55,093 nucleotides of DNA from a bacterium BMS3Bbin09 (GCA_002897915.1 BDTS01000098.1:1-55093); one strand, 5' to 3'; numbered from the stretch's first letter, positions 1-55,093 are shown. The notes: generated by a model from the sequence alone, not told the origin. Made by a program: numbers and translations.

Positions 1-627
1 ACGAACGGCCTGCAGAAATTCGATCCTGCCGGTTTGATAGGCCGGAAGGAGAAGATCGCGTTCTGGACAAACCTTTACAACTCAATTGTTATCGACGGTA
101 TCGCTCGATTGGGAATAGAGCGGTCAGTAAAGGAGGTTGCGGGGTTTTTTAGCCATATTAAATATGAGATCGGCGGTCACTTGTACTCCCCTGATGACAT
201 GGAGCATGGTATTCTCAGGGGTAATACACGTCCATATTTTCACCCTTTCAAACAGTTTGGTATTGGGGACAAAAGGAGGAAATGGGTTATTGACCCTGTT
301 GATTCGCGTATACACTTCGCGCTGGTTTGCGGGTCCCGTTCATGCGCGCCCATCGACTATTATGAGCCCGGCAAGATCTATGACCAGCTTGATGAGGCAG
401 CTAAAAGCTTTGTGAACTCCTCGGAGGTCGTTACAATTCCAGAGGATGGGAAACTCCTGCTCTCAGAGATATTCCGCTGGTATGAGGAAGACTTCGGTGG
501 AAAGCCCGGAGTCATCGACTTTATTGTCGATTACCTGGTTGATGATAAATCACGTGATTTTCTGAGGCAGGCTGCAGGAAATGTTAATTTAGAATATATA
601 TACTATGACTGGAATCTGAACAGGTAG
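1..627 (+). CDS. DUF547 domain protein, 5'-truncated by window edge (frame 1 is open from nt 1; the TTG at 34 is only the first start-like codon)
   Basis: Motifs typical of DUF547: AFWTNLYN, RIHFALVCGSRSCAP, FRWYEEDF, YDWNLN. Reading frame open back to position 1. Confidence 0.8.
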   Translation, partial: TNGLQKFDPAGLIGRKEKIAFWTNLYNSIVIDGIARLGIERSVKEVAGFFSHIKYEIGGHLYSPDDMEHGILRGNTRPYFHPFKQFGIGDKRRKWVIDPVDSRIHFALVCGSRSCAPIDYYEPGKIYDQLDEAAKSFVNSSEVVTIPEDGKLLLSEIFRWYEEDFGGKPGVIDFIVDYLVDDKSRDFLRQAAGNVNLEYIYYDWNLNR

Positions 628-651
628 AGAATGGTGATCAAGGAGGATTGA

Positions 652-1713
652 ATGGCTGGTGATTCTGAAAAGACTGAATATGTGAAGAACTATTACGGCA
701 AGGAGCTTCAGGGGTTGCATGATCTCAAGACTGATGCGTGCTGCTGCAGTGATGAACTCTGTGATCCCGCCATACGCGAAATCGAAAAAGAACTGGATGA
801 AGAGATACTGACAAAATTCTATGGATGCGGCTCGCCCATACCTCCTGCGCTTGAGGGATGCAGAATACTTGATCTTGGATGCGGTACCGGTAAGGACGTT
901 TATATAGCGTCGCGTCTTGCAGGTGAGGAAGGATACGTGATCGGCGTTGATATGACCGACGAACAGCTTGAAGTTGCGCAGAGGCATCTGGAGCCGCAAA
1001 TGAAAAGGTTCGGCTATAGCAAGCCGAATGTTGAGTTTAAGAAAGGGTATATTGAGGACTTAAGAAAGCTCGGGATCGAAGATAATTCAATAGACATTGT
1101 TATGTCTAACTGCGTTATCAATCTTGCGTCGGACAAAGAGGCTGTCTTTAAAGAGATATTCCGTGTACTGAAACCCGGAGGCGAACTTTATTTCTCGGAT
1201 GTATTCACCGGAAGAAGAGTCCCTGAGGATATTGCCAATGATTCTCTGCTGCATAGTGAATGTCTCGGCGGTGCAATGTATTTTGAGGACTTCCGCAGGA
1301 TGATGAGAGAAGCCGGGTGCCCGGACTACCGTGTTGCGTCAAGGCATAAGGTCAGTATAAACAACCCTGAAATATCGGAGAGGGTTGGAATGATAGATTT
1401 TTATTCAATGACGGTCCGCGCTTTCAAACTTGAAAGCCTCGAGAATATCTGTGAGGATTACGGCCAGGTGGCTGTATACAGGGGAACAATACCCGGTTGC
1501 GTGCATGTTTTTGAGCTTGATGATCATCACAGGTTCATTGCCGGGAAGCCGATGCTCGTATGCGGTAATACTGCCATGATGCTGCAGGAGACCCGGTTCG
1601 CTTTTCATTTTAAGATCACCGGAGACAGGTCAGTCCACTACGGTCCATTTGACTGTGCGCCTGCTCATGAAAAACGCGGCTCTGAGGATGAGACAGGCGG
1701 TGCGTGCTGTTGA
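652..1713 (+). CDS. arsM: Arsenite methyltransferase-like SAM-dependent methyltransferase
   Basis: SAM-binding ILDLGCGTGKD, VMSNCVINLASDKEAVFKEIFRVLKPGGELYFSDV, N-terminal CCC cluster and C-terminal Cys pair, as in ArsM/AS3MT family. Confidence 0.75.
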   Translation: MAGDSEKTEYVKNYYGKELQGLHDLKTDACCCSDELCDPAIREIEKELDEEILTKFYGCGSPIPPALEGCRILDLGCGTGKDVYIASRLAGEEGYVIGVDMTDEQLEVAQRHLEPQMKRFGYSKPNVEFKKGYIEDLRKLGIEDNSIDIVMSNCVINLASDKEAVFKEIFRVLKPGGELYFSDVFTGRRVPEDIANDSLLHSECLGGAMYFEDFRRMMREAGCPDYRVASRHKVSINNPEISERVGMIDFYSMTVRAFKLESLENICEDYGQVAVYRGTIPGCVHVFELDDHHRFIAGKPMLVCGNTAMMLQETRFAFHFKITGDRSVHYGPFDCAPAHEKRGSEDETGGACC

Positions 1714-1724
1714 GATCGGATGTG

Positions 1725-2474
1725 ATGAATATAATGCAGATTATAAGATTAGGCATGATAACATCTCTAATAATAACAATATTATTTATTACCGTTGCTT
1801 TTTCAGGGGATACCGTTAAAGCCGGAGACGGCAATGTTTTTTTTCGGGAAGATTTCAATGACCTCGACGACTGGAAGCCCCTGTATTTTCCCAAGATCAA
1901 GGAGCATTCTTTATACTCAATAGAAAAAGGAGAGGGTGCTCATCTTAAGGCTGAGAGCAATGCCTCTGCATCCGGGATAATTTATAAGGAAGAGTTTAAT
2001 GTCTATAATTATCCCAAGGTCAAATGGCGCTGGAAGGTGGACAATGTCTATGAAATGGGAGATGCGCGAAAAAAGTCCGGGGACGATTATCCATTGCGCA
2101 TTTATATCATGTTTAAATATGACCCGGAGAAAGCTTCTTTTGGCAAGAAGATAAAATATGGTATCGCAAAAAAACTGTACGGGGAATATCCGCCGGACAG
2201 CAGTCTTAATTATATCTGGGCCAACAAAAAGCATAAGGAACGTGTCATAGCAAATACATATACCTCCGCTGCCATGATGATACTGCTGCAGTCAGGCGGA
2301 AAGAATGTAGATAAATGGGTAGAGCAGGAGGTCGATGTTCTGGAAGACTACAGGAAAGCGTTCGGGGAAGACCCTCCTTCTGTCGCCAGTATTGCGGTCA
2401 TGAATGATTCGGACAATACAAAAGAGAGCTCTGTTTCGTATGTTGATTATATAGAGGTATTCAAACAAAGATAA
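1725..2474 (+). CDS. DUF3047 domain protein with N-terminal signal anchor
   Basis: MNIMQIIRLGMITSLIITILFITVAF hydrophobic N-terminus; WRWKVDNV and GDDYPLRIYIMF motifs typical of DUF3047. ATG at 1725 preferred over TTG at 1704, which overlaps the arsM end. Confidence 0.65.
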   Translation: MNIMQIIRLGMITSLIITILFITVAFSGDTVKAGDGNVFFREDFNDLDDWKPLYFPKIKEHSLYSIEKGEGAHLKAESNASASGIIYKEEFNVYNYPKVKWRWKVDNVYEMGDARKKSGDDYPLRIYIMFKYDPEKASFGKKIKYGIAKKLYGEYPPDSSLNYIWANKKHKERVIANTYTSAAMMILLQSGGKNVDKWVEQEVDVLEDYRKAFGEDPPSVASIAVMNDSDNTKESSVSYVDYIEVFKQR

Positions 2475-2479
2475 GTCCA

Positions 2480-2593
2480 ATGTGTGAGATGTTGAACGTA
2501 CCACGATCAAGTTACTATGCCCGGCAAAAGCACCCGGTGAGTTCGAAGCAACAGCGTAGAGCACTGGTAGGACTGGCAGTAGAAAGTACCTAG
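2480..2593 (+). pseudogene. Relic of an IS3-family transposase (OrfB N-terminal HTH region), 37 codons only
   Basis: Translation MCEMLNVPRSSYYARQKHPVSSKQQRRALVGLAVEST* matches the L-x-V-(S/P)-R-S-x-Y-Y-x-W/R-x-x-x-P signature at the start of IS3/IS150 OrfB. No rest of the element is present. Confidence 0.5.
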
Positions 2594-2610
2594 TACTAAG
2601 GCATTCAGCA

Positions 2611-3927
2611 ATGAAATACTATTTGAAGACTTTTGGTTGTCAAATGAACGTGCACGATTCTGAAAAGATAGCTGGTATTTTTTCTGAAGTCGGACACGAA
2701 AAATCTGTAGATACAGGCGATGCTGATGTGATCGTCCTGAATACCTGCAGCATAAGGGAAAAGGCCGAGCATAAGTTCTACAGTGATCTCGGAAGACTGA
2801 AGAAGGCCAAGACCGATAATCCAAACCTCAAGATCGCTGTTGCCGGATGTATAGCGCAGCAGGAGGGCGAAAAGCTATTTAAGAGGTTCCCTTATATTGA
2901 TTTCGTCTTCGGACCCAATAATATTGATAGCCTGCAAAAATTGATAAACGGAGAATTACTCTCAACTCTCAAGCATCAACAGTCAACATTTATCGATGTC
3001 AATCCGGATTACCCCTCGATGATCTTTCCAATGAAGAGGGCAGGGGGGGTGAAGGCATGGGTCTCTATTATGTATGGATGTGACAATTTCTGCGCCTACT
3101 GTGTTGTTCCGTACACCCGGGGCAGGGAGCGATCCAGGCCGTCCGCAGACATTTACAGGGAGGCTGAGAAGCTTGCGGCAGATGGCTTTAAGGAGATAAA
3201 CCTCCTTGGACAGAATGTGAACTCTTACGGCAGGAAACTTGACGAAGAGATAGACTTTCCTGAACTTTTATCCAAGCTGCATGAAATAGATGGAATAGAG
3301 AGGATCAGGTTCGTTACATCGCATCCAAAGGACTTTTCGGAAAAACTGATAAAAGCGATGAAGGACCTCCCGAAAGTTTGCAATCATATGCATCTGCCTA
3401 TTCAAGCCGGTTCAGATAAGGTGCTTAGCCTGATGAACAGGAAATATACCTATAATGAATACAAAGAAAAGATCGACCTGCTCAAGAGCAATGTCCCTGA
3501 CATCGCCATAACAACAGATATTATAGTGGGCTTCCCGGGTGAGACGGACGAGGATTTCAGACTTACGATGAAGGCGCTCTCGGAGATCGAATATGATGGT
3601 GCCTTTGCCTTTAAATATTCGAGGAGGCCGGGCACAAAGGCCCTTGAACTTCCCGACCATGTAGATGAAGATATAAAATCAGAGAGGCTTGCCAGTGTAC
3701 AGAAACTACAGGAAACGATCTCTTATAAAAAGAATAAGGAACTTGAAGGAAAAACACTTGAGATATTGGTTGAGGGTTCGAGTGATACCAATGAAGAAAA
3801 ACTGACAGGCAGGACAACGACCAATAAGATAGTGAATTATCATGGGGAGAGGTTGGATATAGGGAATATGGTGAATATCAGGATACTAGAGGCAAAGCAG
3901 TATTCGCTGTACGGAGAGAAAATATAA
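2611..3927 (+). CDS. miaB: tRNA-2-methylthio-N6-dimethylallyladenosine synthase (radical SAM methylthiotransferase)
   Basis: N-terminal YLKTFGCQMNVHDSE, radical SAM CDNFCAYCVVP, C-terminal TRAM domain. Confidence 0.9.
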   Translation: MKYYLKTFGCQMNVHDSEKIAGIFSEVGHEKSVDTGDADVIVLNTCSIREKAEHKFYSDLGRLKKAKTDNPNLKIAVAGCIAQQEGEKLFKRFPYIDFVFGPNNIDSLQKLINGELLSTLKHQQSTFIDVNPDYPSMIFPMKRAGGVKAWVSIMYGCDNFCAYCVVPYTRGRERSRPSADIYREAEKLAADGFKEINLLGQNVNSYGRKLDEEIDFPELLSKLHEIDGIERIRFVTSHPKDFSEKLIKAMKDLPKVCNHMHLPIQAGSDKVLSLMNRKYTYNEYKEKIDLLKSNVPDIAITTDIIVGFPGETDEDFRLTMKALSEIEYDGAFAFKYSRRPGTKALELPDHVDEDIKSERLASVQKLQETISYKKNKELEGKTLEILVEGSSDTNEEKLTGRTTTNKIVNYHGERLDIGNMVNIRILEAKQYSLYGEKI

Positions 3928-3937
3928 CCCCTCTATG

Positions 3938-4005
3938 CCTGCCTGACGGCAGACAGGTCTCCCCTTGGTAAGGGGAGAATTTATCCCCTCCTTAACAAGG
4001 AGGGG
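3938..4005 (+). promoter_or_regulatory. Three tandem hairpins in the miaB-mtaB spacer. Two of them pair an anti-SD-like arm with an SD-like arm.
   Basis: 3939-3952 CTGCC-tgac-GGCAG; 3958-3978 TCTCCCCTT-ggt-AAGGGGAGA (9 bp); 3985-4005 CCCCTCCTT-aac-AAGGAGGGG (9 bp). These are followed by a free GGGGAGG at 4009-4015 before the ATG at 4026. Confidence 0.6.
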
Positions 4006-4025
4006 GAAGGGGAGGTTCTAACGTT

Positions 4026-5321
4026 ATGAAAGTATCTATTCAAACTCTGGGCTGCAAGGTCAATCAGTCCGAAAGCTCTTCCATAGAAGGGACCCTTCGA
4101 AACAATGATCATCAGATAGTAGATAAGAATGGTGATCCTGACGTAGTTATAGTAAATACCTGCACTGTTACTGAAAGAAGTGATCATGAGTCGCGCCAGA
4201 TGATCAGGAAGGCCCTGAGATCAGGTGCAAGGGTCATTGCGACCGGATGCTACGCTCAGCTCAGGCCCGAAGAACTGACTGAAATAAAAGGGCTCGATCT
4301 TATTGTAGGTAACTCCGGCAAACAGAATATCGTAAATTATTTAAATAAGATAAAAACTCTATGTGAAAAGAAATGTGAACATGCCACTGTATGTGTAAAT
4401 AAACCTGCCAATCCCCTTGCATTGCAGCCTTATTACTCAAAGAGGTCCAGGGCGTTCCTGAAGGTGCAGGACGGCTGTAACCTTGCCTGTACATATTGTG
4501 CGATCCCAAAGGCGAGGGGGAAGAGCAGGAGCCTCGTTATGGACAGTGCCTTAAAGGCGGTTGGTGAACTTAGTTTAGAGGGATATAAAGAGATAGTCCT
4601 GACCGGCATTCATATCGGGACCTACGGATTTGACCTCAAGCCTAAGTCATCATTACTGGAAATGATGGAGAGAATAACCGGAATGCATCCTGACATCCGG
4701 ATCAGGCTGAGCTCGATCGAGCCGCAAGAGGTGAGTGACGGGCTACTGACCTTAATTAAAGAAAGAAATATCTGTTCATATTTACATATTCCTCTCCAGA
4801 GTGGTTCAGACAGAATACTGAGATCAATGAACAGGAGATATAACACAGACTATTACAAACAACTTATCAACAAGATAATAACAGAAATTCCTGGCATCGC
4901 GATCGGTACGGATATCATCACTGGATTCCCTGGAGAAAGTGACAAAGAATTTGAACAGACTGTAAAATTTATTGAACAACTTTCATTGAGCTATATGCAT
5001 GTATTCCCGTACTCAAAAAGACCTGATACAATGGCATCATTGCTAAGAGATACCATTAGTATAACGGTAAAGAAGGAAAGAGCAAAAAAACTCATAGAAA
5101 TCAGCAAGAAGAAGAGAAATGCATATATGACACGGAACTTGGGAAGGGTACTGGATGTTATAGTTGAAAATAGGGAGATAACCAATGGTTATTACAGTGC
5201 AATTTCCGGTAATTATTTGAAGATTTTAGTCAAAGCAGAAGGCTTGAAATCAGGGCAAATCCTTAATGTTGTGATCAGAACATTAACCGATTCGGTCTTG
5301 CTCGCGGAACCCATGAATTAA
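4026..5321 (+). CDS. mtaB: tRNA threonylcarbamoyladenosine methylthiotransferase (MtaB-type radical SAM MTTase)
   Basis: MKVSIQTLGCKVNQSES, radical SAM CNLACTYCAIP, MTTase architecture without a MiaB-like N-terminus. Confidence 0.8.
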   Translation: MKVSIQTLGCKVNQSESSSIEGTLRNNDHQIVDKNGDPDVVIVNTCTVTERSDHESRQMIRKALRSGARVIATGCYAQLRPEELTEIKGLDLIVGNSGKQNIVNYLNKIKTLCEKKCEHATVCVNKPANPLALQPYYSKRSRAFLKVQDGCNLACTYCAIPKARGKSRSLVMDSALKAVGELSLEGYKEIVLTGIHIGTYGFDLKPKSSLLEMMERITGMHPDIRIRLSSIEPQEVSDGLLTLIKERNICSYLHIPLQSGSDRILRSMNRRYNTDYYKQLINKIITEIPGIAIGTDIITGFPGESDKEFEQTVKFIEQLSLSYMHVFPYSKRPDTMASLLRDTISITVKKERAKKLIEISKKKRNAYMTRNLGRVLDVIVENREITNGYYSAISGNYLKILVKAEGLKSGQILNVVIRTLTDSVLLAEPMN

Positions 5322-5486
5322 TATACTTAAAAAGGTAATAGATTGATTTTAAAAGGTATTATATCTGCCTAAAAATTGTGCAATCATTGAAAACCCTATA
5401 GTAGACGCGCATCAAAGAGGGTAGCCTGAGCTGTTTTCACATCTTTTAAACAAGTGTGCTATATCGCCAAGGTCCGATAAGATATA

Positions 5487-6695
5487 TTATGTAAAATTAG
5501 ATATTATCCATAGTCTGGCTTGACTCTTATTTTTGAATAAACCCATAAATTGCCTCTCTTTTATCTTTTCCAGTATTATGCCTACCCGAGCACCTTCATT
5601 TATCTTTAATACCCTCTGTATCTCATTTCCATCTATCAGGTGTCTCTCATTTATTTTCAGATAATCATATGCCCTGTTAATAAATCTCTGTCTATCTCTA
5701 CTTCTTGTTCTCATAGATGACATTATGAGTGACATTTCGAATACTGATGTACCTGCAGCCTTGTATATTTGGTATAATCTGGAGTCAGTGATCCGGCCTT
5801 TGTATAAATTACTGGCTTCCTGGATATCACGTATTTTCTGTTTAATTGTGTTACTTGGGCTTAAGTATCTGAAGTAATGTGTTTTATTCTTATTCTTATC
5901 ATGCAGGAAAAGAAGTGATATCCTGATCAATCCGAGCCTGCTCAACCCCTGGCTGATTCGTTCTTCTAACTTATTTAATTTATTGGAATTTTTGATAAAT
6001 TCATCAAAAACAGCTATTAAGTCAATATTTACCCTTATATTACTGGCAGTTAGGCCGAAAATGGCCTCAAAAATGCCGTCCTGTCCGCATAATTTCAGAT
6101 ATTTCAGGGGATCAGCACTATTTAGCAGTTTATATAGTTCCTCTGTAATCCTCTCAGGGGCTGAATTAATTAGTGTGCTGGAGTATTTCTTTAGATATGA
6201 TCTTGTTGTTGAGTTAATTGATAGATTCAACTGTGCCGCAATCCTGTAGGCCCTGAGCACTCTTAAAGGGTCATTTTGCAGATTATCAGGACTTACGGCG
6301 ATTATCTCCCTTTTCCCGAGATCTGAGATTCCCCCTGTCGGATCGATAATTCCGGTTTCTGGCGACCAGGCCATTGCATTGATCGTATAGTCACGATGAA
6401 GCAAGTCCCCTTCTATCTTCTGTTCGAGATTATTGAAGTCAATGAAGTTTCCATCCTTGAGTGCTACCCTGTATGTCATTTCCTCTTTTAGCTCAATGAA
6501 TGTCCCGAAAAACTTTTTTGCGAATTTCACAGCAGTCTGCTTCGCGTTCTTTTTCAGGACATAATCCTTATCGTACGCAACACGCCCGATGAGTAGATCG
6601 CGGATATAACCGCCGACCAGATATACCTCTGTTTCTGCGTTATTAAAAACCCATTTATTTATTGGGTCAGAGAGGATCTTTTCTGAAATGTCCAT
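5487..6695 (-). CDS. cca: CCA-adding enzyme / poly(A) polymerase family tRNA nucleotidyltransferase
   Basis: VYLVGGYIRDLLIGR and HRDYTINAMA motifs of class II nucleotidyltransferases. Confidence 0.8.
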   Translation of the reverse strand: MDISEKILSDPINKWVFNNAETEVYLVGGYIRDLLIGRVAYDKDYVLKKNAKQTAVKFAKKFFGTFIELKEEMTYRVALKDGNFIDFNNLEQKIEGDLLHRDYTINAMAWSPETGIIDPTGGISDLGKREIIAVSPDNLQNDPLRVLRAYRIAAQLNLSINSTTRSYLKKYSSTLINSAPERITEELYKLLNSADPLKYLKLCGQDGIFEAIFGLTASNIRVNIDLIAVFDEFIKNSNKLNKLEERISQGLSRLGLIRISLLFLHDKNKNKTHYFRYLSPSNTIKQKIRDIQEASNLYKGRITDSRLYQIYKAAGTSVFEMSLIMSSMRTRSRDRQRFINRAYDYLKINERHLIDGNEIQRVLKINEGARVGIILEKIKERQFMGLFKNKSQARLWIISNFT

Positions 6696-6746
6696 ATGTG
6701 AAGATAACTTATTATCTGTAGAGGATACAAGTCAGAATAACGTTTT

Positions 6747-6908
6747 TTAGTTTAATGAATACTCTATGATAAAAATACAATCAGAGTGGTATTCCTGTTT
6801 CATGAACTCAACAGCCTCGTCAACATAGTCTTCATCGAGCGGGAAGTTATGTATATAGTTGGCACCGTTCTCGAGGTGTTCCTGTATGATGATTTTGCAT
6901 TCTATCAT
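6747..6908 (-). CDS. Possible 53-aa acidic protein (below ORF-track cutoff)
   Basis: Hand translation: MIECKIIIQEHLENGANYIHNFPLDEDYVDEAVEFMKQEYHSDCIFIIEYSLN*. Co-oriented with flanking pheT and cca. The antisense 65-aa ORF (6786-6983, GTG start) looks like a hydrophobic shadow ORF. No SD seen. Confidence 0.3.
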   Translation of the reverse strand: MIECKIIIQEHLENGANYIHNFPLDEDYVDEAVEFMKQEYHSDCIFIIEYSLN

Positions 6909-6984
6909 GCATTTAATATCGTCAATAGTGTCAAGAAACTTTACATAACTGGATACTTAAGAATAAAAAGGTGCATCGGATAGG

Positions 6985-9030
6985 TCAGCTTCTAAGTTCG
7001 GCGTTTAGGTTGTCCTGCAGGCGTTTAAGAATTACAGCGTGAACTTCATCAACCTCATTGTCGGTAAGTGTCTTCTCAAGAGAACGGTAACGTATGGAGA
7101 ATGCGAGGCTCTTCTTGTCCTTGGCGATAGGCTTACCTTTATATATATCAAAGAGTGTTACATCTTCGAGTATGTCAGACCCGATACCGCGAATCTCTTT
7201 TTCAACAGACGAGACAGTCACGTCATCATTTACAACAAGCGCGATGTCCCTTTCAACTGAAGGAAACTTTGGCAGCGAAGTAAAACATATCTTTGAAGAA
7301 GCCGCATCAAGGAGCCCTTCGATGTCGTCTATCTCGGCGATCGTTATATCGCCTTTAAGGTTAAAAATATCCGCAACAGCGGGATGAAGCGTGCCAATGG
7401 ATCCTATCTTATTATCGCCTATCAGAATGGCGCATGATTTAGCGGGATGCATATACGGTTCTGCCTGACTTGCACTGAAAGTGACCTTGATTTTAAGATC
7501 TTTAAATATGCTCTCGAAGACACCCTTCAGGTCATAGAAACCTTCGTGCTTCGTCTGCCATAAGGAGGTCGCGTTATCTTTAAGATAAACAGCGCCGAGC
7601 TGTGTGATCTCATCGGCAAGATTTTTGCCGGCTGATAAAAAAACCTTTGATATCTCGAAGAAGCGGAGCGTCTTTTCACCACGCTTTATATTTGTGTTCA
7701 CATTATTCAGGAGTGCCGGGATTATGATTGTCCTCATTGCGGACTCTTCTTTCCTCAGCGGGTTCCTGACGTAGATAAGTTCTCTTCTCCTGTCATCCTG
7801 AGCGAGATTTAACTGGTCTATTATCTCCGGATTGAGGAAGCTGTAATTGATCGCCTCCGAGAACCCGGATTTAACCATGGATATTTTCAGCTTTTTTACA
7901 AGCTCCTGAAGCTTGTGTTCAGTAGGAGAGCTCATCTGCATTTCGGGCAGGGTGGACGGCATTTTATCGTAGCCATAAATTCTTGCCACCTCTTCGATAA
8001 TATCAATGTCTCTCTCTGCATCTTCCCTGTAGCTGGGTGGCATGATCGAGAGCAACTCCCCTCTTCTCTCTATGACAAATCCGAGGCTCAGCAATGTTTT
8101 TATGATAAAGTCTTCCTCGATGTCAATGCCGATCAGTGAATTGATCTTCTTGAACGGGACAACGATCTCTCTTGCCTCAAAAGGCTCAGGATATTTATCA
8201 GTGATATTTGTGACCTCTCCGCCAGCAAACTCGACAATAAGCTCTGCCGCCCTGTCGAGCGCGAGTATTACAGCTTCCTTGTCAACGCCCCTCTCGAACC
8301 TGTATGAAGATTCGGATGAAAGACCGAGGGTCCTGGATGTCCTTCTCACTGAAGACGGTAGAAAATTAGCGCTCTCAAGAAGAATATTCAGAGTGGCGTC
8401 AGAGACCTCTGTGTTGCCGCCGCCCATGACTCCCGCGATAGCAACAGGCTTTTCAACGTCCCATATAAGCAGGGTCTCTTTTGATATCTTTCTCTCTTCA
8501 CCATCAAGAGTGGTGAATTTGTTTGCGTCACCAGCCTGTTTTACGATTATCTTTTTACCTGCAAGTTTATCGAGATCGAACGCGTGCATAGGCTGGCCGA
8601 TCTCGAGCAGGACATAGTTTGTGATATCGACTATATTGGATGTCGGCCTTATGCCGCATGATTCGAGCTTTTTGGAGAGCCACTCCGGAGAAGGCCCGGG
8701 CTTCACACCTTTTATGATCCTTGAGGAATAGCGCGGGCAGAGAGCAGCATCCTCTATCTCAACAACAGGCCCTTCCCCTATTTCATTGGTGATCGAGGCT
8801 GTAATATCCTTCATCGGCAAGTTGAGGATCGCGGATATTTCACGGGCGATCCCTCTCATGCTCAACCAGTCCGACCTGTTCGGGGTCACGCCAATATCGA
8901 ATATAATATCGTTACCGGCTTTTTCAATTAACTCGACCTCAAGTCCGGCCATTGTCAATATATGGGCCAGTTCTTCGGGCATTTCTTTAAAGTCGACAAA
9001 TTCTTTCAGCCAGTTATAAGATGCTTTCAT
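6985..9030 (-). CDS. pheT: Phenylalanine--tRNA ligase beta subunit, short form lacking the OB-fold tRNA-binding (B2) domain
   Basis: MKASYNWLKEFV start, B3/4, B5 (GQPMHAFD), catalytic-like and FDX-ACB C-terminal regions. ATG at 9030 preferred over TTG at 9063, which lies inside a palindrome. Confidence 0.9.
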   Translation of the reverse strand: MKASYNWLKEFVDFKEMPEELAHILTMAGLEVELIEKAGNDIIFDIGVTPNRSDWLSMRGIAREISAILNLPMKDITASITNEIGEGPVVEIEDAALCPRYSSRIIKGVKPGPSPEWLSKKLESCGIRPTSNIVDITNYVLLEIGQPMHAFDLDKLAGKKIIVKQAGDANKFTTLDGEERKISKETLLIWDVEKPVAIAGVMGGGNTEVSDATLNILLESANFLPSSVRRTSRTLGLSSESSYRFERGVDKEAVILALDRAAELIVEFAGGEVTNITDKYPEPFEAREIVVPFKKINSLIGIDIEEDFIIKTLLSLGFVIERRGELLSIMPPSYREDAERDIDIIEEVARIYGYDKMPSTLPEMQMSSPTEHKLQELVKKLKISMVKSGFSEAINYSFLNPEIIDQLNLAQDDRRRELIYVRNPLRKEESAMRTIIIPALLNNVNTNIKRGEKTLRFFEISKVFLSAGKNLADEITQLGAVYLKDNATSLWQTKHEGFYDLKGVFESIFKDLKIKVTFSASQAEPYMHPAKSCAILIGDNKIGSIGTLHPAVADIFNLKGDITIAEIDDIEGLLDAASSKICFTSLPKFPSVERDIALVVNDDVTVSSVEKEIRGIGSDILEDVTLFDIYKGKPIAKDKKSLAFSIRYRSLEKTLTDNEVDEVHAVILKRLQDNLNAELRS

Positions 9031-9043
9031 ATAATAAATACCG

Positions 9044-9071
9044 GTAGGGGTTTGATTAATCAAACCCCTAC
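9044..9071 (-). repeat. Perfect 28-bp palindrome GTAGGGGTTTGATTAATCAAACCCCTAC between pheS stop and pheT start
   Basis: Every position checked for self-complementarity. Begins 1 nt after the pheS stop (9073-9075) and ends 13 nt before the pheT ATG. Confidence 0.9.
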
Positions 9072-9072
9072 A

Positions 9073-10089
9073 TTAAAATTGTTTTAAGAACCGCATATCA
9101 TTTTCTGGAAATAATCTTACATCATTAATGCCGTACTTCAGCATGGCCACACGCTCGATCCCGAGGCCGAACGCGAAGCCCGTATATTTGTCGGGGTCGT
9201 ATCCTGCCTTCTCGTAAACTCTTGGATTGATCATGCCCGCACCGAGGATCTCTATCCATCCGGTTGTCTGGCATACATTGCAGCCGGAACCCTTGCATAT
9301 AACACATGATATATCGATCTCGACACTCGGCTCGGTGAAAGGGAAAAAGCTCGGCCTTAATCTTATTGATGTATTAGGACCGAATATCCTGTGGACGACC
9401 AGTTCAAGGATCCCTTTAAGGTCTGTCATCCGTATGTTCTTGTCTACCATGAAGCCTTCGAGTTGATGGAACATTGGAATATGGCTTACGTCCGAGTCAC
9501 ACCTGTAAACCTTGCCCGGCGCGATAACTCTCAGCGGCGGGGCATTCTTTTCCATCACCCGAACCTGTACTGGTGATGTATGTGTCCGCAGAACGACATC
9601 TTCACATATAAAAAAGGTGTCCTGCATGTCACGGGCGGGATGATCTTTCGGGAAATTAAGCGCCTCGAAGTTATAGAAGTCTTCTTCTATTTCCGGGCCC
9701 TCTTCAACAGTGAATCCCAATGATAGAAATATACTGATGATCTCATCGAAAACCAATGTTACGGGATGTAAATGTCCGAACGGAACGGAAGAACCCGGAA
9801 CAGTTACGTCAATGTTTTGGGTCTTGAGGGATATGTCCAGTTCGGACGTCTTGAGGATCGCTTCCTGTTTGTTGAGGAGATCCTGAATATGATTCTTGCA
9901 CTCATTCAGGACTTTGCCAAACTCTTTTTTTTCTTCCCTGGACAGGGCGCCCAGGGTCTTGAGCTGTGTAGTAATAAGGCCTTTTTTGCCTAAATATTTT
10001 ACCTTGAGGTCATGTATGTCTTTCAGGCCGGACGCACTCGCGATCTCTTCCCCGGCTTTACTCTTTATGACATCAAGATCATTGTGCAT
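9073..10089 (-). CDS. pheS: Phenylalanine--tRNA ligase alpha subunit
   Basis: Class II aaRS motifs: [16 protein letters not shown]-like [23 protein letters not shown]. Confidence 0.95.
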
Positions 10090-10438
10090 TCCCTTTTTTT
10101 ACCGTTTCTACAAGGTTGGTGAAGCCCTTCGGGTCGTTGTAGGCGAGGTCTGCCAGCGCCTTTCTGTTTAACTGAATGTCCATGTTCTTGAGTTTGTTCA
10201 TGAACTGGCTATAGCTCATGCCCATTGCCCTTACAGCAGCGTTGATCCTTACGATCCAGAGAGACCTGAACTCTCTCTTCTTGATCCTTCTGTCCTTGTA
10301 GGCATGCAGAAGCGCCTTATCAACGGCCTGTGTAGCAACTTTATACAGTTTACTTCTCGCTCCGTAAAAGCCTTTTGCCAACTTAAGGACTTTCTTCCTT
10401 CTTCTTCTTGTCTTAAATCCACCTCTAACTCTTGGCAT
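10079..10438 (-). CDS. rplT: 50S ribosomal protein L20
   Basis: [29 protein letters not shown] is the canonical L20 N-terminus. Overlaps the pheS start by 11 nt. Confidence 0.95.
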
Positions 10439-10480
10439 TTATATATCCTCCTGAAATATCTTGTTTCTAAATAACGATAA

Positions 10481-10509
10481 ATTATACATTATATTAACTT
10501 TTTTTGGAA
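10481..10509 (-). promoter_or_regulatory. Candidate internal sigma70-type promoter for rplT-pheST (TTCCAA-N17-TATAAT)
   Basis: Minus strand reads TTCCAA (10504-10509), a 17-nt spacer, then TATAAT (10481-10486). This is followed by a ~40-nt leader with AGGAGG before the rplT ATG. Confidence 0.35.
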
Positions 10510-10653
10510 TAGCATATAGAAAGATCCTGAAAAAATAAATAGTTGCCAATAATCCGCATTCCAGGCGGATTGCCCCTTATTCGGCCATATTGATTCGCAA
10601 GTAATTATACTGGTATCAGAAATATACCGGATAAGACGTTAGCAGGACTTATT

Positions 10654-10848
10654 CTAATAAGGTAGAAGCTTGTTGATCGCATCAAGATTCGTCTTGTGAA
10701 CCAATCCGCTCTTTCTCAGCAATTTTGTACTCTTAGAGGATAAGTGCGTAAGATTGTGACTCATGTAAGCCTTACTTCTCTTAATCTTACCTGTCCCTGT
10801 CTTCTTGAACCTCTTTGCTGCGCCTCTGTGTGTTTTAATCTTCGGCAT
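10654..10848 (-). CDS. rpmI: 50S ribosomal protein L35
   Basis: [24 protein letters not shown] is the canonical L35 sequence. Confidence 0.95.
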
Positions 10849-10923
10849 TGTATCTTATCTCCCATTGTAACTTTCATATATAGCGAGTAATTATAATAAA
10901 AGCGACATATTTATAGCAAATAT

Positions 10924-11433
10924 TTATTTTTTCTTATCTGTACCTGGTACAAGTATGATTATCATACGGTTGCCTTCCATCTTTGCCTGCTGTATCACAG
11001 TGGCAATGTCCGCCAATTCTTCAATGATCTTGTCAAGTACCTTTCGCCCGATCGACTTGTAGACTATCTCCCTGCCCCTGAAAAACATCGTTACCTTTAC
11101 CCTGTGTCCTTCACCCAGGAACTTCCTGGCATTATTCATCTTAAAGTTAAGATCGTGTTCATCGGTCTGCGGCCGCACCTTTACTTCTTTTAATGAGACT
11201 GTTTTTTGTTTCGTGGTGCTCTTTGCCTGTTGGTATTTATATTTACCATAGTCCATTATTTTGCAAACAGGAGGTCTCTCATTAGGTGCTACTTCAACAA
11301 GATCAAGGTCTTTGTCTACAGCATGTTTTCTGGCCTGATGTATATTCAAGACTCCGAGCTGTGTACCGTCATCATCTATTACTGAAACTTCCTTTGCTCT
11401 GATACGCCTGTTTATCCTAGTCTCTCTGCTTAT
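10924..11433 (-). CDS. infC: Translation initiation factor IF-3 with a probable non-canonical ATA start
   Basis: The ORF-track version starts mid-domain. The in-frame upstream sequence reads (ATA)SRETRINRRIRAKEVSVIDDDGTQLGVLNIHQA, the conserved IF3 N-domain. AGGAGG (11439-11444) lies 5 nt upstream of the ATA (11431-11433). There is no in-frame ATG/GTG/TTG upstream. Confidence 0.8.
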   Translation of the reverse strand: MSRETRINRRIRAKEVSVIDDDGTQLGVLNIHQARKHAVDKDLDLVEVAPNERPPVCKIMDYGKYKYQQAKSTTKQKTVSLKEVKVRPQTDEHDLNFKMNNARKFLGEGHRVKVTMFFRGREIVYKSIGRKVLDKIIEELADIATVIQQAKMEGNRMIIILVPGTDKKK

Positions 11434-11435
11434 AA

Positions 11436-13193
11436 CTACCTCCTGTTTAAGATCTCATCTTTGAGGAGAGCCGCGAATTGATCCAACGGCATTTCCCCAA
11501 TCGATGTTCCGTCTTTCTTTCTGATGTTAATGGTATTATTAGTCACTTCACTGTCCCCTATTATACACATATAGGGTGTTTTTAGGAGAGTGGCCTTTCT
11601 GACTTTATAGCCCATTTTTTCGTTGCTGGCGTCAATGTCCACTCTTATGCCATCTTTTAATAATGTATCCATAATCCCCTGGGCGTAGTCTGTGTGTTTG
11701 TCCGAGATGGGCAGTACAGTGACCTGCACTGGAGTGAGCCATAACGGGAATGCCCCGGCATAATGTTCGATCAGCACGCCGAAGAACCTCTCGAGCGAAC
11801 CCATAAGGGCCCGGTGTATCATAATGGGTCTGTGCTCCTGGCTGTCAGCCCCCCTGTATTCGATGTCCAGCCGTTCAGGGATATTGAAGTCTACCTGTAT
11901 CGTGCTGCATTGCCACTGCCTACCGAGGGTGTCCCTGACCTTGATATCGATCTTTGGTCCGTAGAAAACCCCTTCCCCGGGATCTACTTCATATTTAAGG
12001 TTTTTGCTCTTTAGGGCCTTTTCAAGGGCATCGGTCGATTTTTTCCAACCTTCCTCTGATCCGACAAATTTATCGGGCCTTGTCGAAAGGTAGATATCAT
12101 ACTCACTGAAGCCAAATGTCTTGAGAACAAAGAGGGTAAAATCAAGGACCTTCAGCACCTCTTCCTCGATCTGGTCCTCCCTGCAGAATATATGCGCGTC
12201 GTCCTGCGTAAAGCCCCTGACCCTTAATAACCCGTGAAGCACACCCGAACGCTCATAGCGGTAAACCGTTCCGAGCTCGGCATAACGCAGTGGAAGTTCT
12301 CTGTAACTCCTGAGATGGCTCTTGAAGATAGCAACATGGAACGGACAGTTCATTGGCTTTATCTCATAGTCCTGTCCCTCCACTTCCATAGGTGAGTACA
12401 TATTCTCTTTATAGAAATCGAGATGGCCGGTCTTTTTCCAGAGGTCCAGCTTGGCCATATGTGGTGTGTAAAGTATCTGGTATCCAGCCTTTACATGTTC
12501 GTCTGTCCAGAAGTTCTCTATTATCCTCCTGATAGCAGCGCCCCTTGGGTGCCAGAGCACAAGTCCCGGTCCGATATCTTCGTTTAGGCTGAACAGGTCA
12601 AGTTCTTTGCCGAGGCGCCTGTGATCCCTCTTCTTGACCTCTTCGAGGAAATCGAGGTGTTTCTTCAGGTCGTCCTTTGTGAGGAACGCAGTACCATAAA
12701 TGCGCTGGAGCATCTTATTCTTTTCGTCACCACGCCAGTATGCACCGGCAACAGAGAGAAGCTTGAATGCCTTGACCCTTTTTGTATGCTCAAGGTGCGG
12801 CCCTCTGCAAAGATCGACGAAATCACCTTCCTCATAAATAGTGATGGACTTCTCGTCCAGTTCGTTTATAAGTTCGACCTTATAAATCTCTCCCATTTCG
12901 CTGAAGAGCTTCAGCGCCTCTTCTTTCGGCAGTTCCTTTTGCACAAAAGGGTTCTTGGCCTTGATGATCTCTTTCATTTTCTTCTCGATCACCTTCAGGT
13001 CATCCTCGGTTATGGTGTGTTCGCTGTCAATGTCGTAGTAGAAGCCGTCTGCTATGGCCGGACCGATGGCAAATTTTGTGCCGGGGTAAAGCTCTTTAAT
13101 TGCGTGGGCCATAATGTGGGAGACACTATGGCGGTATGTCTCAAGAACTTCTTTGTCGTTTACTTCTTCGCTGTTAATACTGCTACCTCCCAA
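11436..13193 (-). CDS. thrS: Threonine--tRNA ligase, short form without the N-terminal TGS domain
   Basis: Editing-domain HSVSHIMAHA near the N-terminus, class II core, C-terminal anticodon-binding domain. TTG start with GGGAGG-like context. Only ~80 nt separate it from the upstream tRNA. Confidence 0.9.
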   Translation of the reverse strand: MGGSSINSEEVNDKEVLETYRHSVSHIMAHAIKELYPGTKFAIGPAIADGFYYDIDSEHTITEDDLKVIEKKMKEIIKAKNPFVQKELPKEEALKLFSEMGEIYKVELINELDEKSITIYEEGDFVDLCRGPHLEHTKRVKAFKLLSVAGAYWRGDEKNKMLQRIYGTAFLTKDDLKKHLDFLEEVKKRDHRRLGKELDLFSLNEDIGPGLVLWHPRGAAIRRIIENFWTDEHVKAGYQILYTPHMAKLDLWKKTGHLDFYKENMYSPMEVEGQDYEIKPMNCPFHVAIFKSHLRSYRELPLRYAELGTVYRYERSGVLHGLLRVRGFTQDDAHIFCREDQIEEEVLKVLDFTLFVLKTFGFSEYDIYLSTRPDKFVGSEEGWKKSTDALEKALKSKNLKYEVDPGEGVFYGPKIDIKVRDTLGRQWQCSTIQVDFNIPERLDIEYRGADSQEHRPIMIHRALMGSLERFFGVLIEHYAGAFPLWLTPVQVTVLPISDKHTDYAQGIMDTLLKDGIRVDIDASNEKMGYKVRKATLLKTPYMCIIGDSEVTNNTINIRKKDGTSIGEMPLDQFAALLKDEILNRR

Positions 13194-13268
13194 ATTAGCT
13201 GTCAGCTTTCGGCTGTCAGTTAAAAAGATTCTTCAGCTAAAAGCTGATTGCTGATAGCTGAAGACTTT
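13194..13268 (-). repeat. REP-like block of GCTGACAG / TCAGCT / GCTGATAGCTGAA motifs with alternative hairpins
   Basis: CTTCAGCT (13231-13238) can pair with either AGCTGA (13242-13247) or AGCTGAAG (13256-13263). On the transcribed minus strand the hairpin is followed by aatcttttt. The 13-mer GCTGATAGCTGAA recurs at 33360-33372. Confidence 0.5.
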
Positions 13269-13276
13269 TGTATTTA

Positions 13277-13351
13277 TGGTAGGCACGAGTGGTTTCGAAC
13301 CACCGACCTCTTCCGTGTCAGGGAAGCGCTCTCCCCCTGAGCTACGCGCCT
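13277..13351 (-). tRNA. tRNA-Val (anticodon GAC), CCA encoded
   Basis: Manual cloverleaf: AGGCGCG-TA-GCTC-AGGGGGA-GAGC-G-CTTCC-CTGACAC-GGAAG-AGGTC-GGTGG-TTCGAAA-CCACT-CGTGCCT-A-CCA. Confidence 0.9.
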
Positions 13352-13407
13352 TTTGACATTACATACAATTATAGTAAAGAAAATAGTATAGAAAATTGGC
13401 ATCTTTG

Positions 13408-14214
13408 TCAAGACACACGCGGTTTTCTGCTATTCAGGATATCCTTTATTTTCAGTCTGCCGCTGCAAGGTTTGATCTCATTGATCAGGACCGGTTCTTT
13501 CTGGAGATATTTTATCAGCTCCTTGACCTCTCCGCCTGTAATAAAGAACACACGTCCGCCGTAAGATATCCCTCGTTTCTTGATACGGGGGAGTCTTATA
13601 TAGCCGTGTGCGCGTGTGGCTATGTAACCGGTCGTATAATTCGGATCGTCCGAGATGCATAACTCTCCGAGCACCATCCGGTATTTGTGGACCTTGCTTG
13701 CGAGGATAAGAGCTTCCTTTACAGTGTCGTTGTTGAGGCTGTGCCTTGTTAGCTTTCTCGAAAGATCAGCCGAAGCCTTCTTTGTTATTCCCATCCTTGT
13801 TACGCGAACACCGCGCAAAAGGTCCGGTTCGAGCCTTACGCCTTCAATGTCCATTAATATGGCGCCCCTCATCGTGATGCCGACGGTCAGGGCCTTAAAT
13901 GCTTCTTCTATGGCCCGCTCTGTTATGCCGACTGATGAGAGTATCCTGGTGGCAGCCCTTTTAGCGGACTCGGGGTCCCTTGTGTTAATGGTACTGAGGG
14001 GGAGTGTAGATATTCTGTGGACCTTTTCCTTTAACTCTTCTACAGTGAGGCGTATCTCGTCCGCCCTTCCCTTCTCATGCGTAAGCGCCCTCGTTGTATA
14101 CTGCTGGACGATCTTTTTGACGTCGTCTTTTTCATATATGCCCTCGGCGCCCGAAACGTGCTCTCCTGTCCTGACCGATTGCATCCTTATGCTGTAATAC
14201 TTTATACGAGGCAT
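13408..14214 (-). CDS. bioW: 6-carboxyhexanoate--CoA ligase (pimeloyl-CoA synthetase)
   Basis: YSIRMQS...HVSGAE N-terminus and ELCISDDPNYTTGYIA...GGRVFFI match the BioW family. Adjacent to bioB. Confidence 0.85.
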   Translation of the reverse strand: MPRIKYYSIRMQSVRTGEHVSGAEGIYEKDDVKKIVQQYTTRALTHEKGRADEIRLTVEELKEKVHRISTLPLSTINTRDPESAKRAATRILSSVGITERAIEEAFKALTVGITMRGAILMDIEGVRLEPDLLRGVRVTRMGITKKASADLSRKLTRHSLNNDTVKEALILASKVHKYRMVLGELCISDDPNYTTGYIATRAHGYIRLPRIKKRGISYGGRVFFITGGEVKELIKYLQKEPVLINEIKPCSGRLKIKDILNSRKPRVS

Positions 14215-15173
14215 TATAATACAAGCCCTATGTCTTTTATCATCTTGAGGTCGTCTTCGGGCCTTCTCCCCGTTGTTGTCAGGTAATTGCCGAGCAGCAG
14301 GCCGTCTGCACCGGCGTTAAATATAAGTGAGTTCATGTCTCCGAGTGTCAGGCTCCTGCCCCCGCATACTCTTACCTCAGACTTCGGGAGAATGAGCCTG
14401 TAGATAGCGATGATCTTCAGGGCCTCGAGCGGATCAAGCAGCTCATTATTACCAAGCGGTGTGCCAGTTACAGGTGTGAAGAAATTGATCGGGACAGAGT
14501 CAACGCCGATCTCCTTCAGAGCAAAGGCCATGTCGATACGGTCCTCCCATGATTCACCAAGGCCGAATATCCCGCCGCTGCATATTGAGAGTCCCTCTGA
14601 CTTAACGGCCCCAATGGTCTTGATCTTGTCCCGGTAAGTATGGGTGGTGCATATCTCACTGAAAAAGGCCTCGGAGGTCTCGAGGTTGTGGTGGTATCTG
14701 TTAAGACCCGCGTCCTTAAGCTGTCTCAGTTCCTGTGCATCGAGCATGCCGAGTGTGGCACAGGGCAGGAATCCCATTTCCCTCAATTCGGATACAAAGT
14801 CGCATATCTCGTCCAGTTCCACAGCTGAAGGCTTCTTGCCGCTCGTCACAACACAGAAGCGCTTGACACCGTACTTCTTTGATACAGCCGCTGCTTCGAG
14901 TATCTTTTTCTTATTCATGAGAGGATAAATACTGGTGTCGGTCTTGCTGTGCGCTGACTGGGCGCAGAAGGAGCAGTCCTCCGGGCACGCGCCGGATTTG
15001 GCGTTTATGATCGAGCAAAGATCGACAATATTGCCCCTGTGTTTGTCCCTTATCCTGTTCGCAAGAGCAAAGAGATCGTATGTCTCAGCGCCTGTTTTCT
15101 TTGAAAAAATAAGGGCGGAATCCCTGTCGATCCCCTGTTCGTATTTTGTTGCATCCTTCTCTGTAATTGGCAT
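14214..15173 (-). CDS. bioB: Biotin synthase
   Basis: Radical SAM CPEDCSFCAQS, YHHNLETS, CSGGIFGLGES. Confidence 0.95.
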   Translation of the reverse strand: MPITEKDATKYEQGIDRDSALIFSKKTGAETYDLFALANRIRDKHRGNIVDLCSIINAKSGACPEDCSFCAQSAHSKTDTSIYPLMNKKKILEAAAVSKKYGVKRFCVVTSGKKPSAVELDEICDFVSELREMGFLPCATLGMLDAQELRQLKDAGLNRYHHNLETSEAFFSEICTTHTYRDKIKTIGAVKSEGLSICSGGIFGLGESWEDRIDMAFALKEIGVDSVPINFFTPVTGTPLGNNELLDPLEALKIIAIYRLILPKSEVRVCGGRSLTLGDMNSLIFNAGADGLLLGNYLTTTGRRPEDDLKMIKDIGLVL

Positions 15174-15183
15174 GGGTTATTAT

Positions 15184-15212
15184 TATACCACGGGCATAAG
15201 TTTCGTTTGAAT
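15184..15212 (-). repeat. Repeat family copy A (short form): TATACCACGGGCATAAGTTTCGTTTGAAT on the + strand
   Basis: The first 18 nt are identical to copies C and D. The minus strand reads CTTATGCCCGTGGTATAATaataacccATG, where the ATG is the bioB start. Confidence 0.7.
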
Positions 15213-15279
15213 AATTGAAAGGCAGACGTTGAGTTTACATTGTAATTACGTGTGGATATGTATGATTAGTTAATGTAGA

Positions 15280-15564
15280 TTACCAGCCGTATGTAACGCT
15301 GAAGTGGCTGTATTCACCAGTATAGTCCGAGCATTTCTCGTCTATTTCCGAGACACTTGCGCCGGGAGGACCCTGTCTGCACCACTCGACGGCCACTCCG
15401 ATATTTTCTGTGGGGCCCTCAAAAACTGCCTCGACACTGCCGTCCGGCAGGTTCCTGACCCAGCCTTTCAGGCCGAGGTTTATGGCTGTCGCCTGCGTGC
15501 TCGCCCGGTAAAAAACACCCTGGACCCTGCCCTTGATAACTAAATGTACCCTGCTCTGTTCCAT
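15280..15564 (-). CDS. acyP: Acylphosphatase
   Basis: VHLVIKGRVQGVFYRASTQ...GWVRNLPDGSVE is the acylphosphatase signature. ATG at 15564 gives a typical ~94-aa length. Confidence 0.85.
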   Translation of the reverse strand: MEQSRVHLVIKGRVQGVFYRASTQATAINLGLKGWVRNLPDGSVEAVFEGPTENIGVAVEWCRQGPPGASVSEIDEKCSDYTGEYSHFSVTYGW

Positions 15565-15625
15565 TATTATTCCCTGTCTATGATATATCATGACATTGTT
15601 TTTATATATCATGTCTGTGTCATAG

Positions 15626-15648
15626 TAAGTCATATTCCATATGACTTA
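15626..15648. promoter_or_regulatory. Candidate operator: 10-3-10 perfect inverted repeat TAAGTCATAT-tcc-ATATGACTTA in the acyP / flavodiiron divergent region
   Basis: All 10 arm positions checked. The nearby 10-nt direct repeat ATATATCATG occurs at 15583-15592 and 15604-15613 (21-nt phasing). Confidence 0.35.
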
Positions 15649-15757
15649 TATCATAAAATAATTTTTTAGGAAATAATATCATAAATAGTCTTATGGGTTG
15701 AACACACTGTTTTTTATTGCTACAATTGAATTTAATATCTTTTTTATGGAGGCAAAT

Positions 15758-16975
15758 ATGAAATCCGTAGAAATAAAACCGGACATACACTGGATCGGAG
15801 CGATCGACTGGGCTATAAGAGACTTTCACGGATATGTAACGCCCGACGGGACTACGTATAACAACTATCTCATTATGGATGAACAGATCACCCTTGTTGA
15901 TACGGTAAAGGACGATTTCGCCTGGATCACCATTGATAACATAAAGCACCTCACGGACCCGTCAAAGATCGCAAATATAGTCATCAACCACATAGAGCCT
16001 GACCATGCGAGCGGCCTGGACAAGGTTATGTCGCTCATGCCAGACGTAAATATCTACATAAGTGAAAAAGGCAAAAAGGGGCTGGAGAGAGTCTTTGACA
16101 CCTCAAAGTGGAAATTCAATGTGGTCAAGACAGGCGATATCCTTAATACCGGCAAGTACAACCTGCTCTTCCTCGAGACCCCGATGCTCCACTGGCCCGA
16201 CTCGATGATGACGTATGTAAAGGAAGCGAAGCTCCTCATTTCACAGGACGCCTTCGGACAGCATCTTGCCACTGCATCGAGATTCGACGATGAATTCATG
16301 GAATGCTCCTCTATGGCGAAGCTCGATGACGCTGTTGTGGATTACTACGCGAATATCCTGATGCCTTTTGGCAATCTAATTGAAAAAAAGATAGCGGACG
16401 TTCAGGCCCTCGGGCTTGAAATTGACATGATAGCACCTGACCACGGAGTTATATGGAGAAAAGGCGCCGGGGAGATCCTTCAGAGATATCTGGATTTGGC
16501 CGGTGGAAAGGCTGATCTCTCAGTCTCAATTATCTACGACACTATGTGGCACAGCACCGAGCGGATGACGCTCCCGATAATGGAGGGGATCAAGGACGAA
16601 GGTGTCGGCTGTAATGTTATCAAATTGAGGGCCACCCCCATGAATGTGGCCATTAAGGAATTCTGGAAATCGCGCGGCTGTCTGATAGGCAGCCCTACCC
16701 TCAATAATATGCTGTACCCTTCTGTGGCCGAGTTTCTTTATCATTTGAGGGGCCTGAGGCCGAAGAACCGCATTGCCGGTGCATTCGGAAGCTACGGCTG
16801 GGGAGGAGGAGCGGTTAGGGCGGCCTATGAAGAACTCAACAAAATGAAGCTCAAGACATATGAGCCGGGAGTCCAGGTGATCTACAAGCCTTCTAAGGAA
16901 GATGAGCTGAGCTGTTATGAGTTTGGGAAGGAGTTTGCCCGTAAGGTCAAAGATTATCACAAGAACTTTAAATAA
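15758..16975 (+). CDS. fprA: Flavodiiron protein (FprA/ROO type, MBL-like diiron domain plus flavodoxin domain)
   Basis: HWIGAIDW...TTYNNYLI, NHIEPDHASG diiron ligands, C-terminal flavodoxin-like AGAFGSYGWGG. GGAGG lies 5 nt before the ATG at 15758. Confidence 0.85.
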   Translation: MKSVEIKPDIHWIGAIDWAIRDFHGYVTPDGTTYNNYLIMDEQITLVDTVKDDFAWITIDNIKHLTDPSKIANIVINHIEPDHASGLDKVMSLMPDVNIYISEKGKKGLERVFDTSKWKFNVVKTGDILNTGKYNLLFLETPMLHWPDSMMTYVKEAKLLISQDAFGQHLATASRFDDEFMECSSMAKLDDAVVDYYANILMPFGNLIEKKIADVQALGLEIDMIAPDHGVIWRKGAGEILQRYLDLAGGKADLSVSIIYDTMWHSTERMTLPIMEGIKDEGVGCNVIKLRATPMNVAIKEFWKSRGCLIGSPTLNNMLYPSVAEFLYHLRGLRPKNRIAGAFGSYGWGGGAVRAAYEELNKMKLKTYEPGVQVIYKPSKEDELSCYEFGKEFARKVKDYHKNFK

Positions 16976-16981
16976 CAGCTA

Positions 16982-17012
16982 TTGACATATAAATATACAG
17001 TACTTGTATAAT
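16982..17012 (+). promoter_or_regulatory. Weak candidate promoter TTGACA-N19-TATAAT
   Basis: Consensus hexamers, but the 19-nt spacer is long. Lies ~135 nt upstream of the NifU-like ORF. Confidence 0.2.
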
Positions 17013-17147
17013 ATAAAGATTATTTTGTAATAAGCTTTTAATTGTTGCAGAATTAAACAATGCTTTGACTGAAAAGATACTATTCTTTAAATATATGGAT
17101 AAAAACATATTCCACGCATTAATACATAAGTATCACTTAGAATAACC

Positions 17148-17387
17148 ATGAAAGAGCAGTTGATAGACCTTAACGATCATATGGCAACAATTGAACAACG
17201 GGTATTAGAAGTCCTGCATAATGTGAACTGGATGCTTGAGGCACACGACAGTTCCGCGGAACTGATCGAGGTGAACGGAAACACGGTCATCATTCGCTGC
17301 ATCGGGGCCTGTGCCGATTGTGAGACCGATTGTGTCGGGGTCGCCTTCCAGGAAAGAATGCCTGATATCGAACTGATCCTTCAGTAG
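17148..17387 (+). CDS. NifU C-terminal-like Fe-S scaffold domain protein
   Basis: AELIEVNGNTVIIRCIGACADCETDCVGV resembles the NifU_C pattern (D-G-G-x-v-e-l-v...l-x-G-a-C-x-x-C). Confidence 0.55.
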   Translation: MKEQLIDLNDHMATIEQRVLEVLHNVNWMLEAHDSSAELIEVNGNTVIIRCIGACADCETDCVGVAFQERMPDIELILQ

Positions 17388-17415
17388 TATCCCCCTGATT
17401 TTTTGTCCTTGAATT

Positions 17416-18267
17416 TCAATAAAACTCTTTAAGTGTCTCTTCTATCTTCTTCTGATCAAATGAATGTCTGATTAGCGGTTCCTTGCTGATCATGGGGATG
17501 CGCTCTTCCATAATTGGACGCTGATTCTTATAGATAATACCAAGTGGGATCCTGTCTCCCCATTCAAGGGCCTTCTCGAACGCTGCCAGCCTGTCCGTTG
17601 GATCGTATCCGTCCTCTATCTGATAGACTCTCTCTTTGTACCAGCTGAATGTGTTTACCTTATTGAAGGTAACGCAGGGCTGCAGTATATCGACAAGCGC
17701 AAAGCCTTTATGTTCCGCTGCCTCCTTTATGATCCCTTTTAGATGTTCCTGGTCACCAGAGAAGGCACGTGCCACAAAGCTGCAGTCGAGGGCCACCGCC
17801 AGTGCCATAGGGTTCATCTGTTCAGAAAGGACCCCGAACGGATGTATCTTGAATTTTATACCTTCCATACTCGTTGGTGAAGGCTGGCCTTTGGTGAGGC
17901 CGTATATCTGGTTGTCATGCACAAAGAGCTTTATGTCCAGGTTCCTCCTGATATTGTGAAGCAGGTGGTTGCCGCCCTCACCGTAGCAGTCACCGTCCCC
18001 TGTTGTCACAAAGACCTTCATTTTGTGGTTAGCCAGCTTTATCCCGGCCGCAACAGGCAATGCCCTTCCATGCAGTCCGTTAAAGGTATTGCACCTGATA
18101 TAGTGTGGAAATTTAGCGGCCTGGCCTATACCCGAGACAACAGTTAACTGATGAGGTTCGAGATCCATTTCGACCATCGCTTCCTTAAATGTATCCAGGA
18201 TACTGAAGTTTCCGCAGCCGGGGCACCAGGCAGGGTCTATCCCCTTATAATCATCCAATGATGGCAT
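17416..18267 (-). CDS. korB: 2-oxoacid:ferredoxin oxidoreductase beta (TPP-binding) subunit
   Basis: WCPGCGNFSIL N-terminal motif and GDGDCYGEGGNH TPP-binding motif. Confidence 0.85.
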   Translation of the reverse strand: MPSLDDYKGIDPAWCPGCGNFSILDTFKEAMVEMDLEPHQLTVVSGIGQAAKFPHYIRCNTFNGLHGRALPVAAGIKLANHKMKVFVTTGDGDCYGEGGNHLLHNIRRNLDIKLFVHDNQIYGLTKGQPSPTSMEGIKFKIHPFGVLSEQMNPMALAVALDCSFVARAFSGDQEHLKGIIKEAAEHKGFALVDILQPCVTFNKVNTFSWYKERVYQIEDGYDPTDRLAAFEKALEWGDRIPLGIIYKNQRPIMEERIPMISKEPLIRHSFDQKKIEETLKEFY

Positions 18268-19969
18268 TTATCTCTCCAATCAGGCTCTCAAGCGTAAAGG
18301 GCCGTCCGTCATACTTATTTATCCTGTTGCTGAACTCAAAACCAGTCCAGGTCCTTATGAGCCGGGCGAACTGTGATGTCGCATTGTTCTCTATGCAGAT
18401 GGTCATCTCGGCGCGTTTTAATATATCGAGATAATTAAACTTCTCTATTTCAGGAAGCGGATACATCTCACTGAAGTGAAGCATAGAGATATTCAGGTCC
18501 TTAGAAAGAACGTCCACTGCTTCTTTGAGCAGTCCATATGTCGAGCCCCATCCAATGATCACGATATCCGGTGTGTCGCTGCCGTAAAAAGCCGGGGGAG
18601 CGATATCCTTTTTTATGGCGGGAAGCTTATTGAACAGCCTCTTATCGATCATCTTTATCCTTGTTTCCGAGTCCTCGATCATGTGACCCTCTTCATCATG
18701 TTCGTCGCTGTCAGTAACAACAAGGTGTCTCGATTCACCCGGAATAGCCATAGGGTAAACCCCGATCTCGGTACATGTGTGCCGGTTGTATATGCCCTGT
18801 TCTTTAAGAGCATCTCCCCTGAGTCTCCGGTCTGTATATTTGAGCTTGTCTGTATCAAATTTGTCGAATGTCCATTGTGAATCCGCGAGATACTGGTCCG
18901 TAAGGATAATGACCGGGACCTGATATTTCTCGGCCATTTCGAATGCCCTGTTTGTGAGATGAAAAGCCTGCTCCGGTGTGCCCGGCGCTAATATGATTCT
19001 CGGGAACTCTCCATGGGCGGAATAGAGTGCAAACTCGAGATCACCCTGCTCTGTCCTTGTCGGTAACCCGGTAGCTGGGCCCGGCCTCTGGGCGAGCGCT
19101 ATCACAACAGGGGTTTCGGTCATAGCTGCAAGCGAGATACCCTCGACCATCAGGGCAAATCCCCCGCCCGAAGTCCCTGTCATCGCCCTTACACCGGCAA
19201 AAGATGCCCCGATTGCCATATTGACCGCTGCTATCTCATCTTCCGCCTGTTCAACAATGATGCCGTATTCTTCTTCCTTTCCGGCTATGTAGTTCATTAT
19301 CCCGGTTGAAGGAGTCATTGGATAGGCGGAATAGAATTTGAGTCCCGAAGCTATTGCGCCGAGGCCTATTGCATCATTGCCAGCTATCAGCATTTTGGGT
19401 CCTGAAACGGGTGCCAGGTCAAAAGAGCACTTCCAGCAGTTTCCAACGGCATAGGAGTGCCCGGCCTTCGCAGCATCAATATTCCCCTGTACTATTTCAT
19501 CGCCTTTTTTGCTGAATGTATGCTTGAGAATATCAAGAAATATATCTGTATCCATCCTGATCGATCCGAGGACCGCACCGGTCGCAACAGTATTTGCCAT
19601 TATTTTATTGCCGCCGTGCTCTACGGCAAGGTCCGAAAATGGGACATCCAGAAAATTCGGGTCCTCATGTTTCTGCCGGAGGGTCTTTGAGTCATAAATA
19701 ACGAGGCCGTTTTCAGTGAGGCCGGAAAGGTAACGGTCGATACCGGCGCTGTCCATTGCCACAAGGAGATCGATCCCGTCCCTTGAGGACATTACAGGAG
19801 CGTCTGAAAACCTGATCTGATAAAAGTTGTGTCCGCCCCTTACGCGGGATTCATAGTCCTGGTGGGTGAATACATGGTATCCAGAGCGTGCAAAGACTTT
19901 TGCGAGAGAACCGCCTATTGTCTGAATGCCCTGCCCTGCCTCACCGGTTATTCTGATTGAATAATCCAT
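18251..19969 (-). CDS. korA: 2-oxoacid:ferredoxin oxidoreductase alpha subunit with fused N-terminal gamma domain
   Basis: The gamma-type ITGEAGQGIQTIG...RVRGGHN region is followed by the alpha-domain SAYPMTPST and GASFAGVRAMTGTSGGGFALM. Confidence 0.85.
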   Translation of the reverse strand: MDYSIRITGEAGQGIQTIGGSLAKVFARSGYHVFTHQDYESRVRGGHNFYQIRFSDAPVMSSRDGIDLLVAMDSAGIDRYLSGLTENGLVIYDSKTLRQKHEDPNFLDVPFSDLAVEHGGNKIMANTVATGAVLGSIRMDTDIFLDILKHTFSKKGDEIVQGNIDAAKAGHSYAVGNCWKCSFDLAPVSGPKMLIAGNDAIGLGAIASGLKFYSAYPMTPSTGIMNYIAGKEEEYGIIVEQAEDEIAAVNMAIGASFAGVRAMTGTSGGGFALMVEGISLAAMTETPVVIALAQRPGPATGLPTRTEQGDLEFALYSAHGEFPRIILAPGTPEQAFHLTNRAFEMAEKYQVPVIILTDQYLADSQWTFDKFDTDKLKYTDRRLRGDALKEQGIYNRHTCTEIGVYPMAIPGESRHLVVTDSDEHDEEGHMIEDSETRIKMIDKRLFNKLPAIKKDIAPPAFYGSDTPDIVIIGWGSTYGLLKEAVDVLSKDLNISMLHFSEMYPLPEIEKFNYLDILKRAEMTICIENNATSQFARLIRTWTGFEFSNRINKYDGRPFTLESLIGEINAIIG

Positions 19970-19999
19970 TGATTAGGTCGGAAATCAAATTGCAAAAGG

Positions 20000-20476
20000 T
20001 TAAACTTTAAGTTTCTTTCTGTAATCGCTTAGCCAGACTATATGGCCCTTCTCTTCGTTGATAAGATTATAAACGGCTTCCTTGTCATCGACAATATCTC
20101 TTAACTCAATATAGAAAAGGAGTGTTACTTTCTCGAATGTGATGGCATAATTTATGACATCATCTGCTGTTTTCAGGTGTTCGAAGTTCGGAAGCACCTT
20201 TCCATCGCCGAGGAAGAATTCGGATTCAACAATGGCCCTCAGATATTTAGCGGCCTCTCCCCAGTTCTCGGGCATCTGATAGGATGAGCCCATTTTTTCC
20301 ATGATCGAATGGAATATATTTTCGTGTTCTCTCTCTTGTTCGGCCAGCATTTCAAAAAGTTTCCTGAACTCTTCATTCTCTCCGAACCTTGCCGCCATGT
20401 TTGTGTAGAACTCCGCCCCGAGCTTTTCAGTCTGAACAGCCATCTCAAGCACTTCCTTTACGGAAAAAACAGTCAT
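20000..20476 (-). CDS. Rubrerythrin/ferritin-like diiron four-helix-bundle protein
   Basis: Paired E...ExxH motifs (EKLGAEFY / EQEREH; FEKVTLLFY / EEKGH). AAGGGGG SD before the ATG at 20476. Confidence 0.7.
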   Translation of the reverse strand: MTVFSVKEVLEMAVQTEKLGAEFYTNMAARFGENEEFRKLFEMLAEQEREHENIFHSIMEKMGSSYQMPENWGEAAKYLRAIVESEFFLGDGKVLPNFEHLKTADDVINYAITFEKVTLLFYIELRDIVDDKEAVYNLINEEKGHIVWLSDYRKKLKV

Positions 20477-20541
20477 GATACCCCCTTGGATAAATTTATT
20501 AATTATCTCGATCATTATACAAAGATTTTGTAAAAGAGTGT

Positions 20542-20823
20542 CTACTTGCCGTAGTTATCCGTAAGATGTCTGATTATGATCCTGGCTTCTTCGTCAGTTA
20601 TAGGTGCGCCGTTGCTCTTCATCCTCATTACAGTCGCTCTCCAGGCCTTCTCTGATTTCCTCTTTGATCTGGAGCGTTCTATGACATGACAGATGCTGCA
20701 TTTCTTTTCGTAGAGTCCAGCGGGGTCAGGAGACTCTGGACCGCCCGCAAGGACAACTCCGTAAGAAGATCCAATGATCACGGTTGAGATCATTAATGAT
20801 AAGATCAGTTTTAAAGTCCCCAT
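20542..20823 (-). CDS. Exported monohaem c-type cytochrome
   Basis: Signal peptide MGTLKLILSLMISTVIIGSSYGVVLAGG and a single CSICH haem motif followed by the R...W..TV.RM pattern. AAGGAG lies 6 nt before the ATG at 20823. Confidence 0.6.
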   Translation of the reverse strand: MGTLKLILSLMISTVIIGSSYGVVLAGGPESPDPAGLYEKKCSICHVIERSRSKRKSEKAWRATVMRMKSNGAPITDEEARIIIRHLTDNYGK

Positions 20824-20840
20824 ATACTCTCCTTTATATT

Positions 20841-21326
20841 TCATCCTTCTACTATACTGTGCTCTTCCCACATAAACCAATTTCCCGTGTCACTGATGAA
20901 ACTGTATGTGTTTGCGAATATCTCGTAATGTTCTCCTTCTTCTTTAATGAGCTTTTCTATAAGCGCCTTTTCTTCTTCACTCGCTGCCTCAATAAGCAGT
21001 TTTCTGTAAAACTCGATCCCTTCCTTCTCCATCCGCATAGCGATCCTGAAGGCCTCAAACTCATCGTCCGTTACCGCTACCCTCTCCATCATCTGGTCCT
21101 TCATCTCTTCAAAAACTGTTTTGATATTTTCGAAAGGATGCGCGTCTTCCATATTTACAGTGGAATTTGCGATCAGCTTATCTATCATTTCGAGGTGGCG
21201 CTTTTCATCAACTATTATCACCTCAAACATTTTCTTACCTGCCGGATATCTTGTTTTTGCTGCAGCCTCTGTATAAAAGTCTATGGCGTCTGTCTCCATC
21301 TTCCTTGCGATCTCTATTGATCTCAT
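20841..21326 (-). CDS. Rubrerythrin/ferritin-like diiron protein
   Basis: METDAIDFY...DEKRH and MEKEGIEFY...EEGEH motif pairs. AAGGGGGA SD before the ATG at 21326. Confidence 0.7.
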   Translation of the reverse strand: MRSIEIARKMETDAIDFYTEAAAKTRYPAGKKMFEVIIVDEKRHLEMIDKLIANSTVNMEDAHPFENIKTVFEEMKDQMMERVAVTDDEFEAFRIAMRMEKEGIEFYRKLLIEAASEEEKALIEKLIKEEGEHYEIFANTYSFISDTGNWFMWEEHSIVEG

Positions 21327-21546
21327 AAATACCGTCCCCCTTCCATTTGCTTGATTCGTATTCTGATCAATTATATAACAATCCATTCAGTTGTATCTAT
21401 GATGCAGATCATAAATACAGCGGTCGTTACTAATCGAAATTGTATCAGATCCACAGAGATTGTCAATTAAAATAGGTTGTTTTAACTAAATTTTGATATA
21501 TTAATATGTATCAGCTTAGTTAATATTTGACCTGAATAACCCAATT

Positions 21547-23433
21547 ATGAATCGTAACGATGATCAAATGAAGAACATAGGCGGCATACTGAAAAAATAT
21601 CAGTCGCAGCTGTTTATCGCTTCTCTCTTTCTGCTTGTTTTTGTCCTGATGTGGGATATGGGTAAGAGCCAGAACCAGCCTCAAAAGTATGAGATTGGTT
21701 ACAGCCAGTTCATGGAGCAGCTTGAGCTCGGCAATGTCATCTCTGTCACACTGAAAGCACTCCACCTGACCGGCGAACTCAAGAAAGATACCAGCATCTA
21801 TATTGACCAGTATAAAACAACTCGGCCCGTCACATTTTTCAAGACCTACCTGCCTTCTTTCCAGGGCGAAGAACTAATTAAGGAACTCAAAGACAAGGGT
21901 GTTATGATCAATGTTGAGTCTACCGAGTCCATGTCGCCTTTCTGGCAGGTCGTTGTCGGGATAATCCCGTGGGTGCTCATAATCGGGGTCTGGATATTGA
22001 TAATGAGGGGCGCGCAAAAGGTCCAGGGCGGACCTGGCGGTCTCTTTTCGTTCGGGTCAAGCAAGGCAAAGCTCAAGGACGTCAAGAAACCCTCGATCAC
22101 CTTTAATGATGTAGCTGGAATGGAGAACGTGAAAAAGGATCTGCGTGAGACCATAGAATTCCTGAAGGACCCTGCAAGGTTCTCGGTGCTCGGTGCAAAG
22201 GTCCCCAGAGGTATCCTCCTTTTCGGTGCTCCGGGAACAGGTAAGACGCTCCTTGCGCGTGCTGTCGCGGGTGAGGCTAATGTCCCGTTTTACAGCATCA
22301 GCGCGTCTGAGTTCATAGAGATGTTTGTGGGAGTCGGGGCGTCACGTGTAAGGGACATGTTTCTGAAGGCCAGAGAGACCCAGCCCAGCATAATATTTAT
22401 TGATGAGATAGATTCTATCGGGCGTACACGCGGCGCGGGGCTCGGCAGCGGCCATGATGAGAGGGAGCAGACCCTCAACCAGCTTTTAAGCGAACTGGAC
22501 GGGTTCGAATCGCATGAGGAAATAATAGTTATAGCCGCGACGAACAGGCCGGATGTGCTCGATCCCGCGCTCTTGAGGCCCGGAAGGTTCGACCGTCATA
22601 TTGTTATTGACAGGCCCGGATGGAAGGACCGTAAGGCCATACTCGAGGTCCATGCGAGGGGCAAGAAGATCTCCTCTGCCATCAACTTTGAAGAACTGGC
22701 AAAGGGGACACCGGGAATGACAGGTGCGGACCTTGAAAACCTCGCGAATGAGGCAGCGCTGGTAGCCACCAAAGAGAATAAGACCGAAATTGATAAACAG
22801 GACTTTGAAGAGGCAAGGGACAAGATATTCATGGGCGCTGTCAGGGAAGAGACCATCAGTGATATAGAAAAGAAGATCACGGCCTATCATGAGGCCGGAC
22901 ACGCACTTACTGCCCATGAACTACCCGGCACGGACCCGCTTTACAAAGTAAGCATAATCCCGAGAGGTATGGCCATGGGAGTGACCATGCAGTTACCTGA
23001 AGAGGACAGGCACTTTTATCCTAAGAAATATCTGATGAACAAGTTGTGCGTTGCACTTGCAGGCAGGGCCGCTGAAAAGATCATCTTTGATGATGTAAGC
23101 ACCGGGGCGGAGAGCGACCTCAAAAGTGCCTCTTCCCTTGCTGAGAAGATGGTTGCCCAGTGGGGAATGAGTGATGAGGTCGGGCCACTGAGCCTTGGGC
23201 GCGGGGAGGAACATCCGTTCCTCGGGAGAGAACTCTCCCTGCCAAAGCGTTACAGTGACGAGATGGCATGGCTAATGGACAAAGAGATACAGAAACTGAT
23301 AATTGAAGCCGAGGACAGGGCCGAATCGATCCTGAAAGACAAGAGAGATATCCTGGACAGACTGGCTGAAGAGCTCCTCAAGGAAGAGATACTCGAAAAA
23401 GCAGATATTGACCGGATAATAGATGGATCGTAA
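21547..23433 (+). CDS. ftsH: ATP-dependent zinc metalloprotease FtsH
   Basis: Walker [19 protein letters not shown] zinc motif, two N-terminal TM segments. Confidence 0.95.
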
Positions 23434-23480
23434 GACTATCTTTGAGTCATGCCTGTCTGATTTTTACCTATGTCGGAACC

Positions 23481-23801
23481 TTAAGCAATGGCCCTGATGA
23501 ATTTCTTGTATTCCTGCGGGGGCGATATGACCTCGAGACCGACACTGCTTGACTGGTCCTTGGACGGATCGTCATAAGACCACTTTACATTGCAGTTCAG
23601 ATTAATTGTGTCACCTGTTGAAAGCTCAAGCTCGAGATCGAGGTCCTTGCCAGGGGCAAATTCATTTTCCTTGTGGGGGACGGTGATCATTTTGATGCCG
23701 GTTTCTGAAAGATTCTCAATAAATACGGAACATTTCCCGGTACAAGAAAGACGTTCTGCTTTTAATTTGATCGTTTTTCTATTGGCGTGTCTTCTTTCCA
23801 T
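23481..23801 (-). CDS. PilZ domain protein
   Basis: RRHANR...(D/E)xSxxG-type motif (IENLSETGIKM) typical of c-di-GMP-binding PilZ. Confidence 0.65.
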   Translation of the reverse strand: MERRHANRKTIKLKAERLSCTGKCSVFIENLSETGIKMITVPHKENEFAPGKDLDLELELSTGDTINLNCNVKWSYDDPSKDQSSSVGLEVISPPQEYKKFIRAIA

Positions 23802-23901
23802 TATTATCCCGCCTTTCAAAGGAAATTTAAAAAACCATTATATATTAATAGGTTAATAAAAATAACCTGAATTGTCAAGATTAATTTCAGGAAGAAAACA
23901 G

Positions 23902-25731
23902 CTAAAGCAGTGACCTGACCTTTAAAGTGATCGCAGCTGCAGATATCTCTTCATAATCAAGGAGTTCAGCCGGTTTGCCGCTCCTCGGCATTTTCCTTAC
24001 AGCTAAGGAGTATACGGGTGCGACACGCGGGACTGCGCTCCTCACAGCCTCCCCGAGACCGCCCTCACTAAAGTGGTCCTCAACCGTAATCAAAACCCCT
24101 GTATCTTTCGCCGCCTTGTCAAGCGTAACCTGATCGATCGGCTTTATGCAGTAAAGGTCGATCACACGGATAAATATATCTTCTTTTTTCAGTTCCTCAT
24201 AGGCCTTAAGCGCCTCATGCAGGGTGATCCCTGCTGCTATCACTGTGATCGCATCGTTATTGCTTTCCCTTAGCACCTTGCTGCCGCCGATAACAAACTC
24301 TTCATCCGTACTGTATATTATCGGGGTCGCACCCCTTGTGGTCCTTATATATGAGATACCTTTATGACGCGCCATTTCTTCGACAAGCCTTTCAGTTGAT
24401 ATTGCGTCGGATGGATAGAGCACCACACTATCCAAAATCGCCCTGAACATTGCAATGTCTTCAAGACCCATCTGCGAAGAACCGTCCTCGCCTATGGATA
24501 CACCAGCGTGCGACCCGCAGAACTTGATATTTATGTTCGAATACTGGCACATCCTTATCTGATCGTATGCGCGGCTGAGAAACGCCGCGAATGTCGAGAC
24601 AAAAGGTATCTTACCCCTTGTCGAGAAACCCGTGGCCGTGCCAACCATATTCTGCTCTGCGATATACATCTCGAAGAAGCGTTCAGGGTATTCGTTCTTG
24701 AATATCTCTGCATATGTTGAGTTGCTGACTTCTGCGTCCAGCACCACAATGTCGGGGAATGCTGGGTATATGCGTTTAAGGGCGTTGCCGTAAGCCTTTC
24801 TTGTGGCAACATGTTCATCAGAAGAATAAGAAGGTCCTTTGATCTCCTGCGGCAGCTGCATCGTCTTTTCAGCCATTTCCGGTTTTGGTATCTCACCGCG
24901 CACTGACCTGTCTATTTCTCCGAGGTCTTCAATAGCCTTGCCGAGTTCGTCTTTACTGAGCGGTTTTCCGTGCCATCCGTCCTTGTCCTCAAAGAGCGGC
25001 ACGCCCTTGCCTTTCAATGTCTTTGCTATTATCATGACCGGCCTGTCCCTGACCTTCATGGCACCCTGGTAAGCGGAAAGTATTTCATCTATGGAATGCC
25101 CGTCGATAACAAACGTCTCCCATCCGAATGCTGAAATACGTTTTTCATAAGATGCTGTATCATGTCCGTACATTGTCTCTCCGCGCTGGCCCAAACGGTT
25201 CACGTCAATGATCCCGACCAAATTATCGAGCTTATAATGAACAGCGAGCTGTATCGCCTCCCACTGTGAACCCTCGGCCATCTCACTGTCCCCCAGAAGC
25301 ACATAGGTCCTGTAGGGGAGCTTATCGATATATTTTGCATTCAGTGCCATGCCGAGTCCCGCGGACAATCCCTGTCCGAGTGATCCTGTCGCGACCTCTG
25401 TGTATTTGAACGCCCTGGTGGGGTGGCCCTCAAGCGAGCTGCCGAACTTTCTGAGGCTCATCATCTCTTCTTCCGTGACTGCTCCGGCTGCGGCCCAAAT
25501 AGAATAAAAAAGCGGTGAGGCATGGCCTTTTGAAAATACAAGACGGTCGTTGTTCGGGTGGTCAGGGTCGTCAAGGTCGAACCTGAATATATCACCAAAG
25601 AAGAGGACAGACATCAGATCAGCTGCTGAAAGTGATGATGTCGGGTGTCCCGACCCCGCGCTTGTAGTTGATACAAGACAGAGATACCTTATTAGTTTAG
25701 ATATGCTGATGAGTTTTTCTGTATTACCCAA
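23902..25731 (-). CDS. tkt: Transketolase (short, ~610-aa type), TTG start
   Basis: GSGHPTSSLSAADL, GDSEMAEGSQWEA TPP motif, Pyr and C-terminal domains. AGGAGG lies 5 nt upstream of the TTG. Confidence 0.9.
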   Translation of the reverse strand: MGNTEKLISISKLIRYLCLVSTTSAGSGHPTSSLSAADLMSVLFFGDIFRFDLDDPDHPNNDRLVFSKGHASPLFYSIWAAAGAVTEEEMMSLRKFGSSLEGHPTRAFKYTEVATGSLGQGLSAGLGMALNAKYIDKLPYRTYVLLGDSEMAEGSQWEAIQLAVHYKLDNLVGIIDVNRLGQRGETMYGHDTASYEKRISAFGWETFVIDGHSIDEILSAYQGAMKVRDRPVMIIAKTLKGKGVPLFEDKDGWHGKPLSKDELGKAIEDLGEIDRSVRGEIPKPEMAEKTMQLPQEIKGPSYSSDEHVATRKAYGNALKRIYPAFPDIVVLDAEVSNSTYAEIFKNEYPERFFEMYIAEQNMVGTATGFSTRGKIPFVSTFAAFLSRAYDQIRMCQYSNINIKFCGSHAGVSIGEDGSSQMGLEDIAMFRAILDSVVLYPSDAISTERLVEEMARHKGISYIRTTRGATPIIYSTDEEFVIGGSKVLRESNNDAITVIAAGITLHEALKAYEELKKEDIFIRVIDLYCIKPIDQVTLDKAAKDTGVLITVEDHFSEGGLGEAVRSAVPRVAPVYSLAVRKMPRSGKPAELLDYEEISAAAITLKVRSLL

Positions 25732-25813
25732 TGGTTCCTCCTATGAATGATTTCTCTCCCATTCATTTTATCAAAAATAACATTTTAAGCAATGAATAAT
25801 TTTTTCTGCTGTT

Positions 25814-25871
25814 ATAAAGCCGAATTAAGCGGTGTGTAATCCGCTTCAATGAGACTTATGCCCGTGGTATA
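25814..25871 (+). repeat. Repeat family copy B (long form, opposite orientation to the other copies)
   Basis: ATAAAGCCGAATTAAGCGGtgtgtaatCCGCTTCAATGAGACTTATGCCCGTGGTATA. Flanks are identical to the reverse complements of copies C and D. Only the hairpin loop differs. Confidence 0.85.
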
Positions 25872-25878
25872 ATAATTC

Positions 25879-26031
25879 GTGGCCAAGAGAATAATTAAGA
25901 AAAAGACGGCAGTCAAGAAGATATCATCTGAGAAAGATATATCTGTCATCTGCATTAATAGAGACTGTAAATTAAGGAAAAAGAAAAGCTGCAAGGGCTT
26001 TGAGGGATGTCCGGGGTTTAAGGGTAGGTAA
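25879..26031 (+). CDS. Possible 50-aa basic Cys-rich protein (C-x4-C-x7-C-x5-C-P), GTG start, below ORF-track cutoff
   Basis: Hand translation: (V/M)AKRIIKKKTAVKKISSEKDISVICINRDCKLRKKKSCKGFEGCPGFKGR*. Starts 5 nt after the TGGTATAAT of repeat copy B. The antisense 60-aa ORF in the track looks like a hydrophobic shadow. Confidence 0.4.
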   Translation: MAKRIIKKKTAVKKISSEKDISVICINRDCKLRKKKSCKGFEGCPGFKGR

Positions 26032-26944
26032 TTCTCTCCATCAATTTATCCAATTCGCTTTGATCTATTCCCTTTACACCAAGGGGGCGGTTTTTACGGT
26101 CATGGCAATCTGAGCCGCCGGTTATCAGCAGATCATAACGTTTCACCCAACTTAGGAGGACATTTTCCAGTTCCTCTGTATGGCCTGGATAGTAAACCTC
26201 GAGACCGTCAATGCCCACTATGTTTTGATCAAGAAATTCGGGTAATAACTGCTCAACTATCTCAACCGGAGGATGTACCTCTTTGTAATGGCTTTCACCC
26301 GGGAATGAACCTGCGGCTGGATGAGCCAGCACCTTTATGATCGGATACTTGGCAAATAACGGTTTTAAGAGATTCATATCAATGCCTGACGGAATGTATG
26401 CCGGACTGTTATTTCCGATGAGCCTGTCTGTCTTGCTCCTATCAGTAATATTATGGTTCTTTGAGAGGGCCATGAAAAAGTGGCGGCGTGTGATGTTATC
26501 ACCCTGTGAAGTTATTTCATCTATAGAGAGCGGCCTGGACAGTAAAGGTTCGCGCCCATCAGGGCCGAACTCACTGTTGATCGCATCTATACGGTCCCTG
26601 ACAAGGGCCATCCCCCTGCCCTGGCTGACGATGTTCTTAAGATCGTCCCTGAAGCCTGTATCTTTCAGGAGAGATTCAGAAAAATATAGAAGCAGGTGGA
26701 GCGTGCCCACAAAGAACGGCCGCCTGAATCTTAATGAGACTTCCACTCCGGGAATGACGGTAATTATTGATCGTTGCGCGGTCTCAATAGCCTCATCCAG
26801 ACCCGCAATACTATCGTGATCCGTAAGTGCTATTGCCTTGAGGCCCAACTTATTTGCTGCCATGACCAGTTCAGAGGGAGTGTACTCACCGTCTGATTCA
26901 GTGCTGTGGTTGTGCAGGTCAGCTATTATCTTTTGTGATCTCAT
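26018..26944 (-). CDS. PHP-domain metal-dependent phosphoesterase (TrpH/YciV-like)
   Basis: ADLHNHSTESDG and ALTDHDS PHP motifs, GGSDCHD near the C-terminus. Confidence 0.8.
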   Translation of the reverse strand: MRSQKIIADLHNHSTESDGEYTPSELVMAANKLGLKAIALTDHDSIAGLDEAIETAQRSIITVIPGVEVSLRFRRPFFVGTLHLLLYFSESLLKDTGFRDDLKNIVSQGRGMALVRDRIDAINSEFGPDGREPLLSRPLSIDEITSQGDNITRRHFFMALSKNHNITDRSKTDRLIGNNSPAYIPSGIDMNLLKPLFAKYPIIKVLAHPAAGSFPGESHYKEVHPPVEIVEQLLPEFLDQNIVGIDGLEVYYPGHTEELENVLLSWVKRYDLLITGGSDCHDRKNRPLGVKGIDQSELDKLMERITYP

Positions 26945-26978
26945 TTAAATATAATGCATCATTTTGTATTATTAAGTT

Positions 26979-27257
26979 TTAAAACCAGAACCGATACAAT
27001 ATCAGCCACATAAGACAACCTGAAAAGGCCAGTGCCTTTTCGACGTTATTCAGGCGTTCGGTCGTGATTATAAAATAAAGACTGAGCGGTGACGTCATAA
27101 AACACGCGGTCAGGTAGATCCATTTGGGGACGCTCTCTTTTTTGGGTGCATCAGGGAACATAGAGCAGAACGGGCATTCGATATCGCCCTCGAGCCTGTG
27201 ACCGCACCGTGCGCAGCGTGTTATCCCGAGTATCTCGTCTGTCTCTTCCTGTTTCAT
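26979..27257 (-). CDS. Zinc-ribbon membrane protein, function unknown
   Basis: CARCGH...CPFC ribbon followed by two hydrophobic segments. Confidence 0.45.
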   Translation of the reverse strand: MKQEETDEILGITRCARCGHRLEGDIECPFCSMFPDAPKKESVPKWIYLTACFMTSPLSLYFIITTERLNNVEKALAFSGCLMWLILYRFWF

Positions 27258-27278
27258 TATTTAATATCAGTCAAAAGT

Positions 27279-27419
27279 GTAACAAAGGCATAATTCAATA
27301 CGTTTTGAATTCGATAAGATATTTTAATACGCCTGCAGCTATAGAGCATATTATTACAGATCATTCACACGTTGTCTAAAGGTATCGAGACAAAACGTTT
27401 TTCCTCATACCTTTGTTAC
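27279..27419. other. 141-nt intergenic element with three nested inverted repeats (structured RNA or MITE-like element)
   Basis: GTAACAAAGG 27279-27288 pairs with CCTTTGTTAC 27410-27419. ACGTTTTG 27300-27307 pairs with CAAAACGT 27391-27398. TCGATA 27311-27316 pairs with TATCGA 27383-27388. The internal loop is a symmetric 11/11 nt. Confidence 0.45.
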
Positions 27420-27443
27420 CGCAAGCCTTTGCCTGCACTCAGG

Positions 27444-28130
27444 TTATGGTCTGAACTCAAGAAAATACTGGTGCTCCAATATATCGTGTGTCTTTACAAG
27501 CCGATAGCCGGCTTCCTTCATTTCTGCAAGTGTAATGGCCTTTGCAAGCTTGTGAGCGCGCGGGGGTCCGACCTTTGAATCTTTATAGAAATCAACGATC
27601 ACTACCCTGCCGTCCTTTTTCAGACCTTTTGCAACAGCCTTGAAATAATTGACCCTGTCTGCGACATGGTGATATGTGTCGCAGAGAAATACCACATCAA
27701 CTGAATTCGGGGCCAGCCCGGCATTATCAGTGGGGACTACCTTTGCTTCATAATTATTTAACCCTAGTTTCTTTGCGTCTTCCTTCATGTATTTGACCAT
27801 TGACTCTTCAATGTCGAGTCCGATGGCCTTTCCTTCCGGTGCAACCGCCATAGCAAAAAGGCGTGTAAAGTAGCCTGTGCCGGCGCCTATGTCCGCGACA
27901 ACATCACCGTTCTTAAGATCCATCGCCTTTATCACTTCGGCAGGTTTCTGCCACTTTGCCCTTTCAGGGTCCTCGAATGCCTTGACCCATTTATCGATGT
28001 CTTTGAACCTCTGTTGTGTGGCAGGTTCATTCTCGTGTTTGGTCATTTGGGCGTTGCAGCCGGCCGCAAGTACTAACGATAAAAGCAAAGCGCCGCAGAA
28101 GGCTGTTATTTTAAATAAATTCTCTTTCAT
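27444..28130 (-). CDS. Class I SAM-dependent methyltransferase with a lipoprotein signal peptide
   Basis: Lipobox LAAGC after a hydrophobic N-terminus; VADIGAGTGYFT SAM motif I. Confidence 0.75.
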   Translation of the reverse strand: MKENLFKITAFCGALLLSLVLAAGCNAQMTKHENEPATQQRFKDIDKWVKAFEDPERAKWQKPAEVIKAMDLKNGDVVADIGAGTGYFTRLFAMAVAPEGKAIGLDIEESMVKYMKEDAKKLGLNNYEAKVVPTDNAGLAPNSVDVVFLCDTYHHVADRVNYFKAVAKGLKKDGRVVIVDFYKDSKVGPPRAHKLAKAITLAEMKEAGYRLVKTHDILEHQYFLEFRP

Positions 28131-28301
28131 TGCCCCTCCTTATTTGAGATGAATAATAGGTTATGTGATAGATATATTACCATAGAGAGCAGATGTGTAG
28201 GAAATAATTAACTTTGAATTTGAAATGTGAAACACAGGTCTCTTGACCGCGCTGTCTGTAACACAGTAAAATTCTATTGTAACCATGCACTATATATGTG
28301 A

Positions 28302-28310
28302 TGGTATAAA
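28302..28310 (+). promoter_or_regulatory. Extended -10-like box TGGTATAAA upstream of the 28338 ORF
   Basis: TGnTATAAa lies 27 nt before the ATG, with AAGAGGA between them. Confidence 0.3.
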
Positions 28311-28337
28311 TTTAAGCGGATTGAAAGAGGATTGAAA

Positions 28338-29078
28338 ATGAAACATATGCGCTTCCAGATCATACTCGGCCTGTCACTTATAGCCCTATCGGCACTCTTT
28401 TATTTTGTACATTATTTGATCTTTAACGACCTCCATCATATATTCATCTACCTTGTAGGCGACATCGCGTTCGTGCCCATTGAGGTACTGCTGGTGACGA
28501 TGATCCTGCACAAGCTGCTTGAGGACAGGGAGAAGAAGTCCAAGTTCAAGAAGCTCAACATGGTGATCGAGACCTTTTTCAGTGAAATGGGTATGTATTT
28601 AATAAAAATGTTCTCTGATGCGGACAGTGGTCTGGAAAGTATCAGAGATAGCTTTATGATCAGGAACAACTGGTCATCGAGTGATTTCAAAAGAGCTGCA
28701 ATACACCTGAAAAAATATGAGTTCAAGGCCGATATCAGAAAGATAGAACTGAATGACTTACATGGATACCTTGCTGAGAAAAGAGATTTCGTGATGAGGC
28801 TGCTCCAGAACCCAGTAATGCTCGAACACGAGACATTTACTGACCTGATCAGGGCGATCTTACACCTCACCGAGGAACTTGCAAGCCGTGACGGATTCGA
28901 GAACATTACAGACACTGACTATGAGCATCTCGCTGGTGATATCCAGAGGGCATACAGCAGGCTTGTGAATCAATGGATGAATTACATGGAATACCTGAAA
29001 CTGGAATATCCTTACCTATTCTCGCTTGCGATAAGGACGAACCCTTTTGATGAAAACGCAAAAGCTGCGGTTGAGTAA
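28338..29078 (+). CDS. Membrane protein of unknown function (two N-terminal TM helices plus a soluble helical domain)
   Basis: Hydrophobic FQIILGLSLIALSALFYFV and IAFVPIEVLLVTMIL. No family recognised. Confidence 0.5.
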   Translation: MKHMRFQIILGLSLIALSALFYFVHYLIFNDLHHIFIYLVGDIAFVPIEVLLVTMILHKLLEDREKKSKFKKLNMVIETFFSEMGMYLIKMFSDADSGLESIRDSFMIRNNWSSSDFKRAAIHLKKYEFKADIRKIELNDLHGYLAEKRDFVMRLLQNPVMLEHETFTDLIRAILHLTEELASRDGFENITDTDYEHLAGDIQRAYSRLVNQWMNYMEYLKLEYPYLFSLAIRTNPFDENAKAAVE

Positions 29079-29090
29079 ACGGAGAATGAT

Positions 29091-30821
29091 ATGACATTGA
29101 AACTGGCTGACTGGAGAAGAGACTGGACATTAATGAGCGCCTTCTTTTACGGAGACGAGATAGCGCTGATACACGAAAAGCTCAAGAACCTGAAGATCGA
29201 AAACCTTGCCTATTGCTCTTTTGAGAACAGATTTGCAAGGGCCGGAGGACTGGCCGCCGTGACCACAAATATTCTACCGTATTTAAAAGAGGTCAACAAT
29301 ATCGGGGCCGTTCTTTTACTCACCCCCTATTATCCCGATCTCATGAACAAAAGTAAGCTTCGGCCCACAGGGATCAGTTTCGCGGTCAATTTCAACAGAA
29401 AGACCATTCATGTCGAAATATATAAATATACCTGGAGATACAAAAGCCCTGTCAGGGGAAGTCTGCCCGAATATTACCTTAAGGCCGACGGCTTTTTTGA
29501 GGTTAAAGACAAGAGCAAGGACCCATATATATATAATGAGCAGGATAGTAAAGCTAATGACGTTGCCCTGAGCAAAAATGCTGTCTTCTTTTCACTTGCA
29601 GTTCCTCTTGCGATGAAGGCGCTCGGCATAAGGAAAGATATCGTTTTCCATCTGCATGAGTGGCAGACCTCGCTCATATCGCTCACAGCCAAAGAGGCAA
29701 TGTTGAACGGAACCCTCGAGTCGTGCGGAACTCTCCAGACGATTCACAATTCTTTTGATTCTCCGGTCTCCTGGAGGCTCTTGACGGGTATCATGGACAG
29801 GTCGAGGAAACAGAAGCTTGCTGAATTCCCCGGTGAAGACCTGTCAGCCTACCAGATAGGCCTTGGGCTTGTAGACGCACCCATTACAACTGTAAGTACT
29901 AACTTTGCCGCTGAATTCACGACAGATGTCCTGATGACCGAACATTTCGCGCCTCACCTTCAGAGCATATTCAGAAAAAGCAGTGTGTACGGGATCAATA
30001 ACGGTACATTCGTCAGTATCTCGGATAAATATCCCAAAAAGGAAACTCATACTATTGAAGAGGTCCGCGCGATCAAACTGAAAAGGAGAAAGTCGCTGTT
30101 GAGTATCCTTAGCAGATATAAACCCGAAGAGAGGTTTGGTGAACTGACATATCAGGGCGGAAGCATAACCAGGCTGCCGGACAATGTTCCTATTGTTGTT
30201 ATGAGCGGGAGACTCGACCCGCTGCAGAAGGGATATGATATTTTTCTCAGGGCGATCGAGCAGTTTCAAGAGGACGAGATAAAGGTGATACTTACACCGA
30301 TGCCAGTGGACTATTCGGACCTGGATTACTTTTATGAAGCTGCCTGTAAGTGTAAAGGTAATATCACTGTATTTCCTTTCAAGATGCAGAGGGGATACCG
30401 GGAACTTCAGGAAGGCGCCACATTCGGAGTAATGCCTTCAATATATGAACCATTCGGCGCTGCGGTCGAATACATGGCAAGCGGAACCGTGAATATAGGC
30501 AGGGCTACCGGGGGGCTTGTGGACCAAATAAGCAGGAACTGCGGATTTTTGTACAGGGAAGACGCTGTTTTCTACACCCTTGAGAATATAACTGCTTTCA
30601 TCGAATCAGCCGACATTGTACAGATGAGAAAAACGAACCCATGGGCCGAAAGCATGGCCGATAATCTTTATGATGTAATGAAGAAGGCCATAAATGTATA
30701 TATTAATCATCCGGAGAAATATTACAAAATGGTCCTGAATGGATTTGAGAAGGCCGAAGGATTCAGTTGGGGAGTCAATGCCAAACAATATTATCAGGTT
30801 TACGATATGATCAGATCCTAA
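29091..30821 (+). CDS. Glycogen/starch synthase-like glycosyltransferase (GT5-like, divergent)
   Basis: ARAGGLAAVTTNILP (compare the K-T-GGL motif), HLHEWQT, MSGRLDPLQKG, PSIYEPFGAAVEYMASG. GGAG SD before the ATG. Confidence 0.65.
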   Translation: MTLKLADWRRDWTLMSAFFYGDEIALIHEKLKNLKIENLAYCSFENRFARAGGLAAVTTNILPYLKEVNNIGAVLLLTPYYPDLMNKSKLRPTGISFAVNFNRKTIHVEIYKYTWRYKSPVRGSLPEYYLKADGFFEVKDKSKDPYIYNEQDSKANDVALSKNAVFFSLAVPLAMKALGIRKDIVFHLHEWQTSLISLTAKEAMLNGTLESCGTLQTIHNSFDSPVSWRLLTGIMDRSRKQKLAEFPGEDLSAYQIGLGLVDAPITTVSTNFAAEFTTDVLMTEHFAPHLQSIFRKSSVYGINNGTFVSISDKYPKKETHTIEEVRAIKLKRRKSLLSILSRYKPEERFGELTYQGGSITRLPDNVPIVVMSGRLDPLQKGYDIFLRAIEQFQEDEIKVILTPMPVDYSDLDYFYEAACKCKGNITVFPFKMQRGYRELQEGATFGVMPSIYEPFGAAVEYMASGTVNIGRATGGLVDQISRNCGFLYREDAVFYTLENITAFIESADIVQMRKTNPWAESMADNLYDVMKKAINVYINHPEKYYKMVLNGFEKAEGFSWGVNAKQYYQVYDMIRS

Positions 30822-30834
30822 TCCCTTCTCCACT

Positions 30835-31461
30835 TTACTCCAGAGACGCAAGATACTCCTTTGTATTTGCCTTTATACTGCCACTCAGAATACCAGAAGC
30901 TATGGCAGCGGCATCAGCGCCTGACATCAATACTTCTCTGATATTGCTGCTCGTGATCCCGCCTATAGCGACTATAGGGATCTTGATATGTGCCCTCACC
31001 TTCTGCAGTGCCTTCAGGCCCTTGGGCTTTCCCGCATCCTTTGTGTTGGTATGAAAGACCGGGCCGAAGCCGATATAGTCTGCCCCTTCAGCTTCCGCCT
31101 TTTGAGCCTGTCCAAGAGTGTGTGTTGATATGCCTATGATCTTTTTCCTGCCCATTATCCTTCTCGCCTCAATAAGCGGCATATCTTCCTGTCCGAGATG
31201 TACCCCGTCCGCGTCAACGGCAAGCGCTATATCAATATGGTCATTGATGATAAGGGCCGCCCTCTGTTTTGCGGTGAGCGCCCTCATGGCAAGCGCCTCT
31301 TTATAAATATCCTTTTTGGGCACGCATTTCTCTCTTAATTGAATTATCCTTATGCCGGAGCTCAATGCCTGTCTGGTGATCTGAACATGTGTAAGTCCGG
31401 TATGCGCGTCAGTAAGGAGATATAAAAGAACTGTTTTAGTGATCAGTTTCTTGAAGATCAT
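30835..31461 (-). CDS. thiE: Thiamine-phosphate synthase
   Basis: LYLLTD...IQLREK, DGVHLGQED, GFGPVF, VAIGGI. Confidence 0.85.
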   Translation of the reverse strand: MIFKKLITKTVLLYLLTDAHTGLTHVQITRQALSSGIRIIQLREKCVPKKDIYKEALAMRALTAKQRAALIINDHIDIALAVDADGVHLGQEDMPLIEARRIMGRKKIIGISTHTLGQAQKAEAEGADYIGFGPVFHTNTKDAGKPKGLKALQKVRAHIKIPIVAIGGITSSNIREVLMSGADAAAIASGILSGSIKANTKEYLASLE

Positions 31462-31500
31462 TGAAAGGGACCTGAGTTTGCTCTTGCTTGTACAAATATG

Positions 31501-32850
31501 CTATTTGAACTTTTTGCTATTTTCTATAAAATGGGTATTGAATTTGCCGCTCAGGAAAACAGGATCGTTGAGGAGCTTCATATAAAAGGGTATTGTTGTT
31601 TTGATGCCCTCGATCACGAATTCATGGAGGGCCCTTTTCATTATATTAATAGCATCATCTCTGTCAGATCCATGTACTATCAGTTTTGCGATAAGCGAAT
31701 CATAAAAGATCGGCACATTCCATCCAGTAAAGGCAGCCGTGTCGACCCTTACTCCCTGGCCGCCGGGCGGAATGAACAGGGAAATGGTTCCTGGCGATGG
31801 AATGAATGTCTCAGGGTCCTCGGCGTTTATCCTGCATTCTATACTGTGCCCGGAAAACGTTATCTCGTCCTGCTTCAGGGTCATGGTCTGTCCGGCGGCG
31901 ATCTTTATCTGTTCCTTTACTATATCAATGCCGGTTATCATTTCGGTGATCGGGTGTTCAACCTGGACCCTGGTATTTATTTCCATAAAGTAAAGATTGC
32001 CCTCATTGTCGAGAATGAATTCGATCGTGCCGACATTAACATAGTTCATTGCCTTTGCGGCTTTTATTGCCAACGCGCCTATTTTATTTCTGAACTCTGC
32101 ATCAGCTAAAATGAACGGGGCCTCTTCTATAAGTTTCTGGTGCCTTCTCTGTATGGAGCAGTCCCTCTCACCGAGGTGTATGGTGTTCCCCTCGTTATCG
32201 GAAATGATCTGTACTTCTATGTGCCTCATATCGGATATGTATTTTTCTATATACATTTCACCGTTCCCGAAAGCGGCCAGCGCCTCTTTTTGGGCGGTAT
32301 GATACAGGTTGACGAGGTCCTCCTGTTTTTCTACTATGCGCATTCCTTTTCCGCCGCCGCCGGCTGAAGCCTTGAGAATGACCGGGAACTTTATCTTCTT
32401 TGCGATCTTCATGGCTTCTTTGTCGTTGGTTATAGGGGTTTCGCTGCCCGGCACGACAGGGACGCCGTGTTTTTCCATTATCTCTCTTGCCTTTGATTTG
32501 TCACCGCCGTTGCGTATGCACTCCACTGGTGGACCGATGAATGTAATATTCGATGCAACACATGCCTCGACAAATTGGGGGTTTTCGGCAAGGAACCCGT
32601 AGCCCGGGTGGATTGCTTCAGCATTCGTGATCTCGGCGGCTGTGATGATCGCGGGGATGTTCAGGTAGCTCTGTGCTGATTTAGCGGGCCCGATGCAGAT
32701 CGCCTCGTCAGCAAGGCGGACAGGCAAAGTGTTTTTATCCACATCGGAATAAACGATAGCTGTTCTGATGCCGAGTTCACGGCATGCGCGTATTACTCTT
32801 AACGCGATCTCGCCTCTGTTAGCTATAAGGACTTTCTTAAATAGGCTCAT
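31501..32850 (-). CDS. accC: Acetyl-CoA carboxylase biotin carboxylase subunit
   Basis: [21 protein letters not shown]-grasp [19 protein letters not shown]. Confidence 0.95.
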
Positions 32851-33284
32851 GATGGATCTATGAGAAAAAGTGGTTCACCGTATTCAACGGGATGGCCGTT
32901 CTCTACAAGTACTTTTGCTATTGTGCCGTCCGTATCGCTCTCGATCTCATTCATAAGCTTCATGGCCTCGACAATACACAAGACCTGCCCTTTGGTTACC
33001 TTGGTGCCGACAGTGACAAAAGGCGGGGATTCAGGTGACTGAGCACTGAAATATATCCCGACAATGGGTGAATTGATCATAACAAGAGCTTGGTCCTCAA
33101 CAGACCCGGCCATTTTCCCGCCAGGTTCGGCAGCAGGCTTGCTGACATGGGTTGAAGGCTCAAAAGCAGTCATAAACTTCTCTCTCTTGATCTTGAGCTT
33201 TGAACCCTCTTTCTCGATCTGAAGTTCTGTTATGTCGGAATCCTGTAAAAGTTCTATTAAATTTTTGATCTCATCAAGTTCCAT
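32847..33284 (-). CDS. accB: Biotin carboxyl carrier protein
   Basis: [10 protein letters not shown] biotinylation motif; 4-nt overlap with accC. Confidence 0.9.
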
Positions 33285-33322
33285 TAGATGCTCCGTTTAT
33301 ATTCTTTATTCAGTTTAAATTC

Positions 33323-33375
33323 TTTGCTGACAGCTGACACCTGCCTGCCGGCAGGCAGGGCTGATAGCTGAAAGC
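33323..33375 (-). repeat. REP-like element with a perfect 20-bp palindrome core directly after the efp stop
   Basis: Core CCTGCCTGCCGGCAGGCAGG at 33340-33359. It is flanked by GCTGACAGCTGACA and GCTGATAGCTGAAAGC, and shares motifs with 13194-13268 and 3938-3957. Confidence 0.6.
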
Positions 33376-33936
33376 TTATTTCACACGTTCAATATATTCC
33401 GAAGTCCTTGTATCAATCTTAATAACATCACCTTCATTAAGATGAAAAGGCACCTTAACGGTAAGACCTGATTCGAGCAGAGCCGGCTTGCTTCCGCCGC
33501 TGGCAGTATCACCCTTGAATCCGGGATCTGTTTTAGCTATTTTCAGCTCAACGAACATAGGGACCTCTACAGTAAGCGGCTCGCCGCTGTAGAACAACAT
33601 CTTCGCTTCCATGTTCTCTATCAGGAATTTCATTGCGTCTCCCAGATGTTCGCTTGTCAGAGGGATCTGCTCATATGTTTCATTGTCCATGAAATAATAA
33701 AGGTCTTCTTCTTTATACAGGTACTGCATCTTTTTTTCATCAAGCTTCGGGGTCTCGAATTTTTCGCCGCCCTTAAAGGAATCATCAAAGATACTCCCTG
33801 TTTTCATGTTCTTTAGCTTGGTCCTTACGATCGCGCCTCCCCTTCCCATCTTATGATGCTGGAAGTCTACGATCTCGTGCGGAGCATTTTTGTATTGGAT
33901 CTTTGCGCCTTTTCTGAAGTCACTGGTTGATATCAA
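33376..33936 (-). CDS. efp: Elongation factor P
   Basis: ISTSDFRKG...HHKMGRGGAIVRTKLKN is the canonical EF-P sequence. Confidence 0.95.
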   Translation of the reverse strand: MISTSDFRKGAKIQYKNAPHEIVDFQHHKMGRGGAIVRTKLKNMKTGSIFDDSFKGGEKFETPKLDEKKMQYLYKEEDLYYFMDNETYEQIPLTSEHLGDAMKFLIENMEAKMLFYSGEPLTVEVPMFVELKIAKTDPGFKGDTASGGSKPALLESGLTVKVPFHLNEGDVIKIDTRTSEYIERVK

Positions 33937-35013
33937 TTATTGCCTCTCTATTATTTTTAATTTTTTTGACAGGGTATTCAGGGATTTTGCGCCGTGCTTC
34001 GTTACCACGACCAAGTCCTCTATTCTGACTCCCCCGAATCCCGGCAGATATATGCCGGGCTCTACGGTAAATACCATGTTTTCTTTTAATATCTCTTTAG
34101 TGCGCCATGATACATTAGGATCTTCATGTACTTCAAGCCCGACTCCGTGTCCTGTGCCGTGTCCGAAAAATTCATTGTATCCTTTATCATTGATATGATC
34201 CCTTGCAGCGGCATCTACTATCGCGGCTGCAATTCCTGGTTTGATGGAATTTACGGCCCTCTTATGCGCCTCAAGGACTATGTTATAGAGTTCCTTCTGC
34301 CTGGATATGTTCTTTCCATTAAGAAGCACGGTCCTTGTCATATCCGAATAGTAACCCCCGCACTCGCCACCCCAGTCAAATACCACCAGGTCCCCCTCTT
34401 TCAGGGCCTTGCCGGTTGGTTTCGCATGCGGTAGGGCCGACATAAAACCAGAAGCTACTATAACCCCAAAAGGCAGGGTTTTGCAACCTTCCTGTTTAAG
34501 TAATGCCTCGAGTTTTAATGCGAGATTATCTTCAGTTACGCCTGTTTTTATAAAGGGCGCGAGCTTTCTGAACGCGGCCTCGGCCCTCTTAACAGCCGTC
34601 TTCATAAATGAGAGTTCCGCAGGTGTCTTGACCACCCTCAGTGATTCGACCACGCCGGTCAGGGCTTTGAGCTTAATTTTCCTTTTTGAGAATTTATTAT
34701 AGTATGAGTATGGTACGTTGTGGTCCTCGAAACCAAGTGTCCTGATCCCGTACTTATCGGTTATTTCCTTTATCTCCCTGGAGCGTTCATTATACTCGAT
34801 CATGATCTTAAAGCCCTTCACCTCGTCTAACGCCTGTTCCTTGTAGCGGAAGTCGGTGACAAACAACGCGTGTTTGGAGGTAATAATAATATAGCCGGAA
34901 GTACCGGTGAAGCCAGTCAGGTATCTTACATTGAAAAGGTCGGTGATAAGTATGCCATCGACCCCTAATGTAGAAAGCTTCTTTCTAAGAATGGCCTTTT
35001 TTTGCATTAGCAA
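33937..35013 (-). CDS. pepP: Xaa-Pro aminopeptidase (M24B)
   Basis: Creatinase-like N-domain, then [29 protein letters not shown] and EPGIY metal ligands. Confidence 0.85.
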
Positions 35014-35431
35014 TCGTTACAGCGGCCCTCAGGCCCAGGAGATAGCTTTCAGGACCGAATCCCGATATCTGTCCATGCGCAACCGATGAGATCAATGATT
35101 TGTGCCTGAACTCTTCTCTCTTGTAGATATTTGAGATATGGATCTCAATGGCCGGAATATCAACTGCTGATATCGCGTCCCTTATCGCGACACTTGTATG
35201 TGTATATGCGGCAGGATTAATAACCAGCGCCGCGTAATCTTTTGAGTTGTGTATCAGGTCTACTATTTCACCTTCATGGTTCGACTGGCTGATCGTGACC
35301 TCTACATTGAGTTCTTTCGCAAGTTTCTCTATTGATGCGTTTATATCATCAAGAGTCATTGTCCCGTATATGTCATTTTCCCTTGTACCAAGGAGATTAA
35401 GGTTTGGACCGTTTATAACCAGAATTTTCAT
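34985..35431 (-). CDS. aroQ: Type II 3-dehydroquinate dehydratase
   Basis: [40 protein letters not shown]. Confidence 0.9.
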
Positions 35432-35527
35432 TTAACTTCTCCTTTTAAATGTATACCTTGTCAGACGTTCAGATATTTTAGCATAGATAAGGTCTATAAG
35501 ACATATTAGACTTATCTTCAACATTTC

Positions 35528-35556
35528 GGGTAAAATTCCTTAGAGGAATTTTACCC
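35528..35556 (+). promoter_or_regulatory. Perfect 12-bp-stem hairpin abutting the start codon and sequestering the SD of the dihaem cytochrome gene
   Basis: GGGTAAAATTCC-ttaga-GGAATTTTACCC followed immediately by the ATG (35557). AGAGGA (35542-35547) spans the loop and 3' arm. Confidence 0.55.
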
Positions 35557-35769
35557 ATGAAAAAACAAATACTTTATTTCGCGCTTATTTGTACTGTACC
35601 GGCAATTCTGTACATCCTGTCACTGGAGAAGGTGATTCCAACTCCTGTTGATGAAACGCATATAGGAATTACAGAAGAGGTCCAGTGTTTTGATTGCCAC
35701 GGTGCTGGCGAGGATTACGCCAGGAATAAAGAACATCCCCCGAAGGATCAATGCTTTAAGTGTCATTAA
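35557..35769 (+). CDS. Small membrane-anchored dihaem c-type cytochrome
   Basis: N-terminal TM/signal ILYFALICTVPAILYILSL; two CxxCH motifs (CFDCH, CFKCH). Confidence 0.6.
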   Translation: MKKQILYFALICTVPAILYILSLEKVIPTPVDETHIGITEEVQCFDCHGAGEDYARNKEHPPKDQCFKCH

Positions 35770-35787
35770 GTTCACATGTGAACTTAA
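35766..35787. terminator. Perfect 22-bp palindrome TTAAGTTCACATGTGAACTTAA overlapping the cytochrome stop codon, between convergent genes
   Basis: Self-complementary at all positions. Lies between convergent 35557-35769 (+) and coaBC (-). No U-tract, so terminator function is uncertain. Confidence 0.4.
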
Positions 35788-35808
35788 CAGCTGGTAGGTA
35801 TGAAGTAT

Positions 35809-36984
35809 TTACTTCTTCAACTCTACGATCTTATCAAGGATAACATCCACAGCCTTGATCTTTTGCATGAGGGGATATTCTGAAACATCGCCCTTTTTTG
35901 TGATGATGGTGATGATGTTGGTATCAACATCAAAACCCGCACCCTTTTTGGTCACATCATTAAGGACAATAAGGTCGAGGTTCTTGTTTTTGAGCTTATT
36001 TTTGGCATTAGCAACGTTATTGCCTGTTTCAGCGGCAAAGCCGATAAGGGTGAACTTACGCTTCATTTTGCCGAGTTTCCGGAGGATATCTGTATTCTTC
36101 TTTAAATCCAGCGCATTAACCTCTTTTTTATCAAGCTTTACATTAGCTTTTGAGGAGGGCCTGAAATCAGCGACAGCAGCAGCCATAATAACTGCAGTTG
36201 TCTTTGGAAGATGCTTCAAAAGAGCGGTCTCCATCTGGGACGCAGTCTCAATATTAATTAAAGTTGCGCCTGATACCGGTTTCTGGTGAGAAGGCCCGCT
36301 TATAAGTGTAACATCCGCACCGCGTCTGACAGCGGCCCGTGCAACGGCGTACCCCATTTTGCCAGAGGAACGGTTCGAGATATATCTTACAGGGTCTATT
36401 GGCTCTATGGTCGGTCCGGCAGTAACAAGGATCTTCTGTCCGGATAAGTCCTTGGTTGCCAGTGCGGATATGGCCGCTTCTACGATCTCCGGGACCTCGG
36501 ACATCCTGCCGATATCTTCTTCACCGCAGGCAAGGCTGCCTGATACAGGGCCGACAAAATCAACCCCGTGTTTTTTCATTTCTTTAATATTCTTCTGCAC
36601 GAGTCTGTTGCGGTACATACGGGCGTTCATAGCTGGCGCGATAAGTGCCTTGCCTTCATACGCAAGCCAGATATTGCTGATAAGATTGTCCGCAATCCCG
36701 CAGGAGAGCTTGTTTATTGTGTTGGCGGTTGCAGGAGCGATTATAAACAGATCCGTTTCGCTCGGGAGATTGAGATGGTCAAAAGGATCTTTGAACAGAT
36801 CAATATGAACCGGCCTGCCAGTCACTGATTCGAGTGTGTAGGGGCTTATAAAGCGGGCCGCTGCTTCTGTCATTACAACATTGACGCTTGCGCCCTCTTC
36901 CATCAAGCGCCGCGCCAGATCAACGGATTTATAAGCGGCTATACTTCCGGTGATACCCAGAAGTATATTCTTCCTGGTAAGCAC
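35809..36984 (-). CDS. coaBC: Bifunctional phosphopantothenoylcysteine decarboxylase / phosphopantothenate--cysteine ligase
   Basis: ILLGITGSIAAYK flavoprotein N-domain and ISNRSSGKMG CoaB motif. Confidence 0.9.
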   Translation of the reverse strand: MLTRKNILLGITGSIAAYKSVDLARRLMEEGASVNVVMTEAAARFISPYTLESVTGRPVHIDLFKDPFDHLNLPSETDLFIIAPATANTINKLSCGIADNLISNIWLAYEGKALIAPAMNARMYRNRLVQKNIKEMKKHGVDFVGPVSGSLACGEEDIGRMSEVPEIVEAAISALATKDLSGQKILVTAGPTIEPIDPVRYISNRSSGKMGYAVARAAVRRGADVTLISGPSHQKPVSGATLINIETASQMETALLKHLPKTTAVIMAAAVADFRPSSKANVKLDKKEVNALDLKKNTDILRKLGKMKRKFTLIGFAAETGNNVANAKNKLKNKNLDLIVLNDVTKKGAGFDVDTNIITIITKKGDVSEYPLMQKIKAVDVILDKIVELKK

Positions 36985-36991
36985 TTATTTA

Positions 36992-37372
36992 TTAATCTCC
37001 GAAAATGTCCTCGATAGTTTTCTTCTTCTCTGTCCCGCTCTTTTCGCTAAGATAGACCTTGAGATCTTTCTCGAGTTCAGTTATGTCTTCAGGCATAGTT
37101 TCCTTCTGCTGGGCCTCATCCATTACACGTTTGTGTACCATTTCCTTGGCATCTTCACGGGCTTTTACTGCCGCGTTTCCGCTAAGAACAATCACTGCGC
37201 CTGACACCACTTCTTCAATCGCGAGTGTAGTGATCTTCTTGGCCTTTGATGCCTTGGCAGGAAGCGCGCCCATAGAAAGGGCCTTTGCCCTCATCACAGA
37301 AGCCATTACTAACCTGTAGGTTCCTTCAATTTCCTCGTTGTCATGCTTGATAGGCAATGAAATAATATCCAC
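36992..37372 (-). CDS. rpoZ: RNA polymerase omega subunit (long form)
   Basis: YRLVMASVMRAKAL omega core motif and conserved gmk-rpoZ adjacency. The C-terminal acidic extension makes it longer than typical. Confidence 0.65.
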   Translation of the reverse strand: MDIISLPIKHDNEEIEGTYRLVMASVMRAKALSMGALPAKASKAKKITTLAIEEVVSGAVIVLSGNAAVKAREDAKEMVHKRVMDEAQQKETMPEDITELEKDLKVYLSEKSGTEKKKTIEDIFGD

Positions 37373-37388
37373 TATGTTTACCTCACTT

Positions 37389-38027
37389 TTATTTTAAAAG
37401 TTTATTGATCAACTTCTGATCAGTATTTGCTATTCTTGTTTTAGTTGCCAGGATTATACTTTCCAGTTCCTGACATGAATATTTTAGTATATCATTTATG
37501 ATGATATAATCATACTTTCCATAAAATGAGATCTCTTCTCTGGCGCTTTCAAGACGCTTTTTAACTATGTCAGCTGTTTCTGTTTTGCGGCTGATAAGCC
37601 GATCCTTCAGGGTCTGCATTGACGGCGGAAGAATAAAGACATAAACAGCGTTATCATAAGTATTTTTCAACTGCATCGCACCACGCGTATCAATGTCGAG
37701 TATTATATCATAACCGGCCTTATTTAATTGTTTGAGCCTTTTCACCGCAGTGCCGTAGAAATTGCCGTATACCATTGCCCATTCAGCAAATTCTCCCCTG
37801 TCTATCATCTTCTTAAACTTTTCTTTTGTTACAAATGTATAGTCGATCCCGCTCTTTTCACCTTTTCTGGGAGGCCGTGTCGTATAGGATACTGAAAGCT
37901 TAAGTGTATCGTGCTTCTTCAGCAGCTTCCGGCAGATAGTTGTCTTGCCAGTACCGGACGGGGCCGAGATCACAAACAGGGTCCCTTCCCGCTTTAACGA
38001 TATTTCCTTTTGCTTGCTTTTTGCCAT
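37389..38027 (-). CDS. gmk: Guanylate kinase
   Basis: ISAPSGTGKTT P-loop, SVSYTTRPPRKGE, EWAMVYGNFYGT. Confidence 0.9.
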   Translation of the reverse strand: MAKSKQKEISLKREGTLFVISAPSGTGKTTICRKLLKKHDTLKLSVSYTTRPPRKGEKSGIDYTFVTKEKFKKMIDRGEFAEWAMVYGNFYGTAVKRLKQLNKAGYDIILDIDTRGAMQLKNTYDNAVYVFILPPSMQTLKDRLISRKTETADIVKKRLESAREEISFYGKYDYIIINDILKYSCQELESIILATKTRIANTDQKLINKLLK

Positions 38028-38031
38028 ATGA

Positions 38032-38289
38032 TTAATCCGTCAAGAACCGCTGTGTGATCGTTTCTACCTGTAGGGCCGATAATATTACGTGGTCGCTGTC
38101 AGTTATAATTATTGCCCTTGTCTTCCGGCCCTGGGTCGCGTCAATCAATTTTCCTCTTTCACTGGCTTCATCACGAAGCCTTTTTGTCGGAGAAGAGCCG
38201 GGTGATACGATGGCAATGACACGCGACGCGGAAACGATATTTCCAAACCCTATGTTAATGATTATTGAGCCTTTGGATGATTTTTTCAT
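38032..38289 (-). CDS. remA: DUF370 / RemA-family regulator
   Basis: [26 protein letters not shown]...[18 protein letters not shown] matches the RemA/YlzA family. Confidence 0.8.
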
Positions 38290-38325
38290 AAGCGTTACCT
38301 CAAGGTAGATACTTCATAATATATA

Positions 38326-39210
38326 TTACTGCAGGTTCTGTACCTGCTCCTTGATCTTTTCAAGGTCATGCTTCATTTCAACAACAGACGTCGTGATCTC
38401 AACATCCTGTGTCTTGGAACCGATCGTGTTCACTTCCCTGCGCAGTTCCTGAATAAAAAAATCTATCTTTTTGCCGATCGTATCTCCGGATCCCAATATA
38501 TCCGCGAATAAGCCTATGTGGCTCTTTATCCTCACTATCTCCTCGGTAATATCTGACCTTTCAACAAGGATAGCGGTCTCTTGTATCAGACGTGTCTCAT
38601 CAACCTCGACACCGTCAAGCAGTTCTTTCAATCTGTCTTTCAGTTTCTGATGCGCGGTTAGAGCAAAGCCCGCCCTCTTCTCTTCGATCTTCCTTGTGTA
38701 GTTCTCAAGTGACCGGACCCTTTCTTTGATATCAGCGATAAGGTTTTCAGCCTCTTCAACGCGCGTTTTCTTTAGCTCATCCAGTGCGCCATTAAGGGCA
38801 TTATAAAAATCATCATTATTGATCTCAGGGTCATCCATAAGGAAGATATCCTTGTGGGATGCTATCATGCTGATGCCGGGATCGTCAGAAAGCGAAAGCT
38901 CATCTTTCAGGGAAACGAGCGCATTATAGTATTCCCTGGCAAGGGTTTTATTCACTTTCAATTTCACACTATCCATTTCCTGTCTCGGCACAAATATCTC
39001 TATCCGGCCGCGGGTAAACTTCTTTTTTACTGTTTTTCTGATCTCGGGATCTAATGAAAAAAGAAAGTAAGGGACATTGATATTGATATCGAGGTTCTTA
39101 TGATTCGAGGAGCGGATCTCTACCCGGAAATTTCCGGCAGTTCCTTTTCCATAGCCTGTCATTGATTGAGGATGCATATCAGTGTAATTTAATATTCTGA
39201 AAGAAGACAT
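38326..39210 (-). CDS. yicC: YicC/YloC family protein
   Basis: MTGYGK N-terminus, SSNHKNLDI, C-terminal QELRREVNTIGSK and EQVQNLQ. Confidence 0.85.
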   Translation of the reverse strand: MSSFRILNYTDMHPQSMTGYGKGTAGNFRVEIRSSNHKNLDININVPYFLFSLDPEIRKTVKKKFTRGRIEIFVPRQEMDSVKLKVNKTLAREYYNALVSLKDELSLSDDPGISMIASHKDIFLMDDPEINNDDFYNALNGALDELKKTRVEEAENLIADIKERVRSLENYTRKIEEKRAGFALTAHQKLKDRLKELLDGVEVDETRLIQETAILVERSDITEEIVRIKSHIGLFADILGSGDTIGKKIDFFIQELRREVNTIGSKTQDVEITTSVVEMKHDLEKIKEQVQNLQ

Positions 39211-39236
39211 AACTGCCTGATCCTGCTTGTTACAAA

Positions 39237-41678
39237 TTAATTGCTTGAGACAAGGGCTTCAACTTCACTTTCGGTGAATTTGATCTCATTGTTTACGAGG
39301 GTTACCCTGGCCTTTTTGACTTCCTTGAACTCGCCCCTCAGGATCGCTTCAGAAAGCGGATCTTCTATATATTTCTGAATTGCCCTTCTCATCGGTCTTG
39401 CACCATATGAAGGCTGATAATTATTCTCGATCAGCCAGTCAATGACTTCTTCTGAAAGCTCGATCGCAAGGTCCTTGTCGAGCATCTGCTTGTTAAGCTC
39501 ATCCACGAGCAGGTTGACGATATTGACAAGATGCTGTTTATCAAGCTGATGGAAGACGACTGTTTCATCTATACGGTTCAGGAACTCGGGATTGAATGCC
39601 TTTTTCAGTTCGCCGAGTACAGAATCCTTGATCTTATTATATGCGGTTTCCTTCGTGGCCTTCTGGAAACCGAGCGGTGTCGAGTTGTCAATTTGTTTTG
39701 TCCCGATGTTGGAAGTCATTATGATCACGGTATTTCTGAAATCAACCTTTCTTCCAAGATTGTCGGTGATCACACCTTCATCAAGCACCTGCAGCAACAC
39801 ATTGAATACATCAGGATGCGCCTTTTCGATCTCATCAAAGAGAACGACTGAATAAGGTCTCCTCCGGACAAGCTCGGTCAACTGGCCGCCCTCTTCATAA
39901 CCAACGTATCCGGGAGGCGCACCAGTCATTCTGGAGACATTGAACTTCTCCATGTATTCGGACATATCTATTTTAATCAGCGCTTTTTCGTCATTGAACA
40001 GGAATTGGGTCAGGGCCTTCGCAAGTTCAGTCTTTCCAACACCTGTGGGCCCGAGGAAGAAGAAGGACCCTATCGGCCTGGTTCTTGCCTTCAATCCGGC
40101 ACGTGACCTTCTGATGGCCTTTGATATGGCGTTTACAGCTTCATCCTGCGCGATGATCCTCATATGGAGTTCGTCTTCCATGCGGAGGAGCTTTTCAGAC
40201 TCTTTCTCTTCAAGTTTCGAAAGAGGAATTCCGGTCATCTTTGAAACAGTGTATGAAATATCATCTTCAAGCACAAGAGGCGTCTCGTTCTGCTGGTTCT
40301 CGCGCCATTTTTTATTTAAATTGTCATAGAGCTTCTTTACTCTGTCCGCCTCATTTTTTACAGCGGCACCTTTTTCGAAATCATGTAACTTCACATAAAG
40401 GTTCTTTTCCTTGTTGAGACGCTTCATTTCTTTTTCGAGATCCCTGATCTCAGGAGGCATAGTGAAACGTTTTAGTTTTATCCTGGCACCCGTCTCATCC
40501 ATAACATCGATCGCTTTGTCAGGAAGATACCTTTCAGAAACATATCTGTCCGAAAGATTAACACAGGCCTTGAGCGCTTCATCGCTCACCTTGACCTTGT
40601 GATGCACTTCATATCTTGTCTTTAGTCCTTGAAGTATCGCTATGCTTTCGTCAACCGAAGGCGGTTGGAGATAGATAGGCTGAAACCGCCGTTCGAATGC
40701 TCCGTCCTTCTCGATATGCTTTCTGAATTCATCAGGAGTAGTAGCGCCTATGCACTGTATCTCCCCTCTTGAAAGCGCGGGCTTAAGCATGTTAGAGGCA
40801 TCGATCGATCCTTCCGCAGCTCCTGCTCCAACTAGTGTATGCAGTTCATCTATAAAAAGGATCACGTTTTCGTTCTGGACGATCTCCTTCATGACAAGCT
40901 TAAGTCTTTCCTCGAACTGTCCCCTGTATTTAGTGCCGGCAATAAGGGCGCCAAGGTCAAGACTTATAATTTTTTTATTTATAAGGCTTTCAGGTATGTC
41001 TTCGGCAATGATCTTCTGTGCCAGTCCTTCAACTATGGCTGTCTTGCCGACACCTGATTCTCCTATTAAGACCGGATTGTTCTTTACTCTTCTCCCGAGG
41101 ATCTGGAGCACCCTCTCGATCTCGTCCTCTCTTCCAACAACAGGATCAAGCTTTCCTTCTTTTGCCAGCTCTGTTATATCTCGGCCGTATTCGTCAAGAG
41201 CGGGTGTATGAGAGGTCTTGTCCTTGACCCCTGTTTGTGCCTTGCGCATTGAAAGATTTATCGCAAGCTGCCGCACGCCAAGCAGGTTGGCCCCGAGGCT
41301 CCTGAGTATCTTGCCGGCTATACCGGCATCCTCTCTGATCAGACCGATAAGGAGGTGCTCGCTTCCGATGTAGCTGTGACCGAGCAGCCTTGCCTCTTCA
41401 ACCGCCAATTCAAGCACTTTTTTGGCCCTGGGGGTAAAAGGTATGTCACCAAAGGTCAGGATATTAGATCCCGTTGGGAGGTTTCTTTCGACCTCAAGTC
41501 TTAGTTCTTCAGCGGAAAGCCCCATTTTTTTGAGGATAACCATCGGCAGACTCTCTTCTTCTCTTAAAAGCCCCAAGAGTAAATGTTCTGTTCCGAGATA
41601 ATCATTCTGCCTTTTTTCAGCTTCTTCACGCGCATATATTATTACTTTTCTGCCTCTTTCAGTAAATTTCTCGAACAT
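39237..41678 (-). CDS. clpC: ATP-dependent Clp protease ATP-binding subunit ClpC
   Basis: Double Clp_N repeats, two AAA+ modules ([16 protein letters not shown]), short middle domain, 813 aa. Confidence 0.9.
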
Positions 41679-41695
41679 GATTTTCTCCTTAGATT

Positions 41696-41724
41696 AATAT
41701 ATCTATTCCTCTGTTTATTGTCAA
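41696..41724 (-). promoter_or_regulatory. Candidate clpC promoter TTGACA-N17-TATATT
   Basis: Minus strand: TTGACA (41719-41724), a 17-nt spacer, then TATATT (41696-41701). A short leader with AAGGAG precedes the ATG at 41678. Confidence 0.45.
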
Positions 41725-41854
41725 GGCAACACAGATTCATGCATTGTTAACTATAGGTATTTAATCGGGAAATATGACTCAAGACTTAAACTGTCTGATT
41801 TAGGTGCTCATTTATAAGCATTATGGCGAAGCAATAGAGGGGGAATATCAACAA

Positions 41855-42313
41855 TCAATCTTTGTTATAAGCGATATCTTTGATCTCCTGAATAAACTCG
41901 TTGATATCCTTGAATTGTCTGTATACAGACGCGAATCTTACGTAAGCAATTTCATCGATCTCCTTGAGACTGTTCATTATTTCCTCTCCGATAAAAGAAC
42001 TGGAGACCTCTTTATCATTGATGGACTGGAGGGTCTTTTCTATCTTCTTGACGAGCTCTTCCCTTGCCTCGACACTTATCGGCCTTTTTTCGCATGCCTT
42101 TTCGAGTCCATTAAGGATCTTTTTCCTGTCAAATGCTTCTCTCCGATTGTCTTTCTTGACCACGTGGGGAAGGATATCTTCTATCCTCTCATAACTGGTA
42201 AAACGGCCTTCACACTTCAGGCATTCACGGCGGCGGCGAATGACATCACCATCCTTGCTCTGTCTGGAATCGATTACTTTATCGTCGATATGATTACAAA
42301 ATGGACAACGCAT
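41855..42313 (-). CDS. nrdR: Transcriptional repressor NrdR
   Basis: MRCPFCNHIDDKVIDSR...CLKCEGRFTSYE zinc ribbon plus ATP-cone. Confidence 0.95.
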   Translation of the reverse strand: MRCPFCNHIDDKVIDSRQSKDGDVIRRRRECLKCEGRFTSYERIEDILPHVVKKDNRREAFDRKKILNGLEKACEKRPISVEAREELVKKIEKTLQSINDKEVSSSFIGEEIMNSLKEIDEIAYVRFASVYRQFKDINEFIQEIKDIAYNKD

Positions 42314-42342
42314 TCAGACGACTCCTTTATTATGGTTCGGTT

Positions 42343-43593
42343 CTAAATCTCCAGGTCAGTGTAAACCGGGAATTTTTTGCAAAGCGCCTTAACCTTACTC
42401 CTTACATTCGTGATATTATTCTCGCTATCAGGGTCCTTCAATACCTTCACGATAAGATCAGCTATCTCTACCATCTCAGGCTCTTTCATTTTACGGCTGG
42501 TAACTATAGGTGTCCCGACCCTTATGCCGCTTGTGATCATTGCGGGCTGCTTGTCATATGGTATCGCATTCTTGTTCAAAGTGATACCAGCCTTGTCAAG
42601 CGCTGTCTCGGCGGCCTTGCCGGTTATATTCATCTTTTTAAGGTCAATGAGCATCAGATGCGTATCGGTCCCGCCGGATATTACCTTCAGACCGCTCTTA
42701 ATGAGGGCCCCGGAAAGCTCCTTGGCATTCTTGATGATCTGAGTCTGGTATTTGTCGAACTCGGGCGACATGGCCTCTTTAAAGGCAACTGCCTTTGCGG
42801 CTATGACATGGATCAGCGGGCCGCCCTGTATGCCCGGGAATATGACCTTGTCTATTGCTTTGGCATGTTCAGCCTTGCACATTATCATGCCGCCGCGCGG
42901 ACCGCGAAGTGTCTTATGCGTAGTAGTTGTAACAAAGTCAGCATGAGGCACAGGTGACGGGTGGTTCCCTGTCGCGATCAGGCCCGCAATATGTGCTATA
43001 TCAGCCATAAGGAATGCCTTGACCTCTTTTGCTATTTCAGATAATGCCTTAAAATCTATTATCCTGGAATAAGCGCTCGCACCGCAAACGATCAGTTTCG
43101 GCTTATCCTTTTTGGCGATCTTCCTCACATTGTCGTAATCGATAAATCCTTTCCGGTTCACTCCATAGAAAGAAGATTTAAATAATTTCCCTGAAAAACT
43201 AACTTTCGCGCCGTGTGTAAGATGCCCGCCGTGGCTCAGGTTCATGCCAAGTATTTTGTCGCCTGGTTTCAGAACGGAAAACAATACGGCCATATTCGCC
43301 TGGCTCCCGGAGTGCGGCTGGACATTCACATGTTCCGCGCCGAATAATGCCTTTGCCCTTTCAATGGCAAGTTTCTCGACAACATCCGCATACTCACAGC
43401 CGCCGTAATATCTCTTATCAGGATAACCTTCCGCGTACTTATTGGTAAATACCGATCCCTGGGCCTCCATCACCGCCCTGGTTGAATAATTCTCCGATGC
43501 GATGAGGACGATCTTTTCCTGCTCGCGTTTGATCTCGTTCAGGATGGCCTCGTACACATCCGGGTCCTGCTTTTTTAGTTCGTTCATGCTCAT
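42343..43593 (-). CDS. glyA: Serine hydroxymethyltransferase
   Basis: [30 protein letters not shown]-lysine motif. Confidence 0.95.
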
Positions 43594-44042
43594 TTTAATT
43601 TCAATTTCTTCTCAATTGCTGTGATCTTATCAAGTCTTTTCTGATGGCGTCCGCCTTCAAAGTCGGTAGTAAACCATGTCTTCACTATATCGATCGCTGT
43701 CCCGATCTCAATGACCCTTCCGGGCAATACAAGCATGTTTGCATTATTGTGCAGTCTGCTCATCTTGGCGGAATAATCCTCCTGGCACAAAGCGGCCCTC
43801 ACTCCGGGGAACTTGTTGGCCACAATAGACATGCCGATACCTGTCCCGCAGATAAGTATCCCCCTGTCAACCTTGCCAGTTGATACAGCACTTGATACCT
43901 TTTCGCCGAAGTCCGGGTAATCAACCGATTCCTCGTCTTTGGTACCAAAGTCTTCCCATTCAATTTTCAGACCGTCAAGAACGGGGATGATCTCATTCTT
44001 CATAGCAACACCTGCATGATCACATCCAATAGCAATTTTCAT
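43590..44042 (-). CDS. rpiB: Ribose-5-phosphate isomerase B
   Basis: [31 protein letters not shown]. Confidence 0.9.
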
Positions 44043-44231
44043 CTGATACTCCTCTGGACGGAACCGCCCAAGCTGTGTTTAATAAAGCGAAAATTATAAA
44101 TAGTTTGAAAAGTAGATTATATTATCAGCCCTACAAATGTAAGTCAAGAATTCAGTTAGCCAGACAGCTAATTTTCTATCTGTCACTCGAAAAGGTACTG
44201 AAATCTAAGGAGATTTTGTTATAATGCCATT

Positions 44232-44816
44232 ATGCCAACAATAGGACTCACAGGTAATTTCGGGATGGGTAAGAGCGCTGTTCTCAAGATGTTCGGCAAA
44301 ATGGGGGCCTTCACTTACGACATCGACAGCTTTGTCCATTCCATTCTTAAAAGGCCCGCGATAATTAAAAGTATAGTCAATGCCCTTGGGAAGAGTGTTA
44401 TTTCAAAGCGCTCTTTGAACAAAAAACGTATGGCAGGGCTGATCTTCAATGACCCTGAAAAAAGAAGGGCCTTGGAAAAAATTATACATCCCGAGGTCCT
44501 GAAATTATTGAAGCAGGCTGAAGCGAAGATATTGAAAAAAGATCCTAAGGCCATTATCGTCTTTGAGGTCCCCTTACTCTTCGAAGCAGGATACGAAAAA
44601 CATTTTGATAAAACAGTGGTTGTTTACACCAACAGGAAAAATGCGATCAAAAGACTTGTTCGAAAGGGTATCTCAAAGAATGAATCTTTTAGCAGGATGC
44701 GCGCCCAGATGCCGATCAGCATCAAATTGAAACGGTCCGACTATTCGATCAATAATAACTACAGCCTTAAGAGAACTGAAAAAAGGGTGAAGCGTATCTT
44801 GTTTGATCTAAAATAA
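44232..44816 (+). CDS. coaE: Dephospho-CoA kinase
   Basis: IGLTGNFGMGKS P-loop, VPLLFEAG. Confidence 0.9.
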   Translation: MPTIGLTGNFGMGKSAVLKMFGKMGAFTYDIDSFVHSILKRPAIIKSIVNALGKSVISKRSLNKKRMAGLIFNDPEKRRALEKIIHPEVLKLLKQAEAKILKKDPKAIIVFEVPLLFEAGYEKHFDKTVVVYTNRKNAIKRLVRKGISKNESFSRMRAQMPISIKLKRSDYSINNNYSLKRTEKRVKRILFDLK

Positions 44817-47195
44817 AACTATTGTTACGGCCTCTCCGCCCTCTTCTTGATTACCTTTTCTTGCTTCTCTTACGAGTGGATGGTCCTTTAAAAAATCTCG
44901 TATCGCGGCTGCCAGCCTGCCGGTCCCTATCCCGTGAATTATCTTTACATGACCAAGGCCGGACATGCAGACGTCATTTAAATAACGTTCGATGACAGAG
45001 ATCGTCGGATCGATCCTCTTTCCTATAACATTCAGTTCAGGCGGAACTTCCATGTCTACATGTCCGGTATCAACACTATATGATCGTTCGGCCTTATCTT
45101 TTTTTAGCCTGCCCTCTCCTTTCAGCGGCTCGGAGAGATCTGCAAAGGAGATCATTATCTCTTTGCCATCTGCATCAACCTTGCATTTCTTTGCCCTGTT
45201 GTCAATGAAACTTACCGTTCCGTGAGTTCCGAGCGCGGCAACATAGACCCGTTCCCCGGTTATGATCTCTTTGAGGGCAATGACCTTTTCAGGGGTATGC
45301 GCAACAAGATCCCTTTTAATTTCTTTATGCTTTTTATCAAGGTCCTTTATAACTGCGGCTGTTTCAGGCAACTTTGCCTTCTTCATTTTCTTTATGAGAT
45401 CATGCGCCTCTATCTTTGTCTTTCTCAGCACCTCTTCAGCATCTGCAAGTGCCCTTGCCATAACATCCTGTTGCTTTGATCTGAGGTTCGAAAGCTCTTC
45501 CTTCAGGCGCTGCTTTTCCTGTTCAGCATCTTGTCTGAGATCTTCAGCTTCCTTAAGTCTGTCAACGATCTCCGCTTTTTGGTGTTTGAGGTCTCTTATA
45601 AGAGACTCTATCCTGGCGCCCTCTCCTGTCAGGCTTCCCCTTGCCTCGTTAATGATATCTTTATCCAGCCCGAGTGATTCTGCTATCTCAAAGGCATGAG
45701 AGGTTCCGGGCTCCCCGATGACGAGTTTGTAGGTTGGTTTAATACTCGATATCCCGTTAAGGGTGATCTCTTTCATTTCCATGGAGCTGTTGATAAGGCC
45801 CGGCTCTGAATGCGCAAATGCCTTTAGCGTTCCGAGATGAGTTGATACAACCGTGAGCGCACCCTTTTCCTGTAATCTGCGAAGGATCGCGCAAGAGAGT
45901 GCGCCGCCCTGATCAGGATCAGTGCCTGTGCCGAGTTCATCTATCAGGACAAGTGAACCCTTCTTGCTCTGCCTGAGTATTTCGGAGATCCTGGTTATAT
46001 GCGCTGAAAATGTCGATAGGTTATTTTCAATGGATTGCTCATCGCCTATATCAGCGAATATATTCTCAAGCATGGGCACAGTCGTGCCGGAACCTGCGGG
46101 TACATGCATTCCCGAAAGCGCCATGAGATTGATCGCGCCGATCGTCTTGAGAGCAACTGTCTTGCCCCCTGCGTTCAAGCCGGTAATTACTATCGAAGAA
46201 TTTCCACTGCCCATCTCTATATCGAGAGGGACAAGCTCCTCCTCCCTTTTTTCCCTGCCGAGCGTCTTCCAGAGAACCGGGTGACGTCCATTACATATCT
46301 TCAGGCAGCCCTTTGAATTGATCTCAGGAGAAGACATCTTCATCTGTTCAGAAAAACGAGCGATGGCCCATAACACGTCTATCTCCACGACCTTATAATA
46401 GTCATCACCTATCCCGGAACGTTCCTCCCTCAAAAGCGATGTGATCGCCCTGAGTATCCTGTACTCCTCAAGCTTCTCTTCCACCCGCAATGACTCAAGC
46501 TCATTCCCGAGGTGCTGAATAGAATAAGGTTCGATATAAGCTGTTTCACCGGTATTTGAAATATCATGCAGGACACCGGGGACACTGCCTTTAAAATCTA
46601 TCTTCACCGGTATCACAAGTCTGTTATTGCGCTCTGCCACAAAAAAATCCTGAAGGTGCGGCGTCACCTCTTTCTCCTTCAGTATCCCGTCGAGCATCAC
46701 CTTTATATTATTCTCACCTGAACTGATTCCCCGGCGTATAACAGCAAGCTTCTTTGATGCTGTATCACGTACCCTGCCCTCATTGTTTATCGATCGTTCT
46801 ATTGTTTTTTTGATCTCTGGGTGTGTCGTTATATCAGAGATAATATTTGAGAGGCCGGAACATAACGGATCATTTTCAAAGCCCTTCAGGTTGAGCGCGG
46901 AATCAAAGAGTGGTAGAAATGACCTGAGCTGGAACGCGTCGAGCACAACGTCTTCGGGCTTTATTCTCTGCAAAAGAAGTGTCAGCTCATCAAAATGCTC
47001 TATGCCCGATAAACGCCCTTCAGACAATAGCGTTCTACATTCCGATATGAGAGAACTCTTCAGCGCGATCTCTTCCGGGTTCCTCAGAGGCGCTGTATTA
47101 ATGACCTTTTCCCTGCCCGGTGCCGTGACCGCAAATGTCCCGGCCATTTCGACTATCTTGTTGAATTCAAGGATCTGTAGAGTATGTTTATCCAT
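44808..47195 (-). CDS. mutS2: Endonuclease MutS2 (MutS ATPase domain plus C-terminal Smr domain)
   Basis: ITGLNAGGKT Walker A, DELGTGTDP, Smr C-terminus IIHGIGTGRL. The MDKHTLQILEFNKI start is typical of MutS2. In-frame alternative starts lie at 47213 and 47249. Confidence 0.85.
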   Translation of the reverse strand: MDKHTLQILEFNKIVEMAGTFAVTAPGREKVINTAPLRNPEEIALKSSLISECRTLLSEGRLSGIEHFDELTLLLQRIKPEDVVLDAFQLRSFLPLFDSALNLKGFENDPLCSGLSNIISDITTHPEIKKTIERSINNEGRVRDTASKKLAVIRRGISSGENNIKVMLDGILKEKEVTPHLQDFFVAERNNRLVIPVKIDFKGSVPGVLHDISNTGETAYIEPYSIQHLGNELESLRVEEKLEEYRILRAITSLLREERSGIGDDYYKVVEIDVLWAIARFSEQMKMSSPEINSKGCLKICNGRHPVLWKTLGREKREEELVPLDIEMGSGNSSIVITGLNAGGKTVALKTIGAINLMALSGMHVPAGSGTTVPMLENIFADIGDEQSIENNLSTFSAHITRISEILRQSKKGSLVLIDELGTGTDPDQGGALSCAILRRLQEKGALTVVSTHLGTLKAFAHSEPGLINSSMEMKEITLNGISSIKPTYKLVIGEPGTSHAFEIAESLGLDKDIINEARGSLTGEGARIESLIRDLKHQKAEIVDRLKEAEDLRQDAEQEKQRLKEELSNLRSKQQDVMARALADAEEVLRKTKIEAHDLIKKMKKAKLPETAAVIKDLDKKHKEIKRDLVAHTPEKVIALKEIITGERVYVAALGTHGTVSFIDNRAKKCKVDADGKEIMISFADLSEPLKGEGRLKKDKAERSYSVDTGHVDMEVPPELNVIGKRIDPTISVIERYLNDVCMSGLGHVKIIHGIGTGRLAAAIRDFLKDHPLVREARKGNQEEGGEAVTIVLF

Positions 47196-47199
47196 AGGA

Positions 47200-47222
47200 T
47201 ATACCAAAGGCATAAGTTTCGT
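47200..47222 (-). repeat. Repeat family copy E (degenerate short form) at the 5' end of mutS2
   Basis: TATACCAaaGGCATAAGTTTCGT compared with copy A TATACCAcgGGCATAAGTTTCGT (21 of 23 identical). Confidence 0.5.
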
Positions 47223-47332
47223 AAGAACAGATGAAAACTCCAATTTCATCTGTTTAACTCAGCTATAAAATCATATCATAAGTCGATGATTTGTGGTGAA
47301 GGGGGAATGAGGATGTACGCTGAAAGACGTAA

Positions 47333-47353
47333 GGGCGTGTTTAAAACACGCCC
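47333..47353. other. GC-rich hairpin GGGCGTGTTT-a-AAACACGCCC in the mutS2/trmL divergent region
   Basis: 10-bp self-complementary arms. No gene ends here, so a terminator role is unlikely. Confidence 0.3.
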
Positions 47354-47419
47354 CAACATTTGTACTTCACTGCAACCGCTGTGATATACTGTTCAGATCG
47401 AATGACCGGAACCGCACCA

Positions 47420-47878
47420 ATGATAAACATAGTAATATATAAACCCGAGATACCGCCTAACACAGGGAACATCGCGCGTCAGTGCGTAGGCCAGGATGCC
47501 TTTCTCCATCTTATAGGACCGATCGGTTTTGATATGAGCGACAGCGCTGTCAAGCGCGCTGGCCTGGATTACTGGGACAGGCTGAAGCTGAAGGTGTATG
47601 AGAATCCAGAAGACTTTCTTGAATGGCTCGGGGACAGGGAACCATGGCTGATCACAAAATTTGGTAAGCTGCGCTTTGATACCCCTGAATACGCGGATGA
47701 GGACATAATTATTTTCGGCAATGAGCTGAAGGGCCTGCCGCAGGAATGGCTCGACCGCTGGCCAGAACGAACAGTTTTCCTGCCAATGCCCGGAGAGATA
47801 AGGAGCTATAATCTGGCGAATAGCGTTGCTATCGTTCTTGCACACGCCAGCCTGAAAGCAGGGATATACGACCAATGA
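47420..47878 (+). CDS. trmL: tRNA (cytidine/uridine-2'-O)-methyltransferase TrmL (SpoU family)
   Basis: MINIVIYKPEIPPNTGNIARQC closely parallels the TrmL N-terminus; C-terminal SYNLANSVAI knot motif. Confidence 0.85.
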   Translation: MINIVIYKPEIPPNTGNIARQCVGQDAFLHLIGPIGFDMSDSAVKRAGLDYWDRLKLKVYENPEDFLEWLGDREPWLITKFGKLRFDTPEYADEDIIIFGNELKGLPQEWLDRWPERTVFLPMPGEIRSYNLANSVAIVLAHASLKAGIYDQ

Positions 47879-48636
47879 TAGTTATTTCACTACAGTCAGG
47901 CAGCAACGGTAACTGCTATTACGTTGAAGCAAACGGAACGAAACTATTATTTGACGCAGGGATCACAGCCAGTATGGCAACACGGAGGCTTGAGGAGCAC
48001 GGGCGCGACATTAATGATGTTGATGCCCTGATAATATCCCATGACCATGGGGATCACGCACGGCATGCAGGGGTTTATAGCAGGAAATATAAGATGCCTC
48101 TGCACATTACACAGAGGACCCTTGAGGTAGCGTCAAAGAGACACGGGATAGGCCGTGTAAATGAGGTCAGTCATTTCAGGACAGGAGAAGTGATCAGTAT
48201 AGGCAATGTCTCGATAGAGACCATCCCGTCTCCGCACGATGCCTCGGACGGCTGCCTCTTCGTAATATCGAATGGTAACAAACGGCTCGGGATCTGGACC
48301 GATCTCGGACATGTCTCTGATGAACTCTATTCGCAAGTCTCTACACTGGACGGTCTGTTTATAGAAAGCAATTACGATCCGCTTATGCTGGACAACGGGC
48401 CTTATCCGGCTTTTCTCAAGAAACGGATCAAGGGTCCTGAGGGCCATCTCTCGAACATTGATTGCGCCGAACTTCTCCAGGCAGGAACAAAATTACAATG
48501 GGCATGCCTGGCCCATATCTCGAATAATAATAACTCCCCTGAGACCGCACTCGCAACGAGCCGCAGGATCACGGGTAACAGTATCCCGCTCTATACAGCG
48601 AACCGCTATTTATCAACTGAGGCATTAAAAATTTAG
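47875..48636 (+). CDS. MBL-fold metallohydrolase
   Basis: ISHDHGDHA metal motif. ATGA start/stop overlap with trmL. Confidence 0.8.
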   Translation: MIVISLQSGSNGNCYYVEANGTKLLFDAGITASMATRRLEEHGRDINDVDALIISHDHGDHARHAGVYSRKYKMPLHITQRTLEVASKRHGIGRVNEVSHFRTGEVISIGNVSIETIPSPHDASDGCLFVISNGNKRLGIWTDLGHVSDELYSQVSTLDGLFIESNYDPLMLDNGPYPAFLKKRIKGPEGHLSNIDCAELLQAGTKLQWACLAHISNNNNSPETALATSRRITGNSIPLYTANRYLSTEALKI

Positions 48637-48658
48637 CAAAAGATAAAAAAAAGAATGG

Positions 48659-48925
48659 CTACTTTTGGCTATTCTGGAAAAAATATAGCTCGGAGAGGCT
48701 GTGACTTCCGTGCTTTTTACTGGAATTGTCCGGTTTATCCGGCTCAATAGTAACACCCTTTTCAATGACCGGGTCAGTTGGAAGTTTTTTCATTAAGAGT
48801 TTTCTGATCTTCTCTTTGTTTTCACTGTCTACTACCTGATCTGAATGAACCGGATTCCGCTTTTTTGAGTTCTGCATTGAAATCTTTATATCCTTATCTG
48901 CAATTATCATTTTCTTTTCTTTCAT
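48659..48925 (-). CDS. Hypothetical lysine-rich, low-complexity protein
   Basis: ORF only; no recognisable family. Confidence 0.3.
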   Translation of the reverse strand: MKEKKMIIADKDIKISMQNSKKRNPVHSDQVVDSENKEKIRKLLMKKLPTDPVIEKGVTIEPDKPDNSSKKHGSHSLSELYFFQNSQK

Positions 48926-49090
48926 AATATTATTCCTGACAAGTAAAATTATTGTTCTTTGGGGAAAATGGATTAATCTCGAATAAACAAAGATTACATA
49001 GTACGTAACGGCTTGTCAACATAAATCAGCCGATTCGTCTGAATAAAAAATGAGGTGTCCGAATAAAAGTCCGTATTACAATCGGTTACG

Positions 49091-49330
49091 TTAAAATGAC
49101 ACGAGATCCTTCTCTTTAAGTTCCTTCACCATATTCTCGAACGCCGCCGGATCCTTCTTGCCGAGAATTATGATCGCGTCATACGGGTCCGTTGTTATGC
49201 CGGGATCAACATTAGTAAGATATTTATTGAAAATTGACGAGAACAGCTCTTTTTTAGCCTTTATATGAAACGTGTCCTCAAAAAAAAAGCTGATCTCCTG
49301 AGCGATAAATGATATTTTTTCAATGTCCAT
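49091..49330 (-). CDS. Hypothetical 79-aa protein
   Basis: ORF with GAGGAG SD 7 nt upstream of the ATG; preceded by repeat copy C. No family recognised. Confidence 0.45.
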   Translation of the reverse strand: MDIEKISFIAQEISFFFEDTFHIKAKKELFSSIFNKYLTNVDPGITTDPYDAIIILGKKDPAAFENMVKELKEKDLVSF

Positions 49331-49363
49331 TTCTGATCTCCTCTTTGTTAATTGATGCCCTTT

Positions 49364-49422
49364 TATACCACGGGCATAAGTCTCATTGAAGCGATGCTAT
49401 GCACCGCTTAATTCGGCTTTAT
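49364..49422 (-). repeat. Repeat family copy C (long form)
   Basis: + strand: TATACCACGGGCATAAGTCTCATTGAAGCGatgctatgcacCGCTTAATTCGGCTTTAT. Abuts or overlaps the stop codon of the PfkB kinase gene. Confidence 0.85.
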
Positions 49423-50330
49423 GAAAGGGCCTCAAAATGTGTAAGTCTCTTAAACTCATTATAACGGTTTCTGATCTCTGAATAATCGAGGCTCTTTATC
49501 TTGTCAAGACTGAAGGACTCAACATTGAAAGAGGCCATTACGCTTCCAAAGATTATTGCCTTCCTGATATTCGCGTCGTCAAAATCCATTTTTTTTGAAA
49601 GATAGCCCATAAAACCTCCGGCAAAACTGTCGCCAGCCCCTGTAGGATCAAACACTGTCTCAAGGGGGTATGCAGGCGCAGAGAATATCCTCCCGCCCTT
49701 GAACATCAGGGCCCCGTACTCTCCCCTTTTTATTATAAGCGTCCTCGGGCCGAATGAAAGAATCTTGTTTGCTGCCTTCACAAGATTAGGCTCTCCTGAG
49801 AGTTCTCTCGCCTCCCCGTCATTAATAAGGAGGATATCGACCAGCTTCAGTGTCTCGAGAAGCGAGTCCTTCTTTCCCTCTATCCAGAAGTTCATTGTAT
49901 CACAGGCCACGAGTATAGGCTCCTTGATCTGTTTCAACACCTCTCTCTGAAGGTCAGGGTCTATATTAGCGAGAAAGACGATCTTTTTATCCTTATAGGA
50001 TTCAGGTAGTTTAGGTTTGAATGACTCGAAAACATTCAGCTGTGTATCGAGTGTCTTTGCCTCATTAAGCTCGTAACCGTATTCGCCCTTCCACCTGAAT
50101 GTCTTACCCTCCATCTTTTCGATCCCTTCAATATCGATCTTGCGGCTCTTTAGAAAGGTTAGATGCTCTTGCGGAAAATCGGTCCCGACACACGCGACAA
50201 GGGAAACATCGGTAAAATAGCTTGCTGATGTAGAAAAATAAGTACCTGAACCGCCCAGCACTTCATCGACTTCACCAAAGGGAGTCTTTACAGAATCAAA
50301 TGCAACGGAACCTACTACTAACAAAGACAT
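49419..50330 (-). CDS. PfkB-family carbohydrate/nucleoside kinase
   Basis: DPTGAGDSFAGGF motif and N-terminal GG di-glycine region. Confidence 0.85.
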   Translation of the reverse strand: MSLLVVGSVAFDSVKTPFGEVDEVLGGSGTYFSTSASYFTDVSLVACVGTDFPQEHLTFLKSRKIDIEGIEKMEGKTFRWKGEYGYELNEAKTLDTQLNVFESFKPKLPESYKDKKIVFLANIDPDLQREVLKQIKEPILVACDTMNFWIEGKKDSLLETLKLVDILLINDGEARELSGEPNLVKAANKILSFGPRTLIIKRGEYGALMFKGGRIFSAPAYPLETVFDPTGAGDSFAGGFMGYLSKKMDFDDANIRKAIIFGSVMASFNVESFSLDKIKSLDYSEIRNRYNEFKRLTHFEALS

Positions 50331-50346
50331 AACCTACCTCCAATAT

Positions 50347-51381
50347 TTATTTACTTTTATTCAGCTCGAAGATCACCTTGATCGAATCCTGTGCCCCGGC
50401 AACCAGCTCGAACCCGCGGGGACCTTCATCAAAATCGAGTCTGTGAGTGATCATATCATTTAGAACAACTTTTCGGCTGCTCAATAGATCCATCGCTTCA
50501 TCAAGGTCAAACGGACCCGCGCCGTAAGATGTCATTAATTTTATTTCATTGCGCCAGAGATCGTTCATCGGGACAGGAACAGTTTCTTCCGGTCCTGGGA
50601 CCGCAAAATAGAGTACCGTCCCTCCGCGCTCAACATATTTAAGCGCCTCGACCGAAGCGGACAGTGCTCCTGAGCATACTATCACAAGGTCCGCGAGCTT
50701 CCCGTCATTTGCATCGTGGAGCAGTTTTTGTACATTATCCTTCGCATTTATTACAACATCTGCACCTAAACGCTTTGCAGCGTCAAGCCGGTACTCCGTT
50801 ATATCGGTAGCTATTATTTTGCCTGCCCCGAGCGCCCTGGCAAGACTTATATGAATAAGACCGGATATACCGCTTCCGACAACCATTACCGTCTGACCAG
50901 GTTTGAGCTGTGCCAGTTTTTGTCCCCTTATCACACACGCGAGGGGTTCTATAAAGGTGCCCTCTTCATAAGACATGGCATCAGGGAGAAGATAAACGCC
51001 GTTGTTCTCAACATTAATGCGCGGGATGCGGATATATTCGGCAAATCCGCCCGGATCATAATTTGTACTGTGCAGTGTTTCACATGCAGTTTGATAACCG
51101 TTGAGACAGTATTCGCAAATATTGCAGGGGACATGATGCGAAACAAAGACCCTGTCACCTACCTTATATTTTTCTATACCCTCGCCAACCTCGACTATCT
51201 CTCCGGTCATCTCATGACCCAGGACCTTCGGAGCTTTTTTGATGCGGTACCACTCCATGACATCGCTGCCGCATATACCTGTCGCGCGGACCTTTACGAG
51301 CAGCTCGCCCGGCCCGATCTTCGGGACCGGCATCTCCTCGACCCTTACATCACTGTTGTTGTAATACATTAATACTCTCAT
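50347..51381 (-). CDS. Zinc-dependent medium-chain alcohol/polyol dehydrogenase (sorbitol/threonine DH-like)
   Basis: GICGSDV, GHEMTGEIVEVG, structural-zinc CNICEYCLNGYQTAC, Rossmann VVGSGISG. ATG at 51381 preferred; the GTG at 51408 lies inside a palindrome. Confidence 0.85.
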   Translation of the reverse strand: MRVLMYYNNSDVRVEEMPVPKIGPGELLVKVRATGICGSDVMEWYRIKKAPKVLGHEMTGEIVEVGEGIEKYKVGDRVFVSHHVPCNICEYCLNGYQTACETLHSTNYDPGGFAEYIRIPRINVENNGVYLLPDAMSYEEGTFIEPLACVIRGQKLAQLKPGQTVMVVGSGISGLIHISLARALGAGKIIATDITEYRLDAAKRLGADVVINAKDNVQKLLHDANDGKLADLVIVCSGALSASVEALKYVERGGTVLYFAVPGPEETVPVPMNDLWRNEIKLMTSYGAGPFDLDEAMDLLSSRKVVLNDMITHRLDFDEGPRGFELVAGAQDSIKVIFELNKSK

Positions 51382-51398
51382 AGATAGATCGGAAGAAC

Positions 51399-51426
51399 GT
51401 AGGGGCACGGCATGCCGTGCCCCTAC
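51399..51426 (-). repeat. Perfect 28-bp palindrome GTAGGGGCACGGCATGCCGTGCCCCTAC between the aldolase stop and dehydrogenase start
   Basis: All 14 pairs checked. Same length and the same terminal heptamers as the palindrome at 9044-9071. Confidence 0.9.
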
Positions 51427-51429
51427 ACC

Positions 51430-52239
51430 TTATTTACATTCTTGCGGCTCTGATTTGCTTTTTATCTCATTAAAGAGATCGTTCGCGTCTTCCGGGGTCG
51501 CTTTCTTGTGAACAACAGCGTGCAAGGCCCTCATCATCGCGACAGGATACTGGTGCTGCCATACGTTTCTGCCGAGGTTGATCCCTATCGCGCCCTTCTC
51601 AATGCCGTCATGAACAAAGTTAAAAACATCAATCTCCGTCTTACATTTAGGGCCGCCGGCCATGACGATAGGAACGGGACAGCCTCTTGTGACCTTATCA
51701 AAATCTTCACACCAGTATGTCTTTACAACCCTTGCGCCGAGCTCGGCCGCTATCCTGCAGCATAACGCGAGATAACGAGCGTCCCTTTTTTCGAGTTCCC
51801 TTCCAACTGCTGTAACGGCCATCACGGGTATCCCGTAATTCTCACACATGTTCACAAGGTCCGTCAGGTTCTTCAAGGTCTGTTTCTCGTATTTCGTACC
51901 GATAAATACCGAGAGACCGACCGCGGTAACATTCAGGCGGAGTATCTCTTCTATAGATGTTGTCAGCATCTCATTCTCAAGGCTTTCGCCGACCATACTG
52001 GTGCCGCCCGAAACCCTCAGGATAACAGGTTTGGTCTTTGCGGGATCTATTGCGCTGCGCAGAACGCCCCTTGTGACAAAAAGCGCGTCGGCATATTGGA
52101 GCAATGGTTTAATTGTCTCCTGGGGTTTTTCGAGACAGCTTGTCGGTCCCTGAAAATAACCGTGATCGATCGGAAGAAAAAAACATTTGCCGTCAGGTTT
52201 AATGATTTGCGCTAAACGATTTTCCATTCCCCAATCCAT
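51430..52239 (-). CDS. DhnA/LsrF-type class I aldolase family protein
   Basis: FLPIDHG, ILRVSGG, Schiff-base lysine context VVKTYW, MAGGPK. Confidence 0.75.
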   Translation of the reverse strand: MDWGMENRLAQIIKPDGKCFFLPIDHGYFQGPTSCLEKPQETIKPLLQYADALFVTRGVLRSAIDPAKTKPVILRVSGGTSMVGESLENEMLTTSIEEILRLNVTAVGLSVFIGTKYEKQTLKNLTDLVNMCENYGIPVMAVTAVGRELEKRDARYLALCCRIAAELGARVVKTYWCEDFDKVTRGCPVPIVMAGGPKCKTEIDVFNFVHDGIEKGAIGINLGRNVWQHQYPVAMMRALHAVVHKKATPEDANDLFNEIKSKSEPQECK

Positions 52240-52260
52240 AATAAGTCCTCCTATTTAAAT

Positions 52261-53049
52261 TTATCTTTTCTTTTTGTATTTATCTGCGTCTTTTTTTAAC
52301 TTCATACTATCTTCGAGCATCATAATGAATTTAATGTATTTTACGCCAAATTGTATAAGCTCGATCTCGTCTTCTTTGATCTTTTTCTGGGTCTCCTCAT
52401 CAACATCAAACACATTCAGAAAATCGCTCTCAAAGATATATCTCTTGAATCTGTCGAGATCGTAACTCGCCATAGAGTACTGAAACTGCTTATTCTCATC
52501 GAGTGTTTTGCCGGGGAGATTTTTCCTTAACTGCAGCTGTTTCCATGTTGAATTGATCTTGTCGTATTCATCGACACCCTGGTCCTCTCTCCATGACTTG
52601 ATCGTCCACTGTTTGTTCTCATTGTACCCGATGCAATGTTTTTCCCTTACGAAGAAATAGAACTCTTCGGTTTCCGGGCCGTCCTTTCCGTCTTTTTTCA
52701 TCGTGCCCTGCCCTACCGGATAATAACGGCAGTTGGCGGGCCGGTCAGTGTACACCGCGCATCCTTCATCCGAAAGAAAGGGGCATTTCCTATCCTTATC
52801 GTCACCCATTCTCAGCATCGCGTGCGGATGTGAATTAACCGGATCAATGTTCATGTCTGTATATGCTTCCAAAAAAACGTCTGACGTAAGACCAAGCCTG
52901 TTCTTGAGCCTTACTACGTCATAAGGGGTCAGAAGGATGTCTATATTGCTGCAGCACTTTGTGAAACATTGGATGCCTTTGTGGCACTTGAAGTAAAATT
53001 TGGCATCAATTGAGACCTTTGTTATATCAACAGCGCCCATCTTGCTCAT
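52261..53049 (-). CDS. YkgJ-like (UPF0153) cysteine-cluster protein
   Basis: N-terminal CHKGIQCFTKCC cluster and a second Cys group (CPFLSDEGCAVY) typical of the CxxCxxCC family. Confidence 0.55.
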   Translation of the reverse strand: MSKMGAVDITKVSIDAKFYFKCHKGIQCFTKCCSNIDILLTPYDVVRLKNRLGLTSDVFLEAYTDMNIDPVNSHPHAMLRMGDDKDRKCPFLSDEGCAVYTDRPANCRYYPVGQGTMKKDGKDGPETEEFYFFVREKHCIGYNENKQWTIKSWREDQGVDEYDKINSTWKQLQLRKNLPGKTLDENKQFQYSMASYDLDRFKRYIFESDFLNVFDVDEETQKKIKEDEIELIQFGVKYIKFIMMLEDSMKLKKDADKYKKKR

Positions 53050-53125
53050 TAGATTGTCTCCTTATAAATAAATTTGAACATGAATTATAGCAAAATATGG
53101 GACTATTAATCCAAAAACAGTAGAA

Positions 53126-54154
53126 TTACTTATCAAAGTGGCATTTCTTGCATAATTCGAACACATCGTTAACTTCAAAGGCCCACAAATGCGGGTAGTT
53201 TGACGCATGAGGATTATGGCAGCTGGCACATGTGAGCTCCTTGCCGATCCGAACAGGATCCTTTCGCCCCTTGGTCGGGTGCCCTTTTTTAAACATGGTG
53301 TCTCCGAGCACATGCTGACCAGTTGCCTTTTCAGCATGGCAGTTCACGCACAGGTCCCAGGTAGATTTGAAAAGATTAAAAGCGTAATTGGACGAGTGCG
53401 GACTGTGGCAAATAGTACATTTCCCCACGTTTACAGGCCCGTGGATATATTTTTTTGAATTCCATTCTTTCTTCTGCTCAACATGACATCCATAGCAGAC
53501 ATCCTTGACAGGCTTCCTGACAGAGTATCTTATAGCAGCATTATTATCATGACAGCTAAGACAGCTCCAGACAGATGCCGGTCCGTGAACGTAAGGTTTT
53601 TTTGTTATACTTTTGTGACAGGAATAACATGTTGAAGTAGCGGCAAATATCTGTTCGCTGCTGAATTTTTCGGAAGCGAAAGTACTTGGACTGATAGGTT
53701 TTTTATCATATCCGCTTACTTCCAGTACGTGGCATTTTCTGCACTCAGGATGAGCCTCCATATGAAAACCAGATATTTTGAAACTGAGGGGCGGTTTTCT
53801 GTATTCACCTACCAAATCTGACCTGCGGAAAACATTTCGGACAAATGTGGCCACAAGTGTCTCCCCCTTGAATGCCGAAACTTCGACCGTGCTTGTTCCG
53901 AGTTTGTTTAATATGACCGAAAAACATTCAAACCCTAAGTCAGGGACAATCTCTTTTCTGTCCTTACCGTCTACAGTGACTTTGATCAAGTCAACGGCCC
54001 CTTTAGTCACTTCGAGTGAGAGATTCAGGATATCATATTCGATCACTGTCCTGTCAGGCGGGGTATGAAGAACAATCACTTCCTGACCTGCGTTGGCCGC
54101 TATGGAAGTGATCAGCAAATAAGATACGATATATACCACGGGCATAAGTCTCAT
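53126..54154 (-). CDS. Exported octahaem c-type cytochrome
   Basis: Eight CxxCH motifs (CRKCH, CYSCH, CLSCH, CYGCH, CTICH, CVNCH, CASCH, CKKCH). Signal peptide MRLMPVVYIVSYLLITSIAANA/GQ if started at 54154. An in-frame GTG alternative lies at 54211. Confidence 0.8.
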   Translation of the reverse strand: MRLMPVVYIVSYLLITSIAANAGQEVIVLHTPPDRTVIEYDILNLSLEVTKGAVDLIKVTVDGKDRKEIVPDLGFECFSVILNKLGTSTVEVSAFKGETLVATFVRNVFRRSDLVGEYRKPPLSFKISGFHMEAHPECRKCHVLEVSGYDKKPISPSTFASEKFSSEQIFAATSTCYSCHKSITKKPYVHGPASVWSCLSCHDNNAAIRYSVRKPVKDVCYGCHVEQKKEWNSKKYIHGPVNVGKCTICHSPHSSNYAFNLFKSTWDLCVNCHAEKATGQHVLGDTMFKKGHPTKGRKDPVRIGKELTCASCHNPHASNYPHLWAFEVNDVFELCKKCHFDK

Positions 54155-54187
54155 TGAAGCTGATGCTACGCACTGCTTAATTCGGCT
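54132..54187 (-). repeat. Repeat family copy D (long form), overlapping the 5' end of the octahaem cytochrome ORF
   Basis: + strand: TATACCACGGGCATAAGTCTCATTGAAGCtgatgctacgcactGCTTAATTCGGCT. Confidence 0.85.
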
Positions 54188-54201
54188 AAATATGAGTTTT
54201 C

Positions 54202-55093
54202 TTATTTGCACTTAGAAATAGATGAAGGCAGTATCTGTTTATGTATTATCTTTTCGATCGCCTTTTTATACATTTCAATGGATTTGTCCTTTTCACCTTT
54301 GAGCTCGTATGCCTTACCCAATTCATAGTAGGTCATCTGAGCATAAGGGTTCGCGATGGCGGCATCATTAAGTATTTCGATGGCTTTGTCGAGCTCCCCT
54401 TTCATTACAAATGCTCCTCCGAGGCCTGTCTTTGCATCATGCGAATGAGGGTCAAGCTCGAGCGCCTTGTTGAATGTTGTGAGCGCGCTGTCGGGATCAT
54501 CCATTTCGAGATACAGGAACCCGAGGAGTATGTGACTCTTCAGCATATCGGGTTTGACCTCAATGGACTTCCTGACGCTGTTTACGGCAAGTTCTATCAT
54601 CCCGTTCTCCGTAAATTTCATGGCCAGATTATAAAGTCTCGTTGACTCAAGATGTGTCTTGTCCGCTTTAACATTGTGCGGCGACAGCATATCGTTCAAC
54701 TTGCTCTCATCGATCTCTCCGAGTGCCTTCTTAATGTATCCCTCAAAGAGTTTTTTGAATGTAAGGGGATGGCTCGGTATGCTGTGGGTAATGATACCCT
54801 CTTTATCAACGATGACTGTCGTCGGATATACCCTGATGCCGTAGTCGCTGTAGAACTGTCTCCCGTAATCTACGACCACCGGAAAATTTATCTTGTTGTC
54901 GGCGGTCATACTTTTTGCCAGGTCCAGCCTGTCGTTCCCGGCAACTATAGTGATGACCCTGATATTTTTTCCTTTGAGCTTTTTCATGACTTCAAACGCG
55001 TCCTTTAAGGCAAGGAGTGACCGTTTATGTTCTGTTCTCCAATATATAAGCGCTGTTACCTTTCCGTCGTTCTTGCTTAAAGACAGGTGTTCT
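54202..55093 (-). CDS. TlpA/redoxin-like domain (CxxC lost) fused to TPR repeats; 5' end beyond the window
   Basis: The frame stays open upstream of the ATG at 54987 to the window edge: ...GKVTALIYWRTEHKRSLLALKDAF... aligns with the FWATWCxxC region of TlpA, but with H and S in place of the cysteines. PTTVIVDKEG follows, then TPR-like repeats. Confidence 0.7.
   Translation of the reverse strand, partial: EHLSLSKNDGKVTALIYWRTEHKRSLLALKDAFEVMKKLKGKNIRVITIVAGNDRLDLAKSMTADNKINFPVVVDYGRQFYSDYGIRVYPTTVIVDKEGIITHSIPSHPLTFKKLFEGYIKKALGEIDESKLNDMLSPHNVKADKTHLESTRLYNLAMKFTENGMIELAVNSVRKSIEVKPDMLKSHILLGFLYLEMDDPDSALTTFNKALELDPHSHDAKTGLGGAFVMKGELDKAIEILNDAAIANPYAQMTYYELGKAYELKGEKDKSIEMYKKAIEKIIHKQILPSSISKCK

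Follow-up and report, generated by a model that had tools for sequence, protein, structure and literature searches.

The five-copy repeat carried by the 55,093-nucleotide stretch of bacterial DNA analysed here (the window) very probably represents a family of small, non-autonomous mobile elements, 55-68 nt in length and broadly MITE-like, that has undergone expansion within a clade of Nitrospirota, that inserts 3' of the trinucleotide TTA, and whose placement at stop codons and promoter -10 boxes would be a by-product of that target choice. The repeat is mobile, and its boundaries and its target are defined. In particular, the proposal of a first-pass annotation of this DNA that the repeat might be a MITE- or PATE-like mobile element was borne out by copies on at least 120 metagenome contigs, by tandem and nested arrangements of those copies, and by empty sites at three of the window loci. 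The host clade was assigned to the Nitrospirota because homologues of the window's proteins carry the names Nitrospirae or Nitrospirota.

The core of the repeat, a 21-mer reading TATACCACGGGCATAAGTYTC, occurs five times in the window when up to three mismatches are allowed (starting at 15184, 47200 with 2 mismatches, 49364 and 54132 on the plus strand, and spanning 25851-25871 on the minus strand) and was matched zero times in 100 dinucleotide-preserving shuffles, which confirms the five copies that had been annotated originally. A relaxed nhmmer search of the whole window returned neither copies nor fragments beyond these, corresponding to a density of five copies per 55 kb. A distal arm, CCGCTTAATTCGGCTTTAT, is found in copies B and C and, with 3 mismatches, in copy D, and the loop varies from copy to copy while stem pairing is retained, as had already been described. 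The initial division into three long and two short copies holds for the long ones: copy C (49366..49421, plus strand) is a full subfamily-1 element of 56 nt that runs from TACC to GGCTTTA between pfkB and a gene for a 79-aa protein; copy D (54134..54190, plus strand) is a subfamily-1 element of 57 nt, or 19 codons, within the signal peptide of a multihaem cytochrome gene; and copy B (25815..25869, minus strand) is a full subfamily-1 element of 55 nt in the divergent region between a transketolase gene and a hypothetical 50-aa ORF. The division fails for copy E (47202..47267, plus strand), which proved to be a full subfamily-2 element of 66 nt with the hairpin AACAGATGAAA / TTTCATCTGTT, and copy A (15186..15222, plus strand) is the left part of a subfamily-2 element that has lost its right half; its nhmmer match (15184-15222) includes two flanking target bases ahead of the TACC at 15186. 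All five copies direct their TACC end toward a gene start, and the genes that follow are, as stated at first pass, functionally unrelated.

The wider family was assembled by scanning metagenome contigs with TATACCANNGGCATAAGTYTC, which identified at least 120 contigs bearing the element, and by searching with nhmmer profiles for the two subfamilies, which gave 201 matches on 121 related contigs plus the window, 120 of them full-length, among the matches listed. This profile scan, which the first-pass annotation had put forward as a check, yielded many copies, compensatory changes in the stems, and a bias toward gene 5' ends that is taken up below. Alignment of approximately 140 instances, among the matches listed, resolved two main subfamilies with common ends (TACC-ANN-GGCATAAGT ... 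AAYTCRGCTWTA) and different internal hairpins: subfamily 1 reads TACCAnnGGCATAAGTCTCATTGAAGCGG-loop-CCGCTTAATTCGGCTWTA, and subfamily 2 reads TACCAnnGGCATAAGTTTCGTAMGAATAGATGAAAT-loop-ATTTCACTATTCAACTCAGCTWTA. A third element type is present on two contigs (L048 and L090). None of these elements has coding capacity; the genes that flank copies on related contigs are diverse housekeeping genes, and few copies are intragenic (3 of the 120 full-length ones, among the matches listed).

Searches of other sequence collections returned little that belonged to the family. An 18-mer scan of species-representative genomes gave six matches, five of which were set aside as chance and one of which is a true relative, located in a metagenome-assembled genome labelled Nitrospira sp.; this is the closest relative of copy E, with flanks that match those of E and a compensated change in the stem. 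All 17 matches in viral contigs were likewise due to chance and lacked the flanks and the remaining element, and blastn against plasmids and phages gave no match. A search against Rfam reported a tRNA alone at the gathering threshold, and nothing around copies E and C at an E-value <= 1. Neither a full-text literature search with sub-sequences of the element nor one that combined Nitrospirae with miniature inverted-repeat returned a paper. The original statement that the repeat is not recognisable as a described element stands; no earlier description of the family was found. The most fitting classification is as an undescribed family within a known kind, the small non-autonomous mobile repeats of bacteria, distinguished by the regeneration of its target.

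When read on the strand that begins with TACC, the element extends to GCTWTA, and in its target context it starts as TACCANNGGCATAAG directly after TTA and finishes with AAYTCRGCTWTA. A small stem-loop, TACC-ANN-GGCA, occupies the first 11 bases, and its only two variable bases fall in the loop; a variant, TACCC-NNN-GGGCA, carries an extra C and an extra G that together add one C:G pair, again as a compensated change. The 7-3-7 dyad annotated here as operator-like acts instead like a terminal stem-loop whose loop is free, in an element that is absent from the corresponding loci of relatives, and the operator interpretation was abandoned. A conserved TAA follows at positions 12-14, complementary both to the TTA target and to the element's 3' terminal TTA. 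The remainder forms a long imperfect hairpin with outer pairs AAGTY / RGCTT, in which the outer Y/R pair covaries between subfamilies (C-G versus T-A), and copies on L007, L025, L038, L071, L080 and L089 have inner stems that are wholly swapped yet complementary. Because the variable hairpin aligned poorly with MAFFT/RNAalifold, stem compensation was read from the folds of individual copies and from four pairs that aligned well. The 3' end reads AAYTCRGCT-WTA. The tips carry no terminal inverted repeats, in that the left tip, TACCACGGGCAT, is without an inverted counterpart in the right tip (...GCTWTA), and complementarity between the arms begins only about 12 nt in from the left tip. The bases immediately 5' of the foot of the large hairpin vary (GTAAG, GTACG, GTTTG and others).

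Mobility was established by comparison with contigs of related organisms and by the arrangement of the copies themselves. A 20-kb syntenic contig from a related organism (L127), which has the same gene order as the window and a cytochrome that is 81% identical, contains no copy of the element at nhmmer E <= 10 and provides empty sites, with precise boundaries, at the loci of copies C and D. Three further contigs (L130, L131 and L132), with BioB proteins 92% and 86% identical, provide empty sites at the bioB locus occupied by copy A, and a fourth (L129, BioB 97% identical) carries copy A, equally truncated, at the identical site. Head-to-tail copies with a shared junction are present on L029, L049, L063, L076 and L079, and other copies are nested within one another at defined points. 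One such composite, a subfamily-2 element whose stem holds a reverse subfamily-1 element, is found at approximately 10 loci with unrelated flanks and therefore spreads as a unit.

The occupied and empty sites at copy C illustrate how little an insertion may disturb. In L127 the site reads TCA^TAA-ATAGGAGATCAGAAATG, with 14 nt between the stop codon of pfkB and the next start; in the window that distance is 88 nt. Copy C was inserted directly after the final sense codon of pfkB, ahead of its TAA, and the terminal TTA of the element (49419-49421), read on the minus strand, is now the TAA stop codon of pfkB, with the old TAA on the far side of the element; an insertion placed exactly at a TAA stop can in this manner supply a new one. 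Approximately 20 extra nucleotides (49343..49365, including TA target bases) adjoin the TACC end of copy C, are absent from L127, and contain AAAGGGCAT, which may be the remnant of a second left end.

Copy D, which had been described as pointing into the start of the cytochrome gene, lies instead inside that gene and in frame, as a 57-nt insertion after codon 7 rather than as a promoter. The L127 locus reads ATG CAA ATA AGA GTA CTC ATA^TAT ATT GTA, and the window reads GTG CAA ATA AGA AAA CTC ATA [57 nt] TAT ATC GTA; at the protein level, orthologues begin MQIRVLIYIVLY... and the window protein begins VQIRKLI-FSRIKQCVASASMRLMPVV-YIVSY. The ORF from its original start (53126..54211, minus strand) contains copy D, and that start, now a GTG at 54211, still overlaps the stop codon of the upstream gene. 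Insertion between codons can keep the frame open, and the protein most likely retains an elongated signal peptide. The mini-ORF annotated in the repeat (MRLMPVV*) exists as sequence and is, at copy D, the cytochrome reading frame itself; its functional reading is not supported, the ORF being an accident of the TAA in the target. An alternative genetic code or read-through of TAA was considered because four of the mini-ORFs share the reading frame of the gene that follows, and was rejected: the orthologues show that copy D is an insertion, and BioB orthologues are all 319 aa in length, which fits the ATG at 15173.

At copy A, the relatives allow the history of a promoter to be followed. The ancestral bioB promoter, as found in L130, reads TTGACA-17-AATAAT (11 of 12 consensus matches), followed after 5 nt by the ATG and without a Shine-Dalgarno sequence. 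The corresponding window site is a promoter-like hybrid of element and ancestral -10 remnant (15182..15211, minus strand) that reads TTCAAA-18-TGnTATAAT, with 10 of 12 matches and a TG in the spacer. The element supplies the TTCAAA, the 18-nt spacer with its TG, and the TA that opens TATAAT; the last four -10 bases, TAAT, remain from the ancestral -10, such that the junction reads GTGGTA/TAAT. Insertion inside a TATAAT-like -10 box can thereby join the remaining TAAT to an element end in ...GTGGTA and produce an extended -10. The bioB ATG at 15173 lies 8 nt downstream of the hybrid -10, again without a Shine-Dalgarno sequence, and alignment with relatives indicates that the ancestral -35 has since been deleted, together with the right half of copy A. 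Copy A replaced a strong ancestral promoter, and it is plausible that a predicted outward promoter, derived from the element, would now be the working promoter of bioB. The junction of copy B also reads TATAAT and lies 5 nt ahead of the GTG of the hypothetical 50-aa ORF, which has no Pfam match. The junction of copy E reads TATATC, 6 nt ahead of the mutS2 ATG; mutS2 is missing at the corresponding position in L127, and a rearrangement therefore borders this copy.

The target was deduced from the flanks of the collected copies. Among the matches listed, the three left-flanking positions (-3 to -1) are T in 81%, T in 92% and A in 96%; as the contig set was seeded with TATACCA, positions -2 and -1 are biased or forced and position -3 is free. 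The left flank is TA in 144 of 161 copies (among the matches listed, with TA on the left forced by the scan pattern), and the element terminates in TTA in 104 copies and in ATA in 47, followed by T at +1 in 75%, again among the matches listed. Insertion thus takes place immediately 3' of TTA, with the asymmetric target consensus TTA^T(A). Because the element itself ends in TTA or ATA, both of its junctions read TAA on the opposite strand; because its 3' end mimics the asymmetric target, head-to-tail arrays arise; and because it lands beside TTA, it is frequently placed at stop codons and at promoter -10 boxes.

Whether two target bases are duplicated bears directly on the class of enzyme involved. 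Most copies are compatible both with an element that ends in TA and inserts without duplication and with duplication of a TA, and the rates at which the left flank and the right end deviate are alike (approximately 10-12%). Two classes of nested insertion, for which the target is known, read CATTGA^[TACCC...GCTTTA]^AGCGG and ATTTCA^[TACCC...GGCTTTA]^TCTATT; with GA or CA on the left and TA at the right end, their sequences favour insertion without duplication. At least nine independent copies flanked on the left by TTG, TAA, TCA, TGA, AAG or GTC nevertheless terminate in TTA. A nested copy on L079 reads TGA...TGA, as a target-duplication model predicts.

The identity of the mobilising enzyme was approached by comparison with known classes. 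No transposase is located beside any copy or in the window's gene set; an all-against-all comparison of 420 contig ORFs gave no recurring protein cluster; and neither the window, the 121 contigs nor the viral contigs yielded an autonomous partner with the same ends, the ORFs beside left-end-only copies included. The leading but still tentative candidate is an enzyme of the single-strand, IS200/IS605-like class, a trans-acting protein that would mobilise the element by working on folded single strands in peel-and-paste fashion, and for which the TAA at positions 12-14 would pair, guide-like, both with the target TTA and with the TTA at the 3' end of the element. The properties that fit such a model are the lack of inverted repeats at the tips, the strand-asymmetric sequence, the short, T-rich and one-sided target, the resemblance of the element's 3' end to that target, and the fact that duplication is not needed. 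Those that fit poorly are that the two hairpins are unlike one another, that the left hairpin is terminal, that no conserved guide lies 5' of the large hairpin, and that no tnpA was found among the genes searched. A more specific proposal, which is speculative and on balance improbable, is that the element represents a minimal single-strand transposon of an undescribed kind, in which one TAA beside the terminal stem-loop is the only guide for both the target and the 3' TTA, and which, by rebuilding stop codons and -10 boxes, would colonise constrained gene-boundary bases and would have been repeatedly co-opted as an extended -10 for leaderless Nitrospirota genes.

Two other types of mobilisation were weighed against a single-strand mechanism. 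One is that of a MITE moved by a DDE transposase of the IS630/Tc1-mariner type, in which a TA target would be duplicated and the element would consist of two degenerate inverted repeats that form a hairpin. TA...TA surrounds most copies, nested insertions in GCG-TA-GC and AAT-TA-AG suit TA duplication, as does the TGA...TGA of L079, and the left arm complements the right arm out to TA-AAG, save for an insert of 10-12 nt. However, the tips are not inverted repeats (TACCACGGGCAT having no counterpart at the right end), the preferred target T-TA-T is not palindromic, the two nested classes combine a CA or GA left flank with a TA right end, and no IS630-like gene was seen in the contig ORFs examined. 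This mechanism is accordingly regarded as unlikely, and the weight that is left by it and by the single-strand class falls on something else. The other, considerably less probable, is that the copies are REP or REPIN extragenic palindromes spread by a RAYT (a domesticated transposase of the Y1 HUH type). The copies recall such sequences in being short, abundant, clustered hairpins, mostly between genes, that have a conserved single-stranded motif on the 5' side, but the boundaries and empty sites of the element are precise, its arrays are direct and head-to-tail without the alternating orientation typical of REP arrays, copies are inserted in ORFs and in one another, and no RAYT-like gene flanked by copies was seen.

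Several unrelated types of site were also dismissed. Integron attC sites have R''/R' cores, RYYYAAC ... GTTRRRY, at the 3' end of arrayed gene cassettes; no GTTRRRY / RYYYAAC cores are present in the repeat, and its neighbours are syntenic housekeeping genes rather than cassettes. Sites for dif/Xer recombination, CsoR-like operators and sigma-54 promoters were dropped, as the repeat lacks their motifs.

The original statement that every copy lies at the 5' end of a co-oriented gene is loosely true of the five window copies and does not extend to the family. Orientation was scored on de-duplicated copies with crude longest-ORF gene calls, and among the matches listed (approximately 106 scorable copies) 73 turn the TACC end toward the 5' end of a gene and 33 toward a 3' end (p = 1e-4). 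The opposite (WTA) end of the element splits 50 to 55 between 5' and 3' ends; in co-directional gene pairs the TACC-end split is 33 to 12, and 7 of 8 scorable left-end-only fragments face gene 5' ends. Where the WTA end faces a gene 3' end (n = 58), the ORF ends inside the element in 31 of 58 cases, 17 of them exactly at the terminal TTA. On the sense strand of a gene, the target TTA^TA reads TA^TAA, a sequence that provides the TAA of a stop codon and also makes up the centre of a TATAAT box. Sites of these two kinds present the target in a single orientation, and both are restored by the element; we infer on that account that target asymmetry, together with tolerance of the site, explains most of the bias, and that no dedicated regulatory role is its main source. 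GC skew tracks the gene strand and is therefore uninformative on replication-strand bias, and promoter selection and replication-strand bias are not separable as causes of the bias in orientation.

The junction sequences themselves bear on whether the element carries a promoter outward. Approximately 27% of junctions read TATAAT, the sixth -10 position being T in only about 30%, and TATAAA is commoner than TATAAT. An extended -10 of the form TGnTATAAT, annotated as part of the repeat, is present at copy A and, as read from sequence, at copy B; the junctions of C, D and E read TATAAA, TATATA and TATATC, these three copies were not flagged by a promoter consensus scan, and the last four bases of the motif belong to the flanking target and not to the repeat. 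TATAAT is found at 27% of 5'-facing and 17% of 3'-facing copies, a difference that is not significant (p = 0.44) and gives no sign of selection for promoter activity, and subfamily 2 is mostly without a -35 match. The outward promoter proposed at first pass is therefore plausible at copy A and perhaps at copy B, as predicted from sequence, and is not a general rule.

These observations allow two functional explanations of the repeat to be weighed. Under one, the element would be a promoter-delivering mobile cassette, with an outward extended -10 (TGnTATAAn, with a weak -35) that works at most sites and with selection keeping copies before genes, as for Correia elements in Neisseria. It is encouraged by the TACC ends of all five window copies pointing at gene starts, by the family-wide bias and the left-end-only fragments described above, by the extended -10 with 10 of 12 matches that copy A forms where the ancestral promoter was destroyed, by the TG-N-TATAA that every junction contains by construction, and by the precedent of promoters in MITEs (PMC10969869). 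However, copy D lies within an ORF and copy C within an operon whose ancestral gap was 14 nt, 31% of copies are directed at gene 3' ends, 5'-facing copies show no significant excess of TATAAT, most of subfamily 2 lacks a -35, copies C, D and E are unflagged, and the asymmetric target also accounts for the bias; a general role in promoter delivery is thus a possibility that we regard as doubtful. Far less credible is a fixed cis-regulatory signal (that is, an operator, a leader peptide or attenuator, or a regulon-wide structured RNA), for which the imperfect 7-3-7 dyad, the short ORF MRLMPVV and the position of window copies near gene starts could be cited. Relatives with 81-92% protein identity lack the element at the orthologous loci, the downstream genes are unrelated, copies are found in tandem, nested and intragenic, no Rfam family matches, and the mini-ORF is without a Shine-Dalgarno sequence, is shorter in subfamily 2, and takes its stop codon from target DNA. 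The portable operator or shared leader offered in the first-pass annotation was discarded on such grounds: its absence in close relatives, one copy within an ORF, and about one third of copies facing gene 3' ends.

As a small non-autonomous mobile element, the repeat resembles several known systems in part, Correia elements and Rickettsia palindromic elements in how it behaves and minimal IS200/IS605 derivatives in how it is built. REP/REPIN sequences and their RAYTs share with it abundant short extragenic hairpins and a conserved single-stranded 5' motif, and both would depend on an HUH-type enzyme that acts on folded single strands; the present element differs in its precise boundaries, direct tandems, nested insertions and defined TTA target. 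Classical MITEs are defined by terminal inverted repeats, which the present element lacks. Correia elements of Neisseria are bounded by distinct inverted repeats of 26 bp and duplicate a TA. At 100-200 bp they are longer than the present element, which has an asymmetric TTA target and no inverted repeats at its tips. Both are small, abundant and mostly intergenic, with TA-rich junctions often located just upstream of genes, and in the Correia elements the junction can likewise create sigma-70-type promoters and the transcripts fold into hairpins (PMC10969869). Rickettsia palindromic elements are also palindromic mobile repeats that are tolerated in frame in coding genes, as is copy D (PMC10969869), and differ in being approximately 150 bp in length and mostly intragenic, the present element being intragenic in the 3 of 120 full copies noted above, among the matches listed.

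Members of the IS200/IS605 family transpose strand-specifically and insert 3' of a tetra- or pentanucleotide, with subterminal imperfect palindromes in place of terminal inverted repeats and with pairing between guide and cleavage site (PMC3597680); their derivatives include palindrome-associated transposable elements, or PATEs (PMC10055086). PATE-like derivatives and the present element alike have no coding capacity, no terminal inverted repeats, and folded palindromes near their ends (PMC3597680, PMC10055086); both are strand-asymmetric and insert 3' of a short T-rich motif that their 3' end resembles, apparently without the need for a duplication, and both form subfamilies with common ends. 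The present element is nevertheless far smaller (55-68 nt) and its target only 3 nt; its two hairpins are dissimilar, unlike the similar hairpins at both ends of canonical IS200/IS605 elements, and the left one begins at the tip and includes target bases; its conserved TAA is positioned 3' of the small hairpin loop, unlike the IS200/IS605 guide geometry; and it has no tnpA or tnpB partner that was found and no room for an omega RNA. The element is at most a candidate member of the IS200/IS605 family.

The existence of this family has several consequences for the genomes that carry it. As repeats, the elements break assemblies of Nitrospirota genomes and metagenome-assembled genomes, and their copies can be mistaken for regulatory motifs. 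They also shift the calling of gene starts and stops: the window's cytochrome has been called from an element-derived ATG, and pfkB ends on an element-derived TAA. A three-base target matched by the element's own end allows copies to sit on stop codons, between codons or in -10 boxes with little damage, and the bioB locus provides an example of promoter turnover in which a near-consensus promoter was lost and an extended -10 built by the element was gained. Were the mobilising enzyme to be identified, the tiny size and unusual ends of these elements could widen the understanding of single-strand transposition.

A third subfamily of these short, non-autonomous mobile hairpin elements is represented on two related contigs (at about 257-318 of L048 and about 3050-3110 of L090), where its sequence, TACCCAAAGGGCATAACAATGTGTAGAAGCAGAA...TTCTGCTTAACACAAGTTTA, retains the small stem-loop at the left end and the TTTA end of the other subfamilies and carries a different long hairpin. 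The element is nested within a copy of subfamily 2. A second nested arrangement, in which a subfamily-1 element bearing the TACCC-NNN-GGGCA variant of the small hairpin lies in reverse orientation at ATTTCA^TCTATT inside a subfamily-2 element, was found repeatedly, at approximately ten loci with unrelated flanks (L015, L022, L024, L039, L054, L069, L095, L111, L112 and L116), and on the basis of that distribution the nested pair appears to transpose as a single unit. On L105, two subfamily-1 copies (70-128 and 295-353) in opposite orientations enclose approximately 166 base pairs and possess left flanks nearly identical to each other, an arrangement that may represent either a short inverted duplication or a segment capable of inversion.

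Comparison of the window with L127, a syntenic 20-kb contig of a relative on which no element copy was found, revealed additional differences at two copies. Approximately 20 nucleotides adjoining the TACC end of copy C (49343-49363) have no counterpart in L127; among them is AAAGGGCAT followed by CAATTAA, a sequence resembling a degraded left end of the same family in the opposite orientation. At the mutS2 locus (44808-47267, compared with 16416-17553 of L127), the window displays the gene order coaE, mutS2 and a spoU-type methylase gene, while L127, syntenic elsewhere, contains no mutS2 at the corresponding position; copy E is located at the mutS2-proximal border of that difference.

A hypothetical 50-residue reading frame downstream of copy B (25879-26031, forward strand), for which a Pfam search returned no match, is rich in lysine and cysteine (VAKRIIKKK...CINRDCKLRKKKSCKGFEGCPGFKGR) and overlaps the 3' end of a PHP-domain gene on the opposite strand. 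The sole Rfam match in the window is a tRNA gene (13280-13351, reverse strand; 62.7 bits).

The public gene call of the cytochrome begins at the ATG contributed by copy D (MRLMPVV...), rather than at the original start codon (54209-54211), for which the window has GTG and L127 has ATG. Longest-ORF calls of further genes likewise traverse element copies in frame, for example MRLMPVVYYVPMDKSK... (L120, 69-1967; L106, 380-1942), so that automatic start-codon calls adjoining these elements are often wrong. In relatives whose bioB locus is free of the element (L130, 2467-2503; L131, about 2465-2503), the gene is preceded by a near-consensus promoter, TTGACA-17-AATAAT; the bioB ATG lies only 5 nucleotides past the promoter end and has no Shine-Dalgarno sequence, which together suggest that bioB mRNA in this clade is leaderless or near-leaderless.
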